Origin: a virus
Length of the DNA stretch: 64,000 nt
Reading direction: 5' to 3' (one strand)
UHGV virus genome: UHGV-2031204
A program made the translations under genes and the position numbers. Below the pieces are notes generated by a model that was not told the DNA's origin, made no database searches, and worked only from the letters and a program-made list of their open reading frames with translations. How positions within the stretch are numbered: position 1 is the stretch's first letter; every line of letters starts with the position of its first letter. Below, one piece after another: positions 1 to 64,000 of this stretch.

Positions 1-2
1 CT

Positions 3-371
3 GGCTTTGTCTCCTACGCCTATGTACAACAGTTTCACGCGCTCGTTGCGGTGCAGTCTCATGACACGTATATGTCGCAGTCTTACCAAGAGATGAAACA
101 AGATCGAGATAAACTAAAAGAAGATAATGGGAAGTTATACGACAGACTCTTCGTTTGCCTCGGCCAGAAACCGCCATATGAAAGCACGTTTAATTCATCG
201 AAAGTGAGCGGTACAACGAAGGATCTGTCCTCGACAAAACCAGAAACTCCTGTTAATCCAGCTTCAACACCAGAACAACGTAAAGAGGCTTCGGCGAGAC
301 CTGTTGGTAATTTAAACGCGAACAGTTTTCGACAGGAGATCATAAAGACGCTATCGTCTTCTAAGGAGTGA
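3..371 (+). CDS. hypothetical protein, 5' end outside window
   Basis: Open frame runs off the left edge; stop TGA 369-371. Confidence 0.4.
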   Translation, partial: GFVSYAYVQQFHALVAVQSHDTYMSQSYQEMKQDRDKLKEDNGKLYDRLFVCLGQKPPYESTFNSSKVSGTTKDLSSTKPETPVNPASTPEQRKEASARPVGNLNANSFRQEIIKTLSSSKE

Positions 372-374
372 TTG

Positions 375-830
375 ATGAAAATGCTATTATTCATCATGGT
401 AGTGTTCGTGGGGTTGGTGAGTAATAGCTACGGTGACGAAGTTAAACGTCCAGCTTATAGACCACTGGAACTTCCTCCTGAACCGCCAATAATGGTGAAT
501 TGGAAAATTGACAAAAATGCAATGCGTGAGTATGTTGCAGATGTCAACACCTATGCTTATTACGTTTATGTCTACACTCGAAATTTAAACCAGCAAGCCG
601 TTAAACGTGGCTGGAGTCCACCGATGTTGGCTCCGCTTTGTGAACGCTATGAGTTACCGAAATTACACGTTGTGCCTGAGCGCATGTCTCTTGATGAGGG
701 TTCTTTAACAGCCCAAGAGATTAGCCGTGATTTATCGCGTAAACTCAATAATTTGTTATGGAATTACCGTTCCGACCGTCAGGCACTGCTCGATTCGTAT
801 AACCAATACTTGACATCGTGTTTGTACTGA
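375..830 (+). CDS. putative secreted/periplasmic protein
   Basis: N-terminal signal-like segment MKMLLFIMVVFVGLVSNSYG; AAGGAG 6 nt upstream of ATG 375; strong terminator follows. Confidence 0.5.
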   Translation: MKMLLFIMVVFVGLVSNSYGDEVKRPAYRPLELPPEPPIMVNWKIDKNAMREYVADVNTYAYYVYVYTRNLNQQAVKRGWSPPMLAPLCERYELPKLHVVPERMSLDEGSLTAQEISRDLSRKLNNLLWNYRSDRQALLDSYNQYLTSCLY

Positions 831-834
831 CACT

Positions 835-876
835 CCCTCCTGTACCCTTCGAGGTACAGGAGGGCCTTTCTTTTTA
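835..876 (+). terminator. rho-independent terminator
   Basis: 12-bp stem CCCTCCTGTACC/GGTACAGGAGGG, loop CTTCGA, then T-run. Confidence 0.7.
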
Positions 877-919
877 ACGTTTACGACTATTTTAATGTAG
901 ACTAACAGGAGAATTCAAC

Positions 920-1654
920 ATGACCTACCCAAAAATTATCACCCCGTACACACCGACGTTGGTTATTGGTGCCGATGCAGAAACCAAATCGTTACGCCCC
1001 GATGCTTATCTGTTGAGTGCAGGTTTAGTGGCTTTTGACGTTCCTACATTGAAAATGGTTGGTTCCTCATACATCCGTATCGACCCTAACGATCCTAAAG
1101 CAAAAGCTATTTTCCACGAAGACCCACAAACCGTTGGTTGGTGGGAAGGTAAAGGCGAGCCTGAATACGCACCATCTCGTGAAGCGTATGAAGAAGCCTG
1201 GGGTGGAACAACAGCATTGCCTGATGCTCTGTGGGCGATGCAAAAATGGCTCGGGGAGATTACCGCAAAACATGAGTTTGTTATTACCATGCGTGGTCCT
1301 GACTTCGATGCGCCGATTTTCATGAACGCTTTCGCACAGTGCGATATTCCGCCCGGGAAGTTCCGTAAATTTAGTGCGTTGGATAGCGATCGTACCGCAG
1401 AGCGTTTAGCCTTTGCGTTTGGTTTCGAACCTGACTTAACTGTAGAGCAAATTTACTGGACGCGCGGTAAGCCCGCGTTTGAGCACCACGCTATGTGGGA
1501 TGCAGCAAAAGAAGCCTACACTACGGCACGTATCTATCATCTCGCTTTGGTCACTCGCCAATACGGGTTTGAACGCGCCAAAGCCTGTCACGAAGAACTG
1601 AAAACTGGCGAGTATGTTGCGCCGCAGATTCGTGATCAATTAACCAGGGATTAA
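920..1654 (+). CDS. DnaQ-like 3'-5' exonuclease (DEDDh)
   Basis: Exo I GADAETKSL, Exo II GPDFDAPIF, Exo III HHAMWDAAKEAY. Confidence 0.6.
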   Translation: MTYPKIITPYTPTLVIGADAETKSLRPDAYLLSAGLVAFDVPTLKMVGSSYIRIDPNDPKAKAIFHEDPQTVGWWEGKGEPEYAPSREAYEEAWGGTTALPDALWAMQKWLGEITAKHEFVITMRGPDFDAPIFMNAFAQCDIPPGKFRKFSALDSDRTAERLAFAFGFEPDLTVEQIYWTRGKPAFEHHAMWDAAKEAYTTARIYHLALVTRQYGFERAKACHEELKTGEYVAPQIRDQLTRD

Positions 1655-1656
1655 GA

Positions 1657-3177
1657 ATGAAGAACGTTGATGTTGCAGTAATTTACACGGATGGTAGCCA
1701 TTTGACCTCCCCGCTCGGTACAGGAGCGGGGATTCATGGATACTTATTTAATCGTGAAACGATTGAGGATGGTCGGGTTTACCGCCATCCTTCTATTCCT
1801 GAGGGGATTACGACGTCAGGATACCGCCAGATAAACAAGGATGAAAAACTTCCACCTTTACCAGAAACCGTGGAATTTATCGACGGTGTTGTTCCTGTAC
1901 CAAAAATGTCACACTCTGATGTTGCAGAACTCGTGGCTTTCCTGACCGTCTTCGAACACGCCCCCTTCGTTGCTAAAAACTATGTTATCTATATCGACGC
2001 ATCTTACGTTGTCAACACGTATAACGATTGGATTGATGGTTGGGCAGCACGCGGCTGGCGTCGTGCGGACGGTACACCCATTGCGAATTTGGAATTAATC
2101 CAACGGATGTGGGAGGTTAAACAGCGGTTAAAGAAAGAAGGGAAAGGTGTTCGTGTCCTTAAAATTAAAGGTCACTCTGGACGTTATGGAAACGAGCGTG
2201 CTGACGAGTTAGCACGGAAAGGTTCAAGTATTTCGGCTCGAGGTGAGGGGCTAGACTATACACCGTATTGGTCAAAAGACGAGATGCCTGAGGAAGATCA
2301 GCAACCAGAAGTTGTTGGTGAAGGTCTCAATTTGTCCGCTTTTCCCGATATCTGTGTTACGAAGTTCTGTTACCCGATGGTGAACGAACCCCACCCCACC
2401 GTTACGGTTAACGGTAATAAACTTTATTACATGTTCGGTGGGAACCATGCAAAACAGAAGGACGATATTGTCTTCGTTGGTAAGTACATTCCAGACGCAC
2501 AATTCTGCGTAATGTTTACCAAAGAACCATGGGATAACGTATACGAGTTGGTAAATACCCACTCTGCGAAAGCGTGGGAAGGGGTGCCCCGTTTACGTCA
2601 ATTTGATCCCATCGCCGTTGTTTTTAACTTATTCGTAAAGCGTAAAAAGTTCGCAGAAGCCGCAGCTAATGGCATTCCTATCGATCGGATGCATTTTAGC
2701 GAAGACAAAAACCTGTGGATGTTTGAAGATCTTTCGATTACACGAATTCTTCGTCCTGCACTATTGTCTTATCGATGCATTACGATTCGTGATGAGCTTG
2801 CGGGTTGGTTACGCGATGCCATGGAGGGGAAAAACTCAGTAGTGATGAACGACATTACTGACATGCTTTACGATGAGAAAGGTAAGCCGAAGAAAGATTT
2901 TTATCGTAACGTAGATAAAGGTTTTGACGTAACCATCCAGATCCCTGGTAGCAAAAACAAGGTTAAAACTATCCTTACTCGAGGTATCGACATACCGACG
3001 CGTACGGAAATCAACCGTATGAAAGAACCAGAAGGGCGATTCTACGTGGCGGTACGGCGTCCAGAACGGCAGTATATCGAATATGCGTTGGTTTATATCG
3101 GGGAAAAATATCATGGGTTGTGGTGCGGCTATTATTCAAACAAACGAATACTGACGGATAAGGAGCTTGAATGCTGA
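1657..3177 (+). CDS. RNase H domain fused to ~300-aa C-terminal domain of unknown function
   Basis: Aligns by eye to E. coli RNase HI: YTDGS, AELVAFL, YIDAS, WIDGWAARGWRRADG, KGHSGRYGNERADELARKG. Confidence 0.75.
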   Translation: MKNVDVAVIYTDGSHLTSPLGTGAGIHGYLFNRETIEDGRVYRHPSIPEGITTSGYRQINKDEKLPPLPETVEFIDGVVPVPKMSHSDVAELVAFLTVFEHAPFVAKNYVIYIDASYVVNTYNDWIDGWAARGWRRADGTPIANLELIQRMWEVKQRLKKEGKGVRVLKIKGHSGRYGNERADELARKGSSISARGEGLDYTPYWSKDEMPEEDQQPEVVGEGLNLSAFPDICVTKFCYPMVNEPHPTVTVNGNKLYYMFGGNHAKQKDDIVFVGKYIPDAQFCVMFTKEPWDNVYELVNTHSAKAWEGVPRLRQFDPIAVVFNLFVKRKKFAEAAANGIPIDRMHFSEDKNLWMFEDLSITRILRPALLSYRCITIRDELAGWLRDAMEGKNSVVMNDITDMLYDEKGKPKKDFYRNVDKGFDVTIQIPGSKNKVKTILTRGIDIPTRTEINRMKEPEGRFYVAVRRPERQYIEYALVYIGEKYHGLWCGYYSNKRILTDKELEC

Positions 3178-3839
3178 TCGTTTATAGTGAGGTCTTGTCA
3201 AAAGCCCCTCGGTTTTTACAAACTCACTTTATGTATAACGCACGACACTATTGGGGCTTTAAAGCCCCTTACTCCGAAGATTGGGAAGTTGTGGAAAAGT
3301 TAGCATTTGTGTTTTCTCTTTCGTTGTTGTGGGAGATCATTGCACTATACAACGCAGGTTGTGATATCCCGGAGAACGGCTTTTTCCAACAACACCTATT
3401 CCAAAAATTCACAGCATCGGTAGAAAATCATGAAGTACGCAAGGAGTGTCTCGGCTACGCAGAGCATTCTGAAGAGTTGAAAAAGATTTCCAAATTAGTT
3501 ATCACGCGGGCATGGGCTGAATTCGAAACTTACCCCGAAAAAATAATTTGGTTTAATCGTGAACAGTTTATTAAAGAGGCAGCCAGTCAACATCCCGTTC
3601 GATTAATCGTGTTAAAGCCATCCGATCTTGCCTTACGCCACATCTATTCCTCTCCAGAGGAAATCGTTTTTTCCTCTGGAACAACAGATTACGGTATTTT
3701 TAAACAAGGCGATTCTTGGATTCTTCCACACGATTTAGACGGGTATTTGCTCAGCAGCGATCAAATACATTCGGGTTATGACTCACAGGTGAAGGAGTTT
3801 ACACTCGATCCTTTTTTCGCTAAAAATATTCTTAGATAG
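3171..3839 (+). CDS. hypothetical protein (start may be ATG 3231)
   Basis: Long ORF in the co-directional block. Confidence 0.45.
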   Translation: MLIVYSEVLSKAPRFLQTHFMYNARHYWGFKAPYSEDWEVVEKLAFVFSLSLLWEIIALYNAGCDIPENGFFQQHLFQKFTASVENHEVRKECLGYAEHSEELKKISKLVITRAWAEFETYPEKIIWFNREQFIKEAASQHPVRLIVLKPSDLALRHIYSSPEEIVFSSGTTDYGIFKQGDSWILPHDLDGYLLSSDQIHSGYDSQVKEFTLDPFFAKNILR

Positions 3840-3875
3840 ATATTATCCAGGTGTAACACCATTGGAGTTATTAAA

Positions 3876-4619
3876 ATGCTAAAAGTTTATGTCCCTCAAT
3901 TACAACGTATCAATCCCTCGTTGTTCGAGGGAATCTTTTATAAAATTTGGCCACAATACTTCAATGAACATTTGAAGGACCAGAAGTGGTCAACCGTACA
4001 AGGAGAATTCTTTTATACCGCACAGACGGCCTGCACAATCGTCTTTACTCGTCTCATCTCCGAAGTTATCGAGGCTGTCAATACCAACCGAAACTTTGAC
4101 CTTCGCGGCGTAGTCGAAATAGATCTCTCAGGGATCTTCGATAACTACGATTGTGATGACGCCGTATTCGAGCATTTCTCTTCTGAAGATGTCTGGGAAG
4201 CCGTTTATCAATGGCTAGAATACTACATGAATTTTCTATTCTCTCCAGAGATGTTAGAAAGTTTCAATAAAGCACTCTACCCCATTTATAACGACTTACT
4301 CAACGTTAAACAAACAAAGAACCTCGTTGGTTTCTGGTTTTCGATTTACGACGCCGAATGTACGTTGTGGGAAAAAGAAATGATTGCTTACGGGATAGAA
4401 CGGGGAGACTATGTTGAGCTTCATTGTGGTTTCTGGCCATTCAGTGACTACGAGAACGCACGGCTTGGTATCTCACGATTGTGGTCGTTTTACCTCTGTG
4501 AAGCTACGGGCGTTATTTACCTTGAAGACAGCGGAGCACAAATCCCTAATGGTGCTGTTGTAACTTACTGCCAGATTCGAGAAGATCGGGGTCGGGCAAT
4601 TTATCAGGAATATGCATAA
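3876..4619 (+). CDS. hypothetical protein
   Basis: Long ORF; stop overlaps next start (TAATG). Confidence 0.5.
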   Translation: MLKVYVPQLQRINPSLFEGIFYKIWPQYFNEHLKDQKWSTVQGEFFYTAQTACTIVFTRLISEVIEAVNTNRNFDLRGVVEIDLSGIFDNYDCDDAVFEHFSSEDVWEAVYQWLEYYMNFLFSPEMLESFNKALYPIYNDLLNVKQTKNLVGFWFSIYDAECTLWEKEMIAYGIERGDYVELHCGFWPFSDYENARLGISRLWSFYLCEATGVIYLEDSGAQIPNGAVVTYCQIREDRGRAIYQEYA

Positions 4620-5161
4620 TGAAAATACTTATCGATTTCTCACTCAGCGAGTCACGGGGTAAATTAAACAAACTGTTAAGTGAGATGCGTAGCCGCGTTG
4701 CGTTTGAACTGCACGACGCGATAGCAGTACATGAGAATAAGATTTCTGAAGAACACAGTGGGGCCGAAATTACTATCCTGGATTCAGAAGCGATGGTGAA
4801 TAATCTCATTGAACAGTTAGAACGAAAAATCCATTCAGCCATGACATACCCACATTTAGTGCGGGTAACTGATCCTGATACGGATATTCACCTGATTCTT
4901 GAGAAAGCCTTTCTACATGCCGCGCATTACTTACAGAATAATGCTCCAGATACCCTCGACGAAGTGTACGTCGCCATATTGCAGCGACAATCTTCAACGA
5001 CGGATATAATAGACACAACGTGTTGGAGCGATATTCTTACCAACGAAACAATGTCCCGTATCCGGGATATTTTCCTTGAGACACTCGGGTTAGTTGAGAA
5101 AATCTGCCATGCTGAGCTCATCTACCTGTCATCAAAATACGGTCAACCTAAAGGAGTATAA
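4619..5161 (+). CDS. hypothetical protein
   Basis: Long ORF, translationally coupled to the upstream gene. Confidence 0.5.
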   Translation: MKILIDFSLSESRGKLNKLLSEMRSRVAFELHDAIAVHENKISEEHSGAEITILDSEAMVNNLIEQLERKIHSAMTYPHLVRVTDPDTDIHLILEKAFLHAAHYLQNNAPDTLDEVYVAILQRQSSTTDIIDTTCWSDILTNETMSRIRDIFLETLGLVEKICHAELIYLSSKYGQPKGV

Positions 5162-5163
5162 TC

Positions 5164-5688
5164 GTGGATATTTTAATTCAGCTTCGTAAGAAAACAACCA
5201 TTGCCACACCGATAGCGTTAGAGGAGAAAATCTCCGGCGCAGTTGCACGCAAGCTCTGTGGTGCTCACGGCTTTAGCGACCATCAGGAGCGGGTCGTTAC
5301 TGTCGCCACATTACACAACTTACGACACACAGTTCATTACTGTTTAGTTGACAACGTCACCATCACTCTTGATGATAACGTAAATGTCGACCAACTGCGA
5401 CGCGAAATTGTCCACAAGATCGAGGCTTACAATAGACGTTTCGATCGGGCATGTACGCGTTTAACTGATGACGAGGTACTACGAAAACGTTTGAAGCTTG
5501 AAATTGAGTATGCAGCGCAACGTTACGGGATTGGCGGTACCGAACCGTGTCTGACTGAACAAGAAATCACGTTAGCAATCGAGGTTTATACCACTCTCTG
5601 CTGCGTCATCCTAAAAGAGACCAACCACGAAATTACAAAAGCGTTGTTAAACACCGCAGACAAACTCTCCCCAATTTTAGGACAGTAA
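5164..5688 (+). CDS. hypothetical protein (GTG start)
   Basis: AGGAG upstream of GTG 5164. Confidence 0.45.
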   Translation: MDILIQLRKKTTIATPIALEEKISGAVARKLCGAHGFSDHQERVVTVATLHNLRHTVHYCLVDNVTITLDDNVNVDQLRREIVHKIEAYNRRFDRACTRLTDDEVLRKRLKLEIEYAAQRYGIGGTEPCLTEQEITLAIEVYTTLCCVILKETNHEITKALLNTADKLSPILGQ

Positions 5689-5689
5689 A

Positions 5690-6178
5690 ATGAACTTAAA
5701 TCATAACTTCGATATTCGTGACACCGATTTCGTACATGAATTTCTCAATAACGGAACGCGTGTAAGAAAAGAAATTGAAGAAAAGTTGACTCCGTTAGTT
5801 GTAGACACTCCCTGGATGGCGGACTACGCCGCGTCCTACTTTTCTTCTCAGAGCTTATTTGGATACATATTTATCATACTTGACTTCTTCGATCCATCAA
5901 GCAAGCGCATAACAGAAACAGGCGTGCGGCAACGCCTACGCCATGGTCGCAACGAGTTCTTAAAGAAAGTTTCTGATGCGTACCACATGGGACGATTCCC
6001 TACCCCGCTAGTCCCTTATACAGAACCGGAATGGGAAAAATTTTATACCCGGATTTGGGTTGAAGACTCTCTCTTGAACGAAATCGTAGAAATCATCAAG
6101 CGTAACGAAAACCAACTTGCTCTGCAACTATGGGAGTGGCTAAAAGCTAACTATCCCGATTACGTCAAAATAGATTAA
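5690..6178 (+). CDS. hypothetical protein
   Basis: Long ORF followed by terminator. Confidence 0.5.
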   Translation: MNLNHNFDIRDTDFVHEFLNNGTRVRKEIEEKLTPLVVDTPWMADYAASYFSSQSLFGYIFIILDFFDPSSKRITETGVRQRLRHGRNEFLKKVSDAYHMGRFPTPLVPYTEPEWEKFYTRIWVEDSLLNEIVEIIKRNENQLALQLWEWLKANYPDYVKID

Positions 6179-6183
6179 TAGAC

Positions 6184-6215
6184 ACCCTAGCTTCGGCTAG
6201 GGTTACTTTATTTTT
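6184..6215 (+). terminator. rho-independent terminator
   Basis: ACCCTAGC/GCTAGGGT stem, TTCG loop, T-run. Confidence 0.65.
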
Positions 6216-6237
6216 AACCATTTTAGGAGAATAAACC

Positions 6238-7164
6238 ATGTATTTGTACAAAAGTAAAAAAGTAAAAGGTATTAAAGACTGCCTTAGACAAATGGGGTCT
6301 CAGCATCTTGAAAATGTCATGGAAGAAAACCGAATAAAGGAAAATCCTGTCTCGAAATGGATAAAAAAGAATCGTAAGCATTTAACTAATGCCTTTATAC
6401 CCTACGACGCTGAGTTAGGTCTTAAAGATCCCCGTTCCCTTCACGCTCAAACATTGGCAATTGGATGGCTATACGGTGGTGCTTCCTTAATATCCGATCG
6501 AGCACTTAGAGAACTTGTTTTCGAGACTGAGATGCCCAGTAAATTCCCTGAAGAATGGTTAGACTTTATACCAACTTGGACTGTAGCAATCGATGTAGGT
6601 AAAGAAGATGAGACTTTCTTTCTCGGTTATCGAAAAAATGGGAATAGAAGGTTTATTATAATTGCTACAAATACTGATTACGGGTTAACAGAAGGTGTTA
6701 CCACGATCGCCACCTGCTCGTTAGAGATATGTAGTGTTGGAAACGGGCTTGTTGAAATCGATTATACAACTGGCGTACGGACCGAACAAGAGAAGACGTT
6801 ATGGCTATCATTGGCCAAAACCGCCATATCGTTGATATTTCTCTGTACGCTAATCCCGCCCAATCTCAGAGGGTCTTTCAATGACATTAAGTTCAAAGAA
6901 ATCAAAAAGAATGGTAGCATAAGTCACGAAATCAAACCTCGTGAACGTGACGTTAAAATAGACATCACGCCAGGACAAGTGAAATATCTAAAGGGATTTA
7001 ACACCGACTTGAAAACCATGGAAGGTATCAAACACGCCAAGGCTGCACATATCCGTCGCGCACACTGGCGCAGATATTGGGTCGGTCCAAGAGATGGGGA
7101 AAGGAAGAGAAAACTTTACTGGATTCCGCCTACATTTGTCCGTGGCTACGTACCCCACAATTAA
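6238..7164 (+). CDS. hypothetical protein, paralogue A (C-terminal HIRRAHWRRYW motif)
   Basis: TAGGAG RBS; C-terminus AHIRRAHWRRYWVGP...W.PP; similar to the next gene. Confidence 0.55.
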   Translation: MYLYKSKKVKGIKDCLRQMGSQHLENVMEENRIKENPVSKWIKKNRKHLTNAFIPYDAELGLKDPRSLHAQTLAIGWLYGGASLISDRALRELVFETEMPSKFPEEWLDFIPTWTVAIDVGKEDETFFLGYRKNGNRRFIIIATNTDYGLTEGVTTIATCSLEICSVGNGLVEIDYTTGVRTEQEKTLWLSLAKTAISLIFLCTLIPPNLRGSFNDIKFKEIKKNGSISHEIKPRERDVKIDITPGQVKYLKGFNTDLKTMEGIKHAKAAHIRRAHWRRYWVGPRDGERKRKLYWIPPTFVRGYVPHN

Positions 7165-7189
7165 GCTAAAAGTGTTTAGGAGTATTAAA

Positions 7190-8089
7190 ATGACAACGAA
7201 TAATAGACTTTACGGGAAAGCGCTAAGACGCATGAGCGAACAAATAGAAAAGGCGTACCAAACAATTCACGGATTAGATCAGTGCCGTTTTATTCGGTTC
7301 ATTAACGAGCATAAACGTCAAATACCCGTAACGTTTATGCCAGTTAAAGATCCGACCTATCGTGAGTATGGCGTTACCGAACAGATTCCCAGACTGATTA
7401 AGCAGTCCCTGGGACTAGGATGGCAATACGCTGCTGTTGAAATCATCTCGGATGAAGAACTGATGGCACTCTTAGCAAAAACTGAGAGACTAAAAAATAT
7501 CCCGTACTTCTGGATAGAAACCATCCCTTCATTTACTTTCTCGGTTACCGTAAATCTCGACGAATGCCCAATCACGTTATTTATCGGAAGACGTCTTTAC
7601 GAAGGTGAAGAAGTTCTCTTTGTGATGTCATGCGAAGAACATGACGAGACGGTATACATGGAGTTTGAGATTTACACGATCGATAAAAGTAATGATGATT
7701 TCGTGGAGTTAAAGCCGCTCCTTACTTCGGTTAAGGAGAATCAACGACTACTCGACGCGGTCTACATCGGGCTATATCTTTCGTCACGAATTAAACGAAC
7801 TGAGCGCGAGAAGAAAGAATTTCGCGGAAGGTCCATTCGTTATGTTCCTGATACAGAGATTCGCCCACGTAGTGAAGCGGTCGTTTTAGACGTAAGTCCG
7901 GTACAATGGGAAGATATAGAACAACAACGCAAGGAAGGACACGAGGTTTGTTTGGCGATTTATTGCTCAGCACATATCCGTCGTGCTCATTGGAAGCGTG
8001 TATGGTGTGGTAAAATGTCAGAAATGCGTTGGCGCGAATGGCGATGGATAGCGCCGAGTTACATCTCTGGATTTTATCGTGGAAAATAA
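7190..8089 (+). CDS. hypothetical protein, paralogue B (C-terminal HIRRAHWKRVW motif)
   Basis: TAGGAG RBS before ATG 7190 (track ORF 7094 starts inside the upstream gene); C-terminus AHIRRAHWKRVWCG. Confidence 0.55.
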   Translation: MTTNNRLYGKALRRMSEQIEKAYQTIHGLDQCRFIRFINEHKRQIPVTFMPVKDPTYREYGVTEQIPRLIKQSLGLGWQYAAVEIISDEELMALLAKTERLKNIPYFWIETIPSFTFSVTVNLDECPITLFIGRRLYEGEEVLFVMSCEEHDETVYMEFEIYTIDKSNDDFVELKPLLTSVKENQRLLDAVYIGLYLSSRIKRTEREKKEFRGRSIRYVPDTEIRPRSEAVVLDVSPVQWEDIEQQRKEGHEVCLAIYCSAHIRRAHWKRVWCGKMSEMRWREWRWIAPSYISGFYRGK

Positions 8090-8097
8090 ATAGTTTA

Positions 8098-8121
8098 CCC
8101 CTAGACCGTGTGGTCTAGGGG
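8098..8121. terminator. stem-loop between convergent genes, likely bidirectional terminator
   Basis: CCCCTAGACC/GGTCTAGGGG stem, GTGT loop, T-rich downstream on plus. Confidence 0.6.
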
Positions 8122-8134
8122 TAACTTTACTTTT

Positions 8135-8890
8135 TTATTTTTTGTTTGCCTTAAGCGCTTTTAAGCGTTCGGCAGTAACGTTCAGGCATTCGATTAACTC
8201 GTTGACCTGTTTCATGAACAAACCGAACAGCTCCACCCAATCAGAAGCAAAATCCAACATCATCGTCAGTTCTTTTGCTACATTCGGATGAATGTTTTGT
8301 TCGGACAAGATTTCTGACGTAGTACGAATAGACTCGATTGACTTGTCGATGTTCGTCCGTAGACGTTTTGTGATTTCAACGTTCAGTGCCTTAGCACGAT
8401 TGAACGCAACATCAATTTCAGACGCACTGTGATACGTCTTCTCAATTGGACGCTGGTCAATAACGTTGTTGGTGTACGATTTCGCTAATAAGTTAACCAG
8501 GTCTTTCGGGTTAACATTACGTAACGGTAAATTAACATTTTTGTAACGGAAACCAATCGGTAATGACAGTACCCCCACATCATGTGTAAGGGCCGAAAGT
8601 TGTTTATCGACCGGCAGCAGAATACCCGTATAGATGTTTTGCAGTGAACTCCATACAGATTCTAAGCGGTTCAAGTGATCCATCACGTAGGTATTAAACC
8701 CAGGTGGAACGATAACCAACATTCCCGCAAAGTGTAGGAATTTTTCTTGTTGCATCCACTTGGAAACGTCCGACATCTCGTCATAAGTGGTTAATGCAAT
8801 CTCTTGTTGAGGGCCACTGAACCCTTTCGGTAAGATTGCAGACGCTTTAGCGGCGAAGCTAGATAACGCTGCAAGTGGATTTACATTCAT
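8135..8890 (-). CDS. hypothetical protein (single minus-strand gene inside plus block)
   Basis: 251-aa ORF flanked by terminator and a divergent intergenic region. Confidence 0.5.
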   Translation of the reverse strand: MNVNPLAALSSFAAKASAILPKGFSGPQQEIALTTYDEMSDVSKWMQQEKFLHFAGMLVIVPPGFNTYVMDHLNRLESVWSSLQNIYTGILLPVDKQLSALTHDVGVLSLPIGFRYKNVNLPLRNVNPKDLVNLLAKSYTNNVIDQRPIEKTYHSASEIDVAFNRAKALNVEITKRLRTNIDKSIESIRTTSEILSEQNIHPNVAKELTMMLDFASDWVELFGLFMKQVNELIECLNVTAERLKALKANKK

Positions 8891-8988
8891 TCTAAAACCT
8901 CGGATTATAAGTCAGGGTTACATAGTAAAGTCTTTTTACAGTTCACCCAAACCTTATGACCGAGACAATTCCATAAAGGTAAAGCTCG

Positions 8989-9288
8989 ATGAAAATCAAA
9001 TTACTGACTCGAAACACCACACCGCGTTTAGAACCGGAAATTTATCTGACCCCAGTTAAAAAAGGTCAGAACGGTAAACCTATTCAAGTTGGAAAAGTCT
9101 TGAGCGTAACGTCGTGCCCGAGCGGTAAACGTGTTATGGAACTGGAAATTGACGAGCGTAACAAACGCCGTTTCGAGTCTATTGAAAACCCTTATCCTGA
9201 AAATGCGGAAGAAGTTACTGAGTGGGTAGAGACCTACTTTGAATTCTGGCACAACCGCCGTCTCCTTCTTCCGACCAAGAATCGTTAA
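8989..9288 (+). CDS. hypothetical protein
   Basis: 99-aa ORF at head of a plus-strand operon. Confidence 0.45.
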   Translation: MKIKLLTRNTTPRLEPEIYLTPVKKGQNGKPIQVGKVLSVTSCPSGKRVMELEIDERNKRRFESIENPYPENAEEVTEWVETYFEFWHNRRLLLPTKNR

Positions 9289-9303
9289 TTATCGGAGCGC
9301 TAA

Positions 9304-10800
9304 ATGGCAGGCCCAACTAAGCAAGTTATCGGTGAAGTAATTCGTCCACGTTTTAACGTTTACACCATCATGGATCATGCCTTAGGTAACTACGAAAAAG
9401 GTGAAGATGGTTTGTACTACCTTAACGGTGGTTTTGCCCACATCATGGGTTTCGCAGGTCGCGGTAACACTTTTAAATCCACCTTGTTAGATTTCTGTAT
9501 TTTCCAAATCCTGCAACGTTATAAAGCAGAGTGGGGTTCTAAGTACGATACAGAAGTGTCAGCCGCCCTCGATCGTTTAGAAACTGGGTACATCTCTGCC
9601 ATGAACGCCAACGGTATCGACGACGGAACGTCCGTACTGGAGCTTATCCACGAAGGTCGTTATAACCTGGTCGGTTCTGACGTAATGCCTGGGGAACAGT
9701 ATTACAGCGATTATATTCGTGATGAAGTTGAAAAACGCTTCAAGCAGTATATGTCTGGTAAAACCCGCGTAACGCCGTTCCCCGATCCGGTTCGTCGTAA
9801 GTTAAAAGAAATCCTGGACCCCTGGCTTTATTCTATCGACTCCCTGTCAGAGTGGCATTCCAGTTCGCTGGAAGACAAACACGCAAAAACTGATATTGGG
9901 GATTCTGATCAGAACATCCTGAATGCCCACGATGCCCTGCAAAAGTCGAACATGATGAGCCGCTGGCCGTCTGCGTTTGCACGCGGTGGTTTTTACATGG
10001 GCTTCGTGGCACAGATGGCCGATGACTCTGGGAAAGCGATGGCAGGTGGCCGTCAGGCACAAAAAGCAAATGCGAAAATTCTTGACGATGCCAACGACGA
10101 TTTAAAATTCGCAGGTATTCCTCGCCGTCAGCTTAGCTTTTTAACAAACTCTTTTATCGTCGCGACGAAATCAGGGGAACTGAAGAAAGACCAGAGCTAT
10201 AACGCGCAGACCGGTGTTAACGAAGAACTTTATCCGACGTCACGCTCTAAGGCGATGAATGCTTCGGTAAACGACTTGAAGATTATCACCTTTACTCAGT
10301 ATCGTGCGAAGGGCGGTCACACTGGTGTGAAATTCCAGATGATCTTCTCTCAGGAAATGGGTCTGTTATATCACCTGAGCCTGTGGCACTATTTAAGCGA
10401 CACACTGAAGAAGTCAGACTTTGGTTTCACGTCAAGCGGTAGCGGCGGCTCCATCAAAGAACTGGACATTCTACCTGGTGTGAAATTCCAACGCACGACA
10501 ATCCGTGATATGATTTCTGATAACGCGCGCTTACGTCGCGCTTTAGAAATCACGGCGGCAATCGCGTATATGCAAAACAACTACCATCGTCTTGAAATGA
10601 AGTATCATCTCAGCATGGGTGAGATTTACAAAATGATTGACGAGAAGTGGGACTGGAATGAAATTCTGGACAACACGGTAGAATACTGGATGTTTAAAGA
10701 CCAGGAAACCAAAGGTGGTAAACGTACATTGACTGCACGTACTATTCTGGGTATGGCTGTCGATGGGCTAGAACCGAAGTTCCTGACGAAAAAGAAATAA
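9304..10800 (+). CDS. candidate UvsX/RecA-like recombinase
   Basis: HIMGFAGRGNTFKSTLL...QRY resembles T4 UvsX P-loop region QIAGPSKSFKSNF...RQY; inference from memory. Confidence 0.35.
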   Translation: MAGPTKQVIGEVIRPRFNVYTIMDHALGNYEKGEDGLYYLNGGFAHIMGFAGRGNTFKSTLLDFCIFQILQRYKAEWGSKYDTEVSAALDRLETGYISAMNANGIDDGTSVLELIHEGRYNLVGSDVMPGEQYYSDYIRDEVEKRFKQYMSGKTRVTPFPDPVRRKLKEILDPWLYSIDSLSEWHSSSLEDKHAKTDIGDSDQNILNAHDALQKSNMMSRWPSAFARGGFYMGFVAQMADDSGKAMAGGRQAQKANAKILDDANDDLKFAGIPRRQLSFLTNSFIVATKSGELKKDQSYNAQTGVNEELYPTSRSKAMNASVNDLKIITFTQYRAKGGHTGVKFQMIFSQEMGLLYHLSLWHYLSDTLKKSDFGFTSSGSGGSIKELDILPGVKFQRTTIRDMISDNARLRRALEITAAIAYMQNNYHRLEMKYHLSMGEIYKMIDEKWDWNEILDNTVEYWMFKDQETKGGKRTLTARTILGMAVDGLEPKFLTKKK

Positions 10801-10806
10801 ATAGGC

Positions 10807-10830
10807 TCGGGTAGGGTAATCCCTACCCGA
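10807..10830 (+). promoter_or_regulatory. intergenic stem-loop without U-tract, directly before RBS
   Basis: TCGGGTAGGG/CCCTACCCGA 10-bp stem, TAAT loop, then CCTAAGGAG and ATG 10845. Confidence 0.4.
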
Positions 10831-10844
10831 CCTAAGGAGTCATC

Positions 10845-11144
10845 ATGCGTTATCAAACGGAGATTGTGGAACGCTTAAGTGAAGGATTGGCAAGTGTTAA
10901 TTTAGAAACAGCGGCCGAATTTCGTGAAGCCTTCACTCTTCCGTTTCCCGATCTGGAATCCTTTTGTTTAAAGGTCGCTGAGTATTACTCGAATCTATTA
11001 GTACGTTACGGGTATGCGCCAGTACGTTCCGAACTTCCTGAAAACACGGAAGCTATCAGCTACTGGATTGACCTGCTTGAAGCAGAAACGTTATCCAATT
11101 TACGTAAGGCGGTAGACAATGAAACTCGAACCAGCACGGCGTAA
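10845..11144 (+). CDS. hypothetical protein
   Basis: ORF with AAGGAG RBS. Confidence 0.45.
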   Translation: MRYQTEIVERLSEGLASVNLETAAEFREAFTLPFPDLESFCLKVAEYYSNLLVRYGYAPVRSELPENTEAISYWIDLLEAETLSNLRKAVDNETRTSTA

Positions 11145-11787
11145 AAAGGCGGAAGCCTACGCCTTACAAATCTTAAAGTTGGTAGACCCTTCTGGCATTA
11201 ATGCCGAAGCCGCGAAGAAAGCCTTCGCACGAATGACCGACGAACAGTTTAACCGACTTCGTGACGGTTTACCTATTTACAACCCGGTGGGAAGTAAAGT
11301 CGAAATTGACCACCTGCGCAATATCGAGGTGTGCAAAATCCTCGGGGTAAACCTGGAGCAACGACTGTGGCTAACAGAACCAAAAACGGGCGTTTATCAT
11401 CGTACCCGTTACCCTCACTTAGTCTTACGCTTGCCTGTCCGTCGTCAGACACAGATGCAAGAAAAGAAAATGGCGGTTGCGAAAAACGACAAAGTCCGCG
11501 ATAAACTCTCCGGCCAAGTCGTCGGCCCTTCCAAAGCATCCGGGGTATCCTTCCCAGAAGCATACATCATGTATTCCGATGGTCACGACTGGACGCTGAA
11601 AGAGTTCCTGTGGGCGCGTGGTGGTAACGACGCACTACAACGTGCTTTCTATCAGTCGTTACGCCAAACCGGTAAAGGTCGTATTGATTTGCCTGGAGCG
11701 GAGCGAACGAGTTCTAAAGCAACGCGTACGTGGTCAGCGTACCTAAAAGCGATGCATATCGGTAACAACATAGGCCATCCGTCATGA
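11119..11787 (+). CDS. hypothetical protein
   Basis: 222-aa ORF, overlaps neighbours. Confidence 0.45.
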   Translation: MKLEPARRKKAEAYALQILKLVDPSGINAEAAKKAFARMTDEQFNRLRDGLPIYNPVGSKVEIDHLRNIEVCKILGVNLEQRLWLTEPKTGVYHRTRYPHLVLRLPVRRQTQMQEKKMAVAKNDKVRDKLSGQVVGPSKASGVSFPEAYIMYSDGHDWTLKEFLWARGGNDALQRAFYQSLRQTGKGRIDLPGAERTSSKATRTWSAYLKAMHIGNNIGHPS

Positions 11788-12506
11788 GATTATCTCGACG
11801 TTTCTTAATCGATATTGATACGTTATTTGATACGCGTTTAGGTTGGGTAAAAGCCATTAAGCCTGAAAGCTTAGCCTTGCTAGACTACGATGTTTATCGC
11901 CGTCGCTACACAGAAGCTTGGGCTGGCGTACTCGGATTTGAAAAATGGGATGAAGAGTGGCGGAAGCGGGATAAGCGCGCGTTGATTAATGCGCAGCCTA
12001 CTGAATTATTGGCAACAATGAAAAACGAATTCGAGTGTATGCTGCTTGAAATCGAAATGCATTCGCCAATTGAAAAACCCACACTGACCATCAATACGTG
12101 GCCTTATACGGATTTAACGGGCGAAGAACTTCAAGCCTTTTTGAATCTGTTTCGGATGTACTACAATAACGTACAAGTTGAATTAGTGTCTTGGTCGTTA
12201 GAAGATCTCACACCGGGGAGATTGTCATTGGCGTGGGATTGCTGGATAATGTACGATTGGTTCGAGTGGATTAAGCTTAACGCCACACACTTGAAAAAAC
12301 CGATTCCGAGCTTTACCATCACACACCCTGCCATGCTCACACCAGAATTGACCGGGAAGTTGGTTGAACAAATCAAACAAGACGGGGTTAACCCGTTTAA
12401 GGAACATATCCGGTTTATGGCGGAGTGGGTCGGTGTCGACCCACGAGATGCCGCTTTATTTAGTCTTGCTCGCCCTGCTCAGGACGTGCAAACGCCGCCG
12501 TCATAA
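11784..12506 (+). CDS. hypothetical protein
   Basis: 240-aa ORF, ATGA overlap with upstream gene. Confidence 0.5.
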   Translation: MRLSRRFLIDIDTLFDTRLGWVKAIKPESLALLDYDVYRRRYTEAWAGVLGFEKWDEEWRKRDKRALINAQPTELLATMKNEFECMLLEIEMHSPIEKPTLTINTWPYTDLTGEELQAFLNLFRMYYNNVQVELVSWSLEDLTPGRLSLAWDCWIMYDWFEWIKLNATHLKKPIPSFTITHPAMLTPELTGKLVEQIKQDGVNPFKEHIRFMAEWVGVDPRDAALFSLARPAQDVQTPPS

Positions 12507-12924
12507 TGGACCTAACATCGATTTGTTCACCTACTGGTGCCAGCTCCCCTTCTGTTACCTCAACATTGGGAATAGCAGGAACGGGGGGCTGGTAGCCCTG
12601 GGTTTCGTCGATTTCCTCATCATGACGCCGTATTTTGATATTGCCACGTTGCATGAGGATGCTATTAAGTGCATTCGCCAAATCTTGGTTAGCTTCGCTG
12701 TTTTTCTGTGCAGCGGCGACGCGACGTTTGGAAATGATTTGTTTATCAACGTCGTTAAGCAAAGACCCTAACCGGTCTACCGTTTTCAAGTCTTTGTGTG
12801 CTTGTGGATCGTCTAAGATGAGATTCACAATCCGTACACGGGCTTGTTGCGTTTGGCGGAGAAGCGATTCTTCGTCGTCCACATCTCCATCAAACGCCTG
12901 ATATTTCACTTCTTCGTCAGCCAT
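12460..12924 (-). CDS. hypothetical acidic protein
   Basis: 154-aa ORF, N-terminus rich in D/E; 3' end overlaps the convergent gene. Confidence 0.45.
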   Translation of the reverse strand: MADEEVKYQAFDGDVDDEESLLRQTQQARVRIVNLILDDPQAHKDLKTVDRLGSLLNDVDKQIISKRRVAAAQKNSEANQDLANALNSILMQRGNIKIRRHDEEIDETQGYQPPVPAIPNVEVTEGELAPVGEQIDVRSIMTAAFARPEQGEQD

Positions 12925-12995
12925 TCTTACTACCTCAATTTCAAAAAGAAGTCAGACAGATATTATCTACGTGAGACATTCTTTAGGAGTGAATT

Positions 12996-13544
12996 ATGTT
13001 AACAGGAATAATAACTCGTTTTAAACAACGGTTAGAGAATAATCGTTTAAAAGCCCTCAGAGAGTCTCTGAAGCAGGAGTTCCATAAGAACACCCACAAC
13101 CCCTATGTCAGAGTCTTTACCGGCTTACAATTGCTTACGTTGCCTTTAAACATAAACGAAGAACCTTTTCGTCCCAGCCTTCGCGGTTTCCTCGAATTGC
13201 GTATTAATAACATTGATCTCGTTTATCAACGTTTGGCATTTCTCATTAATGAATACCAACGAGCAATTAACAGGAGTTCAATCGAATGGCTGCCATTACC
13301 TGACGCTTTAAATAAACGAAACGACTTGGCGGAATACCGATGGCTAGACACTTATTTTGGGACGTCCAGTCCTGAGGTTGCCGCTTATAAGCTGGGTAAA
13401 TTACTCGCGCTAATTCAACCCTATGAATCGGCGTTCCTTAAACCGGAGTCCGACGAAGACAAAGCGCTGGTAAATCAAACTGCGCATTTATTCCGGGAGT
13501 TGGAAACGTTGATTGAACACTACCTTTTAGAACGTCCTATTTAA
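12996..13544 (+). CDS. hypothetical protein
   Basis: TTAGGAG RBS before ATG 12996. Confidence 0.5.
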   Translation: MLTGIITRFKQRLENNRLKALRESLKQEFHKNTHNPYVRVFTGLQLLTLPLNINEEPFRPSLRGFLELRINNIDLVYQRLAFLINEYQRAINRSSIEWLPLPDALNKRNDLAEYRWLDTYFGTSSPEVAAYKLGKLLALIQPYESAFLKPESDEDKALVNQTAHLFRELETLIEHYLLERPI

Positions 13545-13577
13545 TAAACCAGTAACCCCTTGTAACAAGGTGATGTG

Positions 13578-14420
13578 ATGGATAGCAAAAAAGTAAGTGT
13601 GGTCGTGGACGCTGAAGACGAACGTGCAGGCGGACCACTTCAAACGCTTTATTGGAATTATAAAGAATTGATCGGATGGAAGCCTTCGGATTACAAACTC
13701 GCCGTCGCCAAACATATTCTGTCTCCAGAATTTAAAACACGTTCAAAAGCAACGATGGACGATCGAATACAACGTATCTCCACGAAGCTGAGTTCAGGTA
13801 ACATCCCCGCACTACCTGTCGATCTTACCTGGCGAGGTTTTACAGAAGGGTTGGTGATTACCGGAGTGGAAACACTGCGGATTTGTGTGACCACTTACCG
13901 AGGACACTTCAAAACAAAAACCGTATCTGAAATTACCACACGCGTGCGTGAAGATCTCGCTCGGGATTTGTTCGAAGATAACGACGAACGACCTAAAGAG
14001 TCTGCAACTGCGCAATTGAACCGTTATTTCCAGAACTGTGGTGAGACCGCAAAGATGATGGTGCATCCGTTATCTCGGCTAACTTGGACTATCTTCGCAA
14101 ACATGAAAATGAATGCGGATTGGTGGTATCGTCTTTCCACAAACTTCGTTAACGATCCTGCTAACTGTGAGCAGACACCGTCGAAACGAAATGATTTGCG
14201 GCACAACATGCAGCACAATCTAAGGTTAAAAAAGAAGTTTTCCTGGAAATGGTTTATGAGGGTACTCAAGGCAATTGATGTTCGTAGTTTCGAAATCCTT
14301 CTGACCTTAAGGCGTCAGAAAGACAATAAAATCTACGAAGTTCAGGTCACGGTAAACCTTGACGAATACCAAATTGGAGACCAGAATGAAAATCGACCAA
14401 ATAACCAGTCAGATAAATAA
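13578..14420 (+). CDS. hypothetical protein
   Basis: Long ORF. Confidence 0.5.
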   Translation: MDSKKVSVVVDAEDERAGGPLQTLYWNYKELIGWKPSDYKLAVAKHILSPEFKTRSKATMDDRIQRISTKLSSGNIPALPVDLTWRGFTEGLVITGVETLRICVTTYRGHFKTKTVSEITTRVREDLARDLFEDNDERPKESATAQLNRYFQNCGETAKMMVHPLSRLTWTIFANMKMNADWWYRLSTNFVNDPANCEQTPSKRNDLRHNMQHNLRLKKKFSWKWFMRVLKAIDVRSFEILLTLRRQKDNKIYEVQVTVNLDEYQIGDQNENRPNNQSDK

Positions 14421-15660
14421 AGGTCAGTCAGCAATCGATAATTCCGTTAATACGGCAAAGAACGCCGCAAACCGCGTACAATCGACGGTGGAGAATGCGG
14501 AGCGTGGCATTAAAAACACGGTCGATAGCGTCAACCGATTATCAGAACGTGCTGGTGAAACATTCAACAAACTGATTAGCGGCGGCAACGAACTGACCAG
14601 CAAAATTGGTAACCTTTTTGGCGGTAGCGATACCGCCAGTGTTGGAGGTAGTAAGACTGCTGGGAGTTCGGCCTCCGGTGTATCTCCGGGACAAAAGGTT
14701 CCCGGTTTTGCATCTAATACCAAAGAAACGCTTCCTGTCCTCGACCCGCAAAAGCGTGACGTTTCTGAACCCTTTAAGAAAAAGGACGAAGATGGTCTAA
14801 AGGCGTTAGACTACCTAAGTCCAGGCGGAATGGGGAAGCTGTTAGGTAAAGGGTGGGACAGCATCGGCAGCTTAACCGACTCTGTTTTATCAGGTATCGG
14901 CACTGACTTTAACTCGGTGAAAAAACGTCTCGAAGGGACGATGAACATTGCTGGGCAACTGGCTAAACTCCCCTCGGAAGTTAGCCAAGAAGTCAACGGG
15001 TTTATGTCTGAAGTCAACAGTATGCGTTATCAGATCACCTCGATCGTTGATGACGTACAACATACTTTCGACAGCTACAAAGACTTAGACGACTTCTTAG
15101 CCATCGATAACCTGATTAACAGCTTTAAAGGCAGCGACAGTTTCTCCACGTTAGACATTAATACCTCTTCAGCGCTGATTTATGGCCTATCTACCAAACT
15201 GAACAGTTATGGTTTACCGGCTAAAATTGAGCCGATGCTTCAAGCGATTACCGACACACAAGCAAAAGAGGTACTGTACGGCGAGTTGATGATTCAGGCG
15301 GCAGCGACAGGTAATCTGGATTCAACAGAATACTATCTGGATAAACTGCAACCGGGACAAGGGACCCAGATCGCAGCCACCGTTATCCAAAATCTCATGG
15401 CTAACCTACGGGTTGAACCTGGTGTCAGTTTCAAAACGTATGGTACTCGTCTATTAACGCTATTTAAAGGATTAGATGCAAAGTGGGACAAAGCGAAGAA
15501 TATCACGCCGGAAATGACTGAACTTAAACTTTACACCTATGCAGGCGTAAATGCGATTCAGGCGCTACTGACCACCGAGAAACGTAATTACGTGATTGCT
15601 GCAGGCAGTGTAAGTTACCAGTCTACCGATAAAATCGTGGAAGACTATTTTGCAATTTAA
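14385..15660 (+). CDS. hypothetical protein, low complexity and coiled-coil-like
   Basis: GGAG RBS before ATG 14385 (track ORF starts earlier at 14359). Confidence 0.45.
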
Positions 15661-15670
15661 GAGGCCGGTT

Positions 15671-16492
15671 ATGTCCGAACCACAATTACTGCGTTCCGTA
15701 TTAAAGAAGATCAAAAGTCAGGGCGAAGACAATCACGCTCTGGCATTAACGCTGGGTTATCAACCTGGGCGAAATAATCCTAATGGATACGTTAACGCGT
15801 CAAACATCGTGCTTACTCCTGATGAGCGCTTTGTTTATGTCCTATACCTTCGTCGTTTAGGCTACGTTTGTGCGTTACCCGAAAAACTCCCTTTTACCGA
15901 TGGTATCAACCATCTTAACCTTTACTCTAACGGTCGTACTACCGTAGGGAAAATGATCAGTAACTTCTACGCACAACCTAACGGTGCGAAATTCGACACA
16001 ATTCACGGTCAGTTTTTAACGCTAGAAGGCTACTATCATTATTTAAGGATCGTAGACTATCTGTTCTACAAAGGCTACGGAATAAACGCTTTGGGTCGTT
16101 TGGAAACTGAATATCCTGACATCCGTTTATTACGCACCCTGACTGGGGCTGAATGTATACAACGCGGTCGGCGATTAAAGGCGAGTATTTACGGGGGCAC
16201 GGATTATCGGCCTGGCGAGTTTAGCGATTACGCGAACGGTGCATTTCAAAACGCATTACTGCGTAAACTCCGACTCTTGAAGTTTGACGGAAGCTGCTTA
16301 GGTAATGTGTTATCGTACTGTCATTCGATGGGATTACCGTTCTTGCATTACTACGTTATGAACGGCCGGGTTATTACACCACCCCATTCGGAATGGCTTC
16401 CTAATCTGGTGGTTTCTATTGTAGAAAACATCGACTTTAACGACACAACGTTCGACATTACGAGCGTCAGTGAAAGTATGGGATTAATCTAA
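15671..16492 (+). CDS. hypothetical protein
   Basis: AGAGG RBS before ATG 15671. Confidence 0.45.
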   Translation: MSEPQLLRSVLKKIKSQGEDNHALALTLGYQPGRNNPNGYVNASNIVLTPDERFVYVLYLRRLGYVCALPEKLPFTDGINHLNLYSNGRTTVGKMISNFYAQPNGAKFDTIHGQFLTLEGYYHYLRIVDYLFYKGYGINALGRLETEYPDIRLLRTLTGAECIQRGRRLKASIYGGTDYRPGEFSDYANGAFQNALLRKLRLLKFDGSCLGNVLSYCHSMGLPFLHYYVMNGRVITPPHSEWLPNLVVSIVENIDFNDTTFDITSVSESMGLI

Positions 16493-17151
16493 TGGGATTA
16501 TTCGATACCCTTGCGCAATTGGAAAAAGCGCAGGAAGAAGAGGTTATTCGCGTTGTGGGCGAATCCATTAAACGCGAAGTGGAAAAGGAATATTGCGTCT
16601 GGGTTAAACCTACGGAAGCGGGATGGGATTGGCTCCACGCACAGTCCGCTAAGATGTTCATGGACATTCTCATGCCGATAGAAGGCGGGCGTCGTCGTAT
16701 CCGTATTAAAGAAGACGGTACAGCACAGCTAACGCTTAAGCGTAAATTCCTGGATGGAAAAGTTGAAGAGAATTCGGATATCGGTATTAGTTCTGCACTC
16801 TCTTTTTACAAGGACGGTTATTTGGCACACCTGGTGAAACGTATTCACTTAGAACCGGGTGAATTAGCCGATAAAGGTGCTAAGCATTGGGATATTGATA
16901 TTTTCAGTATCACCACCGGACACCCCGCAATTGAAGTTTCGGGTGACTTTAACGATCTCCTCACTGAAATGCGTAGCAGTACCAGCGTCGGTGACTGGGT
17001 GAAAGTTGAACTGGAAGTCGAACGTTACGAGATTGCGGATGTTCTGTCTGTGATTCCGTTTGAGTTTGACGGCCATATTCCGGCTACGCCAAAAGATCCT
17101 GAAGACCAAGAATATCTTCGTGATTACTGGGATTCAGTTACCCGTATGTAA
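16492..17151 (+). CDS. hypothetical protein
   Basis: Start overlaps upstream stop (TAATG); terminator follows. Confidence 0.5.
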   Translation: MGLFDTLAQLEKAQEEEVIRVVGESIKREVEKEYCVWVKPTEAGWDWLHAQSAKMFMDILMPIEGGRRRIRIKEDGTAQLTLKRKFLDGKVEENSDIGISSALSFYKDGYLAHLVKRIHLEPGELADKGAKHWDIDIFSITTGHPAIEVSGDFNDLLTEMRSSTSVGDWVKVELEVERYEIADVLSVIPFEFDGHIPATPKDPEDQEYLRDYWDSVTRM

Positions 17152-17157
17152 CACCTA

Positions 17158-17195
17158 CCCTACTCCTGACTAGGAGTAGGGTATTTTCATTTTTT
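17158..17195 (+). terminator. rho-independent terminator
   Basis: CCCTACTCCT/AGGAGTAGGG stem, GACT loop, long T-run. Confidence 0.7.
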
Positions 17196-17214
17196 ACCCT
17201 AAAGGAGAATTACC

Positions 17215-17583
17215 ATGCAAGCTCAGTTTTTTAGTACACCCAAAGGTTTCGGTTTTAAATTCCCTGAATTTGTTTTACCAAAACAAGTTATTGAGGTACC
17301 CTTCCCCCGTTATGTGCAATTAGGACTGCGCACTGTACTTGCCAACTTTTCGGGAAAGACTGTGGAATTTCGTGTGTGGGAAGGTTCGGGAAGTCCTGGC
17401 GGTGTTATGTTTGTTGATTACAATTGGATTAAAAGAACAGGTTTTCCGCTTGTACGAACAGTTGAGGCTGCTCGTGGATTACCCTTCCACGCTCTACTGG
17501 AAGATATAACGTTACCTGTAACTGGCGATTATTCTTCTCCTGCGGATGACGAATACCAAATTCATCTTGTTTTGTTGAAATGA
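17215..17583 (+). CDS. hypothetical protein
   Basis: AAAGGAG RBS. Confidence 0.5.
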   Translation: MQAQFFSTPKGFGFKFPEFVLPKQVIEVPFPRYVQLGLRTVLANFSGKTVEFRVWEGSGSPGGVMFVDYNWIKRTGFPLVRTVEAARGLPFHALLEDITLPVTGDYSSPADDEYQIHLVLLK

Positions 17584-17643
17584 TTTTTACAGTTGGGAAC
17601 AGACTTATGTCTCCCAAGACTGCGTTTAAGTGGAGAAACAATT

Positions 17644-18108
17644 ATGCGTGGATATATTCTCGATCTTGCAATTTCTGTAGAAGAACTTGTGGAAAAACTC
17701 GGCGGTACCGGTCATGGGCTTCATGGGAAGACCAAAAGCATAGCTCATCTTCTCGAACCAAAATACGAACGGAAACTCCACATGATTGCTTCCGTTCGCA
17801 ACAAAGCCGCTCACAGGAGAGTTCTTCCCGATCGCATAGACGTCTATGAACAAGCTGTGGAAGAAACGAGGCTCTATTTAGAAGAACTGATTGGGGAAGA
17901 AGAACGGAAACGTCGTTGTGAAGAGGAAATAAATCCCAGCTGTCTGGAACGCGAAGCGATGTGGAGAGAACGGGCAGAAGAGGCCAAACGACGTAACGAA
18001 AAGAAAAGATGGGACGATATGAGTGTAATAGAAAAGATAGGTTGGGGTGCCGGGATTGCAATCGTGGGAGCTGCGGTTGCGTACCTTAAAATAAAGTCTC
18101 GTGACTAA
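17644..18108 (+). CDS. membrane-anchored protein with HEPN-like RNxxxH motif
   Basis: IASVRNKAAHRR (R-N-x-x-x-H); C-terminal hydrophobic helix GWGAGIAIVGAAVAYL; start chosen at ATG 17644. Confidence 0.35.
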   Translation: MRGYILDLAISVEELVEKLGGTGHGLHGKTKSIAHLLEPKYERKLHMIASVRNKAAHRRVLPDRIDVYEQAVEETRLYLEELIGEEERKRRCEEEINPSCLEREAMWRERAEEAKRRNEKKRWDDMSVIEKIGWGAGIAIVGAAVAYLKIKSRD

Positions 18109-18122
18109 ATCGGGTATCGGAA

Positions 18123-18668
18123 ATGAAACAAATACAGTTAACTGATCACGTTAATGCGTTTAAACACTTTCTGGATAACGCGGGTATAAAACCTGGCGAA
18201 CAGACAGACGCATGGACTGCACGTGTTTATGGAAGTATTGGCAAAGTCTGTGAATCCACAACAACACACGATGGGTTGTTTGTTGCTAAAGCAGTAGGTA
18301 TTGCCTTGTGGGATCTTGCTGCCTTGGTTTACGTGATGAATAACGGGGATTTACGCCCCCTTGAAAAATCGTTACACAGACTACTAGCCATTAAGAAATG
18401 GAAAAACGAACATCCTGAAACAATCGCGGTGACGTTGATGCCAGAAGCGGTACTTGCCATCAAAGCGGTACGCAGTTGTACCGCACGCGCACAAATGGAG
18501 CGTCGACTACACCTCACGACGCTCTTTTATCAGTTGGCTAGAATTGTAAAGATGAACGGCCTAATCTTCGACCGGGTTCTACAAAACGGACGTATAAGTT
18601 GGACAGAAGAACTAAGCAGTTCTCCGTTCTATACAAAACTAAAGCTTAAAGACATTTTGAAGGATTAA
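18123..18668 (+). CDS. hypothetical protein
   Basis: 181-aa ORF. Confidence 0.5.
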   Translation: MKQIQLTDHVNAFKHFLDNAGIKPGEQTDAWTARVYGSIGKVCESTTTHDGLFVAKAVGIALWDLAALVYVMNNGDLRPLEKSLHRLLAIKKWKNEHPETIAVTLMPEAVLAIKAVRSCTARAQMERRLHLTTLFYQLARIVKMNGLIFDRVLQNGRISWTEELSSSPFYTKLKLKDILKD

Positions 18669-18669
18669 C

Positions 18670-18978
18670 ATGGAAAACTATTCGGGTTGGGCAATTTCGC
18701 AGTGCATTGGTTATTCTTTACGTTCTTTAGTGCGTACACTTTATAACAAAAACTCAGGCGAAGCTATTACACCACAGTTACTGGGCAAATTGGAAGTCGA
18801 AGTTAACCACAAATTAAAGCAGTTACTCGACAGCCACGTAAGAACAATGCGTTGGGAGTTCTTGCTACGTGGTAAGAAGCCAACAATTACCGTTGTAGCA
18901 GAAGGCAGTGAAATCGTACTGCAATCCAACGCAGACCTATTTGAAATTTTAACTGAACTCGAAAGGGACAAAATCTGA
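18670..18978 (+). CDS. hypothetical protein
   Basis: 102-aa ORF. Confidence 0.45.
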   Translation: MENYSGWAISQCIGYSLRSLVRTLYNKNSGEAITPQLLGKLEVEVNHKLKQLLDSHVRTMRWEFLLRGKKPTITVVAEGSEIVLQSNADLFEILTELERDKI

Positions 18979-19298
18979 TGGTTACGAACGACAATATCAA
19001 GAAAAAGATTGACGAAATTATAAGCGTCAGTTTAGATAGAATCGAATTAATTCCCGAAACTAAGGAGATCAAATATTACGTTCCTGCGGACGAACTATTT
19101 CCAGGTCTTCTTAGAATCTCACCAAAAAAGGTTGAAGAGGCTAAACGGCAATTCGAAGTTCGTGGCCTTAAGGTTGACATTGTTAACAAAAAACATTTCC
19201 ATGTAACGTATAGCCAGGAAAACATTATATTTAGTCCTGAACAAGCGCAACGTAATTTAGATATTTTAACGAAACGAATGGGGAATAATAACAAATGA
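18978..19298 (+). CDS. hypothetical protein
   Basis: 106-aa ORF coupled to neighbours. Confidence 0.45.
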
Positions 19299-20329
19299 AA
19301 CAGTATTTAGCGTTAATGCAAGACATTCTGGATAACGGTGTTGTCAAGAAAGACCGCACAGGTGTAGGGACACTATCTGTATTTGGTCGTCAACTACGTT
19401 TTGATCTGAAAGAAGGTTTCCCATTAGTTACTACGAAGAAGGTTCACCTGAAAAGTATCATTCATGAACTGTTGTGGTTCTTAAACGGTGACACTAACGT
19501 GAAGTACCTGCAAGAGAACGGGGTAAAAATCTGGAACGAATGGAGTGATGAAGAGGGGAACTTAGGGCCAGTTTATGGTAAACAATGGCGCGAATGGCGC
19601 GACTGTAAAGTTGTGGAGTGTCATGACGTAAGACGTACACAACAACTAATGCAACGGGGTTACAAGTATATTGGGAATATGAAGGAAGATGGTACGACGT
19701 ATTTGGTTTATGAAAAACCACATGACCAGATCAGCAAAGTTATCCAACAACTTCGTGAAGACCCTGACTCCCGCCGTATTATCGTTAGCGCCTGGAATGT
19801 AGGTGACCTGGACGATATGGCACTTAATCCATGCCACAACTATTTCCAATTCTACACAACAGAAATGACGTTGCTTGAACGACTGGATTGGTACGAAGCA
19901 AATGAACCGGAAAAATTTGCGAACGCGCCACTTATTAATCACGAAGATATTGATGATGAAGAACGACTTCATGAAACTTTAGATCGTGAAGGTATCCCTC
20001 GTCGTAAGCTTTCATGTTTTTACATGATGCGCAGCAACGATGTCGCATTAGGAAAACCGTTCAACATCGCGTCATACGCTCTGTTAACTCATATAGTTGC
20101 CCAACAAGTGAATATGGTTCCCGATGAGTTAGTTTATAGTGGGGTCGATGTGCATTTATATCTGAACCACATCGATCAAATAAAACTCCAGTTGACTCGT
20201 GAGCCGTACCCGTTACCTAAATTGGTTATTAAACGTAAACCCGAATCTATCTTCGACTACAAATACGAGGACTTTGAAGTAGTCGGTTACCAATCACACC
20301 CACACATCGCCATGCCTGTCGCGGTGTAA
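19295..20329 (+). CDS. thyA: thymidylate synthase homologue (ThyA family) with two insertions
   Basis: Near-identity to E. coli ThyA blocks: [80 protein letters not shown]. Confidence 0.85.
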
Positions 20330-20358
20330 ACTACCACTTAACTAAAAGGAATGATGAA

Positions 20359-20805
20359 ATGTCTAAAACTCATGTTAACTATAACATCGTAGTAGAAGAA
20401 TTATCAAAAGGTTTAACTGATCTGGATTCTAAAGATAATCCGTTTACCGATCGTTATGGAGCCAAAGCTTTATCTGAGTTCCGTACTATCCGCTACGGTA
20501 CAGGCAGACAGACAGGACTTACAGACTTTGCTGTCGAGTTAGCTAAGAACCATAAAGGGAAGGTATTATTCGTTAATCCAAAAGGGTTCTTAGAAGACGA
20601 TGTGCTGTTCCGTTTGGGTCTCGAAGACTTGCCGGAGAATATCACGCAAATCATCGGTTACCAAATGGGTACAGAAAAAGAAAAATACAGCCTTGTTATT
20701 GTAGATAACGCTGGGGTTTTCTTTAGCATTTTCCGTTACATGAAGTTCTTTCGCTTACTGGCAAACTCAGTAACTAAAGACGTTGTAATCCATTTAATGG
20801 GTTAA
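20359..20805 (+). CDS. hypothetical protein
   Basis: AAAGGAATG context. Confidence 0.5.
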   Translation: MSKTHVNYNIVVEELSKGLTDLDSKDNPFTDRYGAKALSEFRTIRYGTGRQTGLTDFAVELAKNHKGKVLFVNPKGFLEDDVLFRLGLEDLPENITQIIGYQMGTEKEKYSLVIVDNAGVFFSIFRYMKFFRLLANSVTKDVVIHLMG

Positions 20806-20975
20806 TTAATGATGTGGGAATTCTTTATGACGAATGATGTCATTAAAGTTACTATAAAGTATATCAATCTGAATAAGAGAATCCGTTGCAAAGTAAATCG
20901 TAAAGCTATCGCTAGTCGCTGGCGTAAAGGACCACACAAGGGTCGTAAACGCTTTCTGGCTTTTGGGGATGTCTG

Positions 20976-21338
20976 ATGAAAAAACCACGATTTCACAGCC
21001 TGAGATTCTTTACAGGTGCTCTATATTTTGTTGGCTACAACCGTGTACGTAAGGGTCCTGGTAAATCGAAGATGCGCATCGTGCGATATAAAGAAACGCC
21101 ACCAGGTCTAGCACCGATGGCGAAACTTCTGTCGCCGTTCGCTAACCTTAAAATCAAAACTGTTAACCCCTTTGTAAGAAATTTGGGAACTAAAATGTCT
21201 GAAGAAGTTAAAGTAGAAACCGTTAAAGAAACTGATGAATTTGCAATCCCTGGGTTAGACCCGGAAGCTACCGTAGAGAAGGGTGCTGACCCAACTACGG
21301 AAGACGATAACTGCTCAGGCGGGGCTTGCAAAATTTAA
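20976..21338 (+). CDS. hypothetical protein
   Basis: 120-aa ORF followed by terminator. Confidence 0.45.
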   Translation: MKKPRFHSLRFFTGALYFVGYNRVRKGPGKSKMRIVRYKETPPGLAPMAKLLSPFANLKIKTVNPFVRNLGTKMSEEVKVETVKETDEFAIPGLDPEATVEKGADPTTEDDNCSGGACKI

Positions 21339-21347
21339 CAGTTCCTG

Positions 21348-21385
21348 GGGTGCTTATGTAGCACCCCTAATCCTTATTCTTTTTG
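21348..21385 (+). terminator. rho-independent terminator
   Basis: GGGGTGCT/AGCACCCC stem, T-rich tail. Confidence 0.65.
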
Positions 21386-21407
21386 TTTAATCTAATGGAG
21401 TTTTAAA

Positions 21408-22238
21408 ATGGGCGAACGTTTTGACATCAACACTATTTACAACATCGTAGTTAATCCTGGTCAGCACCTGGAAGAAGTTAACGCACAACTGCGCGCTCTG
21501 AATGAGAATGCAGTACAGTTCGATGCTATTTACACAATTGGTGTAAACCCTGGCACCAACCGTATTCGTGTAGAAGGTAAACGTCACACCGGTAATCAAG
21601 AACTGGACATCGAAACAATTGTAGCGCCTATTAAGCTTACCGATGCTGTTTACAACGGCACGGTAATGCATACAGAATCTGTTCCGGTCTACTCTATTGA
21701 AAACTGTGTAGAACGTGTTAAAGGTTGGTCTAAAGAACGTGGTATTCTCGACAACGGTAAACTGGAAACTCAAATCACAAAGTTCTATGAAGAATTTGGT
21801 GAGATTGCAACAGGTATCAGCAAAAACAAACCTGAACTGATCATGGACGGCATCGGCGATGCGTTGGTGGTTCTGGTAAACATCCTGGAACTGGATAAGG
21901 ACAGAGTGACTGGCGGAATGACAACCGCTGAAGTCATCGAACGCGGTTTACAATTGCAGGTAGATGATGTCGCTGACGTTGAAGAACGTTTAAACGATAC
22001 CAAATATCCACACCAGTTGTATTTAGAGGCTACCGAAATCTTCGCTACTGCGTTCTTACGTACTGAACTGGGTACTGTTACGTTAGGTTGGGCTTTACAT
22101 CGTCTTGCGCGACTCGCTCTCTATTATCGTCTTAACATTCGTCATTGTTTCTCTTTGGCCTGGCACGAAATCAAAGACCGTAAAGGTTATCTGAACGCCG
22201 ACGGTATCTTTGTAAAAGAAGCAGACCTGGCGAAATAA
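21408..22238 (+). CDS. MazG-like nucleotide pyrophosphohydrolase domain protein
   Basis: KFYEEFGEIATG...DGIGDALVVLVNILEL, an EExxE/D-rich helical pattern typical of MazG-type NTP-PPases. Confidence 0.5.
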   Translation: MGERFDINTIYNIVVNPGQHLEEVNAQLRALNENAVQFDAIYTIGVNPGTNRIRVEGKRHTGNQELDIETIVAPIKLTDAVYNGTVMHTESVPVYSIENCVERVKGWSKERGILDNGKLETQITKFYEEFGEIATGISKNKPELIMDGIGDALVVLVNILELDKDRVTGGMTTAEVIERGLQLQVDDVADVEERLNDTKYPHQLYLEATEIFATAFLRTELGTVTLGWALHRLARLALYYRLNIRHCFSLAWHEIKDRKGYLNADGIFVKEADLAK

Positions 22239-22246
22239 ATAAAAGT

Positions 22247-22292
22247 ACCTACCTCCTTTCGGAGGTAGGTTAACTTTCTTATTTTTTTTCTT
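22247..22292. terminator. bidirectional terminator
   Basis: ACCTACCTCC/GGAGGTAGGT 10-bp stem, TTTC loop, T-runs on both strands. Confidence 0.75.
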
Positions 22293-22295
22293 TTT

Positions 22296-22859
22296 TTAAG
22301 CGCCTGGAACAATCCCAGAAGAGATATACGTCAAACCGTCAAGTTCAGTGACTTTAATCAACTTCGAAATATCCTTACCGTCGGACGGCAGCTCTGTTAA
22401 GTACACCTCCAGCCGTCCTGTCCACGCCAAAGATGTCCCATTCATGGTAATGATGGTTTTATCTTTGCTGTCTGGTGCAGCTGTTGGGTTCTCAACTTCG
22501 TCGTCAGTAATCTGTAAATTGTACTTATTGCGGAAAAGCTGTAGTACCTCAGATACCGTAGCCGCATTAACACCCGCAACAGAAACTACAAAGTCACCTA
22601 AGAGGTGCTCTAAATCCAAACGACGATAAATAACGTCAATTTTACCAAACGTTTTCTGTTCAATAATTCCCTGGACGCTAAGTTGGGTATTTAATCGCGT
22701 AAATTGAGTTTCTGGTGTTTCTACCGCAGGAATATGTGACGGTGTACCAAAATTCAACTTATCGATTGTAATACCTTTCTCTACCAAACCAGGATTCTTT
22801 TTTACTAATAACTCATAAACCAGTTGTTTTCCTGATTTACCTAATAGCGTATTAGCCAT
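22296..22859 (-). CDS. hypothetical protein, probable virion module
   Basis: Last gene of the minus-strand block ending at the bidirectional terminator. Confidence 0.5.
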   Translation of the reverse strand: MANTLLGKSGKQLVYELLVKKNPGLVEKGITIDKLNFGTPSHIPAVETPETQFTRLNTQLSVQGIIEQKTFGKIDVIYRRLDLEHLLGDFVVSVAGVNAATVSEVLQLFRNKYNLQITDDEVENPTAAPDSKDKTIITMNGTSLAWTGRLEVYLTELPSDGKDISKLIKVTELDGLTYISSGIVPGA

Positions 22860-22875
22860 TATTTCCTCTCAAACA

Positions 22876-25047
22876 TTAACGTGCTTGCGGCAAGAAGATG
22901 TTCGCGATCTGGCGTGCTGGGATAACATCCAGTGCAGAGTTAATAAAACTACCCTGTGACCACGCGGATGCCCAGTTTTGTGCCCAGATGCTCGCATTAA
23001 TCTTGGCACGCGCAATGCCGTTAGTACGCTCGTACAACGTAGCACCACCTAAACACGCCATAAATTCACTAAATTTATTATCGTCATCCCACACACCTGT
23101 GTCGGTAACAATGGGCATGTACATAACGCGAGTCAAATCACGAATAGTAACAGAGATATCGCAAGACAGCGGAACGGAATCACCTGGCCGCCAACCTAAA
23201 CCACCCACACCGAATTGCAATGACATTGACGTCACCATCGCATTACGGAAAGAAAAGCGTCCTTGTGAGTAACACTCTAAATAGAACGGGTGAGTAAAAG
23301 ATTGTTTACCTGTAGCCAGCGGACAAACCGCAGCGATCCAGAATGACAGTGGAACGAGCAAGTCTTGGAAGATATCCAAATCGTTGCCAGACCAACAGCG
23401 TAACGGTATCGTTAACGTAATGTCATCACCCGACGCATCCGAACTGTCCCACACTTCTGGAAAGTCAATTACCGAAGAATTGTACAACGACATGATCCCT
23501 GTCAAATGTAAGGTGTCGGCAACGCCACGCATCGCGGACTTAATCCCGGAAACTAAAGCATCTACAGCGCTGAAACCCGTTTGACCACCGGATAAGTTGA
23601 CTTCTAACGAACGTGCTTTCGCGGTTAACGAGTTAACGGTACCAGAAATCTCTGGCTCTTTAGTAGAGTTAGAGAACGAACGAGAAACCGTGTCTTTAGC
23701 ATCGATACGCCACGATACCCATTGTGAACCATTACGGATTTCAGAAAGCGCATTTTCCTTAATACCGTCGATATAGTTTTTACCCATTTCGACGAAATCT
23801 TTAAAGAAACTACCTACATTTTCTTTAGAACCCGCATCTGCCCATTCTTGTATCTTAGCTATATCAGGGACATCCTCACCACCGATTTCGCTTTCAGCTT
23901 TTTCCGCAGCAGCCATGTTTGCTGCCATTGATTCTCGAAGTTTCTTTGTGTTCGCATCAATTTCATCTGCGGTACCGCCAGCGGTTAGTGTGCCAGTGAT
24001 CCCTTCAACCAACTTAGACTCTTGATCGTTAATATTTTCAAAAGGCGCTTTATAAGCGTTGTCTTTTTGAGCAACCGTTTCTAAGTCATGCAACGAAACT
24101 TCGAAACTACCCGCATCATTAATAACGCGTTTGGAGTACATCCCTTCGTTATAAAACGCACGTAGTTTTCTTGCAAATGCTTCTTCATCTCCACCGCTTT
24201 CAACACGCATTTGCTCTATGGCTTTGGTCTGATAATCCGCTAACGTTTGATAGCGGTTTATCATTCGATAAACGTCAAACTCCCCGTTATCTTTCCAGAT
24301 AGTAGGCAACGAAGCATACCAGTCTTGTTTATCATTGCTGTATGAATTTGTGCCATCGTCGGTATTTTCTTGTAGTTTGAAATTACCGAGCACGCCTGTG
24401 GGAACCAAACGACGATAAATAAGTTGCGTATTCAAGATGTTCTGTACAGCACGCAAATACAAATGCATCGTTGGCTTGACGTAATAGTAACGCGATGTTT
24501 GTTTGTTCAACACCGCTTTTAGAATTCGTGGTGTAATAAGAATAACCGCAAAGGCAACGGTACCTACAGTGGCCCATATTGCTGCTGCACCTAAATACGA
24601 AACCATCGTTCTCATCATACCTGGATAGTCACCAGTACGAGCCAAGTACGCTAGGTTGGAGTCGTACATGTTCGCAAAGAATGCGGCCATACCCAGATAT
24701 TTCGGTTTACCGAACCGACAGTGAACATAAAACGAATTCTGATTAATACTTTCGTAGAAATAAGTACCGAGTTTATACGAACCTGTTTCTCGGTTATTAG
24801 AGAATGTTTTGGTTTCGGCTCTCGGGTTGTCGGGTTGTGCAAATGCGCCAGTCGATGGCGGATCTGCAAACCATGTAAATTGGGGTGGTGTGTTAATCGC
24901 TTTACTGCCACCTAACGTGGTGTCCTCGAACGATAACATACCGTTGGAGTAGCGTCGCAAGGCCAGGAAACGTTCATCTCGGCCATCCAACACGCCGTTA
25001 AAGAGGCTTTTGACCCAGCTTGAGTCGTTAGCTGTTCTAGCGTCCAC
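22876..25047 (-). CDS. hypothetical membrane-associated protein, probable virion module (GTG start)
   Basis: 723-aa ORF with hydrophobic segment SYLGAAAIWATVGTVAFAVILI; GAGG RBS. Confidence 0.55.
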   Translation of the reverse strand: MDARTANDSSWVKSLFNGVLDGRDERFLALRRYSNGMLSFEDTTLGGSKAINTPPQFTWFADPPSTGAFAQPDNPRAETKTFSNNRETGSYKLGTYFYESINQNSFYVHCRFGKPKYLGMAAFFANMYDSNLAYLARTGDYPGMMRTMVSYLGAAAIWATVGTVAFAVILITPRILKAVLNKQTSRYYYVKPTMHLYLRAVQNILNTQLIYRRLVPTGVLGNFKLQENTDDGTNSYSNDKQDWYASLPTIWKDNGEFDVYRMINRYQTLADYQTKAIEQMRVESGGDEEAFARKLRAFYNEGMYSKRVINDAGSFEVSLHDLETVAQKDNAYKAPFENINDQESKLVEGITGTLTAGGTADEIDANTKKLRESMAANMAAAEKAESEIGGEDVPDIAKIQEWADAGSKENVGSFFKDFVEMGKNYIDGIKENALSEIRNGSQWVSWRIDAKDTVSRSFSNSTKEPEISGTVNSLTAKARSLEVNLSGGQTGFSAVDALVSGIKSAMRGVADTLHLTGIMSLYNSSVIDFPEVWDSSDASGDDITLTIPLRCWSGNDLDIFQDLLVPLSFWIAAVCPLATGKQSFTHPFYLECYSQGRFSFRNAMVTSMSLQFGVGGLGWRPGDSVPLSCDISVTIRDLTRVMYMPIVTDTGVWDDDNKFSEFMACLGGATLYERTNGIARAKINASIWAQNWASAWSQGSFINSALDVIPARQIANIFLPQAR

Positions 25048-25057
25048 TTTATACCTC

Positions 25058-25087
25058 TAAAAAAGTAGGGGGTAGGTAACTACCCCC
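25058..25087 (-). terminator. intergenic terminator or attenuator on minus strand
   Basis: GGGGGTAG/CTACCCCC stem followed on the minus strand by TTTTTT, then RBS and GTG 25047. Confidence 0.5.
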
Positions 25088-25095
25088 GATTACTG

Positions 25096-28000
25096 TTACG
25101 CCCGTTTACGACCAACGTCGAGTTGGCGGGCAGGTTGTTCAACCGCGATGTTACGTGATGCTGATCCCGGAGCAGAAGCTGCCGAGGTCGCTGGGGATGG
25201 CTGCATAGCCTGTGGTCTCTGACGAAGAATTGTTACAATCTCTCTCAGATAGCCCGCAGACTCTTTTGCAACCGCCAGCTGCTGTACGCTGATCGGATCA
25301 CCACTGTTCACTGTTGGTGTAGTCTGTGCATCAGACGTTACCGTTGGTGCAGGACGTGCGGATTTCTCCATTTGCTGTCTAGCACCTTCTTTTACTTTGG
25401 CAACTTCCTCTTCGCCCAGACCGTCAGCACGCGCATTTTGACCCACCGTTTCAACAACGACAGACGCATCACTTGGCGTGACGTCACCGCCAGGGCTCGG
25501 CACAGCCGGACCACCACCCGTTGCAGCTTTAATATCTTCAGCGCCCATCGCACCTTTGTCTGCTAAAGCGGAGTCACGATTCGCCTCGTTCGCGGCTGGC
25601 AGGTTATCTGCCGGACCAGCAATAGACGGATCGTTAGCTGCGCCAGCAGCAATTGCAGGAGACGATGGAACTGGTGATAACCCTTTCGTCATGTTTTTCG
25701 CAGACGCAGGATTTGCTGCAATCTCGTTGGTTCCAACCGCACCCATACGGCGGTTCAGTTCCTCGACAACCTCACCGATCGTACGCATCCTAACGCGTTT
25801 CTTCCCGTTCATGATATAGAAAACACCTTCATTACCGTTAAGAACGGCAGGTGTGATGTACTTCACTTTGTCGGGCGACCCGTTAGGATTGGTTTTCCAG
25901 GCTTTAAGGAACTCAGCACCACCACCTGGACCTAAGAAGTGGTACAGGTACGCTACTGCCGGAGGTGGGGCAATTCCACCCAGATCCTTTTGTGCGGTCT
26001 TGATGTTGTCTCTAATGAAGTTAACACCTAAGATTGCGTTAGCCCACGGGTCGAACTGGTCGGTTTGTGGAATACCGTATCTTCGGGCGTACTGCTTCAT
26101 AACCCCATTCCAAGTGCCATTGGTAAATTGGAACAGGCCAGCGGCAGACATCTTATTACTTCTCGGTCTACCAGAGGATGCGCCAGGATAGTTGCCATAC
26201 TGTAAGCCAGATTCTGCTTGTGCCATTGCAATCGCAACAGATGGTGGAACACCCACCATGTTTGCCGCGTCAATAATCAATGACTTGATGGCTTCAGTAT
26301 TTGACTGCATCGGTTTACCGAGCATTTCCCTTGGGTATTTAGTCACTAAGGATTTGTAATCGCCGTCTTGTAACTCACCGAGGGTGATACCAGATTGTCC
26401 AGTGGAATACTTCGCATAGTTCCCTATACCCATATCGCCAACAACTTGTGATAAGTCACCTGGCGTTCCGTAGGACTGACCACCTTTCGGTAAGTATCCG
26501 TCGTTTGAAGCTTCGCCGTAGCTGTTAATTCCCTTATAACGCTCTTTGCTATCTTCATTCGTCTGATGGACACTGGAGTTTGTCGCTGGTGATTTCCATG
26601 TCATACGCTTAGGCGTGCTCGGTGTTTCTTTGAGCATGTTCCTTACAGCCAGATCGGGTTCTTTAGACAACTCTTTCAACGTTGCTAATTCTTCCCTCAC
26701 TGAACCTGCATCGGTATTCGCATCGCCTCCTAACGGGTTAAATGCGATTTCCCACACAGACTGACGGATACCCCCTTTCATGTTGTAAGCACCACGCATC
26801 ATCAGTGCCAGCTCATAGAGGAAACCCCCTGTGAGTTTCAAATCCAACGGATCGGCATGAGGTACGTAGCGTTTTACACCATAAACGTAGGTCATGAATA
26901 CAGGTAAGAAACGATTATAGAACCAGTTCTTGTAACGCTCCTCTTTTGGACCGCCAATTGCATCAGGCGCAATCGCAGAAATTGCTTTCTTCCAATCGCC
27001 CTTATAAATGCAATTTTTGATATCCGTGTCTTTCAACACTTCTTTCTCAAGCAATCTAAAGAGGGTACGTGTTGTCTCATTGACAGATTTCACACCGTAA
27101 GATTTCCAACGGACGGATTCCATCGCGTCCAAATCTTTCTTCTCAGGTAATGCTCTCCAGTCAACTTGAATTTGAACCTGTTCAGTACCGTCTTCCCAAC
27201 CCTCAGCTTTAGCAACAGTTTCGTTACGCTCGGTATCGTTCTTCGCGAGTACCTGCGAAGATTCTGCCACAGAAGCAACCTTATGCCCTTCAGGCACAGC
27301 ACCGGCTCCAGTTGTTTCCTTACGCTTATCATCACGACGCATGTTGATCGAACGGAAAACGCGATCTTGCGCCTCAACAACTTCTTCGCCTGACAAAAAT
27401 TCTGCCGGTGTGAAGGTCACGAAATCCCACGCTTTAGAGAACCAACCTTGGTTAACTTTACGGGGATCTGTCAGCGATTTAAAAGCAGGTGCATCTTTTG
27501 TCATCTTCATTTTGTTAAAGATGGTCAGCATGTCTGCTTTTGATACCTTCGACGGATTACCAACATCAGCTAACGCGATATCGTTATCCATTGAACGTAG
27601 CGCTGTAATCCAACGTAAATAGATCGGCACAAAACGTTGTAGCATAAACGCGGTAAACGCCAGCATTTCGCCTTTGTCTTCTACGTTAGTACCAAACCCT
27701 TCGGCCAGTTTCTTCACGTCGTCACCGGACAAACCACGCAACTGTGCTTGACCATTCTCTGTATAAGAGATGTACGGTTTCAAGTTGTCTTCTAAATAAC
27801 GCGCTTTTGCGCCGTCGTCGGAAGACCATTCATCATGATCTCTAAATCCGTACTGCGCCAATCGCATGTTATCCAGATACTGGGCATTTTCACGGGTTGC
27901 AGTTTTATACGCAAACCAAGACAGCGCAGCGCCTGCAGCGACCAAGCCAATAATCGGCCAGCCAACCGCAGTTACCACTGCAGAAGCCGCTGTTGCAACA

Positions 28001-31000
28001 GCACTCACCGCAGGGACAGCCAAACGGGTCACAGCAAACTTACCAACGTTCCACAACGCTTTGCCTGCAAACCCAACCGGCTTAAAGATTCCCCATTTTG
28101 CGACTTTACCTAAGATTGAACCCACTGTGCCTAAAATACTCACAATTGGTCCTACCAACGGCAGTCCTTTAAGGAAATCCATTACCCCACGTTTACCGCC
28201 TTTCTTCTCAGCCTCTTTCTTAGCCTTTTCCTCTTCCTTAGAACGACGACGGCGTCGGAAGAACTGGAAGTAATCGCGTTTTTCATCACTGGCAGGCGGT
28301 TTATTGCGTTGGCCGAACTTACTGAACATGGTTCTTAACAAACCATCCGAAGCACCTGCTTTTTCTGCAGAATCACGCATGGTATTAAACCACGACATTT
28401 CCTGAAGATTAACCATTCGGTTCAGGCGTTCCAATAAAGCTGACCCAACGCTACGGGCTTTCTGCTTCCCTTTATTAATCACACGTCCAGCGCTATCCGT
28501 TACGGTGTCTAAGTCTTCTTTTGCCGCATCGACAATACGTGTTTTAGACACCTTACCTCTTGCGTAGATGTGCTGACGATAAAACTCAGCAACGTCGTCA
28601 TCGCGTCCTGCTAAACGACTCTCCATTCGATAACGTGTTCCAATATCGTAACGCGGATCACGGAAGGTATCGACCATATCGCTTGCACGGCCACGGAAAC
28701 GGTCAAACCAACCTCGTGCTGCACCTCCCCAACGAGAAAGATGACCACCTACCGCACTGCGGTAACGGGATATCCTGTCACGCATCCGACCACGCCAATC
28801 CCGGAACCCTTGAAAATGTTCACGGAACCCTTCGCGTATGTCCTTAGCACGCTGGAATAATCCTTTAACTGAACTGGCCCCCGTATTCCGCTCCATCTGT
28901 TCTGTCCAGGTGTCATCTTCAGCTTCACCTGGCAATCTCCGGTTAAGGAGTTTGTAGATACGGATTAAGATGTGGTTAGTTTTACGGCCGTTCGACCATG
29001 AAAACACACTAAACCCACCGCCAGAACCCCCTTCCTTACGGTTCTGCCACCAACGTGTCAACGGGTTATCAGAAGCCAACTCTTTGAGTTTCTCAAACCC
29101 GCGTTTTGCATTGTTCCACAGACGAGCTGGCATTCCCGTTACACGGGAAATCATGCTCTGTAAACGGGTTTTCTCTGCGCCCTCTGGAACCTCATTTAGC
29201 CACTCACGTGCTTTCTCGAACAGGGAAGCCGCTTTAGGTGAAATGAAACCCAGAAGTTTCTTCGGTAAGGTCACAGCTTTATTTACTGCCGTTCCTGCTT
29301 TCCCAGAAATATACTGGAATAGCGCTTGAACTTTACCGCCTTTGTAGAAGCGTAGTTTACCTGCGGCAGCCAAATCAGCAGCCGCTAAGATTAAATTACC
29401 CGCTTCGTCGACAATATCACGTCCCAGTTTAATATCGTCGAGAGTTTTAAGTTGAACCAGCTTCTCAGTTTTCGGGTCAGCCTGGTAATATTCCCCAGCT
29501 TCTAAACGGCTTCCTTGTAATACGACGTTGCCGCGTTCATCGTAAATATCACGAACGCCTAAAACGCCTTTACCGAAAGCTACGGCAGAATTCCAACCCG
29601 TCGATAAAGTACCTGTTACTAACCCTTTCAGTCGGCTAAATACACCAGGACCTTCAGAGGAACCGCCTGAGAATTTCCCACGAATAAAACCACCTAATGC
29701 TTGTAGGCGATCTTTCCCGCGCAGGAACAGATTCTTACCAAACCGCCCTACGCCTGAACCGGTATCCCAAAGCACCCCGGCCCAGCGACGTAACAAACCT
29801 GTCTCACCCAGTACAATACGTTTGCGTTTACGACGACGTTTACGACCCGAGTCACTCGAGCTTTCAGATTCGTCACCGCCATCGCGACTACCGCCTAAAC
29901 TGGCTAGGAGAATGCCTTCCTCATCCATGTTCTTAACGTGTTTGAGGATGTCTTGCACTGTACTAGATTCTGGCTGTTTGCGTACGGCATCAATCAAACG
30001 GTCGAATTGCTGCTCCAGCCCAGCGTTCGTATCTGGACGACTGCTTAAAAGTTCAACAAAGTTAGTGGATTTCTCTCCATAAAGTACCGCAGCGAGTTGA
30101 CGTGCGCTTAAACCACGACCGCGACCACCTTTTCCACCACCACGTACGTTGGACAGTTCTTTGTCTTCAAAGCTCGGCTCTGCACCTGCACCCATTCGAC
30201 GCAAGTAATCGCCCAACGCAGAACCGTTTTGCAACTTACGCTGAATCTCTTGCTCACGGGTTAACGAACGTCCAGAACGGGTCTTACCCATCGACAGGTC
30301 GTTAAATAGCGTATAGGGATCGTTAATGTCCTTATCGACTTCGAAGATATCGTTCTTCGCATCGTATTTAAAAATGCCGGAATCACGAAGTGCGTTCTCG
30401 CCGTAAATCACAGACGCAGCATCAACCGTGTCCTGACGTGCACGAATCGTTGACTGGATAGCGGCGATTTTGTTTGAAATCGCGTTGCTCAGTTCATGGT
30501 GCCCACCAACCAGTTCCGCAGAACGGGCTTCTAAAACACCCTGAATCGCTTCCACAGCGTTTGCGTTCATGTAGCGATACATGTGCATCGGGTCTTTCAA
30601 TAAAGACCCTACATCGAACGCTTTCCCTTCTGAGGCACGAGATTCGATGTAGTCCGCTAATGCTTGACGTGTTTTCCGATCGAGCGTTTTATCTTTATCG
30701 ATAAAGTCAACAGTATCGTTGATGTAAGTCTGTAAACGTTTACGCTGGTCGTCATTAGCAACGGCCTTACGTACACGGTTGCCAATAACTTTACGATCCA
30801 CCATACCGCGCGTGGTCAGGTCATAAACCTGATCGTGGTGTTCACCATATCCACGACGAATAGATTTGTTAATCTCGGACAGTAACGTCGGAATAACTTC
30901 GGTGATGCTAAGGTAAGCTTTACGATCGAATTTCGCTGCGGCAGAAAGAGATTCCGCAGAACGATCGTCTAATGCTAACGTTTCGCGACGTAGCGGGTTA

Positions 31001-32262
31001 ACTAGCCCCAAATCGTGCATTAGTCGAAACAGATCAGCTAACGGGCCGCTTGTTTCTCCTGCTATTGCCGAGTTAGAAATAGACGACAAATTACCAAAAC
31101 CATACTTCGCCAACTGTAGGCGTTTCATGACTTCTGGATTTTTCTCTAACTCGCCACGAGTCCAGTTTTGAAGACGTTCGATCTGTGGCTGTAAGAGACG
31201 TTTTGCTAACCAACCACCTGCAAAACTTGCCGCTTTATTACGCGAGTTTGTGTTACGACGGTCAGGAGACAACGATGAGCTGTCCGACATGCCAAAGTCA
31301 TCTTCCTGAGCCATCCCTAGAACTTGTTCTAGAATCCCACGGCCATCGCTAAAGACGTTCGAGATTTTCTTCTTCGCATTTTCGCGAATCTGGTCAATGA
31401 AATTATCCGCGTAGTGTAAGGGGTTCATCCACTCCGCAGCTTTACGTTTTACATTAGCCCAACGAATTTCAGAAAACTCTTCCTTCGCGTAGTCTGGCAG
31501 CGCTGTGTTCTTAACGATGGCTTCTAATGCTGGTGTATTGCGTGCAAACTCGTCTTGTTTGAGTTTCGCAATATCTTGCAAAGCAAACAGCGTTCGATAC
31601 TGCAGCTCTAACTGCTTACGCTGAACATTTAACAACACGCCACGACTTAAGCTAGTCGTTAAGTTGACGTCTTTTGCAATACCGATTACTGTCTGGAACA
31701 GTGCGTCGGACTTCATGTCCTTAATCGTGTCACGCAAGCGGTCTTCAACCATCCCTTCTTGCGTTTCGCGTTGCTGGTCCGCTGTTTGCGGTGCGCCTGA
31801 GAACACGCTGTCCAGCTCACGATCCATCATCGCTTGTTTAGGATCGTAATTCCCATAGTCGATTTGATCGTTACGTGCCCACTTGTCGATTTTCCGTGTT
31901 ACGGATTCCGGTAAATACCGTTTCAGTGTTGGACCTAACTGTCTCGCTTGCATCTTAACGACGCGAGACGTCTTTTCAATCTCGTCTTTCGTATGGGCCA
32001 GAATGTCTTGACCTGCAGCTTTAACGTTTTGATAGCCTTCGTAGGCTTCTGCCGCAGGTTTAGGCATCCCTTTTAAAATAACCTGATCACGTTTGTTTTC
32101 GGGCCAGATAGTCGACAACGCCGACTTACGGGCAGCACGAAATGTGTCCATGACCGGGTTACGCGATTGGTCTTGTTGACGAGGGGGCTCATCAAAATCG
32201 TCCCAGTCGTCCATGTTATCAAGATCGATTTCATCGAAATCATCTTTACCTTTTTTAGCCAT
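25096..32262 (-). CDS. giant virion-type protein with lytic transglycosylase (SLT) domain
   Basis: 2388 aa; acidic N-terminus; central hydrophobic region; SLT motifs AESGLQYGN, GLFQFTNGTWNG, AYLYHFLGPGGG in C-terminal third. Confidence 0.7.
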   Translation of the reverse strand: MAKKGKDDFDEIDLDNMDDWDDFDEPPRQQDQSRNPVMDTFRAARKSALSTIWPENKRDQVILKGMPKPAAEAYEGYQNVKAAGQDILAHTKDEIEKTSRVVKMQARQLGPTLKRYLPESVTRKIDKWARNDQIDYGNYDPKQAMMDRELDSVFSGAPQTADQQRETQEGMVEDRLRDTIKDMKSDALFQTVIGIAKDVNLTTSLSRGVLLNVQRKQLELQYRTLFALQDIAKLKQDEFARNTPALEAIVKNTALPDYAKEEFSEIRWANVKRKAAEWMNPLHYADNFIDQIRENAKKKISNVFSDGRGILEQVLGMAQEDDFGMSDSSSLSPDRRNTNSRNKAASFAGGWLAKRLLQPQIERLQNWTRGELEKNPEVMKRLQLAKYGFGNLSSISNSAIAGETSGPLADLFRLMHDLGLVNPLRRETLALDDRSAESLSAAAKFDRKAYLSITEVIPTLLSEINKSIRRGYGEHHDQVYDLTTRGMVDRKVIGNRVRKAVANDDQRKRLQTYINDTVDFIDKDKTLDRKTRQALADYIESRASEGKAFDVGSLLKDPMHMYRYMNANAVEAIQGVLEARSAELVGGHHELSNAISNKIAAIQSTIRARQDTVDAASVIYGENALRDSGIFKYDAKNDIFEVDKDINDPYTLFNDLSMGKTRSGRSLTREQEIQRKLQNGSALGDYLRRMGAGAEPSFEDKELSNVRGGGKGGRGRGLSARQLAAVLYGEKSTNFVELLSSRPDTNAGLEQQFDRLIDAVRKQPESSTVQDILKHVKNMDEEGILLASLGGSRDGGDESESSSDSGRKRRRKRKRIVLGETGLLRRWAGVLWDTGSGVGRFGKNLFLRGKDRLQALGGFIRGKFSGGSSEGPGVFSRLKGLVTGTLSTGWNSAVAFGKGVLGVRDIYDERGNVVLQGSRLEAGEYYQADPKTEKLVQLKTLDDIKLGRDIVDEAGNLILAAADLAAAGKLRFYKGGKVQALFQYISGKAGTAVNKAVTLPKKLLGFISPKAASLFEKAREWLNEVPEGAEKTRLQSMISRVTGMPARLWNNAKRGFEKLKELASDNPLTRWWQNRKEGGSGGGFSVFSWSNGRKTNHILIRIYKLLNRRLPGEAEDDTWTEQMERNTGASSVKGLFQRAKDIREGFREHFQGFRDWRGRMRDRISRYRSAVGGHLSRWGGAARGWFDRFRGRASDMVDTFRDPRYDIGTRYRMESRLAGRDDDVAEFYRQHIYARGKVSKTRIVDAAKEDLDTVTDSAGRVINKGKQKARSVGSALLERLNRMVNLQEMSWFNTMRDSAEKAGASDGLLRTMFSKFGQRNKPPASDEKRDYFQFFRRRRRSKEEEKAKKEAEKKGGKRGVMDFLKGLPLVGPIVSILGTVGSILGKVAKWGIFKPVGFAGKALWNVGKFAVTRLAVPAVSAVATAASAVVTAVGWPIIGLVAAGAALSWFAYKTATRENAQYLDNMRLAQYGFRDHDEWSSDDGAKARYLEDNLKPYISYTENGQAQLRGLSGDDVKKLAEGFGTNVEDKGEMLAFTAFMLQRFVPIYLRWITALRSMDNDIALADVGNPSKVSKADMLTIFNKMKMTKDAPAFKSLTDPRKVNQGWFSKAWDFVTFTPAEFLSGEEVVEAQDRVFRSINMRRDDKRKETTGAGAVPEGHKVASVAESSQVLAKNDTERNETVAKAEGWEDGTEQVQIQVDWRALPEKKDLDAMESVRWKSYGVKSVNETTRTLFRLLEKEVLKDTDIKNCIYKGDWKKAISAIAPDAIGGPKEERYKNWFYNRFLPVFMTYVYGVKRYVPHADPLDLKLTGGFLYELALMMRGAYNMKGGIRQSVWEIAFNPLGGDANTDAGSVREELATLKELSKEPDLAVRNMLKETPSTPKRMTWKSPATNSSVHQTNEDSKERYKGINSYGEASNDGYLPKGGQSYGTPGDLSQVVGDMGIGNYAKYSTGQSGITLGELQDGDYKSLVTKYPREMLGKPMQSNTEAIKSLIIDAANMVGVPPSVAIAMAQAESGLQYGNYPGASSGRPRSNKMSAAGLFQFTNGTWNGVMKQYARRYGIPQTDQFDPWANAILGVNFIRDNIKTAQKDLGGIAPPPAVAYLYHFLGPGGGAEFLKAWKTNPNGSPDKVKYITPAVLNGNEGVFYIMNGKKRVRMRTIGEVVEELNRRMGAVGTNEIAANPASAKNMTKGLSPVPSSPAIAAGAANDPSIAGPADNLPAANEANRDSALADKGAMGAEDIKAATGGGPAVPSPGGDVTPSDASVVVETVGQNARADGLGEEEVAKVKEGARQQMEKSARPAPTVTSDAQTTPTVNSGDPISVQQLAVAKESAGYLREIVTILRQRPQAMQPSPATSAASAPGSASRNIAVEQPARQLDVGRKRA

Positions 32263-32291
32263 AACGTTTAATCCGTATCAGGAGATTTAGC

Positions 32292-33911
32292 GTGAATAAA
32301 CTTAATTGGGTTGACTTTTATCTGCTCAATGTAAACAAGTCTCTTGTGTCGCGATTACGACCCGTCACGACCACGGATACTTTCCAGGGGTTAACAAAAA
32401 ACTTTCACCCCGAAGGTCTTTACTCTACAGAGATTTTTGGACTCACGGGTAGTGAAGCGCGAGACTCTACATTCTCTTATATCGATATTAAGCTCGATAT
32501 CATTTCGCCGACAGTGTGTTTGGCGTTATTCCAACTCAAACAACTCTACGAAGAAATTTGTTCTGGAAAACGCTACGCAACGTGGAGCGAAAAAGAAAAA
32601 GATTTCGAACCGGCCTTGCCGGGAGACCCAGGCGCAGATACCGGTTTTAACTTCTTCCTCAGTCACTATAACGATTTAAAACCTAAGCGTAACGAGTCTC
32701 TACAACGTGACGAAACCGTGGATTTCTTTTTGAAATTCCGTCCCGTTAGTCTTAGTCGATACGTTCTCGTGTTACCCGCGGGTTTACGCGATTTAGTAAT
32801 TCGACAAGATGGTAGAGAGCAAGAAGAAGAAATCGGCGGGATGTATCGTCGGTTGGTATCTCTCGCCAGAGCGATCCCTGACCGGGCAACCCGTGTCGAG
32901 TTAACTAACCCCGTACGCTGGAAACTTCAACAAACCTTCAATGATATCTGGATGTATTTCTTTAACATCCAGGACGGTAAAGGGGGTTTCCAACGTCGTA
33001 AAGTGACGTCTCGTAAGTTAATGAACGGGACACGTAACGTACTGTCCTCGTTCTCGACGGGGTCTAAATGCATGGGTCGTGAAGACGCTATTCGTCCCAC
33101 CGACACCAAAATTGGTTTATACCAGGGTTTAAAAGCATTACTCCCCGTTGCGCAGTACCAGATACGAGAACGTTACCTCGGTAACATCCGTGCCGGTGAT
33201 GGCAACCTTTACGGCGTAAACACCAAAACCCTTAAACGTGAATTCTTGGAAGTAGGTGGTCGTGTATACGACACCTTTACCACCGACGATGGGATTGAAT
33301 CCTTAATCAACCGAATGGAAGCTCGCGAGCTTCGCCATCAACCGATTATGTTGGACGACACCCACTACGTTGCGTTGGTTTACCAAGACACCAAACATTT
33401 TAAGGTGTTCTACGATATTGAAGAACTTCCTAAAACGTTTGACCGAAAATTCGTCCACGGTATGACGCTCGTCGAATTGCTTTATTTGTCGGGCTACGAA
33501 CTTTGGAACGATTATTTCGGTTTCGTTACACGTTATCCCGTTACAGGCCGAGGCTCGACGTATTCATCGACCATAAGATTGGAGACCACCACGTCATCTT
33601 TATACTTAAAAGAACTGGAAGATGACTGGGAAACTGAAAAACCCCGAGGGGCTATCAGCTACCCTGACCGGTCGGTTCCTACCTTCGTTGAGTCTATGGC
33701 ACCACACCCTTCACGCCTAGGTGGGTTAGGGGGTGACTACGACGGCGATACCGGGTCGTTTAACGCGCCTATGTCCCAGGAAGCGCTCGAGGAAAACCGG
33801 AACTGGATACACTCGAAAAACTACTGGTTCGATTCTGATGGGAACTTTAAAATCAATCCTATCAACAACGTGATTAAACGTGCAACGCAAGCGTTATTAA
33901 AGAACCCATAA
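32292..33911 (+). CDS. multisubunit RNA polymerase beta-prime homologue, N-terminal module (GTG start)
   Basis: Matches E. coli beta-prime blocks: FHPEGLYSTEIFG, YVLVLPAGLRDL (VLPVLPPDLRPL), MYRR, GKGGFQRRKVTSRKLMNGTRNVL ([23 protein letters not shown]), GDYDGDTGS (NADFDGD). Confidence 0.75.
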   Translation: MNKLNWVDFYLLNVNKSLVSRLRPVTTTDTFQGLTKNFHPEGLYSTEIFGLTGSEARDSTFSYIDIKLDIISPTVCLALFQLKQLYEEICSGKRYATWSEKEKDFEPALPGDPGADTGFNFFLSHYNDLKPKRNESLQRDETVDFFLKFRPVSLSRYVLVLPAGLRDLVIRQDGREQEEEIGGMYRRLVSLARAIPDRATRVELTNPVRWKLQQTFNDIWMYFFNIQDGKGGFQRRKVTSRKLMNGTRNVLSSFSTGSKCMGREDAIRPTDTKIGLYQGLKALLPVAQYQIRERYLGNIRAGDGNLYGVNTKTLKREFLEVGGRVYDTFTTDDGIESLINRMEARELRHQPIMLDDTHYVALVYQDTKHFKVFYDIEELPKTFDRKFVHGMTLVELLYLSGYELWNDYFGFVTRYPVTGRGSTYSSTIRLETTTSSLYLKELEDDWETEKPRGAISYPDRSVPTFVESMAPHPSRLGGLGGDYDGDTGSFNAPMSQEALEENRNWIHSKNYWFDSDGNFKINPINNVIKRATQALLKNP

Positions 33912-33920
33912 GGCTAAGCA

Positions 33921-36900
33921 ATGCTGCTCATTAAACAGTTTAACCAACGCTTCTCGGTGCGTAAAACCGATGAGTTTGGTAATCCGAGGATTATCCCGCT
34001 CGAGAAGCTACAGATACCGCGAGGTTCTGTACTCCATGTCATTGATCTCGACCAGGTGGTGTTAGCGCCGCCTGCAACACTCGAGATTATTCAACCGTTA
34101 GAAAAACCTGCACAGGTTCGTCACCACTTTAAATTACCGGAAGACGGTATTAGCGGACATCCGCGCAACAAACCTGTTCAGGGGCAAGAACGTGCTATCT
34201 TTGCCTACCACCGTGCAAACCGCCCGATGCGTCGTCTTACCTCAGACGAACTGGTTCGCAAAGACTTAAAAGTTCTCCTGATCGAGAACTACACGCCGAT
34301 GCTATCGCACTACTACTATCCTGATACCCAGTTAGCCTGGTACGATAGATTGCGTAACATCCAACTGCTGATGATTAACCAGTTCAAATACAACACGCAA
34401 GAATACATGCGTCAGAACTATTTCGTTATTGAACTGGGTTCGGCATTACCTTCGTTCCAGAAGTTTCAAACAACTTATAACGACCGTGTTAAGAGCAAGA
34501 TTGAGAAGTTCCAGGACTTCAACTTGCTGTGGTTATTAGAACTGTTTGCTTGGGCTTATGGAAAACAATCCGATTCCTTATTCGCGGGAATGGATTTAAC
34601 TCAGCTGTCACGAATGAACTTTATCTTCACCCACAACACGGGCTTTACGTCCATGAACATGGGTGTTGTAGAGAAAATGCGTAAGTCCTCCGGCGGTCGT
34701 TTAAGTGACGACCAAATGGCCAGGATGTTCTACCGTACGCTGGTGCGTGTAATGACACAAGCACCGTCTAACGCGTACGAAGCGGAATTCCTAACGCCTG
34801 AAGGTGACGAACGTGTTTTCCTTAAAGACGTCGAAGAAGAAACCGTTGATGTTGTCGATGATGACGACGTTGTTAATGACGCTGTGGTCGAATCCGATAA
34901 CACCTTCGATGAAAAAGAAGACGTCGTTATTGAAGAACCGAAGGAAGACGTCAAACCGACGACAATTGTTGTCGAGAAAGTCATTCCGCACGACGAGATT
35001 ATTAAACAGGAAGCACAACGCTTAGCTGAAGCGGGCCGCTTAAGTTCTAAAGCTTATCAGTTCCTGTCAGAATCGTCTAAACGTTTCGTTCAGCTGCCTA
35101 ACCCGTATAACCCGAAAGAAACCTACGGGGAAGCGCTTACTGTTCACGAGAAAGACGTCGTCGTTAAAGCCGAGCCGAAAAAGGTTCAGCGACTTGTTAC
35201 CGACGAAGGGTGGGCCGAGAACGTCACCGACCAGATGGTGAAACAATACAACCAGACCATGATGACCAAAGACGTGCTGGCGGCGGTCGCCAGTTCACAA
35301 CGTTTGGGTCTGGCGATTCACAATCACACGGTGGAAAAAGAAGTTTCTGTTACAGGGACTATCGAGCACCACACTTTACGTGTTCAACCAGTCGGTGGTG
35401 AGCCGACAACCGTTCGCTTCTCTATCCCAGGCTTGACCGAGGACGGTACTTGGGTAGCTAATGGTGTCGAATACACCATGCGCCGACAACGTGTGGACTT
35501 ACCGATTCGTAAGGTTGCACCGGATACTGTCGCACTGACTACCGCATACGGTAAAAACTTTGTCCGTCGTAGTGATAAGGTCGCAAACGACTACGGTCGT
35601 TGGTTAACCAACGCGATTATCACACGCGCTGTTGACCCGACAAACACCGAAGTCACCGATGCACGTTTAGCAAATGTGTTCGATCCTACGCAACATCTGC
35701 CTCGTCAGTATACGGAGATTGCACGTCGTATTGCCAGCTTTAATGCGAATGGCTATATGTGGAACTTCGACTACAAAGAAGCCGTTAACTTCTTTAATGA
35801 CGAGCAACTCAGAGACGCCGATGCTGCCAAACTTTTGCCAGTGGCGAAACGTCCGCGTAGTGAAACAATCCTGGCAATGGATGACAAATCCATGCTTTAC
35901 GGTGTGAACGGAAACAAAGTTGAGCCGGTGGGAACTATCGCAGAGGTACTGGGCTTTAATAACCAGAAAGTGCCTCGCGAAATGACCGAGCTGTCTTTGA
36001 TGGGTAAATCTTTGTCGCTTGGTTTTATCTTCTCGTTCTACCTTGGACTCCAGGGAATGTTGAAACATTTCGGTATCCAGTACGAGTTGGTTCCCGCAGG
36101 GCAGCGTGTTGATAAGAATGCCTACGACAGTATTATTCGGCTACAAGACTGTAAACTTTTAGTTACATGCGATAACGATCAGCAGAAGATGATTCTGCAT
36201 GGTTTGGATCGCTATCTCAAACACCTGGTTGCTTATACCGAATCAGAAGCAGACCGCGAAGACATTTACCTGAACTTATTACGTGATGCAGATGGCCTAA
36301 CACCACGGTACATCAACGAGCTGAAACAGATGCGGTCCGCGTTTGTTGACGACATGCACGCACGTATCCTCAGGAAAATGGGTGAACCGGAAACCTTTAT
36401 TGGCTTGTTGGAACGTTCTAACGAACTGTTACAAACTGACCACTCTTTACCAGAGATTAACGGCGATGAAATGATGTTCTTAGGCAATCAGAGGATTGCC
36501 TACCACATCTATACTGCGATGGTCAGAGCGATGCGTAACTACAATAACGCACCGGGCAGTAACCGTAAGTTCGAACTGACGCAAGACATGGTTTGGGGTG
36601 CAATTAACTCCGACCCGTCGGTACTTTTGGCACCAGGCGCTAACCCTATCCAGTCAATTAAAGAAAAAGACGTTATTACGATGGGGGGTACAGGTGGCCG
36701 TAATCGTAAAACGATGGTCTACCACACGCGTGAATTCCAACCCAGTGATATCGGGATAGTCTCGGGTAACACCGTAGATAACGGTGACGTAGGTATTACA
36801 GCTTTCGTCACCAATAACCCACGTTTTGACACCGTTGACGGTACTACATTTAAACGTGAAGAGAAACCCCCGAAACCAAGCGATACCCTTTCGTTTATTG

Positions 36901-38087
36901 ACGGGTTAGTACCAGATACGTTAATGGACGACGCAAAGCGTCAAAACTTCGTTGGGATTCAGTTAGGTTCTGCCACCAGTTGTAATGGGGCAACCACAAC
37001 CCCGTATCGTACTGAACAGGAGAAATTCGTCGCACACCGTACGTCGGTGAAACATGCACGCGTTATTGATAAAGCAGGTAAGATTACTGGTCTGTCGAAA
37101 GACCACATTGAAATTACGTACGAAGATGGAAGTAAAGAAGCCTTTCCTCTAGGGCGCTGGTTCGGCCCCCACGAAGGTACCTTCTATCCGCACACCTTGG
37201 TAACACGCTGGAAAGCCGGTGACAAGCTCCCGGCCGGAGCAGTGATTACGTACAACGAGCAACACTTTGAACCTGATATTTACGATCCTACTCAGGTTTC
37301 CTGGAAAAACGGGGTGCTGGCTACCGTTGCTTTATTAGAAGCTGAAGAAGTTATCGAAGACTCCAATGCAATTTCTGAACGGTTCGCGAAGAAAATGGTA
37401 GGGCAGGTAACAAAGCTGAAAGAAGTAACGATTAACAGCAACCAAATGCTTTTGGAAATCGTGAATGAGGGCGACCACGTAGACGTCGATACAATCCTAT
37501 GCACGTTTACTGACGACTTGACAGGCGATATGAGTGCCTTTAGTCAGGAAGCAGCCGCAACGTTGCAAAGTTTAAGTTCGTACGCACCTCGTGCAGGGGT
37601 ACGTGGTATCGTGGATAAAATCGAAGTGGTGTATCACGGTGAAACCGAAGACATGACACCAAGCCTTGCTGAACTGGTGCGTAAATACGACAGAATTCGT
37701 CGTAAAGCCGCACTAGCAGTCGGACGAGGTGATCCGGTTTCAGGCAGTGTAAACGGCGACTACCGTGTCGAAGGTGTACCATTAGCCTTTAACTCACTTT
37801 GTGTTCGATTCTTTATTACACACGACGTTGAGATGGCCGCTGCGGATAAGATGGTTATTGCTAACCAGCTAAAAACCACCGTACAAGAAGTCATGTACGG
37901 CGACAACAAAACAGAGGATGGTGATGACCTGGACGTGTTGTTCGGTCGTGATTCTGTCGATGCGCGTATCGTAGGTTCAATCCAACGTATCGGTACCGCG
38001 AATGCTGTAGGTGAACAAGCCGGGATTCTCATCGGGCGTATACTCGATGGGGAAGCTGTGCCTGATTTACCCGCGACACTTAAATAA
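33921..38087 (+). CDS. multisubunit RNA polymerase beta homologue with long N-terminal extension
   Basis: GGTGGRNRK...[25 protein letters not shown] parallels beta GPGGLTRER...[47 protein letters not shown] parallels SLIPFLEHDDANRALMGA; AGDK block. Confidence 0.7.
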   Translation: [1388 protein letters not shown]

Positions 38088-38094
38088 TCTCGAG

Positions 38095-38113
38095 GGGTGG
38101 GTCGCTCCCACCC
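38095..38113 (+). promoter_or_regulatory. intergenic stem-loop without U-tract before RBS
   Basis: GGGTGGG/CCCACCC stem then GGAGAAGAGA and ATG 38135. Confidence 0.35.
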
Positions 38114-38134
38114 TGATAAACTCCGGAGAAGAGA

Positions 38135-38428
38135 ATGTCTATTCTAGATAAAATCAAACAGCGGCACGGTATTCCGACTGGGAAAAATATTACCCAGCAA
38201 AACGTGGAGGGATACAGTCCCATTCAACGTACCAACTACGTGTCTTTAGGTAATACCGTTGAATTAGCAACGGAGATTGTACATGGACTGATTCGCGGTA
38301 ACTCAGGAATGTCTGACCGTATCGGTGATCAGAAACTGCTGAAACGTGATATCGCAGATCTGGTGGGCGCGCGTTTGTACGCGATGCTTCGGGCGAACAT
38401 CAGCACGAATAAAGAGGTTAAACAATGA
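38135..38428 (+). CDS. hypothetical protein
   Basis: 97-aa ORF, ATGA overlap with next gene. Confidence 0.45.
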   Translation: MSILDKIKQRHGIPTGKNITQQNVEGYSPIQRTNYVSLGNTVELATEIVHGLIRGNSGMSDRIGDQKLLKRDIADLVGARLYAMLRANISTNKEVKQ

Positions 38429-39885
38429 TCAGTTTATACTCGCTGAATGCGGTTACTAACGCCATGAAACTGTGCAAGCAGCATAATGTTCAGCTTGGCA
38501 CAGACGTTGACTCTCCGGTTGATTTACTCAACCGTGCGGTCGACCCTACGCGCGTTTTCGATACCACAATCACCGACGAACAGTTCTTCCAGGAACTGCC
38601 TGCGATTACGCAGCTTAAACGTCCTGTAGACGGTACGGCGGAAGCTTCGATTATTCGTGACGGCGCTGTTGAAGTTGAAGCACTGCGTGTTGACGATCAC
38701 GAAACCACGCTATTCGAACTGAAGAACATGGCCATTCAGCGTTGTAACGGGATGCTGGACTTTGCCCGTAACGTTGTTCAACCATTTGTGCAGCTGGTTA
38801 TCCAAAATAACACGATTGAAGATGTCAAACCGTTGGTCGAAGACTGGAACCTGATTCCGGTAGGTATCGATCCGTGTGTGGATTCCCCAGTTGTCCAGGC
38901 GCTGATTCAAGAAATCGCCAACCCGATGGGTAACGGTACGACTTACGACCCAATCAAGTTCGATGTACCGACCGACATCGAGATTCCGGAAACAGGTGTA
39001 AAAGCGTACGATGAGATGGTGCGTAAATTACTGAACGACCTGAACCTCAGCATGTACGATGCAGCAAAACTGCTGCTGGCAGGTAACTACACCGTACCTG
39101 TTGCAGATAAAGCACCGGAGATGGTAAAAGAACGTGTTCTGGTGCTGCTGTTGTCTTCGTTCTTCATTGAACGTCCGTGGCCTGACTCAGGTGTTGACGC
39201 CCTGAAATGGAAAGCGGAAATGGGTCGTGCCTATTACACGTCTATCGGTTGGGTATACGGCTTTGAAAAAGCGGTGGCTAACCGTGTCGCCACAGGTAAC
39301 ATCGTTTACTCTTACGATACCAACGAGAAAAACGTCTATATCTGTCAGGAAACGATGGATGACTACCTGGAAAAAGGTGGTATCGTTGAAGCCCTGTTGG
39401 GTGCCATTTACCTGATGGACGAAGGCGACTATAACGTTTCCGCACGCGTGGCGTCTCTGCTGGAAAACCAGAAAGCCTACGTTGAAGCTTACAATCGTCG
39501 TGCGATTATCGTTCAGAAACGAAATGAACTCGATTGGGTAAGTCGTAACCGTCAGGCGTTGAAAACAGCGTTCTCGATTGCAATCGACCAACTCGACCAG
39601 GGCTACCTGACTGTTGGCGAACTGACGCGTACTCGCGAAGAAGTCAAGCAGGTTGTTATGGGTATTTGTGATGATTTCTTTGTCAACGCAGACGAAGACA
39701 TTACGTTGTTTATCATCCGGACTGCATGTAACTCCGTATTCTGCGCCTACGAAATTGATCCGCTGATGCGTACGATTCATACAGCAATGATTGAGAACAC
39801 CGACCCGGCAGAAGCCGCAACCAGTTGGATGATTGACTATGTACTGAACTGGATCGCAGGTTCAGTATTTGTCGATAAACTTTAA
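38425..39885 (+). CDS. hypothetical protein
   Basis: 486-aa ORF. Confidence 0.55.
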   Translation: MISLYSLNAVTNAMKLCKQHNVQLGTDVDSPVDLLNRAVDPTRVFDTTITDEQFFQELPAITQLKRPVDGTAEASIIRDGAVEVEALRVDDHETTLFELKNMAIQRCNGMLDFARNVVQPFVQLVIQNNTIEDVKPLVEDWNLIPVGIDPCVDSPVVQALIQEIANPMGNGTTYDPIKFDVPTDIEIPETGVKAYDEMVRKLLNDLNLSMYDAAKLLLAGNYTVPVADKAPEMVKERVLVLLLSSFFIERPWPDSGVDALKWKAEMGRAYYTSIGWVYGFEKAVANRVATGNIVYSYDTNEKNVYICQETMDDYLEKGGIVEALLGAIYLMDEGDYNVSARVASLLENQKAYVEAYNRRAIIVQKRNELDWVSRNRQALKTAFSIAIDQLDQGYLTVGELTRTREEVKQVVMGICDDFFVNADEDITLFIIRTACNSVFCAYEIDPLMRTIHTAMIENTDPAEAATSWMIDYVLNWIAGSVFVDKL

Positions 39886-39897
39886 CGCGCTTAGGAG

Positions 39898-40632
39898 GTG
39901 ATCGTGAGTGCGATTGAAACAGCCCGTCGTGACCCTACTAAGGTTCATGCGGACTTGGTAAATAACGGCACGGTCACCACTACCAAAGGGGGATGTTACA
40001 TTTACATCCCCGTTGGGTTTGTGGCGAAAGAGTTGGCGGTTATTTCTTCTACGGTAACAATTGTAGGTATCTTTGCGATTTCTACCGACCGTAAAACATA
40101 TGGGGTGTCCAGCGTTACAACGCTTATGGAAATTACCCCAACGGCGTTTGAAGAGATCGACGTCTTTGGTGTTCCTTACTACGAATTTCGTTTTGATCCC
40201 GGTACAGTGGTTTTCCCCAACCGCAATTTACAGGTGTTGTCTCACCCTATTTACAACATTGCGTCGTATATTTACGACTTTGGTAATCGTCCTTTCTGGT
40301 TTACTGCGGCGGATGATGCTGAACTCTTGGCACCTGATAAAGTCAAGAAATGGAACGGTTTTACTGTATTTGCCGATCAGATTACCGCTGACGTTTACGC
40401 AGCACACACGCAGCGTAAAGTAGGTGATCCGAGAACGTTCTTCCGTTATACGCTGAAGAAAGATAGCGATCTTAACAACCCTGTGCAGTTTATTCCGTTG
40501 CGCAGTGGTTCACTTAACAAAACGTCGAGACTGGCGAAACTTGCGGACGTAGAACTTAAACGTGGTATTCGTTCTGCGTTACAGGTTGACCCGGTGCGTG
40601 CCGAACCGCTCGAAGATTTGTTTATGAGGTAA
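39898..40632 (+). CDS. hypothetical protein (GTG start)
   Basis: TAGGAGG RBS before GTG 39898. Confidence 0.5.
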   Translation: MIVSAIETARRDPTKVHADLVNNGTVTTTKGGCYIYIPVGFVAKELAVISSTVTIVGIFAISTDRKTYGVSSVTTLMEITPTAFEEIDVFGVPYYEFRFDPGTVVFPNRNLQVLSHPIYNIASYIYDFGNRPFWFTAADDAELLAPDKVKKWNGFTVFADQITADVYAAHTQRKVGDPRTFFRYTLKKDSDLNNPVQFIPLRSGSLNKTSRLAKLADVELKRGIRSALQVDPVRAEPLEDLFMR

Positions 40633-40663
40633 TCCTACCTTTTACTTTTACTCGGGGAAAACA

Positions 40664-41467
40664 ATGGATAATTTAACACTGCGTTACAACTGTGTAGCGT
40701 TAGCCGGTGTTAACGCTCCAGCCACACTGGAGAAAGACGCGGATGGTTATTACCGCGTACTATTGGGCGCTTTGAATATCTTTAACTCGGAAGGGATTTT
40801 TTACGCCTATAACGAGTCCAAACACGTATTCGAACGCTCGAACATTTTTATGCGTAAAGTGAAAGCAGGGAATCTGTTCGGGGAAGAAGATCACCCAGCA
40901 CCAGAACCCGGTATGACCGAAGCGCAATGGATTGATCGCAACGAATGGATTGAGACGAAAAACGTCTGTATGCACATTCGCGAAGTTGAAGTGATTCCAA
41001 CCGACCAAACCTGTAACGGCTTGCCGGTCATGGAAATCTGGGGCTGGGTTAAGCCGAACCGTGAACGTGGTCCGTACTTAGCAGAAGCGCTCGAAAACCC
41101 ACACCAGAATGTGTGTTTCTCTCTGCGCGCAATCGTACGTGAAGGCTATGTGGGCGGTGTGAAAACACGTCGCTTAGATCGCCTGGTGACGTTCGACTGG
41201 GTTATCGAAGACGGGTTGCAGATTTGTAACAAATACTCTGCAATTCAACGCGGTAGTAAAGTGGCGCAAGAATCCACTCGTGTACTGCTGGACCGTCGTG
41301 TTTCTCTCCAGGCGCTGGAGGACATTCTGCGAAATCCTAACACTACGTCTGCCATCGCGACAGAATCTCGTCGTGGTGAAGTTCGTGCGTTAGCGCAGGA
41401 GTACCTGGCCATCGCTAATAAGAAAACTAACCTACGTGTTATGGGTTTAGGTAACGGGAAGTGGTAA
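40664..41467 (+). CDS. hypothetical protein
   Basis: 267-aa ORF. Confidence 0.5.
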   Translation: MDNLTLRYNCVALAGVNAPATLEKDADGYYRVLLGALNIFNSEGIFYAYNESKHVFERSNIFMRKVKAGNLFGEEDHPAPEPGMTEAQWIDRNEWIETKNVCMHIREVEVIPTDQTCNGLPVMEIWGWVKPNRERGPYLAEALENPHQNVCFSLRAIVREGYVGGVKTRRLDRLVTFDWVIEDGLQICNKYSAIQRGSKVAQESTRVLLDRRVSLQALEDILRNPNTTSAIATESRRGEVRALAQEYLAIANKKTNLRVMGLGNGKW

Positions 41468-42106
41468 ATGGCTGATACTGTTGAACCTTCGTTGGTGAAG
41501 TGGTTAGAGCAACAACTGCCACGCACCGCAAAGAAAGTTTCTTTGAAAAAGTTAGATAGCGCCCCGTTACATATCAGCGATCGAAAGATTTCGGTTTTCA
41601 CGCCTCGGATTCCTTATAGCGTTTACAGAGACGAAGACAAAACGGTACCCCGTATTTGTTGTTCTGTCGATTTAGAACGTTGCCTGCGTGGTGTCCGTCG
41701 TTACTTTACACCTGCGGAAACCGCAAACGTTGTGCCACGTTTTTATCTGTATGGGTTCGACGAACGTGATGTCGTGCAACCCTCGATAGAACTGTCTGCT
41801 GAACCCTACCGCGCTAATGAAGTGTGGATTGTTCCTCACCGCTTATCAAACTGGGAAATTAAACCTAGTATGATTGGTGAACTGCGTTTAGTTCGACTGG
41901 CAAATAACGGATACACTCACACGTTAGCAGTAGCGCTTAACCAAGACGTTCGTTTGAATGCTAACCAGTTATTAAAGAGTGGTTCATTCTACGAACTTAC
42001 TGTAACGTGTAGTGAACGGGAACCTCAGATTACGATTTCTGATGCAAAGGAAATCTCTCGGGGTATTTTTGACGCTGCGTTAAACGAATACACTGTAACT
42101 CCATAA
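41468..42106 (+). CDS. hypothetical protein
   Basis: Start overlaps upstream stop (TAAATG). Confidence 0.5.
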   Translation: MADTVEPSLVKWLEQQLPRTAKKVSLKKLDSAPLHISDRKISVFTPRIPYSVYRDEDKTVPRICCSVDLERCLRGVRRYFTPAETANVVPRFYLYGFDERDVVQPSIELSAEPYRANEVWIVPHRLSNWEIKPSMIGELRLVRLANNGYTHTLAVALNQDVRLNANQLLKSGSFYELTVTCSEREPQITISDAKEISRGIFDAALNEYTVTP

Positions 42107-42155
42107 TCGCCCAGTTCATGGTCTGCAACCCGAATTTGTCGATTGTGAGGGAAGC

Positions 42156-42455
42156 ATGAAAGTGGTTAACATTGCCATACCTCCGACTTTGCAAACTTTA
42201 ACGCCTGAGGAATTGAAAGCACTAACAATCTATGCCGTTCAAGAACGTGCTGGAAAGGAAGTGCTTTCTTCGATACTCGCTGAACGTTTTGACACCAAAC
42301 GTAAAGTCAACAACATTGTCGCAGGTATTTCACAACAAGATATCGCGAAATTTTATTGCGATGTACGTCAAGCAGGTACCGAAATCGATTTTACACGTAC
42401 TTACCTCTTGTTAACTGAACCGTTTCGGTTCATTCTTTCGATTAAGCAGTCCTAA
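42156..42455 (+). CDS. hypothetical protein
   Basis: 99-aa ORF. Confidence 0.4.
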   Translation: MKVVNIAIPPTLQTLTPEELKALTIYAVQERAGKEVLSSILAERFDTKRKVNNIVAGISQQDIAKFYCDVRQAGTEIDFTRTYLLLTEPFRFILSIKQS

Positions 42456-42522
42456 TTTTTTATTTTTACGATTTCTACCGTTATTGTGTCGGAGGAACCT
42501 CTACAAAAAAGGATAATCAAAA

Positions 42523-43074
42523 ATGTTCAATTTAGATAGTGACGGCGTGTTCGCGAGTTGGCGTAAATACGTTCTGACTCACCACTTCCAAGGAATGTCC
42601 ATACAAGAATTTCATGGAATGCCGGAATTGCACCGCCGTGCACTGGTCCGGGAAATGTATTTAAAGGACCCGGATCTTTTTTATAAACTGGACCCTATAC
42701 CCGAGGCTGCAAAAATCCTCGAAACGGTAGAAAGTCTGGGGGAATGTTGGGCGATATTAACGTCGGGTTCGGAAGACCATTTCGATCACGACCGTGTTGT
42801 TGAGTGTAAAAAATTATTCTTCGAGAAACACTTTGGTGTGCCTGGTCACAAAGTTATCGTGACTACAAACTCTGCGGAAAAAGCGACTTACGCTGATAAA
42901 GGGAGATTGTTAGTGGATGACTATGGCCGGAATTGCCGTGAGTGGGTGTTAAAGAACGGGACCGCGATTTATACGCGAACGGATGAACCTGACGTCGATG
43001 TGGTTTGTCGACAACTCAGAACATTCGCAGAAAATCCCTTCGAATACTCAGGTCAAATTTTGTGCGTGCAGTAA
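42523..43074 (+). CDS. HAD-family 5'(3')-deoxyribonucleotidase-like protein
   Basis: N-terminal MFNLDSDGVFA (DxDGV HAD motif I). Confidence 0.5.
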   Translation: MFNLDSDGVFASWRKYVLTHHFQGMSIQEFHGMPELHRRALVREMYLKDPDLFYKLDPIPEAAKILETVESLGECWAILTSGSEDHFDHDRVVECKKLFFEKHFGVPGHKVIVTTNSAEKATYADKGRLLVDDYGRNCREWVLKNGTAIYTRTDEPDVDVVCRQLRTFAENPFEYSGQILCVQ

Positions 43075-43083
43075 AACCTTTTC

Positions 43084-43125
43084 GGCTAGTCTATTCGATG
43101 AATAGACTAGCCCACTTATATTTTA
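43084..43125 (+). terminator. rho-independent terminator
   Basis: 12-bp stem GGCTAGTCTATT/AATAGACTAGCC, T-rich tail. Confidence 0.65.
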
Positions 43126-43218
43126 ACCCTATTGAAAATTATCTTAGATATATTTTACTTAGGTGAGCGTTGTAGAATTACACGCTATTCGACTGTTTAA
43201 CCTAAAGGAGTATTAAAA

Positions 43219-43608
43219 ATGAAAAACGAATTATTTAAAGACCCGTTTGTTGTATTAATGATTTCTACTCGTGCTATCACGCGTCAAGATGACCTGGAAC
43301 GATTAATTACAGATGAAACTTATCTGTGCGAGCAACGTGACAAACTACTGAACAAAGAATGTCCTTATGAAGATATCGGTCCTCTAGTGACTATCGTCCG
43401 TAACCCAGAGTGGCGTAGAAACAACGAATTGTCTGATATCTTGAGTGTTTCGCTTGCAAAACTGGCAATGTTGTTCTCTCTCGATAAAGACCTTAAACAA
43501 TGTCTTACTACGCCAGACCGCATCAAAATGTTTGAAGGCATTCGGGAATCAGTTAAACAGATTAATGCTATCAAAAGCAATTGGATGCTCTCTAGCGTAG
43601 GTAGCTAA
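43219..43608 (+). CDS. hypothetical protein
   Basis: AAAGGAG RBS. Confidence 0.5.
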   Translation: MKNELFKDPFVVLMISTRAITRQDDLERLITDETYLCEQRDKLLNKECPYEDIGPLVTIVRNPEWRRNNELSDILSVSLAKLAMLFSLDKDLKQCLTTPDRIKMFEGIRESVKQINAIKSNWMLSSVGS

Positions 43609-43609
43609 G

Positions 43610-43999
43610 ATGAAATGGTCAAAAGAACTTATCAATGCCTGTCGTGATCCCTTTACATTATGGATTCTGTGTAGCTTACGTCGCGATGACAGATTCTATA
43701 CTTTCGTAACAGACCCTCAAGCGCTCGAACTCCACGTAAAACGCGTTGAGGCGCATTTAGAGACGTTAAAAGAGGAAAGCAATACCATCGTACCTAAAGA
43801 TGCGTTTCTGTGCCGTATGGCGTCTCCTAAGTGGCGTGAAGCGCATCGGCTAAAAGCACCTACTCTCCCGGATATGGTGCAAGAGCTTGCAAGGGTAGTA
43901 AGCGCTGACCATATCCTCTATCGAAACATCATCCAAGAACCTGACGATTGGAAAAACCATCGTATTCTGTTGGCACGCTGTCAGTTCACATTCTCTTAA
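43610..43999 (+). CDS. hypothetical protein
   Basis: 129-aa ORF. Confidence 0.45.
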   Translation: MKWSKELINACRDPFTLWILCSLRRDDRFYTFVTDPQALELHVKRVEAHLETLKEESNTIVPKDAFLCRMASPKWREAHRLKAPTLPDMVQELARVVSADHILYRNIIQEPDDWKNHRILLARCQFTFS

Positions 44000-44020
44000 T
44001 CGACTTGTAAGGTATTATCA

Positions 44021-44692
44021 ATGGAAGCTACTGAAATTAATAAATTCTGGGAACGTGTACTTAGCCACTTCCGCGATTTCTATCGCTATACCGATAGCGC
44101 GCACCGACTAGACCACATTCTTTCTGTGAAGTCGAACGCTGTTCGTATCGCTTACCTGTTGAATGAAACGCAGCACTTAAAGAATGTTCTGGTTGCCGTG
44201 GCAGCGCACGATATTTTCTCCACACCTGCTGACCGTGCTTCACACCACATCAAGGCATTCAATTACGTGCTTGATTCTGCACCTATACTCAAGCGTCGTT
44301 TTAAACTTAGTTCCGACGATGTGACCGAGGTAGCGTATGCAGTATTAGAACATCGGAGTTCCCACAAAGGTGGTTATAATTCCATTGTTTCTGAAATTGT
44401 CGCTGCCGCCGATCGCGGCATCCCTACCGTCGAGGAAGTTAAAAATTACATGCACCGCTCTTACTTATACGCACGTGACCATGGAAAATCTGTTACTGAT
44501 TCAAAATTCCATGCAATCAGTCACGTGCAAAATAAGTTCGGTCGTAATGGTAAATCTCGTGTTCCTGATTGGTATAACGCATTGTTTGCGAAAGAAATCT
44601 TGGAACGCCAAGAGTACGTTGAAATGCTCGACTTAGCGTATTTCACCGACGAAATCATCACTGGCTTAGAAAGCCGTCTTCAACAACAGTAA
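44021..44692 (+). CDS. putative HD-domain phosphohydrolase
   Basis: H...HD...D pattern: LDHILSV, VAVAAHDIFS, later AAADRG. Confidence 0.4.
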   Translation: MEATEINKFWERVLSHFRDFYRYTDSAHRLDHILSVKSNAVRIAYLLNETQHLKNVLVAVAAHDIFSTPADRASHHIKAFNYVLDSAPILKRRFKLSSDDVTEVAYAVLEHRSSHKGGYNSIVSEIVAAADRGIPTVEEVKNYMHRSYLYARDHGKSVTDSKFHAISHVQNKFGRNGKSRVPDWYNALFAKEILERQEYVEMLDLAYFTDEIITGLESRLQQQ

Positions 44693-44711
44693 ACCTTAAG
44701 GAATAAATCAA

Positions 44712-45194
44712 ATGGCACAAGTAATGTCTACTAAAGAACTGGCTGCAATGATCGATGCGCTGGAAACTCCGGCAATGACTATGGACGAAAGCGCGGTACT
44801 TAACGCAGACCCGTTAATCAAAATCTACGAAGAATCACTTCCGGTCATCAAAGTGAACGACACCGATTATCGTCTGACGCTACAGGATGCGGATGCGGTT
44901 CGCCAACACGATGCAAACTTCCTGGAAGTCTACGGTAAGGTTGCATCAGAACTTATCGTTGAGAAAGCGAAAGCAGACGACGAATTGGTCGCACTGGACC
45001 TTACCACGAATATTGGTAACGCGTCGTTCTCTACGGTGTTCTCACGTCCAACTGGGGAAACAGTAGGGGCGTCTGAATGGGCAGCTTCTATCGGCTTTGG
45101 TTACGGTGTACCTAAGTCAAAAGAGCTGGAAGGGAAAATGCGCAAAGTGTTTGCCGATGCGATGATGGCGGGCGATGACGAAGACGACGAATAA
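44712..45194 (+). CDS. hypothetical acidic protein
   Basis: 160-aa ORF followed by two terminators. Confidence 0.5.
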   Translation: MAQVMSTKELAAMIDALETPAMTMDESAVLNADPLIKIYEESLPVIKVNDTDYRLTLQDADAVRQHDANFLEVYGKVASELIVEKAKADDELVALDLTTNIGNASFSTVFSRPTGETVGASEWAASIGFGYGVPKSKELEGKMRKVFADAMMAGDDEDDE

Positions 45195-45213
45195 GATCGG
45201 TATTATTTCAGGA

Positions 45214-45238
45214 GCCCGACTATATCGGGCTTTTGTTC
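45214..45238 (+). terminator. rho-independent terminator
   Basis: GCCCGA/TCGGGC stem then TTTT. Confidence 0.55.
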
Positions 45239-45353
45239 CTGAAGAGAAAATCAATCCTACGAAATGGCAACAACCTCTTTCTCGGAAGCCAGGGCCACCT
45301 AGACCGATTGATGGTCTGGTTTACCTGAGCCACCGACGGAGAAAATAAAATCT

Positions 45354-45385
45354 AGGGCGGTCTTATGACCGCCCTATTTTTTTTG
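45354..45385 (+). terminator. rho-independent terminator
   Basis: AGGGCGGTC/GACCGCCCT stem, TTAT loop, 8-T run. Confidence 0.7.
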
Positions 45386-45403
45386 ATTTCAGGAGATAAA
45401 ACA

Positions 45404-45961
45404 ATGCAAAACTTATTCGATGGTTATCCCATGGCTCAAGAAAAGCCGAATACAGAACGGCCCGTACCGCTTCCTAACGTCATGAACCGTACAGAAGTCA
45501 TTAGTCATCTTAACCAGATCGGTGAAATCTTTACGTTGTCTATGCAAGCCACTTTAGGTGATGCGTTTCCACACATCGCGGGCTGGCCTGCTGAAACGAT
45601 CCCACACACTATCAACGGCTACCAGCGTTTCTTAACCGAAATACGTAGCAGTTCTGTCGGTAATGTCGTCGCCGGTTACGTTATCCGTTTCAAACAACTC
45701 TTACGGATTGAGTTCGGTGAAGATGTATTAGAAGCGTTAGAATCTGAATTGGTTAGCTTGCACAACAACGAAATTATACGTAACGAAAAAGGAAATGGCG
45801 ACACAGAACTAACACTGTGGCGTGTTGCTTATCCCAGCGACACCACCAACACACCACCCACCACGTTCGATTTACTCTCTACGTTCCTGCTGCTAATGCA
45901 GATGAAAAACTTAATTATTCGTTCTTCTGCCCGTAAACAACTGGCGCAAGAAGAAAAATAA
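45404..45961 (+). CDS. hypothetical protein
   Basis: AGGAG RBS before ATG 45404; track start 45365 lies inside the terminator hairpin. Confidence 0.5.
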   Translation: MQNLFDGYPMAQEKPNTERPVPLPNVMNRTEVISHLNQIGEIFTLSMQATLGDAFPHIAGWPAETIPHTINGYQRFLTEIRSSSVGNVVAGYVIRFKQLLRIEFGEDVLEALESELVSLHNNEIIRNEKGNGDTELTLWRVAYPSDTTNTPPTTFDLLSTFLLLMQMKNLIIRSSARKQLAQEEK

Positions 45962-45965
45962 AAGC

Positions 45966-46008
45966 TACCTACCTCCATGACGGAGGTAGGTAAACTTATT
46001 TTTTTTTG
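45966..46008. terminator. bidirectional terminator
   Basis: TACCTACCTCC/GGAGGTAGGTA 11-bp stem with T-runs on both strands. Confidence 0.75.
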
Positions 46009-46009
46009 C

Positions 46010-46885
46010 TTAACGAAGCTGATTTGCCATCTGCTCGTCGGACACAGAACGATAACCGCCAGCCGTAGCATCGACGTCTGGGTTGATGCCGTTGGTCTGT
46101 TGAGACGGAGTAAGCCACAGTTTGCGTTCGTAAGGACGCAGGCCGTAAAGCTTCATGCGCTCCAGTTCTTTCTGAGCTGCCTGCATCGGACCCCAACCTG
46201 TCCATTGCTGGGAGGTGAAGGTGATAGACAGTTCGTTGGTCTGAGGACCGGTGTTCGGGTCACGTTCACCGATATCCTGACCGTTAGACTCAGGAGCCAT
46301 GTTCGTCAGCCACCAAGCGTTCTGCGGTTTACGCTGATACGCATCCGGTTCGAAATACAGCACGGTCATGCTGTACATATCCGGCAGGTGGTCAGGAACG
46401 TTCGGGTTGATTGCCGCCAGACCAGGGTGGCCTGTGTGCGGGTCACAAACACCGTATACCAGCCACGCCCAGAGCATGTTCTGATACACTTTACCCAGTT
46501 TATCCGGGGTCGTGTGCGTAACCGAAGACAGTGCTTCGGTTACCAGACCAGCTTCGTACTGAACGCGGTTGTTACGTCCCTGCTGAGTCTGTACGTACTC
46601 AGCACTCAGGGATTTGTCCAGGCCGGTAATCGTGGTGTGAACCTCGATGAACGATTTGATTGCCTGACGCCACAGTTGTGGGTTCGGCATGTAATCAACC
46701 CAACGAGGGAACTCCATCACACGTGCGATTACGTTACGACGCAGACGGTGGGCGTTGGTAACGAACTTACCAACCTGACCGACCGGACCGTTTTGACCAG
46801 ACGAGAAGGGGTTAACCATATCGTACTGGCCGCCGTCGACGTGGAGGCCCTGGTCAGGTAAAATCATGCGTTCTTTGATAGACAT
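46010..46885 (-). CDS. candidate tail tube protein
   Basis: 291-aa gene immediately after the 685-aa gene; assignment by gene order and size only. Confidence 0.35.
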   Translation of the reverse strand: MSIKERMILPDQGLHVDGGQYDMVNPFSSGQNGPVGQVGKFVTNAHRLRRNVIARVMEFPRWVDYMPNPQLWRQAIKSFIEVHTTITGLDKSLSAEYVQTQQGRNNRVQYEAGLVTEALSSVTHTTPDKLGKVYQNMLWAWLVYGVCDPHTGHPGLAAINPNVPDHLPDMYSMTVLYFEPDAYQRKPQNAWWLTNMAPESNGQDIGERDPNTGPQTNELSITFTSQQWTGWGPMQAAQKELERMKLYGLRPYERKLWLTPSQQTNGINPDVDATAGGYRSVSDEQMANQLR

Positions 46886-46888
46886 CTA

Positions 46889-48946
46889 TTAGACCTCCGT
46901 ACTGTTGCGACGATAAACTTTGATCGTCGTGTTGAACTGCGACAACAGTACACCGCCTTCAGCTTTAATGTCCAGCGTGATAGAGTAGCCATTGGCTTTA
47001 TCGTCCGCTGTCATATACGCACTCGGGGTAATGTCGGCAATATTATCCAGGCGACCTTCCAAACGCTCGGTGATTTTGTTTTCAATCATTTTCGCGCGTT
47101 CGTCGTCCGTCATACGGCTTTCACCGGACATATCTGCCCAAACCTGATCACTGACACGATAAACGTAAGTCAGGATAAAGTTAAACAGTGCATTGTTCAG
47201 CACTGAACGTTCTTCGCTATAGATGGACTGGATAGCTGGGATGAACAAACGATAGTAGTCGCGGGAACGTGCGGTAACCAGAGACACATCCCAGTCGGAT
47301 GCGTAAATCTCGTTACCTTTCCACGGCATACTCAAATCGTACAGATCTTCGATGATCGTCTCTTCACCACGGCTGAAACGATACGCCGGTTTTGCACGTC
47401 CTTCACCGGAACCGAGATACTTCGAGAAGAAGTTCGCAATGCTATAACACATCGGAACCGGTTTCTTGTAGCTCGAGTTACGGATGAATGCAGACTGGCC
47501 AGTAATCATCCCACGGCACGCCGGGGTACCGTAATAGGACGACTCAGGCACGGACGTAATCATTTCGATCAGCGCTGTCTTCACGTTCTCTTCGGTTTGT
47601 AAGTCATTACGACCTTCGTTATAAACGTGAGTACAGAGTGTCAAGAACGTGTTACGAGAACGGCCAATGAAATTGGTCAGCACTTTCTTGGTATCCATGC
47701 TAAAACCGGAGTCCCAGAAGCAGCCTAACGAATATTTCAGTTCGTTATCGTAACGGACTTTACCGCCGTCCGGGAACAGGCTCATCTCACGACGCACGAG
47801 TTTGTCGTAAGCATCGTTACCCATCGTCCCGTCACTACCGCCCTGCAGATAGTGAATATTAGAAGCAGAAAAGACAACTTTACCCACTTCATCAGATGGG
47901 CTAACTTGCAGACCATCGTACATTTGACCGGTTAAATCCAGACCGCCGAAGATATCGACCATATACGGATCGGTAATCGCTGGTTTCGCATTCTGAATTT
48001 TAGACTGTGCCAGTTTCAGAACAGTTTCCAGGTTTTCACGGTAAATGTAGAACTCTTCGAAAGGACCGTAGTCCGGCAGACCGCCGATGTCTGGCATCGT
48101 CTGACGATAGGCATCTGGAACAACGACTTCGAAGTCCAGTTGAGTAGCCATCGGCTGATAGTATGCATCGGGCTTGAAGCTAACATTGATGCTGCTAAGA
48201 CCTTTAATGGTCTTCCAAATTACCGGCGATGTAACCCCTGCTAAGGTTTCAAACCATTGCAGTGCGTACATACGTCCACCTACGTTGGTCTGATAAGCAG
48301 ACGCGATAGATGGGCTGGATTTTTCGTTCAGCGGAACCAGTTTAAAACCGAAACCGTTGACATCAGCACCCGCATACGGGCCTTTAATGTCGAAGATCGG
48401 ATAAAGCTTTGATTTCGCGCTGGTGGTTTCGTCGGTCATTGTCCCTTCAGTAACCACACCTTTTTTCAGGGTGCTTACATCTTCGACAACTTGCAGACGG
48501 AAAACCACTTTCAAGCCATCAACGTCTTCTTTCTTCTTCGGCTTACCGTTAGTTTCATACTGGATAATGCCGTTCACACGCTCGTATGAAGGAACTTTGG
48601 TTTCGAGGACGTCAGCCACCAGACGGACAGCTGCGACTTTCGCATCGTCCGGCACCAGACGCTGATACATACACTCGTTACCATTGGCATTAAACATCGC
48701 CTGGAAGGGTGTGTTGAACGTCGCGTAATCGCCACGCAGGTCGAACAAATCACGACCAAGCAGAGACAATGCATTATCCCCGGATAACGGGAACGCCTCG
48801 TCGTCTACCCCGCGTGATGCAAAGGTGAAGATCAGCGGCTTATGAATCGGATCACCCGTGGGGGTCCGGACAAGCTCAGGGACAGAGTTATCCTGCCACC
48901 CTTGCTTGTTATTCAATGGCGCGCCGTTTCGTGGAATAAAACTCAT
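46889..48946 (-). CDS. candidate tail sheath protein (major capsid not excluded)
   Basis: 685-aa gene followed by a smaller tube-like gene; no motif confirmation. Confidence 0.4.
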   Translation of the reverse strand: MSFIPRNGAPLNNKQGWQDNSVPELVRTPTGDPIHKPLIFTFASRGVDDEAFPLSGDNALSLLGRDLFDLRGDYATFNTPFQAMFNANGNECMYQRLVPDDAKVAAVRLVADVLETKVPSYERVNGIIQYETNGKPKKKEDVDGLKVVFRLQVVEDVSTLKKGVVTEGTMTDETTSAKSKLYPIFDIKGPYAGADVNGFGFKLVPLNEKSSPSIASAYQTNVGGRMYALQWFETLAGVTSPVIWKTIKGLSSINVSFKPDAYYQPMATQLDFEVVVPDAYRQTMPDIGGLPDYGPFEEFYIYRENLETVLKLAQSKIQNAKPAITDPYMVDIFGGLDLTGQMYDGLQVSPSDEVGKVVFSASNIHYLQGGSDGTMGNDAYDKLVRREMSLFPDGGKVRYDNELKYSLGCFWDSGFSMDTKKVLTNFIGRSRNTFLTLCTHVYNEGRNDLQTEENVKTALIEMITSVPESSYYGTPACRGMITGQSAFIRNSSYKKPVPMCYSIANFFSKYLGSGEGRAKPAYRFSRGEETIIEDLYDLSMPWKGNEIYASDWDVSLVTARSRDYYRLFIPAIQSIYSEERSVLNNALFNFILTYVYRVSDQVWADMSGESRMTDDERAKMIENKITERLEGRLDNIADITPSAYMTADDKANGYSITLDIKAEGGVLLSQFNTTIKVYRRNSTEV

Positions 48947-49008
48947 GGAACGTCTCCATATTCAGTCTTTAAGACCTTGAAAAAGGGTCATACTAAGGTA
49001 TCATACTC

Positions 49009-49917
49009 ATGGCACTCAAAAACGCTTACAACGGTACTCCGTTTAATACCATAGACCTTACCCGCTTACATGCGGATTTGGAACTGGCGCGTAAAGTCAA
49101 TCAGACTGTTGCACAGTCTGACGAAGTACATTACGTTATCGAAACCGCCGATGTAAAACCGTTCCCGTTACCGATCGTCATCGGTGATGACGTGTACGTT
49201 GACGCACGAACTTTCACTACGCTCGATAAAAACGGCGTACTGAAAATCCGTAACCCCATTGAGCACCAATTACGTCTCGACGAAGCACGTTGGGAATTAG
49301 TGTGGAAACGGAACAATGATAAGCTCGGTACATTAATGTCACGTATGTCTTATCACCATGAGATCTTCAGCAGGTGGATTAGCGATGCAATTGAACACAC
49401 CTACGCACTTGCTCCATATCAAAGTGGTCAAGTCAAGGCACTCGCTGCCCTGTTCTCCGTAGGACAGTTCTACAACAACTTCGAAGATGAAGTTAAAATG
49501 TTAAGAATGCAGCAGCAGTTAGAACGTGAACTTCGCCTCGGACCACAGATTTTTGAAACTGTTACCGGAAACACAGAGTTCCTGTTCCCACGCAATATCG
49601 GTGAATTTGTCGAGATGGTAAAAGCTGCAGACATTACCGCACGCTTAAAAGATCTCAGCGTAGTAAGTTTGCAAGGTATGCTGGCAACGAGCTTGGGTAG
49701 CTTTATTAGCTACGATCGTCAACTTGTTACCAGCGCCATCGAATATCCGCCGTCTCTCTTTGTTATTACCCGCACTTGCTTAGAGAACGTGATATTTAAC
49801 CGCTCCCGTTTAGGTGGACTAATTAAGAAATGTGACGTGGCAAAACGTAAAGACGCTTTTATCATGGCATACGACACATTACTTAACCAAAACACCAAAC
49901 CGATAAACAACCAGTAA
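49009..49917 (+). CDS. hypothetical protein, probable virion or packaging module
   Basis: 302-aa ORF divergent from the sheath-like gene. Confidence 0.5.
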   Translation: MALKNAYNGTPFNTIDLTRLHADLELARKVNQTVAQSDEVHYVIETADVKPFPLPIVIGDDVYVDARTFTTLDKNGVLKIRNPIEHQLRLDEARWELVWKRNNDKLGTLMSRMSYHHEIFSRWISDAIEHTYALAPYQSGQVKALAALFSVGQFYNNFEDEVKMLRMQQQLERELRLGPQIFETVTGNTEFLFPRNIGEFVEMVKAADITARLKDLSVVSLQGMLATSLGSFISYDRQLVTSAIEYPPSLFVITRTCLENVIFNRSRLGGLIKKCDVAKRKDAFIMAYDTLLNQNTKPINNQ

Positions 49918-49927
49918 GAGGTCCACT

Positions 49928-52444
49928 ATGGAGAACTGGCTGGTCGCCCACGCCATCCAAAAAGCGTGGCAGCGTCCATATCTTGACGGGGTGCTCAACA
50001 TCGCACCCTTCCGTCTTTCACCCAAGACCGGGGCGATCGGCTTTTTCAAACACGGTCGGATTCCGGTCGCTTTACCGAAAGAGAATTCGTGGTGGCACGC
50101 CTATGCGGTGGACAAACTTCACGTAAACTGGGGGAATCTTGCTATCCCCCTAAACCGTTGGAAGAAACTGTCCACTTGCGTAAACGGCTTTAGCACCTGG
50201 ATTCAGGTCTACAACGAAAACGGAACGACGATTCCTTCCGAATACGTTTATTTCTACCGTAACAGTGCGGGAATGGTTTACATGGCTATTCCGCAATCCG
50301 ATCGGTATGCCTGGTTGGACAACGATCCTTGTTACCTGCGAATTTATCCTGGTTACAACGGGGGTGAAAACGCGCCGTACATCAACCCGACGACCGTCGA
50401 GTTTTATTCACCGCCGAATCGTGAACAGGTCCAAAGGGTCATCGATCGGTTTAATTACCTGAAACAACAAAACAAAGGGTACGTTGAGTTCTGGTTAAAC
50501 GGTGAACTTATCGACTCCCCGAAACCTGCGGATATTAAAACGTGGGATGATATCGACATCCGCGTCGACGGTCGTGTTCGTCGTGTTGTAGAGTTTCGCT
50601 GTGGCGACTTACAAACGTTTATGTCCAAACTGGATAGCAAACGAAAATACTTACTCCATATCCCGAAAAAAGATGGCATCTGGATTTTTAACAACGATGC
50701 GGAGATCCAGCTTTATTGGAAAGGTCGGGGACGTTATTACCATCGTCACCGCCACCAGGCGTTACGCCAGCTAACATGGAACGACTTATCAATCCCGACT
50801 GAACGCATTGCAAAATATCGCAACGTTTTTACCGGTTCAATCACCGACCTAGACGATCTGGTCATCAGGCTGATTATTCGCGATGACTATCTGGATATTG
50901 CGCCGTTGTTTAACTCATCGCACATACACGATTTATACCGATTATCAGATGACCTGATTATCGACGCGATGATCGGTGCGAATGCGAACGTAACAGAGTG
51001 GCAGGCTGCTAATCTGGAACAAGCTGCTTTTAACCGACTGGCAGCGGCTAAGCTTGAGAATATTACGCGCGATTTGTGTACTGATGCCTACGGTTACAAC
51101 GCTGTAAGTCGTTATGCTGCAGATACCCCTCAGCGTCTTACGTTAACGGAAGGAGGGTACCGCGCCACCTTACCTGCGTTATTGGCAACCAACTCGACTG
51201 TGTACGAGTACGACGGCGATGGTTTGCTGTTAGAGGCGCATCAAAACCGTGGTTACGACGTATACCAAGCACGCAACCCCAACACCAGAATTATCGAGGC
51301 GATTGAAGGCGACAAAGCCGAGACAGTAACTATCGTTGATAACGCCGACGATTTCGAGATTCAGGAAGGTCAAAACGTTAACTTGTGGCTGCGTAAGGTT
51401 ATTGATGATATTCCACGAGACGAATATCTGAAGGCAGTGGAAGGGACGGATTACACCCGTGAAGGTAATAGCATTACCTGGACTGTGGACCGTACTCGTC
51501 GTCACCCTACGGTGATTTACGACGATCGCCATCTGTATTTCGAAATCGATGTGGCAGTCAGAGAAGGGGAGATTCGTATTCCTATTCTGGCCCGAAACCA
51601 AGAAGGTAAACAACGCACACTCTGGATTCCGATGGAAACCGTCGAAGTGTGGTTAAACGGGCACCCTCTGGTACACGGTATCGATTATCATGTCATTTGG
51701 CCAGAAATCGTTGTAGTCTGTAAAGCGTGGATGAGTGATTCCGATGAAAACCGCATCGCAGTGCGTTGTCGTGGGGTCACTGGTGAACTTCGTATTCCGA
51801 AACACGGTTTCGTCTCGAGTGGCCTGTTATCAAATAACAACCAATTTGATTGTCGCGACGACAAAGTTATTCGTGTCGTTGCTGGCGGTTCCTTGCTATT
51901 GCGCGACGAGGTAGTGTTCCGCGAGGACAACACGGTAGGTGTCAAAATTGTTGATGATGGTTATCCCTACTCTGTCGACGACCCTACAATACCGTTGCGT
52001 ACACTGGTAACGGGGAACACGTATGCGCTCAGGGACGTAGCTCGTGACCTGGATAGCCGTGTAGAAAATTACATGACTAACTGGTTCCCGACACCGCCTC
52101 CACAGAACCCGGTGCCTTTACCGCACTTGTATCACCTTTATTCACCTACGTTGAATAAAATCCTGTGGGACTACTTACAGGGTGTTCTCACCCTCGTGGA
52201 AGACGATCCAGATTATCGTATTTCAACAACACAGTTGGATGAGATTATGGAGCGGTATAAAGACCTGCTTCCGTTCGACCCCGCGTACATCGGTTACGAT
52301 AAAGCGTTTGTCAAGCTCCATCCGCATGTGAAATACCAAACCGTGGAAGTTAACGAACTCGGGTTCGCGTTTTTGGATCGCGTTAACGAGCGGTATCTGA
52401 ATGGTGAAGTTCAGCTGAACCAGTATCTGAAAATCAAGGGTTAA
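49928..52444 (+). CDS. hypothetical large structural protein
   Basis: 838-aa ORF upstream of the terminase. Confidence 0.55.
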   Translation: MENWLVAHAIQKAWQRPYLDGVLNIAPFRLSPKTGAIGFFKHGRIPVALPKENSWWHAYAVDKLHVNWGNLAIPLNRWKKLSTCVNGFSTWIQVYNENGTTIPSEYVYFYRNSAGMVYMAIPQSDRYAWLDNDPCYLRIYPGYNGGENAPYINPTTVEFYSPPNREQVQRVIDRFNYLKQQNKGYVEFWLNGELIDSPKPADIKTWDDIDIRVDGRVRRVVEFRCGDLQTFMSKLDSKRKYLLHIPKKDGIWIFNNDAEIQLYWKGRGRYYHRHRHQALRQLTWNDLSIPTERIAKYRNVFTGSITDLDDLVIRLIIRDDYLDIAPLFNSSHIHDLYRLSDDLIIDAMIGANANVTEWQAANLEQAAFNRLAAAKLENITRDLCTDAYGYNAVSRYAADTPQRLTLTEGGYRATLPALLATNSTVYEYDGDGLLLEAHQNRGYDVYQARNPNTRIIEAIEGDKAETVTIVDNADDFEIQEGQNVNLWLRKVIDDIPRDEYLKAVEGTDYTREGNSITWTVDRTRRHPTVIYDDRHLYFEIDVAVREGEIRIPILARNQEGKQRTLWIPMETVEVWLNGHPLVHGIDYHVIWPEIVVVCKAWMSDSDENRIAVRCRGVTGELRIPKHGFVSSGLLSNNNQFDCRDDKVIRVVAGGSLLLRDEVVFREDNTVGVKIVDDGYPYSVDDPTIPLRTLVTGNTYALRDVARDLDSRVENYMTNWFPTPPPQNPVPLPHLYHLYSPTLNKILWDYLQGVLTLVEDDPDYRISTTQLDEIMERYKDLLPFDPAYIGYDKAFVKLHPHVKYQTVEVNELGFAFLDRVNERYLNGEVQLNQYLKIKG

Positions 52445-52446
52445 TC

Positions 52447-54087
52447 ATGGCCTTAACAACCGACATTATTAATAAGGATCGCGGGTTCCGTGTATGGCGT
52501 CCTGAAGAACTCTATGCGCCGGAACGCCCAACCGGATACGTACCGAACCCGAAAGATCTGATCGTTAACGATATCACCTCCGGTTTCGATATCGTCATAA
52601 GCGTTAACTACGCCAAACCATCGTGGGAAACCGAACCGTGGGGCGGTGTAGGGGTGGCTAATCAAGACGGTCGTCTGAACGGGCACTACCCACTGCGTAG
52701 CGATAAATATCGCGTCTACGTGGATTCTACGAAGCTCCCGGCAACGATGGTGTTAGATAACGCCCTCACCTTTGAAGGACCGGATGTGGACGGGGTGCGC
52801 ATTTTCCGAGGCAGTAAAGTTGACGACAGTGCGGAAATACTCTCCGGCTACTACAAAGACGGTAAATTGAAATACACTTACTTACCGGTCCAGACGATTT
52901 CTGTCGAAGGTGCAGAGCGTGTCGTTAAACAAACGTTACCTGGCGCTTGCTTAGCTGAGGTCGAGAACGGTGAAGAATGTATGTTCGCTGTTTACTCCGA
53001 CGTCGGTAACGTGGTACAAATCGGTCACGCGCACATTATCAAAACGAACCTGGTAATGCCGCAAGAAACACCAGCTCGTACTGTGTTGGGTATTAAGTTA
53101 GTGTCGCCGTTCTTGGTAGACAACGACGGCACCACACTGACGCTGCCGATCAACATGCCAATCGAATCTATACCGCTTTGGTGTGATGTTGTTTACAGCG
53201 ATGGCACAAAACGTCTACCTATCGACCAAGCTCGTGTGAAATTCAACGGATTACGTAACGCAGGTTCACACGACACGTTCTACATCGCTTCTAACTCAGG
53301 CAACACGCTGCCATGCGTACTGAGCTATAAGTTATCCAGAGGTGAAACTTACGGGGGTACCGATGTCGTAGGTGACACCATTGTGAAAAACTATACGGCG
53401 GTAACAGAGCAGGTCGACGGTGCCTACAGCATGAAACTTTTCGTTGTGCCGAGATGGCTGGATGCCACACGCGGTTATCGTCTGGACTTCTTGCTGTATA
53501 ACCTGACACGCGGTAAAGTTTACGATGCAACCGCGCACGTTAACTACACCACGGGCACGACCTTCGATCCGTTACTGATGGGTGTTAAACAACGCCTTAA
53601 CGTTCAGGTCGATATCAGTAAAGTAGACAGTAAATTCCGTGCGTTTATTCAGTCTCAGTCATTCGCTATTACGCTTGTGAACCCAGGTAACGAACTGAAC
53701 TCGAACTTCATTCTGGAATACCTCCCAGACGGTATGAAGTATGGGGAAAACGTGTGGGCGGAATTTAAATACTCCAACGTCAATTATTCTGAAATCGACG
53801 TCAGTAACAAAGTGGCCTCTAAGGCAGAATGGTTGAAGCTGTTGTACGAACCGATTTATCCGTTGTACGACCGCCGTAATGAATCAGAGCCACCTGAACC
53901 AACACACTTCGAAATCCACGTCGGGGGTAAAGTTTACACCTATAGCGTAGATGAGTGGTTGGATAAAAAGGTTATCGACTACCGCGTACCGCTGGACGCT
54001 CCGCTAGTGATTCGTTGGATACGTCGCACACCAACAGATACGTTAAACTTAGCCGCGTCGCCAATGTTGGCGCACCACATCGAATAA
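52447..54087 (+). CDS. hypothetical structural protein
   Basis: 546-aa ORF upstream of the terminase. Confidence 0.55.
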   Translation: MALTTDIINKDRGFRVWRPEELYAPERPTGYVPNPKDLIVNDITSGFDIVISVNYAKPSWETEPWGGVGVANQDGRLNGHYPLRSDKYRVYVDSTKLPATMVLDNALTFEGPDVDGVRIFRGSKVDDSAEILSGYYKDGKLKYTYLPVQTISVEGAERVVKQTLPGACLAEVENGEECMFAVYSDVGNVVQIGHAHIIKTNLVMPQETPARTVLGIKLVSPFLVDNDGTTLTLPINMPIESIPLWCDVVYSDGTKRLPIDQARVKFNGLRNAGSHDTFYIASNSGNTLPCVLSYKLSRGETYGGTDVVGDTIVKNYTAVTEQVDGAYSMKLFVVPRWLDATRGYRLDFLLYNLTRGKVYDATAHVNYTTGTTFDPLLMGVKQRLNVQVDISKVDSKFRAFIQSQSFAITLVNPGNELNSNFILEYLPDGMKYGENVWAEFKYSNVNYSEIDVSNKVASKAEWLKLLYEPIYPLYDRRNESEPPEPTHFEIHVGGKVYTYSVDEWLDKKVIDYRVPLDAPLVIRWIRRTPTDTLNLAASPMLAHHIE

Positions 54088-54097
54088 ATATAACAAG

Positions 54098-54121
54098 CCT
54101 CCTACCCGAAAGGGTAGGAGG
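54098..54121 (+). promoter_or_regulatory. intergenic stem-loop without U-tract, overlapping RBS of terminase gene
   Basis: CCTCCTACCC/GGGTAGGAGG stem, GAAA loop, then GAGGAG and ATG 54134. Confidence 0.4.
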
Positions 54122-54133
54122 TGAGGAGTCTGT

Positions 54134-56242
54134 ATGATACTACGTGAATCGGACTGGCGTTATTATCCAGGCGCTATTGTTGACGATAAAACCACAAACA
54201 AATCGTTTATCAAGTTTGCAAATATCCTAAAAAAGCTGGGTGTAAAGCACTATTATATTCATCTCGCCTTACATAACCCTTTACTGCAAGGGGTCGATCC
54301 TTTTGACGAAAACCTAACGGACGAACAGAAAGCGTACATCGCCATCGAGTGTGCTGAAAACCCTTGGTACTGGTTTCGAGAGTGCGTCAGGGTACCTGCG
54401 GACGGTATGAAATACGGGTCGCCGTTCCGTATCGACCGTGGTAACTTTTCGATGTATTGGATTTTCTTCAACAACATCGACGCCGCCGTCGAATTCCTCC
54501 GTCAGCACGGTAAAACCGTCGGGATGAGCGGATTACTGCTGTGGTTAATTCGGTTTCTGGAAAACTCTCGTACGATTCTTATCACAAAAGGACCGGCACT
54601 GCGTGAAGAAACCATTAACAAACTTAAGCAACTACGTAACGGTCTACCGTCGTACTTGTGGCCAGCACATCCAGACGATCCAGATAACCGCGAAACTTTT
54701 GCGTGTTTAGCCCAGGGTAACAAACTGATTACGGGCATCGGCCAAAACGACCCAGAATCAGCTAACGGTATCGGTCGTGGACTCACCGCTGGTCGTCTGT
54801 TCTCGGACGAAGGACCCTTTACCAAAAACGTACACCACATTCTACCGGCAGCGCTGGCATCCGGTACAGCTGCACGTCGTATTAACGAAGCGGAAGGTGT
54901 TCCTTACGGCAACGTATTCGCAACAACCCCGGGTGACTTAGCGACGGAAGAAGGCAAGTACATGTACGAGCTGATGACGTCAGGGATTATGTGGGATGAG
55001 CGCTATATCGACATTCCAACCCGTAAACAGCTCATTGACATCATCCGTTCTAACTCCACGGCAGAAGTCCCACGTATCATGTTCTACGTGAAGTACAACC
55101 ACCGCCAGCTCGGTACCAGCGATGAGCAATTAGCGGCAATGATTGCGAACGCCAAAGGTACTCCTGACCAGATCCGTCGTGACTTCGGGGGTGAATGGAC
55201 GACCGGTGGCTTGAACAAGCCGTTCTCAGCGGAAGATGCAGATCGTATGAATGCTTCCCGTATGCGTGCTGTGTTTAAAGATATTTCACCACAAAACTAC
55301 GTTACCGACTGGTACTACACCGAAGAGGAGATGATGACGAAGCTCAAAGACCGACACGTCATCGGGTTGGATACCTCTGAGGCTGTGGGTCGAGACGCGA
55401 TCGCCATGTCTATTGTTAACTCTGTGACCGCAGAGTACGCAGGTAAATTAACCGTTAACGAATCTAACGTTATCTCTTTCGCGATTCATTTAGCGGATTT
55501 TATGGTGCGATATCCTAACACGGTACTAATCCTGGAACGGCGGTCTACTGGCTCGTCTGTGGCTGATGCGATTATCCTGCAGTTACAGTCTCGTGTCACG
55601 GACTTACATCGTCGTTTATTTGTGAGAATCACTCAGGACTACTCACGTACGGACGATCTCTACAAAGAGTATCACCGTGGGCCTATTGGTAACGCTGAGA
55701 AGTTCTGGAATAAATTCCGTAAATATATCGGTTTCTCAACCGACCAGGAAAAACGTCGTAAACTGTACGGTGAGGTATTCACCACGGCGTTGCGCTTATC
55801 CGCGGATAAACTCCGTTGCGGAGAACTCATCGACCAGATACTTAACCTCGTGGAGAAAAATGGTCGTATTGACCACAAAGCTTCAGGTCATGACGACCTC
55901 GTGATTTCTTGGTTACTTGCGATGTGGTTATTGCTGCTTGGGAATAACCTGGGGCATTATGAAATCAACAACAGTCGATTGATGATGCGCAATCGTAATT
56001 TAGTCGAAAATCGTGAAGGGGTGGATGAGGAATTACAACTCGAGGAGGAGGCGCGACAGCAGGAACTGATGGGGGAAATTGAGCGTCTTGTGCGAACCAC
56101 AAACGGGTTATTAGACCCGGTTCAAGCAATGGCTGCTCGTAACCGTCTCCAGTCCCTCATTGCTCAACTTAACACTGATACACAAAACGTGGCGTCAATG
56201 GAAAGCTTGAGAGAGCTTATCCAACGCCAGAGGATGAAGTGA
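54134..56242 (+). CDS. terminase large subunit
   Basis: P-loop RQHGKTVG; nuclease-type motifs GLDTSEAVGRDAIA and HKASGHDDLVISWLLAMW. Confidence 0.7.
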   Translation: MILRESDWRYYPGAIVDDKTTNKSFIKFANILKKLGVKHYYIHLALHNPLLQGVDPFDENLTDEQKAYIAIECAENPWYWFRECVRVPADGMKYGSPFRIDRGNFSMYWIFFNNIDAAVEFLRQHGKTVGMSGLLLWLIRFLENSRTILITKGPALREETINKLKQLRNGLPSYLWPAHPDDPDNRETFACLAQGNKLITGIGQNDPESANGIGRGLTAGRLFSDEGPFTKNVHHILPAALASGTAARRINEAEGVPYGNVFATTPGDLATEEGKYMYELMTSGIMWDERYIDIPTRKQLIDIIRSNSTAEVPRIMFYVKYNHRQLGTSDEQLAAMIANAKGTPDQIRRDFGGEWTTGGLNKPFSAEDADRMNASRMRAVFKDISPQNYVTDWYYTEEEMMTKLKDRHVIGLDTSEAVGRDAIAMSIVNSVTAEYAGKLTVNESNVISFAIHLADFMVRYPNTVLILERRSTGSSVADAIILQLQSRVTDLHRRLFVRITQDYSRTDDLYKEYHRGPIGNAEKFWNKFRKYIGFSTDQEKRRKLYGEVFTTALRLSADKLRCGELIDQILNLVEKNGRIDHKASGHDDLVISWLLAMWLLLLGNNLGHYEINNSRLMMRNRNLVENREGVDEELQLEEEARQQELMGEIERLVRTTNGLLDPVQAMAARNRLQSLIAQLNTDTQNVASMESLRELIQRQRMK

Positions 56243-56478
56243 TGGCTCCAATTTACTATTTACTTGTGTTCTTTTCGTGGATAGCGACGTATAAAATGAT
56301 CCGCGAGAGTTACCAAGCGATAAAACAATACGGACGTTCGCAAGGTTTCCCACTACGAAAAACACGGTATGTACAGGCATTTGCAGTATTTGGCCTGATG
56401 GTAGCAGGTTCGTCAGCTACCTATGCGCTAAATATGGTCTACTCTATACACCTCGTGGTAATGTCAGGGCCCCATTGA
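56239..56478 (+). CDS. small membrane protein (two predicted helices)
   Basis: ATG overlaps the terminase stop; hydrophobic segments YYLLVFFSWIA and FAVFGLMVAGSSATYALNMV. Confidence 0.4.
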   Translation: MMAPIYYLLVFFSWIATYKMIRESYQAIKQYGRSQGFPLRKTRYVQAFAVFGLMVAGSSATYALNMVYSIHLVVMSGPH

Positions 56479-56496
56479 ACCCAGCTAAAATAAACT

Positions 56497-56538
56497 AGCC
56501 AGTAACCCTAACGGGTTACTGGCTAACTCTTTTTTATT
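56497..56538. terminator. bidirectional terminator
   Basis: 12-bp stem AGCCAGTAACCC/GGGTTACTGGCT, TAAC loop, T-runs on both strands. Confidence 0.7.
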
Positions 56539-57910
56539 TCTGTAACGACCGGATTAAGAAATATAACAGCAACGCATTACGCAAAGCTGCTAACGCGGAT
56601 TCGTGACGGATGTGTGTTTCCTTCGCCGCCAGTTTCTCAATTCTCGACCGCAAGGATAACACGTACGGGTTCGGTGATTTCGATGCCTGATACAACGCAC
56701 GCATACGCTGCAACACCGTCACCGCATCGTTGAAGTTGATACGGTTGGTAACAATCTCATCAAAAGCGTGTGAGAGTGTATCCTCCATAATGCTATTGAT
56801 TTCATCACGCTTCTTACCGATTGGTAAACTGGCGATATAGGTCAGTAACGTTTTCAGCGCAGCAGGAGATGCTTTGGGCACCATTTCTAGCACCACACGA
56901 GCCAACTCTTCCTTGTACAGATTGTTAATGTCGTAAGACGCATCAAACAGATTCTGTTTTGCAATCTCTAGTGCACCGACTTTATCACGAATCACAGACT
57001 GCCCATCTAACTCGATGCGTGCAGACTGACTAACCACGCGAGTATTCTCACGACGTACACGATCGAGCACCGCGTAGTAGTCTTTCACGGTTTGTTTCGT
57101 ACGTGTATTTAAATCGGTGATATAACGCAGTACCAAGTCGGGAGTATCGAAACGTTTTACGGCGTCGTAGTTCGGGTATTCGGGCGAGCAGAAATACGTT
57201 GCACGTTCTGCCATGTGCAGCCCCCAGTTACCCAAACGACGAATATCGAATTTCATTGAGAGCATCGAATACGCCGCTTCTGCTGCGGGAAGATCAACCG
57301 GTTTCGGAAAGAAGTGATAGTAAATACTCGAGTAGAATTTAAACTGGAGTATCGTCACCAGATCGATGGCTGCAGCGAGGATTTCTTTGTCGCCAAACTT
57401 TGGAATCATCAGGTGCAGCAAATACACGATGGTCAGGTTATACGTATCACCCGCGACCTGCCAATCGGTATTAATCGACTGAGACTCTTTAATCAGTTCC
57501 GACAGATAATCTTCGTCAACGTTAATAACTTCATCGAACAGACGATTACGGTCTGAATCGAAAAAACGGATGCTGTGAACACCGAGGAGGTTCGACCCTA
57601 ACCACTCCACGTTACCTTCACGAGAGAGTATTCCGCTTACGTAGTGGCGCAACTTAGACGCCAATTTGCGATCAATCACGAGTTTATTAAACACGCCGTC
57701 AAACGCTTTACGTAAACGGTCGTCGCGACGGGCTTCGTGTGCAACAGAGAATCCCATCGGGACGTAGCCACCAAAACCGTAGTCGTAGTACAAACCCGAT
57801 GAGGTTTCCGCGCCATCGAAGAACGGATCACGGCCGAACGATTCCTGAGCGACGCGAGTTCCAGCTTTCTGGTAGCAGCCGGATGTAAAATCATAAACCA
57901 GTTCAGCCAT
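56534..57910 (-). CDS. hypothetical protein
   Basis: 458-aa minus-strand ORF. Confidence 0.55.
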   Translation of the reverse strand: MAELVYDFTSGCYQKAGTRVAQESFGRDPFFDGAETSSGLYYDYGFGGYVPMGFSVAHEARRDDRLRKAFDGVFNKLVIDRKLASKLRHYVSGILSREGNVEWLGSNLLGVHSIRFFDSDRNRLFDEVINVDEDYLSELIKESQSINTDWQVAGDTYNLTIVYLLHLMIPKFGDKEILAAAIDLVTILQFKFYSSIYYHFFPKPVDLPAAEAAYSMLSMKFDIRRLGNWGLHMAERATYFCSPEYPNYDAVKRFDTPDLVLRYITDLNTRTKQTVKDYYAVLDRVRRENTRVVSQSARIELDGQSVIRDKVGALEIAKQNLFDASYDINNLYKEELARVVLEMVPKASPAALKTLLTYIASLPIGKKRDEINSIMEDTLSHAFDEIVTNRINFNDAVTVLQRMRALYQASKSPNPYVLSLRSRIEKLAAKETHIRHESALAALRNALLLYFLIRSLQK

Positions 57911-57983
57911 TAGTGAACCTCGAAATAATTACGGATAGATATTATCCTAGTGAGAGTCTTATTCTACCTAAAGGAGTTTTAAA

Positions 57984-59108
57984 ATGAGAAATTACTTACG
58001 TAAACCCGTTTGGCACAGAATGCTGCGCGAAGGTACCATCGACCGAAATCAAAACGTCAAAATGTGGGTTCTTCCACACGGCGTAATTTGTGATTTAGTT
58101 CGTGTCGGTGGTATGGACATTTTGCGCAACGGTACCTACGATGCGGTCAACTCGTTTCTTGCACGCGAATTGGCAGAGGCAGGTTTACATGGCGAAATTC
58201 TGTTTTACACCACACGCGTTATTCCACAAACCCTGTCGAAATGGTTAACGTACTGGTTGTCTGGTGATCCTGACGCATCGGACCCAGAACTCAACTCAGT
58301 AACAATTACAACGTTGGGACAATACCCAACGAAACCGCTACCATTTCAGGTAAACGTAGTAGAGCCGTTAATTGTAAAAGCAGGTGACGTCTTCGACACG
58401 ATTAAAGCTAAATCCAGAAACCAAGCGGTTTCACAGTTCCTCGTAGAAACTGAAAATGAGGTGTTTCGCCTGGAACCCGTCCGTAAAACGGATGCCACGT
58501 TACTGGCAGTCACCGACTACGGTGTGGTGTGCCGTTCTACAGAAGGTCACACTTTCCTGTGTACAATTTTGTCTCGTCGTATACAAGCCCAGTTAGCGCA
58601 CTACAAACTGAGTTTGAACGACATCATCGGTACTACGTTACGCATCGAATACACGATGTACACCGATGGCAACAGGTTGTGTAACTACAAGTCACCTATC
58701 GCGTATCGAGCACTGGCGTTAGACAGTCTCGGTGATTGGGTTTCAACGACATACGATGGGCCTTCACCGTTTAAAACAATCCCGACACAACGGCCTGCGT
58801 TGCTGACGGTTACACGCTGCAATCGTGCTGAAATCTACGAGGAAAATGGGGTGATTTATGGCTTAGAACGTGAGACAGGATTAACGCTGTTTCGTTTCCG
58901 CCGAGGCCCAGAATACGGGCGTTACGCTGCCGTTTTCGAACGGGAAGGGGAACAAGAAACCTGGCTATTCGATTCCGATTTCTCGGTTGACGTTATCGAC
59001 CCTGAAGGGTTTATTGCTTCGGTCGGAAATCAGGTGTTCTACGCCACCGGTTACAGTTTGGTCGATGTGAAACTGTACTATCCGTCAAAAGAACTGACGA
59101 CTCTGTAA
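57984..59108 (+). CDS. hypothetical protein
   Basis: AAAGGAG RBS; strong terminator follows. Confidence 0.55.
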   Translation: MRNYLRKPVWHRMLREGTIDRNQNVKMWVLPHGVICDLVRVGGMDILRNGTYDAVNSFLARELAEAGLHGEILFYTTRVIPQTLSKWLTYWLSGDPDASDPELNSVTITTLGQYPTKPLPFQVNVVEPLIVKAGDVFDTIKAKSRNQAVSQFLVETENEVFRLEPVRKTDATLLAVTDYGVVCRSTEGHTFLCTILSRRIQAQLAHYKLSLNDIIGTTLRIEYTMYTDGNRLCNYKSPIAYRALALDSLGDWVSTTYDGPSPFKTIPTQRPALLTVTRCNRAEIYEENGVIYGLERETGLTLFRFRRGPEYGRYAAVFEREGEQETWLFDSDFSVDVIDPEGFIASVGNQVFYATGYSLVDVKLYYPSKELTTL

Positions 59109-59118
59109 AAAATATTCT

Positions 59119-59156
59119 GGGGAGACTTCGGTCTCCCCCGTTTTTATTTTTTTTTG
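59119..59156 (+). terminator. rho-independent terminator
   Basis: GGGGAGAC/GTCTCCCC stem, TTCG loop, long T-run. Confidence 0.8.
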
Positions 59157-59609
59157 CCCAAAATCAAAAAACGCGATGAGAGCGATTCTAACGCATTTTT
59201 CTTCCAGGTGGTACGTTCGTACCCCTTACCCACGTTTATCTCTCCAGAGAGCTTCCTACGAAGAATTTGAGGGTGTTTTGGTTGTGGGTTTTGAATTTAT
59301 TTTCACTCAACGCCATGAAACCGCGATTTTGTCGTTCGTGCTGTCACGCCAACCCCTATCCCTGGGTGGGACGAAAACCCACCCCATCGTAAAACGCTCT
59401 AAAACGCTTTTTGACGCAAAAATCTTCTCAAGGGGTACACTTGGGTACCCGAACCCCGTTTAATTCGTTACAGCTCGATTGAGAGCGTCTGAGGGGCATT
59501 CCCCTCGACCAGTTCCACCCCACCCTCGGGTCGGCGAACCGGCCGCCGCGACGATCAAAAAAACATTCACGCTTCGCGTACTAGCGGATCAGCTGGATTG
59601 ATCAACTTA

Positions 59610-59940
59610 CTGAATCTTCACACACTGAAGATTCAGGTTGAGTAGTTCTCTAGCTTTGGTTTTTTGATCTTTTAAAATTTTTAATACTCTTCGAGAGACT
59701 TAGTGTCTCTCGAATCGATCTTAAATTTTTAACTCTTTCAAAAATCTGATCTCAAGATCTCTTCCTTATACGCGTGTGCGCACGCACACGTATAGTATAA
59801 TATATTTATTTATAAATATATTATTCCTTTAGGATCAAAATAATAATACCTTTAGGTATTATTTAATTATATATTTTAATATATATTATATATAAATATA
59901 TATAAAACGCGCGCGATCCTTATTATGAGATCTGATCTCG
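59610..59940. repeat. repeat-rich AT-rich intergenic core (candidate origin/regulatory hub)
   Basis: IR 59610-59636 (11-bp arms); direct repeats GATCTTTTAAAATTTTTAATACTCTT 59666-59691 and GATCTTAAATTTTTAACTCTTT 59717-59737 flanking IR 59690-59714; quasi-palindrome 59767-59794; ~90% AT 59795-59907 with IR 59842-59863; CGCGCGCG 59908-59915. Confidence 0.5.
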
Positions 59941-60120
59941 CTATGACCCCCCTGAGGGGGTAGGGATCGGTGAGCGGTATTTTCCAGAAAAAACCGAAAA
60001 TCGTACCCGGGGTAATTCGCCAGGGTAAAATCCCCACCTGGGGGATCGGGTAGGGGTCTACCCCGAACACCTGACCGAGGGGTGTAAAACCCATTCCCCT
60101 TTTTCGAACGTTAAAACCCT

Positions 60121-60760
60121 ATGGTATGTTCGGAGGATTTGCGTGGGATGATTTACAAATCCAACCACGAAGATTTTTCGGAGTTCAGGAGTTTACTGCT
60201 CACAGCTCAAACACGATTTCTGTCTGCGAAGATTCAGCAGAGCTCGAAGCCCCCTGACCGGATGTTGGTTTGGGGGTTGTTTTTTCGAGTGCATGGAATT
60301 TATTTCGCCGTGTACTGGGAAAAACAAAACGTTCAGCCTAACACTGGAGTTTGTTTTACTATGGGGTTTGAAAATCGATTTGCCAATCGAACTTACCCCG
60401 AGGGATTTTTGGAATCCCCAGAGTTCAGGTGCTCGGTACCGTTTCCCCGACTTACGAGTGTTGGGGAGCCCGCGCTATCAGTGACGCGTGGACCACATGA
60501 GAAAATCCGAGGGAACCGTGGCAGCCTCTGGGAGCGACGTTGGCGAAAGGTCCGTAGAACTTACCTGCGGGCAGCCGACGGTGGGATACGCTCCCAGAGG
60601 TGCGGCCAGAATGCGAATTACGACGTTGCGTCGAATGACCCTGCTCCAGGTAGCGCTGGCAGTGTGATGTCCTCTAGCTTGACGGCTCGCAAAGACGAGA
60701 GGGGTGCGTACTCCCGTTGAGAAACGCCGGTACGCAGCTGAATTATTTTTTTTTACAGCG
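60121..60760 (+). ncRNA. candidate structured noncoding RNA (unclassified)
   Basis: GC-rich, no RBS; perfect 12-bp long-range helix 60525-60536/60589-60600; several local hairpins; terminator-like hairpin 60705-60736 plus T-run 60745-60754; the overlapping 199-codon ORF uses CGA/AGG/GGG codons, whereas sampled neighbouring genes read mostly CGT/CGC for Arg. Confidence 0.3.
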
Positions 60761-60802
60761 TTTCCTGTTGGTGTGACACAAACCACGGCAGGAGATTTTA
60801 AT

Positions 60803-61165
60803 ATGGATTCCAAAAACACCACTAACGTGGAATTGGATGTTCAGTACAGGCTCGATGAGTTGGCAGCTCTGTTAAAAGCCCCGGAGGACTGGGGATGCAC
60901 GGAGCCAGCGTTACTTGATTTGATCAAGAGCGTGCGGATTTACCAACCCGTCGAGATTTACATCACGGTAGTTGTGGAAGTTCACGATGGTTATTGCGTG
61001 GAACACATCCCTAGCCCTATTGCGCATTATCCGAGCTATCGAGAGTGTCTCCTGGTAGCCGTTCGTGAAGGCTTGGCTCGTGCGATTCGTGAACATGTTA
61101 CGCGATGCACGAACCCGATGGCAGCTGTTGATCAGGTGGACAGCAATGAGTTAGGAATTCTGTGA
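60803..61165 (+). CDS. hypothetical protein, coupled to HslV-like gene
   Basis: GGCAGGAG RBS before ATG 60803; stop overlaps downstream start. Confidence 0.5.
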   Translation: MDSKNTTNVELDVQYRLDELAALLKAPEDWGCTEPALLDLIKSVRIYQPVEIYITVVVEVHDGYCVEHIPSPIAHYPSYRECLLVAVREGLARAIREHVTRCTNPMAAVDQVDSNELGIL

Positions 61166-61665
61166 TGACCACGATTGTTTTTGACGGAAAGACGTTAGCT
61201 TGCGACGGTCAAGTCACCGTGGAAGAGCGTAGTGCTGCCACGCAATACCGTAAGATCCACACGCCGCCCGAGGGTACGACGTGGAATCTTTTGGGTGAAG
61301 ACGTAAAAGCGTTTGGTTTGGCAGGCGATGTCGCCGCATTGCAATCTGTGCGTCAAGAACTCACGCTTGAACGTTTCGGTGGTATCGAACGGGGTGGGGT
61401 TCGTTTTGAAACGACGTATCCCGAACAGATTGATTTTATCGTACTTGCTGTTTTGACAGACGGGCGCGTTATCGACGCCTCGAAATGCAAAGACAACAAA
61501 TACGCCAGTTACGTGTTTGTAGAGCCACCGTATGCGATAGGCTCAGGTGCACACTATGCCCTGGGTGCGTTAGGCGCAGGCGTTGACGCCCCCACTGCGG
61601 TGGAAGTGGCGAAACGTTACGACCTGTACAGCGGTGGACAAACGCAATCACTTAAGCTGTTTTGA
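61165..61665 (+). CDS. HslV/proteasome-beta-like N-terminal-nucleophile peptidase
   Basis: [16 protein letters not shown] parallels HslV [30 protein letters not shown] parallels [23 protein letters not shown] parallels IAIGSGGPYAQAA. Confidence 0.6.
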   Translation: [166 protein letters not shown]

Positions 61666-61672
61666 TGTATTA

Positions 61673-61748
61673 GGGGGTGTAGCACAATTGGTAGTGCAGC
61701 GGTCTCCAAAACCGAAGGTTGGGAGTTCGAAACTTCCCGCCCCCGCCA
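61673..61748 (+). tRNA. tRNA-Trp (anticodon CCA)
   Basis: Manual cloverleaf: D-stem GCAC/GTGC with G18 G19, anticodon loop CTCCAAA (U33, CCA, A37), T-arm GGGAG-TTCGAAA-CTTCC, acceptor GGGGTG with 1:72 mismatch; 3' end uncertain by a few nt. Confidence 0.75.
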
Positions 61749-61812
61749 GATTTTAGCCACTAAGTTCATTCTCAACACAGAAAACGATATGTGTTATCTG
61801 TGGGAGAAAATT

Positions 61813-62049
61813 ATGAACTTGTATCTAGTAGAAAGAACCGACAGCGTTGGTTGGGATGAATGTTCCGCAATGATTGTTGCAGCCCCTACGGAAGAAGCTG
61901 CATGTGCAATTCTTCCTTGCGAGTCTGGCTGGACTGGTGAGTTGTTATTGGATGGAGATGTGGAAGAGGTTACCCTCAAAGCCACACTCCTCGGTACGAC
62001 ACACTACCCAGAGGGGGAGGTTCTTTACACTGATTACCTATACGGCTAA
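61813..62049 (+). CDS. hypothetical small protein
   Basis: 78-codon ORF starting at ATG 61813 (track ORF begins upstream at 61789). Confidence 0.35.
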   Translation: MNLYLVERTDSVGWDECSAMIVAAPTEEAACAILPCESGWTGELLLDGDVEEVTLKATLLGTTHYPEGEVLYTDYLYG

Positions 62050-62724
62050 AACAGTGGGCTTCGGCCCACTAACCTAATTAGAACAATCGAACAAGAGTCA
62101 CAAACTCGTCAGCCTTCAACTGAGGGTCGGTTGTTCTGATAACTTCTGCTCTTGCTCACGGGTAGAAAGCTCCTTAAAAACGTGTAAACACCTACCGATT
62201 AAGTTCGGACTTACGTTAGGGTCGTGAGACCCTGGTGGTTAGACCACCTAAACGGTTGTACGGTGGGAGGATAAAACCTCCCACCTGCACCCACCAAGAA
62301 TTTAATTATTGGGTATTTCCCCTAAGTGTAACGTGAATACCCTGTAATGTGAATTGAGAGTTACGTGTTAACTCGACGGTACTGGTCGATGATCACCTGT
62401 AAACCTTCATCGTCCCATGTCATGCTGTGTTTGACCAGTACCGAACTTTGTCGCTATGCCTGGTGACGTGGCTACACACCGAGGCTGGGGCTCGACACCC
62501 GTTAGCGACACCCTTTTTGCGTTATTGTCAGTATTCTGAAGCTGTGTTCAGTGACAGTAGCGTTTTTTATTCGCGTTGGCGTTTGTACCATTGCTGCCCT
62601 TGCTGTCATTGCTGCCACTGCCTGCTGCGCCTCAACAGACGTTCAACGCGTCCCATTAACCCACACGTCGGGGTATAGCGACGTACAACAGAACGAGTAG
62701 TAGTAACAGAACGAGGTAACAGAA
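62050..62724 (+). other. structured noncoding leader / intergenic region
   Basis: Hairpins 62053-62070, 62219-62232, 62234-62248, 62262-62285; 11-bp long-range IR 62377-62387/62433-62443; CATTGCTGCC direct repeats near 62589-62620. Confidence 0.4.
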
Positions 62725-63372
62725 ATGCTTACAGTAAAACGCATTATTAACGGTGACCGTGTCATCACTGTGCACGAACGTGTACGTTTAGGTGACAAAA
62801 TGTCCCGTGTTTACAAAGAAGCACTTAAAGTCGCCAATGGCGAAGATAATGAATTGTGTTTTGATAACGCGATTGATTTGCCGAGAAAACCGAAATCGGT
62901 GGGTTATACAGCTTTAACTGATATGTCCGTAGAGGAACAGAAAAGCACCTTAGCCAACCTGCATCCGTTTTTGCACAATGTGTCAGATTGGACCGTTGTC
63001 ATTGGTGGTCGACCTATTCCAGAGGATGTACCACGTGTGGTGATCGTTAACCCGCGTATGCCGTCCTTCGAAGAAAAGAATTCGCCAGTCGACGAAATTT
63101 ATATCCCTGGCAATAATTTCTATTGCCGGTTTTGTGGCTTTACACAGCGTGAAATGACGTATGTGATGCCACCTCAAGAAATCCAATTAGTCCGCGAGTT
63201 GATTAACGAAGATGGTGATACCTTCTATCAGAATCAGCTCCGTAGCGGTAAGCACTCAGTTGACGAGGCTATCGGCGTTTTACTCGTCGATGATGCTTAC
63301 GAATTTTTCTATCCAGGGGATGTGGTTTACATCATGAACAATGAAGGTAAAACCATTGATACCCTGCGATAA
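62725..63372 (+). CDS. hypothetical protein
   Basis: 215-aa ORF; terminator downstream. Confidence 0.5.
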   Translation: MLTVKRIINGDRVITVHERVRLGDKMSRVYKEALKVANGEDNELCFDNAIDLPRKPKSVGYTALTDMSVEEQKSTLANLHPFLHNVSDWTVVIGGRPIPEDVPRVVIVNPRMPSFEEKNSPVDEIYIPGNNFYCRFCGFTQREMTYVMPPQEIQLVRELINEDGDTFYQNQLRSGKHSVDEAIGVLLVDDAYEFFYPGDVVYIMNNEGKTIDTLR

Positions 63373-63477
63373 CCAGTTTAGCTCCGCCGAAAGCTAAAAG
63401 CCCACCCTTCGAGAACGCCCATTCTCATGCCCTGAAGGGTTTTAATCCTGTAGTTTCATTGCCGATGACAGGGAACG

Positions 63478-63515
63478 TACCTACCTCCGAAAGGGGGTAG
63501 GTATATTCTTTTTTA
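63478..63515 (+). terminator. rho-independent terminator
   Basis: TACCTACCTCC/GGGGGTAGGTA stem (one G-U), GAAA loop, T-run. Confidence 0.7.
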
Positions 63516-63597
63516 TCGCAAATTTTTAGAGATAGATGTTACCTGTATGAACGTTGGTACTAAGCGTTTTAATTCGACTTTTTAGGAGCAGGTAAAA

Positions 63598-64000
63598 TGA
63601 AAATAGATGCCATTGAAGGTTTGATGTGTTTGGGGTATACGTTTGATGAAGCGGCTGTTATTCGACCGTTTTTGTCACGCCGTTTCTCAGTGTGGCAAGC
63701 ACTACCCAAAGATGGACCGACTGGTAAGTTAGTAGAACGATTTGTTGAGCGGGTGCTGAATCGTAATCGGAATGAATTTAGTTTACGGTGGGCGGATGGG
63801 AAAGAACGCAAACACTTAAACCCAAGCCCGTGGTGTATGTTGGTGTTTCGTTGTGATGGCGAAGAATTTACGTTCCCAGCTATTGAATTTGTAAGGCGGT
63901 ACGGGTTAGCAATTTACACAGAGTTAGGAACAAACGGCGCAGGTCGAGTATTAGTTTACGACCGGGGCGAGTTACGGATTAAAACGAAACAGTTGGCGGA
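63598..64000 (+). CDS. hypothetical protein, 3' end outside window
   Basis: TTAGGAG RBS before ATG 63598; frame open to the window edge (manual translation MKIDAIEGLMCLGYTFDE...). Confidence 0.45.

Follow-up and report, generated by a model that had tools for sequence, protein, structure and literature searches.

What does an otherwise compact phage genome keep in about 1.65 kb without a credible gene? The question is raised by the window analyzed here, a stretch of 64,000 nucleotides from an SPN3US-like, nucleus-forming jumbo phage of the Chimalliviridae, in which the original prediction had placed a candidate replication origin or packaging/regulatory site behind a strong terminator. We found no protein gene from 59109 to 60802, as predicted, but the second half of this gap proved to be a structured RNA gene and not part of a DNA element. 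The gap thus consists of two modules, a DNA hub (tightest constraint at approximately 59545-59940) and a structured RNA at 60120-60745. For the replication origin of this phage family, the hub is likely the best candidate so far. In the literature searched, no paper joins SPN3US with "origin of replication", and the term is missing from a 2026 review of jumbo phages. No report of an origin, pac site or non-coding RNA was found for any SPN3US-like phage either.

Table 1 Features of the gap and their positions in the window
Feature	Position	Strand	Description
Terminator-like hairpin, bidirectional	59119-59150		GGGGAGAC-TTCG-GTCTCCCC, then T run
Spacer, weakly constrained	59151-59544		Contains TAAAACGCTCTAAAACGC and hairpin-like element GGGGTACACTTGGGTACCC (59432-59450)
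Left arm	59545-59755		Conserved box CGACGATCAAAAAAACATTCACGCTTCGCGT (59547-59579), seven GATC, two perfect palindromes, AT-rich palindromic stretches
Left box	59756-59795		GATCTCTTCCTTATA, then alternating purine/pyrimidine quasi-palindrome CGCGTGTGCGCACGCACACGTATAG
AT-rich core, proposed DNA-unwinding element	59796-59907		112 nt, ~91% AT
Right box	59908-59939		CGCGCGCG-ATCCTTATTATGAGATCTGATCTC; conserved motif CGCGCG-GATCCTTATTAnGAGATC; three GATC
G+C-rich hairpins with GGGTAAAAYCC-type loops	59940-60115		Copies at 60010, 60023, 60080, 60110; two more GATC; variable, dispensable spacer
Structured non-coding RNA gene, new family	60120-60745	+	Covariation; ends and transcription presumed
RNA helices H1; H2; H3	60270-74/60677-81; 60278-88/60316-26; 60292-95/60309-12		Covariation
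RNA helices H4; H5; H6	60428-30/60515-17; 60432-36/60507-11; 60519-22/60605-08		Covariation
RNA helices H7; H8; H9	60524-31/60594-601; 60686-89/60696-99; 60702-18/60723-39		Covariation; GNRA loop GAGA in H9
T run, conserved TTTTACAG motif and ribosome-binding region	60746-60802	+	First downstream gene, ATG 60803

The gap and its neighbours

The terminator named in the original prediction was present. Its stem of 8 bp has 6 GC pairs, it was detected on both strands and ends the upstream gene (57984-59108), and an equivalent GC hairpin with a T run lies 5' of the gap in all relatives. The only sizeable open reading frames behind it were 59176-59463 (95 aa) and 60121-60720 (199 aa). No match to the 199-aa frame was found in Pfam, PHROG or NCBIfam, and the 95-aa frame likewise had no family match. 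Both were disrupted by 1-nt indels in relatives of 91-99% identity, and their substitutions by codon position (4/2/1 and 11/9/7) had no third-position excess, while those of the flanking real gene were 7/1/56. On these three grounds a protein-coding gap was ruled out for both frames.

The spacer behind the terminator was 52-72% identical to two relatives, L005 and L036, and synonymous sites of the neighbouring gene were about 53% identical. Its GTACACTTGGGT element was nearly invariant in 13 lineages, and the consensus RNA structure of this spacer was limited to the one hairpin given in Table 1. At the other end of the gap, TTTACAG/TTTACGG followed 13-16 nt on by (T)ATG-like bases was conserved in relatives; similar intergenic copies of the TTTTACAG...TATG motif occur at 8934 and 17585, yet its enrichment was not beyond chance. 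The downstream operon encodes a 120-aa protein, an HslV-like peptidase and tRNAs. Searches of the flanking proteins against Pfam, PHROGs, NCBIfam and PDB sequences returned nothing informative except this peptidase and the terminase. Other genes of these phages include those for a Dam methylase of their own, a DnaB-family ATPase, an RNase H-family protein and, about 10 kb right of the hub, a family B DNA polymerase.

Architecture of the hub

Both inverted repeats that had been predicted are perfect, the one at 59610-59636 having 11-bp arms and the loop CACAC and the one at 59690-59714 having 10-bp arms and the loop TTAGT. As single-stranded DNA, 59545-59945 folded with -66.3 kcal/mol, and dinucleotide shuffles gave -30 ± 3.2 kcal/mol (z = -11.3). 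GATC was likewise clustered as predicted, with 13 sites in 59553-60047 against a window mean of 1.5 per 500 nt and a next-highest count of 6. The quasi-palindrome ATACGCGTGTGCGCACGCACACGTAT was located at 59769-59794. The window reaches its highest AT content over 100 nt (91%) in the AT-rich core, which contains the internal palindromes TCCTTTAGGA (59825-59834) and AATAATACCTTTAGGTATTATT (59842-59863). The core had been described as bounded by CGCGCGCG, but this sequence borders only its right side (59908-59915), and the left border is an alternating CG/CA tract. The right box is single-copy in the window. The comparisons with shuffles and with the rest of the window indicated that the inverted repeats, the GATC cluster and the AT-rich core are far beyond chance, and they are conserved.

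The fold energy of the hub was strand-symmetric (plus minus minus strand, mean -1.1 kcal/mol with mixed signs), so these are palindromes at the DNA level. The left half of the hub was also considered as an RNA and rejected, since RNAalifold gave 9 pairs with zero compensatory changes and the fold lacks strand asymmetry.

The predicted direct repeats held up less well. The pair at 59666 and 59717 can be seen by eye, but its copies differ by indels, a gapless repeat search did not list it, and the copy at 59666 is absent from L005, an 89%-aa relative. Direct repeats in the hub are only two-copy and there are no iterons, so a repeat array as origin hallmark had to be given up. Repeats of the GGGTAAAAYCC type occur as described (Table 1), but their segment, which is 78-100% identical in L005, is deleted in L036 (0-42% identity at 59950-60100), and other genera have different GC hairpins in its place. 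Because of this deletion the segment is dispensable, and this part of the original prediction does not hold.

The hub is conserved across genera and unique in three complete genomes

The same architecture, consisting of the GATC cluster, the palindromes, the alternating purine/pyrimidine box, the AT-rich core and the right box, recurs at the corresponding place in Seoulvirus, Erskinevirus, Wellingtonvirus, Machinavirus and uncultivated relatives. At least five genera, in which the flanking protein is only 48-62% identical, have their elements in this order. The conservation in related phages that had been proposed as a check therefore holds for the core architecture and fails for the direct repeats. 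Identity to L005 and L036 over 59550-59950 was 82-100%, against approximately 53% at the synonymous sites of the neighbouring gene.

Constraint differed among the elements. The left arm was 82-90% identical to L005 and L036, one indel block excepted, with CGATC..A invariant in 13 lineages; in other genera its palindromes have the same positions and similar loops but different stem sequences. The left box was 96-98% identical to the same two relatives, TTC.TTATACGCG within it was conserved in 8-13 lineages, and an alternating purine/pyrimidine run of 18-23 nt was present in seven of eight lineages with varying sequence. Aligned positions of the AT-rich core were 98-100% identical, its length, taken with a single uniform measure, ranges from about 50 to 145 nt among lineages, and a central palindrome with a G+C centre occurs in the core of all lineages. 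The most conserved element of the hub is the right box, in which (A)CGCGCG(T)GATCCTTATTAnGAG was nearly invariant in eight lineages. True matches of this box in IMG/VR came only from contigs of this phage group that were known already, and the remainder were chance matches.

These values bear on whether the hub has any function. Hypervariable AT-rich and palindrome-rich junk, or the scar of a decayed mobile element that breaks assemblies, would fit the varying core length, the direct repeats that come and go, and the deletion of 59950-60100 in one relative. But the boxes and the aligned core are 96-100% identical where nearby synonymous sites are at about 53%, and the element order is maintained across at least five genera, so we regard a functionless hub as extremely improbable.

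Each of three complete genomes has a single such hub. It coincides with the AT-richest 100 nt of SPN3US (94%), of an E. ludwigii replicon (100%) and of phiEaH2 (91%), and also with the top GATC cluster, which was 10 per 500 nt against 1.0 in SPN3US, 12 against 1.0 in the E. ludwigii 222-kb replicon and 9 against 0.7 in phiEaH2. The hubs of eight lineages contain 7-12 GATC sites.

Strand composition switches at the hub

Cumulative GC skew had been suggested as a test of the origin. The raw curve of SPN3US rises monotonically and was uninformative because about 80% of the genes lie on one strand; it was replaced by a regression of GC skew on gene orientation and a bidirectional-replication term. 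With this correction the skew switches at the hub. For the 222,441-bp complete genome of the window's clade, the best origin was at 86-89 kb, with the hub at 87.2 kb (F = 44, which 0 of 300 block permutations reached, P<1/300; their 95th percentile was 15.5), and a free two-breakpoint scan gave a G-rich arm that starts at 86 kb and ends 114 kb on, which is 51% of the genome. For SPN3US the values were 0-6 kb (hub at 0.15 kb) and 114 kb, and for phiEaH2 160-166 kb (hub at 165 kb). The whole-genome scan was significant in one of the three genomes and pointed to the same place more weakly in SPN3US (P ~0.10) and phiEaH2 (P ~0.43).

When the hub position was set beforehand and the two halves were compared, the + strand of the right half was G-richer in genes of both orientations in all three genomes, with 10 of 12 tests significant, third codon positions included. 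The AT3 skew agreed in direction in six of six comparisons. The raw skew stepped at the hub from -0.033 to +0.113 in the window and from -0.012 to +0.084 in the 222-kb genome. As these three genomes share synteny, they could also share a composition difference that comes with gene content.

Because of the skew switch, bidirectional replication from the hub is the best reading of these data, and we give an even chance to 59545-59940 being a cis-acting origin core from which forks leave both ways. What remains of the original prediction is therefore an origin candidate that skew and conservation favour, freed of the repeat array, the GC hairpins and the second half of the gap. In such an origin the 112-nt core of about 91% AT would be the DNA-unwinding element. 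Of the two conserved G+C boxes that flank it, the left one, with its alternating purine/pyrimidine quasi-palindrome, could take up or release superhelical stress, and the surrounding palindromes may be binding or extrusion sites for a putative, probably phage-encoded, initiator. The dense GATC cluster would tie firing to adenine methylation by the phage Dam and/or by host Dam/SeqA. The + strand would be the leading strand of a rightward fork right of the hub and the lagging strand of a leftward fork on the left, and these fork directions would produce the observed skew switch.

No initiator gene was recognisable beside the hub, where the flanking proteins have no relatives in Pfam, NCBIfam or PDB. 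DnaA boxes (TTWTNCACA) were absent from 53382 to 62969, and the whole window has five, below chance expectation. Since replication presumably takes place in the phage nucleus with phage-encoded enzymes, host DnaA would be an unlikely initiator. By analogy with late T4 replication, chimallivirus DNA might also be initiated mainly by recombination, which needs no fixed origin.

Packaging signals and genome ends

The same GATC-rich arms could be read as a pac site, at which terminase binds methylated GATC and makes the first headful cut in or near the AT-rich core, as in P1. A central region of about 110 nt has GATC sites to its left and right, the phage has its own Dam, and the hub follows the large terminase gene (54134-56242) at a distance of 2.9 kb and two genes. 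Furthermore, independent assemblies end in or beside the core, namely SPN3US, SPFM2/16/17/22, Proteus phage 7, EC001, Lh1B, JN03, SEGD1 and four IMG/VR contigs. But at least 10 assemblies cross the hub (the window, L005, SPLA5c, phiEaH2, SPFM3/4/11/13/19/21 and two circular 222-kb replicons), and the breaks are spread over approximately 300 nt, at low-complexity sequence of 90-100% AT or at strong hairpins, where they are expected from poor coverage or tangled assembly graphs. The breaks therefore most likely reflect sequencing difficulty. Fixed physical genome ends at the core were ruled out because so many assemblies read through it. The SPN3US reference lacks about 60 nt at the hub.

Compared with P1 pac, the hub is similar in having Dam-methylatable sites on both sides of a centre of about 100 bp, an encoded Dam and presumed headful packaging. 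It differs in that its GATC sites have unlike contexts and a repeated hexamer consensus is missing, with only one or two sites matching the P1 hexamer TGATCA/G (TGATCA at 59599-59604), and in that P1 pac lies within pacA, whereas the hub is outside the terminase gene and neither within nor beside that of the small subunit. Packaging would also leave the skew switch unexplained, and we consider a pac site unlikely. Headful packaging in related phages is an assumption of the depositors, made only by homology to the phiKZ terminase (PMC6256631).

Another kind of single-copy cis element is conceivable, such as a recombination or telomere-resolvase-like site, an anchoring or partition site of the phage nucleus, or a site for episome maintenance. 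The left box of phiEaH2 and Asesino has 15 contiguous nt (CATTATACGCGCGTA) in common with the N15 telRL core, an alternating purine/pyrimidine quasi-palindrome is present in the left box of all lineages, and complete assemblies of E. coli and Enterobacter contain members of the clade as circular 222-kb "plasmids". However, telRL is a 56-bp perfect dyad centred on TACGCGCGTA, while the left box is a quasi-palindrome only and is read through by assemblies, and a tblastn search of the window and SPN3US for TelN gave no homologue (best E 0.17). A protelomerase site was rejected, as the 15-nt match is limited to two lineages and both the enzyme and a full dyad are missing. No partition genes were recognised either, and this group of functions does not predict the skew switch; we hold it to be very unlikely.

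A structured RNA to the right of the hub

The second module is a gene separate from the hub. Its 55 consensus pairs include 25 with compensatory changes; 96.9% of cells were paired, compared with 37-48% when partners were slid, and the covariation score was reached by 0 of 500 shuffles. The + strand folded on average 31 kcal/mol more stably than the - strand, in 13 of 13 lineages. The RNA was 93.5% identical to that of L005, where the flanking genes were 79% and 72% identical, and it had no codon-position bias and carried a frame-breaking indel in a 98.8% relative. Its 5' end probably lies near the TATG motifs at 60120-60129.

No model of Rfam 15 (group I/II introns, RNase P, tmRNA, 6S, GOLLD, ROOL, HEARO and others) reached its gathering score, and at E up to 5-10 no consistent hit to GOLLD, ROOL or any other family appeared in the window or in seven relatives. 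Within the searches made, the RNA was confined to SPN3US-like Chimalliviridae; a motif scan of species-representative genomes gave only chance matches in unrelated G+C-rich genomes. It resembles GOLLD and ROOL in its size of 420-650 nt, its elaborate fold, its phage origin and its position directly 5' of a tRNA gene or cluster, but its sequence blocks and helices are different. With its strong covariation, the RNA adds to the small set of large phage RNAs without assigned function.

The proximity of this gene allows the hub to be read as transcription control, in which the core and boxes form a strong promoter or UP-like element and a boundary for the RNA and the downstream operon, with no role in replication. 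AT-rich tracts often activate promoters, and the hub does have a strong terminator on one side and a run of + strand genes and RNA genes on the other, with TATG-containing motifs 5' of the RNA and TTTTACAG...(T)ATG 5' of the next gene in all lineages. A sigma-70 scan stayed at chance level, with a consensus that may not be these phages' own. Against transcription control, the boxes are single-copy per genome and not a repeated promoter consensus, and the TTTTACAG candidate motif was not enriched. The spacer of about 175 nt between right box and RNA is deleted in L036 and differs among genera, so the RNA start is not at a fixed distance from the right box. Moreover, a promoter needs neither 400 nt of palindromes nor 13 GATC sites, and alone it would not give a half-genome skew asymmetry in both gene orientations. 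We therefore think it rather unlikely that transcription control is the whole function, and a promoter is compatible with an origin, since transcription-activated origins exist.

It is also conceivable, but quite unlikely in our estimation, that the hub and the RNA of about 620 nt are one replication module, in which the RNA serves nucleus-forming jumbo phages as a dedicated replication RNA. The phage RNase H-family enzyme might then process it as a pre-primer, or it might license the origin or control copy number, and the origin would fire without host DnaA, gated by phage Dam methylation. Such a module, if real, would give the Chimalliviridae their first defined origin and their first replication RNA.

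Comparison with known origins

The hub offers a precise, conserved target of about 400 nt that bears on how and where Chimalliviridae start DNA replication. It is possibly a cis element required to engineer or reboot such genomes, and it probably accounts for breaks in public genomes and metagenomic contigs of this group. Among known origins, the iteron type (lambda ori, P1 oriR and many plasmids) differs from it in having three or more direct repeats, which the hub lacks, and an initiator encoded next to or around the origin, whereas the proteins flanking the hub have no recognisable initiator domains.

With T4 oriF/oriG, the T7 primary origin and ColE1 RNA II it shares an AT-rich element near transcription signals and a probable structured transcript of about 620 nt, and this phage also encodes an RNase H-family protein. 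Their transcript enters or ends at the unwinding or transition point, and a persistent RNA-DNA hybrid is processed to a primer, whereas the RNA described here apparently starts about 210 nt right of the core and leads away from it. We identified no promoter directed into the core, and no sequence similarity to the T4, T7 or ColE1 origins was found.

Enterobacterial oriC, whose sequence was confirmed in 5425 of 5426 E. coli genomes, is unlike the hub in its DnaA boxes and in its three 13-mers; the hub has neither DnaA boxes nor iterons, and its core is at least 112 nt of near-pure AT with internal palindromes. The right box, through GATCCTTATTAnGAGATC, resembles the 13-mer GATCTCTTATTAG-GATC, and it aligns to the oriC 13-mers (GATCTnTTnTTTT) in five of eight lineages with scores not above those of shuffles (P 0.03-0.25). 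Like oriC and P1 oriR, the hub has a single-copy, extremely AT-rich segment between conserved boxes and a 6- to 12-fold local excess of GATC, with Dam+ hosts and a phage Dam gene. It also agrees with oriC-type origins in both the GATC cluster and its location at the GC-skew switch.

A gap without protein genes in SPN3US-like phages

All of the features listed in the original prediction, a non-coding hub of about 1 kb (59157-60120) offered as a candidate origin or packaging/regulatory site, were present in the window sequence. The strong terminator is a hairpin at 59119-59150 that was detected on both strands. No credible gene follows it, as had been claimed: the only sizeable ORFs in 59109-60802 are 59176-59463 and 60121-60720, and neither behaves as coding. 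In relatives 91-99% identical, 1-nt indels break both reading frames, and their substitutions were even over the codon positions (11/9/7 in the larger and 4/2/1 in the smaller ORF, compared with 7/1/56 in the real gene on the left); the larger ORF gave no protein-family match. The gap had the same position in every relative examined, 3' of a gp263-like gene and 5' of an HslV-like peptidase gene and tRNA-Trp, and some relatives had one or two extra small genes there. The tRNA content right of the hub was variable (window 61673-61748 and 62050-62725; L022 44-1372; L037 7519-7593), with one tRNA-Trp in the window, two tRNAs in SPN3US and SNUABM29, and nine consecutive ones in contig L022. PGAP gave the tRNA at the syntenic place in the E. 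coli replicon as tRNA-Ile, and window 62050-62725 (about 675 nt) carried no gene or tRNA call.

The genes around the gap had PHROG matches to large terminase, tail sheath and further virion proteins. The protein of 57984-59108, left of the gap, shared 62% identity with the homologue of Erwinia phage phiEaH2 and 55% with that of Salmonella phage SPN3US, and all 61 phage records with homologues were SPN3US-like jumbo phages. The nucleus-forming jumbo phages make up the family Chimalliviridae, to which Seoulvirus is currently assigned. Two relatives, Proteus phage 7 and MET_P1_082_240, have the homologue of this plus-strand gene annotated as “putative DNA ligase”, a label that found no support in Pfam, NCBIfam or PDB sequences; family and structure-sequence searches with the proteins flanking the gap gave no function. 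DNA-level comparison with phage records returned no close record for the window, and relatives at 89-99% amino-acid identity were present among IMG/VR contigs (221-225 kb). Two replicons of 222 kb, deposited as circular “plasmids” with the complete genomes of Enterobacter ludwigii and E. coli, showed about 87% identity in the RNA region. These replicons of the window's phage clade (NZ_CP134650.1, E. ludwigii, 222,441 bp; NZ_CP173450.1, E. coli 98232, 221,873 bp; loci L036-L042) are circular and non-mobilizable, come from unrelated sources (gull cloaca, France; human urine, Egypt), and have a 2-kb gap entirely without PGAP annotation. Such deposits suggest a carrier state or pseudolysogeny, or a co-cultured phage.

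A structured RNA in the right-hand half of the gap

The stretch of about 1.65 kb described as empty did lack a protein gene, but its right-hand half is, with strong support, a new plus-strand structured RNA gene, identified by covariation, a strand-biased fold and identity above that of the flanking genes. The consensus at 60237-60743 had 55 pairs in nine helices, 25 of them with compensatory changes; 96.9% of the alignment cells were paired, compared with 37-48% when partners were slid by one to three columns, and none of 500 column shuffles reached the covariation score. Several G-U pairs were invariant or common, and the plus-strand fold exceeded that of the minus strand in stability by a mean of 31 kcal/mol (13 of 13 lineages). 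Nucleotide identity to L005, the 89%-amino-acid relative, was 93.5% in the RNA region and 72-79% in the flanking genes. The RNA lies just 5' of the HslV-like peptidase gene and tRNA-Trp, is about 620 nt long in the window and about 420 nt in Huxley, and contains the invariant blocks CCTAACACT, ATTCAGGT, CCGTGGCAGC, GAACTTACCT, CGTTGCGTCG and CGGCTCGnnAAGACGAGAGGGG; its ends and expression we infer. An Rfam 15 search of the window and seven relatives found no family matching it. In Erwinia phage Kwan (L007 2960-3469), Wellington (L028) and L015, an HNH homing-endonuclease gene interrupts a peripheral, variable part of the RNA, and L017 and L029 have no such gene at the same place.

A motif, TTTTACAG...(T)ATG, stands 5' of the next gene and, in this or a related form, of the structured RNA in relatives, and it may be a phage promoter consensus; it was not enriched beyond chance in the window. 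A purely transcriptional role of the hub is unlikely.

Features of the window, with hub elements numbered in their order in the alignment of 8 to 13 lineages
Feature	Position	Strand	Description
TTTTACAG-N14-(T)TATG/GTGTG motif	8934-8958, 17585-17609, 60751-60777		Intergenic, upstream of plus-strand genes
Tail sheath	46889-48946	minus	PHROG match
Large terminase	54134-56242		PHROG match
Hub element 1			GTACACTTGGGT hairpin
Hub element 2			CGATCA box, then small GC hairpin
Hub element 3			Several palindromes; stems differ among genera, positions and loops similar
Hub element 4, left box	59756-59795		TTC.TTATACGCG leading to alternating purine/pyrimidine tract, 18-23 nt
Hub element 5, AT core	59796-59907		Central palindrome
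Hub element 6, right box	59908-59939		ACGCGCG(T)GATCCTTATTAnGAG, nearly invariant
Structured RNA	60120-60745	plus	Nine covariation-supported helices, GNRA-capped 3' domain

A constrained DNA element in the left-hand half

An RNA reading of the left-hand half was rejected, as its RNAalifold consensus had 9 pairs and zero compensatory changes. The hub palindromes folded equally on either strand (mean difference -1.1 kcal/mol, mixed signs), and they behave as Watson-Crick inverted repeats under selection at the DNA level do. The inverted repeats 59610-59636 and 59690-59714 are perfect palindromes as predicted, and 59545-59945 as single-stranded DNA folded 11 standard deviations better than dinucleotide shuffles. 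The GATC cluster was likewise confirmed, with 13 sites in 500 nt (window mean 1.5, next-highest count 6) and 7-12 sites in the hub of about 450 nt in 8/8 lineages, and no other 100-nt stretch of the window is as AT-rich as the one inside the AT core (91%). Both direct-repeat families are there, in weak form, and relatives do not keep them: L005, the closest full-length relative, lacks the first member of the 59666/59717 pair, and the GGGTAAAAYCC segment (59950-60100) is deleted in L036, the E. ludwigii replicon locus.

Across the 8 to 13 lineages aligned, which came from Seoulvirus, Erskinevirus, Wellingtonvirus, Machinavirus and uncultivated clades, the hub elements kept a fixed order; of the repeats whose conservation in related phages had been asked for, the palindromes were kept in position and the direct repeats were not. 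Compared with L005 and L036, synonymous sites of the neighbouring gene were only about 53% identical, whereas 59550-59950 was 82-100% identical (boxes and aligned core 96-100%) and 59150-59550 was near neutral. Constraint on the DNA thus marks an element at about 59545-59940, which begins further right and ends earlier than the predicted hub. That it has no function is scarcely credible. The AT core differs in length among close relatives, from 112 nt in the window to about 180 nt in L005 (7800-7975), and in the E. ludwigii replicon (L036; replicon 87,141-87,290) it has more than 100 nt at 100% AT, which points to slippage or recombination inside the core.

Assembly breaks at the hub

Many records and contigs terminate in or beside the hub, an observation that counts in favour of a pac site. 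The SPN3US record (JN641803.1; L003 7185 / L021 1) is not seamless, and its ends flank about 60 nt missing inside the hub that are present in SPLA5c (gtttaactcgctctaaaatcccccttaggggataatttaatctaattctcaaaatttc). The records of SPFM2/16/17/22, Proteus phage 7, EC001, Lh1B, JN03 and SEGD1 have an end inside the core; one IMG/VR contig of 220,786 bp has its start just past the right box and its end at the left box, and three other contigs also end there. However, at least 10 assemblies, including the two circular replicons, read through the hub, and the break points are scattered, which rules out a fixed genome end there. The simplest explanation is thus that coverage was low or assembly graphs became tangled where the sequence is palindromic, 90-100% AT and variable in length. 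A pac site is quite improbable, but a sub-population of ends made by pac initiation may exist. For the Erwinia relatives, headful packaging was assumed by homology only, and an alignment served to place base 1 (PMC6256631).

Strand composition around the hub

Raw cumulative GC skew rose monotonically and was uninformative because about 80% of genes lie on one strand. So GC skew in 2-kb bins was regressed on net gene orientation and a square-wave replication term, and the origin position was scanned in the complete 222,441-bp genome of the window's clade, SPN3US and phiEaH2. In the 222,441-bp genome the best origin was at 86-89 kb, with the hub AT core at 87.14-87.29 kb (F = 44, block-permutation 95th percentile 15.5, 0/300 permutations as high), and two free breakpoints gave a G-rich arm from 86 kb to 200 kb, whose end is 51% of the genome away. 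The scans of SPN3US (0-6 kb, hub at 0.15 kb, second breakpoint 114 kb; P about 0.10) and phiEaH2 (160-166 kb, hub at 165 kb; P about 0.43) were not significant, so the predicted skew switch was obtained after orientation correction, with significance in one genome.

With the hub fixed in advance, the right half was more G-rich on the plus strand for plus and minus genes alike in all three genomes, and 10 of 12 tests were significant, third codon positions included. Third-position AT skew agreed in direction in 6/6 comparisons and was significant in one only. Raw skew also stepped sharply at the hub, from -0.033 to +0.113 in the window and likewise in the 222-kb genome. Under replication-associated deamination bias, a rightward leading strand is expected to show plus-strand G and T excess; since this excess lies right of the hub, the hub is better read as an origin than as a terminus. 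Synteny makes the three genomes non-independent, and gene sets that differ in composition could add to the signal, although virion and non-virion genes are mixed in both genome halves.

Comparison with known origins

An origin is the best-supported explanation of the hub, favoured by the skew switch and conservation, although DnaA boxes and conserved iterons were absent from the hub. We give roughly even chances to a replication origin, or main initiation zone, of this SPN3US-like chimallivirus at about 59545-59940. In such an origin the AT-rich core would unwind between the conserved boxes that flank it, the palindromes would bind proteins, and the GATC cluster would supply Dam sites. Another cis function is very unlikely; the origin, pac, transcriptional and other cis readings are not all mutually exclusive. 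Chimalliviridae phages replicate inside a proteinaceous nucleus, so a phage-encoded initiator is more likely. The literature searched described nothing comparable for SPN3US-like Chimalliviridae.

In phiEaH2 (L001) and Asesino (L009), the left box has 15 contiguous nt (CATTATACGCGCGTA) in common with the core of N15 telRL, a protelomerase target (window counterpart 59756-59795). A protelomerase site was rejected, as the box is not a full dyad and no TelN homologue was detectable in the window or SPN3US. The right box resembles the 13-mer GATCTCTTATTAG-GATC of E. coli oriC, whose sequence was confirmed in 5425 of 5426 E. coli genomes, but local alignment was no better than shuffles, so the likeness does not make the box one of the oriC 13-mers. 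A Dam methylase is among the phages' own gene products, and it is therefore plausible that the hub is a methylation-gated element, like oriC, the P1 origin and the P1 pac site.

Follow-up and report, generated by a model that had tools for sequence, protein, structure and literature searches.

Bacteria and phages have few large RNAs with complex folds, and those with a known function are either ribozymes, such as group I and group II introns and RNase P, or the cores of ribonucleoproteins, such as tmRNA. ROOL, GOLLD and OLE have proved to form RNA-only assemblies. GOLLD is carried by phages near a tRNA gene and is conserved in its 3′ half and variable in its 5′ half (PMC12286853). Here we describe a structured RNA locus that meets the same description of context (phage-encoded, near a tRNA gene, with a conserved 3′ and a variable 5′ half). 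It lies at positions 60123–60745 of the + strand of the 64,000-nucleotide stretch of virus genome UHGV-2031204 that was analysed (the window), inside a 1.7-kb gap without genes in an SPN3US-like jumbo phage. The phages of this group build a nucleus-like compartment and use their own RNA polymerases, and nothing like such an RNA is, to our knowledge, known in Chimalliviridae; the literature searched on SPN3US, phiEaH2, Chimalliviridae and jumbo-phage non-coding or structured RNA did not describe the element. An earlier note had proposed a candidate large, structured, unclassified non-coding RNA here. That proposal held, as the reading frame is not conserved, the helices covary and no Rfam family matches, and every sequence feature that it had listed (the open reading frame and its codon usage, the minus-strand frame, the GC content, the helix and the hairpin) was confirmed to be present.

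The open reading frame is not conserved

The segment contains a + strand frame of 199 aa (ORF199, ATG at 60121 to the stop at 60720), which is overlapped by a 114-aa frame on the minus strand (60478–60822). No Shine-Dalgarno-like sequence was found 5′ of the ORF199 ATG. CGA (8), AGG (4) and AGA (1) make up 57% of its 23 Arg codons, compared to 19% (38 of 199) in seven neighbouring genes, which mostly use CGT and CGC, and neither frame matched a Pfam, PHROG or NCBIfam family. ORF199 is uninterrupted only in the window and in one 98% identical relative (L067). In the other 25 of 26 relatives the frame is disrupted, even at 91–97% identity, as in L052 at 97%. The extent of the minus-strand frame likewise differs among relatives. 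When one pair of genomes was compared, nine indels (1, 1, 1, 5, 1, 1, 1, 2 and 9 nt) were found in the RNA segment and substitutions in ORF199 were flat across codon positions (22/20/24), whereas the adjacent HslV-like gene, serving as the control in the identical genome pair, had 1/0/22 substitutions by codon position and no gaps. The segment 60123–60745 is not protein-coding, and the RNA is under stronger purifying selection than the flanking protein genes. Coding-type conservation in homologous regions had been named as the finding that would refute an RNA; it was looked for, and the opposite was found.

Compensatory changes support a fold of the + strand

The + strand folds at −244.3 kcal/mol (z = −4.7 vs shuffles) and the − strand at only −195.8 kcal/mol (z = −2.0), a 48 kcal/mol advantage for the + strand. 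A structure-blind alignment gave 42 consensus pairs, 15 of them with double changes. In the covariance model of the 3′ domain (R1), 97.6% of cells were paired, compared to 32–50% with a slid partner, and 24 of 61 pairs were double-changed; the corresponding values for the central domain model (R2) were 95.7%, 38–55% and 42 of 74, so that 66 of 135 pairs in the two models together carry compensatory double changes. G-U cells numbered 243 and A-C cells 13, indicating that the RNA is read from the + strand. The general criterion for a structured RNA gene, namely compensatory changes together with strand-specific G-U pairs, is met. Since the model itself guided the covariance alignments and only five or six lineages are represented, these counts exaggerate the number of independent events. 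An alignment with related phages for compensatory changes, which the earlier note had suggested, found the helices kept across clades that are ~50% identical. The features of the locus, all on the + strand, are as follows.

60100–60128, + strand: promoter-like motif ahead of the RNA, with a T-run (60100–60104) and two TATG copies (60120–60123 and 60125–60128)
60123–60745, + strand: structured non-coding RNA gene of ~620 nt; both ends are inferred, and the covariation-supported helices lie within 60223–60739
60131–60180, + strand: 5′ hairpin from the MFE fold, variable between clades
60223–60227 with 60237–60241, 60251–60275 and 60279–60325, + strand: helices H2, H3 and H4 (model R2, alignment A9)
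60326–60357, + strand: hairpin H5, with the near-invariant loop CCUAACA (60337–60343)
60363–60399 and 60402–60418, + strand: hairpins H6 and H7, peripheral and replaceable
60424–60430, + strand: conserved linker UUCAGGU, preceding helix X
60432–60436 (CUCGG) with 60507–60511 (CCGAG), + strand: long-range helix X, enclosing H9 (60443–60467) and H10 (60470–60491)
60516–60685, + strand: multi-helix junction of the 3′ domain, closed by CCGU (60516–60519) with ACGG (60682–60685) and GGC (60520–60522) with GCC (60605–60607)
60525–60600, + strand: 12-bp helix arm, 60525–60536 with 60589–60600, a perfect inverted repeat
60538–60544 with 60574–60580 and 60550–60554 with 60568–60572, + strand: inner arm in the 12-bp helix, with 6 of 7 and 3 of 5 pairs covarying
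60621–60633, + strand: small hairpin CGACG-UUG-CGUCG, 100% paired, with A-U changed to G-U between clades
60678–60741, + strand: nearly invariant 3′ core, 79–89% identical in 40 GenBank phage records
60705–60736, + strand: terminal hairpin, in which a 2x2 internal loop separates an 8-bp stem from a 4-bp stem capped by GAGA
60746–60775, + strand: T-run and TTTACA-N14-TGTG, a promoter-like motif of the gene starting at 60803, outside the conserved fold

A variable half and a nearly invariant half

About 20 helices are kept by compensatory changes. They are divided between a variable 5′ and central half, to which hairpins H1–H10 and the invariant loop CCUAACA belong, and a 3′ half that hardly varies. 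When members from four clades were folded independently by MFE, a matching arrangement resulted. At the apex of the 5′ hairpin the sequence is swapped yet paired in two subclades (GGAU.../...AUCC vs GGUUG/CAACC), and a hairpin directly 3′ of TATG is also present in other clades. Alignment A9, which contains no Wellingtonvirus sequence, showed double changes in 3 of 5 pairs of H2, 7 of 9 of H3 and 6 of 17 of H4, where a U-run is paired with an A-run at the closing end; the inverted repeat I1 also supports this group of helices. The stem of H5 covaries (CAG/CUG, CGG/CUG or CAA/UUG) and its loop is retained in Machinavirus too. In H6 and H7, subclades swap sequence with pairing retained (double changes in 4 of 5 and 5 of 7 pairs), and the whole H6–H7 section is only 41–49 nt in Machinavirus. 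Helix X was read directly in four clades as CUCGG/CCGAG, AUCUGGC/GCCGGGU, ACUCGGU/ACCGAGU and CUUGUC/GACAAG; in A9, 3 of its 5 pairs have double changes and 100% of cells are paired, and an independent column scan recovers it. A long-range pairing of the same CCGAG with AGCUCG (60241–60246), given by RNAalifold, was dropped in favour of CUCGG (60432–60436), because only the latter covaries in four clades.

The junction of the 3′ domain was found by structure-blind MAFFT and RNAalifold and is 98–100% paired in 22 distinct sequences. Within it, the strands of the 12-bp helix, CCTCTGGGAGCG (60525–60536) and CGCTCCCAGAGG (60589–60600), are 100% complementary with 52 nt between them, and by our own estimate ~0.004 such repeats would be expected by chance in a 680-nt segment. 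This helix had been picked out beforehand as a long-range pairing, a claim that held both as a perfect repeat and by covariation, with 10 of 12 pairs covarying across phage clades. The loop of its inner arm, GAACUUACCU (60557–60566), is conserved and is identical in clades A, C and D. The 3′ core consists, in order, of CUUG, ACGG, the hairpin CUCG-CAAAGA-CGAG (60686–60699), AGGGGUG, the terminal hairpin and GCUGA (60737–60741). The terminal loop (60719–60722) is of the GNRA type, reading GAGA, GUGA, GCGA or GGGA in different clades, and the terminal hairpin has double changes in 5 of 14 pairs and one-sided (G-U) changes in 4.

A column-pair scan for pseudoknots returned the known helices and one ambiguous alternative, 60428–60433 with strands of the terminal hairpin, for which there are too few lineages. 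By eye, no core of a hammerhead or other small ribozyme fits across clades, nor does an 11-nt GNRA receptor (CCUAAG/UAUGG) or a C/D-type K-turn. When the window was searched for stretches that could pair with the invariant loops (AGGTAAGTTC, GTGTTAGG), nothing above chance came up.

Promoter-like motifs on both sides and the 3′ T-run

The late promoters of phiKZ have the form T(-3)ATG(+1), and its middle promoters carry an AT-rich element near −24 (PMC7598289). The motifs flanking the RNA resemble these promoters in having TATG where transcription is predicted to begin and a T-rich stretch at about −23 to −18, and differ in that no start sites have been mapped in the SPN3US-like group. The RNA is predicted to start at G60123 or G60128, an inference only, with the start site unmapped. 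The upstream motif aligns with TTTACA-N14-TATGCGAATAG in Seoulvirus and Erskinevirus and with TTTTCAAAACG...CCTATGGCG in Wellingtonvirus; the copy in the window is degenerate and weak, with TTTTTCGA in place of TTTTTACA. The same class of motif occurs elsewhere in the window, 25–40 nt 5′ of start codons. Its pattern TTTACR-N14-TRTG, derived by pattern search from a few sites, has 4 exact matches in the window compared to 0.79 expected, a number reached in 0 of 100 shuffles, and all of the matches inspected lie 5′ of start codons.

The earlier note had also given the RNA its own terminator, formed by the hairpin at 60705–60736 and the T-run after it. The hairpin held; the terminator was not established, because the T-run (60746–60754) begins 9 nt after the stem, was not called at 60705–60754 by a terminator scan, gives way to AAAATTT or AAAT in Seoulvirus, Erskinevirus and Machinavirus, and overlaps the promoter-like motif at 60752–60775. 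The criterion for an intrinsic terminator, an immediate and conserved U-run, is thus not met at 60705–60754, and the T-run more probably forms the 5′ portion of the promoter of the next gene. Beyond clades A and B, the RNA is not followed by a conserved hairpin-plus-U terminator; transcription in Seoulvirus and Erskinevirus would enter the HslV-like gene, leader-like, unless the transcript is processed.

Distribution and genomic setting

Homologous segments were found in Seoulvirus, Erskinevirus, Wellingtonvirus, Machinavirus and the window's own clade, that is, in at least five genus-level groups. The 27 distinct sequences from four clades are ~45–55% identical between clades with architecture and length kept, and the distance from GATCCTTATTA to the core is 776–849 nt in all 27. 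The 3′ domain was detected in all groups at 65–112 bits (74–84 bits in Machinavirus members), and the central domain at 13–53 bits or not at all. A peripheral hairpin just 5′ of the core has taken up an HNH endonuclease ORF in Kwan and Wellington; the 97% identical L024 lacks this ORF. Derbicusvirus (CR5, Derbicus, Phobos) gave no model match and has only a ~550-nt gap at the locus. A BLAST search of 5,426 complete E. coli genomes for a possible host source of the RNA returned no host match, the sole hit being a 'plasmid' of 221.9 kb that in reality represents a related jumbo phage.

In all five genus-level groups the RNA lies 3′ of an AT-rich, GATC-dense tract and 5′ of the HslV-like gene/tRNA-Trp region. 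GC content is 0.60 at 60400–60699, compared to ~0.46–0.49 in the surroundings. The AT-rich tract (59551–59950) has a GC content of 0.23, holds 11 GATC sites in 400 nt, the densest such cluster in the window, and is edged by (CG/TG)n runs and inverted AGGATC/GATCCT; its association with the RNA locus is kept in the 4 clades compared. The tRNA-Trp gene called by ARAGORN (61673–61748) is ~930 nt downstream of the RNA. The association with a tRNA gene that had been suggested holds by position only, and the link between the two is no more than positional. The next gene starts at 60803, the conserved core stops 60 nt ahead of its start codon, and this following gene changes between clades while the RNA itself stays.

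Among the neighbours, Pfam, PHROGs and NCBIfam recognised only the HslV-like gene and phrog_8136, and the small flanking ORFs matched nothing in these three collections. Two records label the upstream neighbour phrog_8136 a 'putative DNA ligase'. Its sequence had no meaningful match in the PDB, so the neighbours offer no functional clue. PGAP and most GenBank depositors left the region unannotated. Several GenBank records place spurious 'hypothetical proteins' over the RNA, such as Huxley gp278, and its identification is an annotation correction for records of this kind.

No catalogued RNA family matches

An Rfam scan, another check that had been suggested, was done and found no family for the RNA in any clade. 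At gathering thresholds, Rfam 15 detected only tRNA-Trp in the whole window, and permissive scans of window positions 59000–61000 (E up to 10) and of five homologous loci (E up to 5) gave chance-level matches only. The GOLLD covariance model (RF01998) had no match at these same limits, and the ROOL model (RF03087) had none in six members. ARAGORN found no tmRNA, and the model criteria for RNase P RNA and tmRNA are not met (Rfam, ARAGORN). The criteria for a group I intron are not met either, with no Rfam Intron_gpI match and no exon context, nor are those for a group II intron (5′ GUGYG, domain V/VI features, exons), and there is no interrupted gene. As far as Rfam 15, ARAGORN and the literature searched can tell, the RNA lies outside all catalogued families.

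A probable stand-alone RNA and the alternatives

On balance, though by no wide margin, we favour the reading that 60123–60745 (+) is the gene for a ~620-nt stand-alone folded non-coding RNA of the ROOL/GOLLD kind. Transcription would proceed rightward from a TATG-type promoter by the RNA polymerase of the phage itself. The product would, once folded, function on its own, with or without protein partners, as for ROOL and GOLLD; its invariant loops and its GNRA loop would form tertiary, intermolecular or target contacts, and it would not be an mRNA, a simple leader or a primer. The promoter-like motifs on both sides support a stand-alone RNA, as do the retention of the RNA where the downstream gene changes between clades and the GOLLD-like division into a conserved and a variable half in a phage and near a tRNA gene. 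Against it stand the absence of expression data, the unmapped ends, the weak upstream motif and the lack of a conserved terminator. No function, partner or target is known, and any role for the RNA is inferred from sequence alone.

The alternative that survives best, though we consider it unlikely, is a cis-acting leader or processing platform, the fold being the 5′ part of a long transcript into the downstream genes (a 120-aa ORF, the HslV-like peptidase and tRNA-Trp) and controlling their expression, stability, processing or export from the phage nucleus. In its favour, the RNA lies directly 5′ of downstream genes in the same orientation in every clade, no conserved hairpin-plus-U terminator is found beyond clades A and B, and with a co-directional tRNA the transcripts would need processing anyway. 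However, in the aligned clades, except SPAsTU, the RNA is separated from the next gene by a promoter-like motif, the next gene varies between clades, ~600 nt with ~20 helices far exceeds known bacterial leaders, and the conserved core, ending 60 nt before the start codon, excludes the ribosome-binding site.

An origin-linked transcript also appears improbable. On this view, replication would begin at the AT tract (59551–59950) and would be primed or regulated at initiation by the RNA, in the manner of ColE1 RNA II and of the R-loops at the origins of T4. This is favoured by the densest GATC cluster, the GC content of 0.23 and the bracketing repeats at the tract, by the conserved association of tract and RNA locus in the four clades compared, and by the length of the RNA, which is near that of RNA II (555 nt). 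However, transcription runs away from the tract and the RNA ends ~850 nt from it, primer RNAs fold simply, without multi-junction cores or invariant loops, and no origin has been mapped in the SPN3US-like group; GC skew, which tracks gene orientation with no further switch, is uninformative.

We give very little weight to a relic or unusual self-splicing intron or mobile ribozyme of a group II-like kind, in which the terminal hairpin would correspond to domain V and the endonuclease ORF would sit in the position of domain IV. The size is that of ORF-less group II introns, the ~34-nt GNRA hairpin has a mid-stem interruption, and the HNH ORF of Kwan and Wellington lies in a hairpin just 5′ of the core and is missing from the 97% identical L024. 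However, there is no host gene and there are no exons, not every clade has GUGYG at the 5′ end, the interruption is a 2x2 internal loop and not a 2-nt bulge, the AGC triad and domain VI are lacking, the positions of 'IV' and 'V' are separated by an additional hairpin and a closing helix, and the Rfam group I and II models were silent in six members (E up to 5–10). Free-standing HNH genes often insert beside conserved sequences.

A protein gene, either the 199-codon ORF or the 114-codon minus-strand ORF, is all but excluded, as the ATG-initiated frame that is open over 199 codons in the window and L067 is broken in close relatives, has equally substituted codon positions and atypical codon usage, and lacks a ribosome-binding site and a family match.

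Returning to the stand-alone RNA, a bolder and less probable reading would be a new class of large catalytic or self-assembling RNA of the nucleus-forming Enterobacterales jumbo phages. Such an RNA would be made by the phage RNA polymerase and would be a ribozyme or an RNA-only or ribonucleoprotein particle with a role in the infection cycle, such as managing RNA or components of translation, or acting in defence or counter-defence. Given the rarity of large RNAs and the known roles of those understood so far, a new class of ~600 nt is a concrete structural and functional target. SPN3US, one carrier of the RNA, has the locus at about positions 550–1140 of its record and offers an established amber-mutant genetic system (PMC5105663), so experimental work on the RNA looks feasible.

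Comparison with known systems

Like ColE1 RNA II and the T4 origin transcripts, the RNA is a long non-coding transcript beside an AT-rich, GATC-rich tract; unlike them, it is transcribed away from the tract and has a far more complex and more conserved fold. It shares with domains IV–V of group II introns the size of an ORF-less intron and a ~34-nt GNRA hairpin near the 3′ end, and some members carry an endonuclease ORF in the hairpin just upstream, but it has no exons, domain VI, AGC triad or 2-nt bulge, and additional helices separate the two hairpins. The parallel with ROOL and GOLLD is by analogy, resting on size, ornateness and context and not on homology, and there are no data on cages for the new RNA. 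All three RNAs extend over several hundred nucleotides, combine numerous covarying helices with multi-helix junctions, are phage-encoded and often lie near tRNA genes, and their function and protein partners are unknown. The RNA described here differs from ROOL and GOLLD in its helix layout and in its hosts, which are nucleus-forming jumbo phages of Enterobacterales.

The 199-codon frame and its locus

The source of the window is a jumbo phage whose relatives include Salmonella phage SPN3US (Seoulvirus) and the Erwinia phages of Erskinevirus and Wellingtonvirus; its terminase and structural genes (50000-56260) are ~73-75% identical to theirs. The RNA sits within a 1.7-kb gap without credible genes (59109-60802), and the locus is arranged as follows.

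Features of the locus
57984-59108 (+), phrog_8136 gene, upstream neighbour of the gap
59119-59138, terminator of the upstream gene, with compensatory changes in relatives
59518-59579, conserved island, 84-88% identity in Erskinevirus and Kwan
59610-59637 and 59691-59714, conserved hairpins in the upstream half of the gap
59760-59905, extreme AT-rich tract
60123-60745 (+), the structured RNA
60803-61165, 120-aa ORF, first downstream neighbour
61162-61665, HslV-like peptidase gene
61673-61748, tRNA-Trp

SPN3US, SPLA3, and most of the remaining GenBank records show no annotation in this gap. The NCBI pipeline annotates nothing there either on a 221.9-kb circular replicon that is listed as a "plasmid" of E. 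coli 98232 but is itself a jumbo phage closely related to that of the window. The upstream half of the gap (59109-59760) likewise appears non-coding, and the 510-nt gene that occupies its counterpart in Seoulvirus is absent from the window (tblastn, no match).

The earlier note had proposed 60121-60802 as an unclassified large structured non-coding RNA with its own terminator, and all of its statements hold true of the sequence, the "terminator" being the sole weak point. The 199-aa ORF (60121-60720) has no ribosome-binding site, its arginine codons are atypical (57% CGA/AGG/AGA vs 19% across seven neighbouring genes), and a 114-aa ORF overlaps it on the opposite strand; 60400-60699 has a GC content of 0.60, 60525-60536 and 60589-60600 form a perfect 12-mer inverted repeat, and the hairpin at 60705-60736 exists. 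Coding-type conservation in relatives, which the note had named as what would refute it, was checked and the opposite pattern was found, so that the non-coding reading stands.

Relatives were gathered in three ways: through the flanking proteins, with a DNA pattern drawn from where conservation is highest (nhmmer-filtered), and from GenBank. Only the window and one 98% identical relative (L067) have the frame uninterrupted; a 97% identical one (L052) already has it split, and all others lack it. Compared with relatives at 85-91% identity, the ORF region carries nine indels (1, 1, 1, 5, 1, 1, 1, 2, and 9 nt) and its substitutions are spread evenly over the codon positions (22/20/24, 24/21/25, and 26/20/25); the HslV-like gene, the coding control, gave 1/0/22, 2/0/20, and 3/0/27 with zero gaps for the same genome pairs. 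The ORF had no protein-family matches, and the segment is not a protein gene. "Hypothetical proteins" annotated over the RNA in relatives, Huxley gp278 (L129, 7632-8045) and Asesino gp288 and gp289 (L002, 3720-4163), are likely spurious.

A conserved structure on the plus strand

From a structure-blind MAFFT alignment of 17 sequences, RNAalifold derived 42 consensus pairs, of which 15 show compensatory double changes; the set includes the long-range helices CCGU/ACGG and GGC/GCC, and separate minimum free energy folds of members of each clade showed the same arm arrangement. Two covariance models, built from clade A (the window's own) only and with helices specified by us, were then used to align the other clades. 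For the 3′ domain (R1, 60494-60748), 97.6% of 1141 cells are standard pairs, compared to 32-50% after sliding the 3′ partners 1-3 columns along, and double changes occur in 24 of 61 pairs, with 10 of the 12 pairs of the 12-bp helix covarying. For the central domain (R2, 60212-60524), 95.7% are paired vs 38-55% when slid, with double changes in 42 of 74 pairs. Such model-guided alignments tend to favour the model that guided them, and no more than five or six lineages are sampled. Over both alignments combined, there are 243 G-U cells vs 13 A-C cells, and the plus strand folds at -244.3 kcal/mol (z = -4.7) compared to -195.8 (z = -2.0) for the minus strand, indicating that the selected structure is that of a plus-strand RNA and not of DNA or an opposite transcript. 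What the plus strand encodes here is a conserved non-coding RNA, ornate in its fold and under strong selection. Its terminal hairpin has a GNRA tetraloop with varying middle bases (GAGA, GUGA, GCGA, GGGA) on a covarying stem, as is typical of RNAs with tertiary structure.

Elements of the fold, 5′ to 3′
5′ hairpin, directly after the predicted start
H2-H4, 3′ of the 5′ hairpin
H5, after H2-H4, with invariant loop CCUAACA
H6 and H7, after H5, replaceable hairpins
UUCAGGU linker, after H7, conserved
60432-36 with 60507-11, long-range helix X, enclosing H9 and H10
3′ domain junction, closed by CCGU/ACGG and GGC/GCC
12-bp helix arm inside this junction, with conserved loop GAACUUACCU
small hairpin CGACG-UUG-CGUCG inside this junction
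one or two variable hairpins inside this junction
3′ end: invariant run CUUG-ACGG-CUCG(CAAAGA)CGAG-AGGGGUG, then the GNRA hairpin, then GCUGA

In each clade, the sequence after UUCAGG (60427-60436) is similar to that of the terminal hairpin's 5′ strand (60702-60712), as with GGUACUC at both places in Seoulvirus. This stretch could conceivably pair with the 3′ strand of that hairpin instead; the lineages are too few to judge.

Distribution among jumbo phages

Four clades account for the 27 distinct homologous segments.

Clades of homologous segments
Clade A, the window's own, 86-99% internal identity
Clade B, Wellingtonvirus
Clade C, Erskinevirus
Clade D, Seoulvirus

Despite an identity of only ~45-55% between clades, every segment has 776-849 nt between a conserved GATCCTTATTA box and the 3′ core, and in clade A, 60440-60745 is nearly invariant, whereas the following protein gene varies freely. 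The 3′ domain is also present in Machinavirus (Huxley, Caitlin, and pEa_SNUABM_9; 74-84 bits), of which Caitlin and pEa_SNUABM_9 also carry H2-H5, including the CCUAACA loop, with just 41-49 nt in place of clade A H6-H10. Five genus-level groups of SPN3US-like jumbo phages carry the RNA. The gap is only ~550 nt in Derbicusvirus, without a model match.

A 169-aa HNH endonuclease ORF interrupts the peripheral hairpin immediately 5′ of the invariant core in Kwan, Wellington, and one metagenomic relative (L012 1960-2469, Kwan gp291; also loci L023 and L016), indicating that a large insertion can be accommodated in this part of the fold, much as in the loops of introns. The 97% identical L024 lacks the ORF; homing endonucleases typically show such presence/absence polymorphism. 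A hairpin and T-run ahead of the ORF might truncate the RNA in those phages.

The E. coli 98232 replicon (L140; NZ_CP173450.1, 148302-155911), from a human urine isolate from Egypt, belongs to clade A and is 87% identical to the window over the RNA; a jumbo phage occurring as a circular E. coli replicon suggests an E. coli host and a carrier or pseudolysogenic state. Another clade A copy, on a contig binned as a Bacillota MAG (L122, JAEWFE010000254.1), is likely a misbinned phage fragment.

Putative promoters and ends of the RNA

The motif TTTAC(A/G)-N14-T(A/G)TG, with a T-run ahead, has four exact matches in the window vs 0.79 expected, a number reached in 0 of 100 shuffles. These four sites and one variant (plus strand; 8935, 17586, 21335, 42465, and 60752) lie 25-40 nt upstream of start codons. 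The motif shares features with the middle and late promoters of phiKZ, whose late promoter is T(-3)ATG(+1) with an AT-rich element near -24 (PMC7598289), and we infer that it is a candidate phage promoter, the copy at 60752-60775 presumably serving the gene that starts at 60803. This copy explains the T-run (60746-60754) that the earlier note took for a terminator tail; the run starts 9 nt past the stem, a terminator scan did not call the site, and other clades have AAAATTT or AAAT at this position.

A second copy lies ahead of the RNA in other clades (TTTACA-N14-TATGCGAATAG...), with a weaker counterpart in the window (TTTTTCGAACGTTAAAACCCTATGG, 60100-60124), from which the RNA is predicted to start at ~G60123 or G60128. 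The predicted start coincides exactly with the ATG position of the 199-codon frame. Upstream of it, clade A has a ~190-nt GC-rich spacer (59915-60100) riddled with large indels and other clades have different sequence, in agreement with a 5′ boundary near 60120. The last invariant 3′ element is GCUGA (60737-60741), no conserved terminator follows it, and the 3′ end is undefined. Between the AT-rich tract and the RNA promoter, L002 (Erskinevirus, ~3440-3720) and L020 (Seoulvirus, ~290-550) have an extra promoter-like motif and then two GC-rich hairpins with T-runs, perhaps one or two small RNAs of ~100 nt.

The adjoining AT-rich tract

The densest GATC cluster of the window, at 59551-59950, has 11 sites in 400 nt vs a window mean of ~1.2. 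The AT-rich tract within it (GC 0.23) is flanked by alternating CG/TG runs and inverted AGGATC/GATCCT, with small palindromes inside (AATACCTTTAGGTATT), a layout kept in all clades (GATCCTTATTAnGAGATC), and the region may be a replication origin or other DNA-level site. Independent assemblies break within the tract (window ~59790-59940): four IMG/VR contigs (L003, L005, L007, and L008) start or stop there, the SPN3US, Proteus phage 7, EC001, Lh1B, and JN03 records likewise begin or terminate there, and the circular E. coli 98232 replicon continues through it. These breaks probably stem from assembly or coverage problems at the AT-rich repeats, not from a physical end.

Proposed role and comparison with known RNAs

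The reading that we favour, with moderate confidence, is that the phage RNA polymerase would transcribe the RNA from its own TATG-type promoter and that the RNA would act in its own right as a folded molecule. This is supported by the promoter-like motif flanking the RNA on each side, by the persistence of the RNA where the following gene changes from clade to clade, and by a scale and junction-rich design of a type so far known from ribozymes, from RNP cores, and from ROOL and GOLLD, phage RNAs that self-assemble.

A role as leader of the downstream operon, or as its processing platform, would fit the lack of a conserved terminator after the RNA, but is unlikely given that a promoter-like motif intervenes and the downstream gene differs between clades. 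That the transcript belongs to a possible replication origin, as suggested by the adjoining GATC-dense tract with its GC of 0.23, is also unlikely, since transcription of the RNA leads away from the tract and known primers are far simpler. That the RNA is a relic of an intron or ribozyme is very unlikely. The RNA resembles a group II intron in its size, a ~34-nt GNRA hairpin near the 3′ end, and an ORF in the preceding hairpin, but fails the defining features, with no exons, domain VI, or AGC triad, a 2x2 internal loop rather than a bulge, and extra helices in between. A protein gene is all but excluded by the coding test.

Even at permissive thresholds, Rfam 15 gave zero matches for the RNA in the window and in five further members, ARAGORN found no tmRNA, no similar host RNA was found in E. 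coli genomes, and the literature searched held no prior description. The RNA is a new family without homology to any catalogued one, and it may yet prove to be a new functional class. In kind, it is like the large ornate phage RNAs, of which GOLLD has in common with it a conserved-3′/variable-5′ layout and a nearby tRNA gene (PMC12286853).

Follow-up and report, generated by a model that had tools for sequence, protein, structure and literature searches.

The 675 nucleotides at positions 62050-62724 of the stretch of phage DNA analysed here (64,000 nucleotides, hereafter the window) form, in our folding model, a structured non-coding RNA read from the plus strand, made up of about 14 stem-loops that each fold independently, and the base pairing of these stem-loops is kept by selection. 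As a structured RNA region the interval is new and restricted to a single lineage, and it includes a leader element that is conserved across genera. It falls into a hairpin chain of about 490 nt (unit 1, 62077-62568), closed by a terminator-like element, and a 3' part (unit 2, 62573-62724) that leads directly into the gene at 62725.

The phage, its relatives and the tRNA slot

The flanking genes show that the window comes from a jumbo phage of Salmonella and that this phage is a distant relative of SPN3US, with homologues of SPN3US gp1 (HslV-like), gp2 and gp4 lying in the order found at the start of the SPN3US record. The match of the flanks to phages of the SPN3US type (Seoulvirus) is weak, at 71% nucleotide identity across the tRNA-Trp and the next small ORF (sensitive blastn). 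All genes from 57984 onward are carried on the plus strand, and those around the interval are:

61162-61665, plus strand: HslV-like peptidase (SPN3US gp1; phrog_1040)
61673-61748, plus strand: tRNA-Trp (ARAGORN default settings; Rfam gives 61673-61745)
61789-62049, plus strand: 86-aa ORF (ORF86; SPN3US gp2)
62725-63372, plus strand: 215-aa ORF, homologue of SPN3US gp4 (31% amino-acid identity)

The neighbouring proteins have no Pfam match, and their PHROGs assignments are limited to the HslV-like peptidase and families of unknown function. The gap before 62725 is the second longest between long ORFs of the window, most of the others being shorter than 500 nt; several of those other gaps hold short ORFs. 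The initial annotation had called the interval a leader downstream of the tRNA. A tRNA-Trp does lie upstream, but the interval itself adjoins the 86-aa ORF, and the tRNA is 5' of that ORF.

The interval has no megablast homologue in the catalogued phage collection, where sensitive blastn matched the tRNA and the small ORF only, and our literature search found no transcriptome or description of it for SPN3US-type phages. Closer relatives are contigs of about 220-228 kb from IMG/VR, metagenomes and Salmonella enterica assemblies, and about 20 of them carry 62077-62724 at 77-99% nucleotide identity. Three kinds of sequence adjoin position 62077 on its 5' side. The window and five relatives have the tRNA-Trp, ORF86 and a UUCG-tetraloop hairpin; most relatives have instead a tRNA-Ile(AAT) that ends 3-4 nt before the homology begins; and one, L025, has a small hairpin and no upstream tRNA, so that linkage to a tRNA is not obligatory.

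The same slot is occupied by tRNA genes in more distant phages: seven tRNA matches in SPAsTU, six of them annotated (Tyr, Glu, Asp, Ile, Gln and Asn), two weak-scoring tRNAs in SPN3US and larger tRNA arrays in an Erwinia relative. The tRNA-Ile(AAT) of the closer relatives is the orthologue of the second weak SPN3US tRNA, which reads CAT. By these gene contents, the slot is the tRNA locus of the phage family, in which the window lineage has a structured RNA that is not a tRNA.

Homology searches do not extend the 5' part of the interval beyond this lineage. Positions 62077-62568 have no counterpart elsewhere by nhmmer, by two covariance models or by an 18-mer scan of IMG/VR; neither nhmmer profiles of the whole interval nor the covariance models (R1, 62076-62182; R2, 62190-62296) found a more distant homologue in the SPN3US-like or Erwinia loci or in the rest of the window. 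The Rfam scan that the initial annotation proposed returned no catalogued family besides the tRNA-Trp at E <= 10 over 58500-64000, and again only tRNAs at E <= 1 on nine loci.

A chain of local hairpins on the plus strand

The plus strand of the 675 nt folds at -236.6 kcal/mol, compared with -194.1 +/- 6.9 for shuffled sequences (z -6.15; none of 20 shuffles as good), while the minus strand reaches z -2.3. RNAalifold was run on three alignments (A2, A3 and A5), and its stems coincide with the hairpins of the initial annotation and add several others. A curated model of 20 local helices and 146 pairs was then tested on the 16-sequence alignment A5, where 99.1% of cells hold standard pairs. The hairpins are thus maintained in the relatives, and the covariation that had been suggested as a check is present: both-sided, compensatory changes occur at 17 pairs (57 cells), as against 1-5 pairs in six register-shifted controls, a level reached by none of 500 column shuffles. 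G·U pairs fill 228 cells at 32 pairs and A·C only 7 cells at 3 pairs, and since the former so far outnumber the latter the structure is that of an RNA read from the plus strand.

The interval is also non-coding, as had been proposed, because every ORF within it is frameshifted by indels in relatives. Two frames were considered as small genes and rejected, 62427-62678 (83 aa) and 62551-62700 (49 aa); both are broken by indels of 1, 7, 17 and 19 nt and by a T-run of variable length. Gene callers call nothing in the interval among relatives that lack the 105-aa insertion described below.

The elements preceding the terminator-like hairpin, and that hairpin itself, are as follows:

62053-62070, plus strand: UUCG-tetraloop hairpin immediately 3' of the ORF86 stop codon, part of the tRNA-Trp/ORF86 cassette
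62077-62140, plus strand: Y-shaped three-way junction with a 14-bp stem (62077-90 / 62127-40); dG -24.3, z -5.3
62096-62106, plus strand: variable small hairpin inside the Y junction
62109-62123, plus strand: invariant hairpin TCAG-CCUUCAA-CUGA inside the Y junction
62144-62167, plus strand: stem-loop B (UUCUGCU / GGUAGAA; helix 4); dG -8.9, z -2.6
62195-62208, plus strand: stem-loop C (CCGA-UUAAGU-UCGG)
62218-33, 62234-48 and 62254-92, plus strand: GC-rich hairpins D, E and F
62305-62348, plus strand: hairpin I3, an inverted repeat (AUUAUUGGGUAUU / AAUACCCUGUAAU)
62358-62374, plus strand: stem-loop G (GAGUUA-CGUGU-UAACUC; helix 10)
62377-62443, plus strand: long-range inverted-repeat hairpin, 11-12 bp stem and variable loop of about 45 nt (helix 11)
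62449-62518, plus strand: multi-branch element, closing helix 62449-56 / 62503-10 with two inner hairpins (helices 12-15)
62519-62568, plus strand: terminator-like element, an interrupted hairpin of 17 bp (62519-62563) that leads into U6 (62563-68); dG -18.8, z -4.1

The five structural features singled out by the initial annotation are all present at the positions it gave. The hairpin without a U-tract at 62053-62070 reads AGTGGGC-UUCG-GCCCACT (dG -13 kcal/mol, z -4.5); it belongs to the cassette rather than to the chain, being missing in the relatives that have a tRNA-Ile instead, and positions 62044-62082 are 90% identical in the SPN3US-like contig L029. The three consecutive GC hairpins lie at 62218-62233, 62234-62248 and 62254-62292 and have jointly dG -43.9 and z -5.8; the 11-nt inverted repeat 62377-62387 / 62433-62443 (I4) is perfect; the hairpin and T-run near 62540-62570 correspond to the terminator-like element; and the CTG-rich direct repeats (D1) are of the CATTGCTGCC type, in a 9-nt phase, at 62589-62621.

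In the Y junction, compensatory changes affect 4 of the 14 stem pairs and 2 of the 3 pairs of the small hairpin in the 16-sequence alignment, with swaps of A-U to G-C, U·G to A-U and A-U to U-A in the stem around the invariant hairpin. The invariant 18-nt core (CGTCAGCCTTCAACTGAG) occurs in IMG/VR in three related contigs only. Stem-loop B is paired in all sequences and shows G·U to G-C changes, although in the models a competing small hairpin and a long-range partner may form; a conserved single-stranded tract (62168-62194) lies directly 3' of it. Stem-loop C has an invariant stem with one variable loop base and is uninformative for covariation. The GC hairpins vary in loop sequence and length, with compensatory changes in D (U-A to C-G), E (G-C to A-U) and F (U-A to C-G and A-U to G-C). 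I3 shows U·G to C-G and U·U to A-U changes in L025 and L027, while stem-loop G combines an invariant stem with a variable loop. In the 62377-62443 hairpin two pairs have compensatory changes and five have one-sided changes compatible with wobble pairing. The multi-branch element, whose closing helix is followed by ACCC and U5 (62514-18), has one compensatory pair and is otherwise nearly invariant, and taken alone it reaches z only -1.2.

The terminator-like hairpin is kept in all relatives, and its form, a stable hairpin followed directly by a U-run, is that of an intrinsic terminator, although the stem is AU/GU-rich and an internal loop caused a simple terminator scanner to miss it. The run after it reads U6-A-UU in the window and UUUUCU in L025. 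In L023-L025 there are wobble to Watson-Crick changes, and the apical part is swapped for another pairing sequence. U-tracts follow only one or two of the roughly 14 hairpins of the interval. Elsewhere in the window, GC hairpins with U-runs lie directly after genes, for example at 59119-59138 and 63477-63504.

Natural variants help to delimit the parts. In three relatives (L009, L012 and L016) an ORF of 105 aa, equipped with a ribosome-binding site of its own, is inserted at 62294/62315 just 5' of I3; the C-terminus of this inserted ORF resembles that of the 215-aa protein. L027 lacks 167 nt (62388-62554), and there the 5' arm of the 62377 hairpin finds a new partner in the 3' arm of the terminator-like hairpin, followed by U6, so that a hairpin with U6 is rebuilt. 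The remaining hairpins are unaffected by either the insertion or the deletion, and the region is therefore modular. The interval was also noted to be a recombination hotspot.

Conservation of the primary sequence has to be read in this light. In L004, L010 and L028 the interval diverges by 1-2%, compared with 14-25% at four-fold sites of the flanking genes, while in L023-L025 its divergence of 15-23% equals or exceeds that of the flanking four-fold sites (6-20%). Divergence therefore falls below neutral in some relatives but not in all, and recombination mosaics account for some of the apparent conservation. The differences are clustered in patches resembling exchanged alleles of individual hairpins.

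RNAalifold also proposed two long-range helices, 62149-59 / 62695-708 and 62333-52 / 62664-84, which would form one large domain; at the latter, all seven one-sided substitutions are wobble-compatible. Both were set aside because the competing local hairpins (I3 and the one at 62665-84) have true compensatory changes, and it is on account of this conflict that the region is described as a chain of local stem-loops. Such helices may still close the region globally. A further 11-nt inverted repeat (I5, 62450-60 / 62672-82) was rejected as a helix, since variants with T to A and G to A changes disrupt it.

The leader of the gp4-like gene

Downstream of the terminator-like element the character of the interval changes from lineage-specific to shared. 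Its elements there are:

62573-62649, plus strand: long hairpin with a 14-15 bp stem (helix 18), the CTG-rich 9-nt-phased repeats of 62589-62621 lying in its apical region
62665-62684, plus strand: leader hairpin ACGUCG-GGGUAUAG-CGACGU, 40 nt upstream of the start codon
62685-62727, plus strand: purine-rich unstructured tract with two AACAGAACGAG repeats (D3 and D5), a Shine-Dalgarno GAGG (62713-16) and the ATG (62725)

The long hairpin shows compensatory C-G to U-A and wobble changes. Its CTG repeats are lineage-specific, and seven relatives have a 17-19-nt indel of repeat units (slippage loss). At the equivalent place SPN3US and SPAsTU have a hairpin with different arms.

Over roughly the final 110 nt before the ATG, the interval can be aligned with two unannotated leaders, those of SPN3US gp4 and of its SPAsTU homologue. 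These share with the window the motifs GCCUGSUGCG and ACAGA, the purine-rich tract and a hairpin of 6 bp whose loop reads GGGWWWWR. Within the lineage one pair of the leader hairpin is A-U in the window, G·U in L024 and G-C in L023 and L025; the equivalent hairpins are CCACGA-GGGAUAUG-UCGUGG in SPN3US and CCGCGA-GGGAAAAG-UCGCGG in SPAsTU. Across the genera all six stem positions covary while the loop retains GGGWWWWR. SPN3US differs from the window phage in having two weak tRNAs and a 385-nt leader, against 650 nt, and 5' of the aligned leader no similarity to SPN3US or SPAsTU was found by nhmmer or by the two covariance models covering 62076-62296. Judged from these alignments, 62573-62724 behaves as a structured leader of the gp4-like gene that is conserved across genera, and its GGGWWWWR loop is likely a protein-binding or 5'-end-stabilising element.

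The suggestion of a regulatory 5' UTR in the initial annotation therefore finds support in the 3' 150 nt, which have the features of a conserved leader in their homology to the SPN3US and SPAsTU leaders and a hairpin covarying across genera, but it is not supported as a single 675-nt leader, since the terminator-like element splits the interval and modules are inserted and deleted within it.

Transcription, possible roles and related systems

A terminator scan of 61665-62512 found no convincing hairpin with a U-run, the one weak match lying inside the Y element, and because no terminator lies in between, unit 1 is probably co-transcribed with the HslV-like gene, the tRNA and the small ORF. A scan for sigma-70 promoters gave hits at chance level. 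An AT-rich promoter-like motif (AGATATTATC; AGATATTATCYNNGTGAG) stands 38-47 nt before three genes of the window (at 3838, 12958 and 57937) and is absent from 59109-62724; it resembles the extended AT-rich promoters of the virion RNA polymerase of phiKZ-like phages (PMC5312081).

The explanation we hold with middling confidence is that unit 1 is a transcribed structured spacer or stable RNA, placed before a conserved gene leader, unit 2. Transcription would read rightward from upstream into the hairpin chain, and unit 1 would accumulate as a structured trailer or as a stable RNA, its hairpins defining and protecting RNA ends in a tRNA-mRNA precursor. Read-through would stop or be attenuated at 62568, at the hairpin and U6, and the gp4-like mRNA would come either from transcripts that pass this point or from a promoter within 62570-62660 that escaped recognition. 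What is inferred here comprises transcription as such, shared transcription with the tRNA, a stop at 62568 and whatever function the RNA may have. A more ambitious version would make unit 1 a new class of stable trans-acting RNA occupying the tRNA-array slot in one lineage of nucleus-forming Salmonella jumbo phages, with the CCUUCAA hairpin as the site of its function. That hairpin might, for example, lure a host nuclease that attacks tRNAs by posing as an anticodon arm, or it might bind a protein of phage or host origin. We regard this version as speculative and distinctly unlikely.

The whole 650 nt might instead be one long cis-regulatory 5' UTR of the gp4-like gene, in which the hairpin with U6 attenuates transcription in a regulated way, and the remaining hairpins detect a signal or are bound by a regulator governing read-through or translation. 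The region is on the same strand as the gene and contiguous with it, no recognisable promoter lies between the terminator and the ATG, SPN3US and SPAsTU likewise have a hairpin-rich interval of 370-385 nt from the last tRNA to gp4, and the closing helices that RNAalifold offers, with their seven wobble-compatible one-sided changes, could hold such a leader together. Those helices, however, clash with the two covarying local hairpins; no antiterminator pairing survives the variation, the candidate at 62450-60 / 62672-82 being broken in variants, and no conserved terminator/antiterminator alternative was seen; Rfam has no match to a riboswitch, a T-box or any catalogued cis-regulatory leader; three relatives have the putatively translated 105-aa ORF inside the region; and the 5' UTRs of phiKZ are mostly 31-40 nt (PMC8244752). 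We consider a single long UTR rather unlikely. Still less probable, in our view, is a large ornate RNA that acts in trans, adopts a defined tertiary fold and serves in biochemistry or against host defences, in which the CCUUCAA hairpin might mimic an anticodon arm. What recommends it is half a kilobase of covarying structure in a phage beside tRNA genes, as reported for GOLLD and ROOL, the invariant core within a stem that covaries around it, and the reading of that core by relaxed ARAGORN as the anticodon arm of a tRNA-Glu(UUC). That call (tRNA-Glu(ttc), 62080-62153) is made only under the -ps60 setting or in mitochondrial mode, as one of 7 calls in about 760 nt of which the other six are spurious, and local alignment of 62077-62175 with 11 phage tRNAs gives scores within the range of shuffled sequences. 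Moreover, Rfam is without a match at E <= 10, at most two multistem junctions and no pseudoknots or long-range helices are supported, modules are naturally inserted and deleted, and the region is found in one narrow lineage.

The relaxed ARAGORN call likewise bears on whether the interval is the decaying remnant of an ancestral tRNA array, its hairpins being leftover tRNA arms and spacers and only the terminator still having a role. It is true that SPAsTU and the Erwinia phage have tRNA arrays in the slot, and SPN3US weak tRNAs. Yet neither the Rfam tRNA model at E <= 10 nor ARAGORN at default settings finds anything but the tRNA-Trp, there is no sequence similarity to the tRNAs of relatives, and a tRNA origin of the Y element was rejected on the same grounds; the interval is 98-99% identical in genomes with 14-25% divergence at flanking four-fold sites, and 17 compensatory pairs with 99% pairing, unexpected for pseudogenes, largely refute a remnant, which we consider highly improbable. 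To an element acting as DNA (a replication origin, a packaging site or the array of protein-binding sites suggested by the initial annotation) we give hardly any credence. Inverted repeats, 9-nt-phased direct repeats and a recombination hotspot would suit it, but the 32 pairs that use G·U would be A·C mismatches on the opposite strand, an asymmetry that fits a one-strand RNA only and disfavours a protein-binding cluster on double-stranded DNA. The direct repeats, besides, are lost by slippage in relatives without compensation, and there is no skew inflection at the interval, the cumulative GC-skew minimum lying with an AT-only block at about 59750-59900.

The tRNA gene cluster of T4 encodes stable RNAs of about 120-140 nt and of unknown function, species 1 and 2 (rnaC and rnaD). 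These may offer the closest functional analogy to unit 1: both are structured RNAs other than tRNAs, encoded on the same strand within the tRNA locus of a phage, and both are presumably transcribed together with the tRNAs and processed alongside them, although for unit 1 the processing is conjectural. The T4 RNAs, however, are single species, whereas unit 1 is a hairpin chain of about 490 nt with an internal site of gene insertion. In context the interval also recalls GOLLD and ROOL, large (over 0.5 kb) structured non-coding RNAs found often in phages or prophages, beside tRNA genes and possibly co-transcribed with them (PMC5737381); a tRNA-Trp or tRNA-Ile stands immediately upstream in most of our genomes, L025 excepted. 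GOLLD and ROOL, however, are rich in multistem junctions and pseudoknots and are found in different phyla, whereas almost all supported helices of the interval are local, its modules can be missing or interrupted, and it is limited to one narrow lineage; its two supported junctions are the Y element and the multi-branch element (62449-62510). The GOLLD (RF01998-type) and ROOL covariance models gave no match at E <= 10 in the interval of the window, nor at E <= 1 in L004, L009, L012, L025 and L027. With intrinsic terminators and structured intercistronic phage spacers the interval shares the hairpin and U-run at 62519-62568, but few of its hairpins have a U-tract, and other gaps of the window are mostly under 500 nt.

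Non-coding RNAs have hardly been explored in nucleus-forming jumbo phages, and a review from 2026 notes only that phiKZ expresses some (PMC13282480). The interval adds to them a structured RNA of about 0.5 kb that lies outside Rfam. Its modules are already delimited by natural insertion, deletion and cassette-swap variants. Its position at a tRNA locus bears on the roles that phage tRNA regions may have beyond decoding, and on the processing and stabilisation of tRNA-mRNA precursors, while the leader hairpin of the gp4-like gene, with a loop conserved across genera, is a testable candidate for a regulatory site.

Variation in and around the structured region

At window 61666-62076, at the 5' edge of the structured non-coding region (62050-62724, + strand), comparison with four related phage contigs (L003-L005 and L025) reveals a single site at which cassettes have been swapped, with three alternatives:

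Alternative 1: tRNA-Trp, an 86-aa ORF and a UUCG hairpin, ~410 nt
Alternative 2: one tRNA-Ile with the unusual anticodon AAT, scored by Rfam at 40 bits
Alternative 3: a 7-bp hairpin alone

The orthologue of tRNA-Ile(AAT) in the distantly related jumbo phage SPN3US is a weak tRNA with anticodon CAT.

The structured region itself is interrupted in its middle by a 105-aa ORF in three relatives, where the ORF lies between the positions equivalent to window 62294 and 62315:

L009:4301-4618, 105-aa ORF
L012:4289-4606, 105-aa ORF
L016:2366-2683, 105-aa ORF

Its C-terminal motif, YYVCTRDHAFIMNGDFKTVE, is similar to the C-terminus, FFYPGDVVYIMNNEGKTIDTLR, of the 215-aa protein encoded downstream. A further relative (L027:3285-3345) carries a natural 167-nt deletion, missing window 62388-62554, which appears to have originated when two hairpin arms that resemble each other, GACCAGTACCG and GACAGTAGCG, recombined to give a hybrid hairpin with U6.

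The centre of the 215-aa gene (window 62891-63088) is a divergent mosaic patch. Across relatives the proteins are only 66-75% identical, and for L005 no nucleotide match to window 62891-63088 was found. The non-coding leader just 5' of the gene is 98-99% identical in several of the patch-divergent genomes (e.g. L005, L010, L013, L014 and L018).

One other contig, L033 (JAEWFE010000254.1), contains this Salmonella-phage-type region at 98.8% identity and is labelled as a Bacillota metagenome-assembled genome, a label that is probably a binning artefact.

The larger non-coding stretch

The first and larger non-coding stretch, of ~1.7 kb, occupies window 59109-60802 and includes two blocks:

59790-59900, A/T-only block, ~26% GC over 300 nt
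~60420-60745, GC-rich block of ~330 nt, nearly invariant, with a U9 run at its end

The A/T-only block is flanked by alternating CG/CA runs, varies in length by ~70 nt between relatives, and coincides with a local minimum of the cumulative GC skew, an origin-like feature. Part of the GC-rich block (60675-60741) retains 87% identity even in SPN3US, and the ORF that comes after the block diverges rapidly. The MFE z is -2.8 on the + strand vs -1.5 on the - strand, and an Rfam search of 58500-64000 (E <= 10) returned no match within 59109-60802. Another structured RNA, or else a leader, may lie here.

A promoter-like motif

The AT-rich motif AGATATTATCYNNGTGAG is found 38-47 nt 5' of the start codons of three genes, 3 matches being observed vs 0.38 expected:

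3838-3855, AT-rich motif
12958-12975, AT-rich motif
57937-57954, AT-rich motif

This motif is probably the phage's early promoter, used by the virion RNA polymerase.
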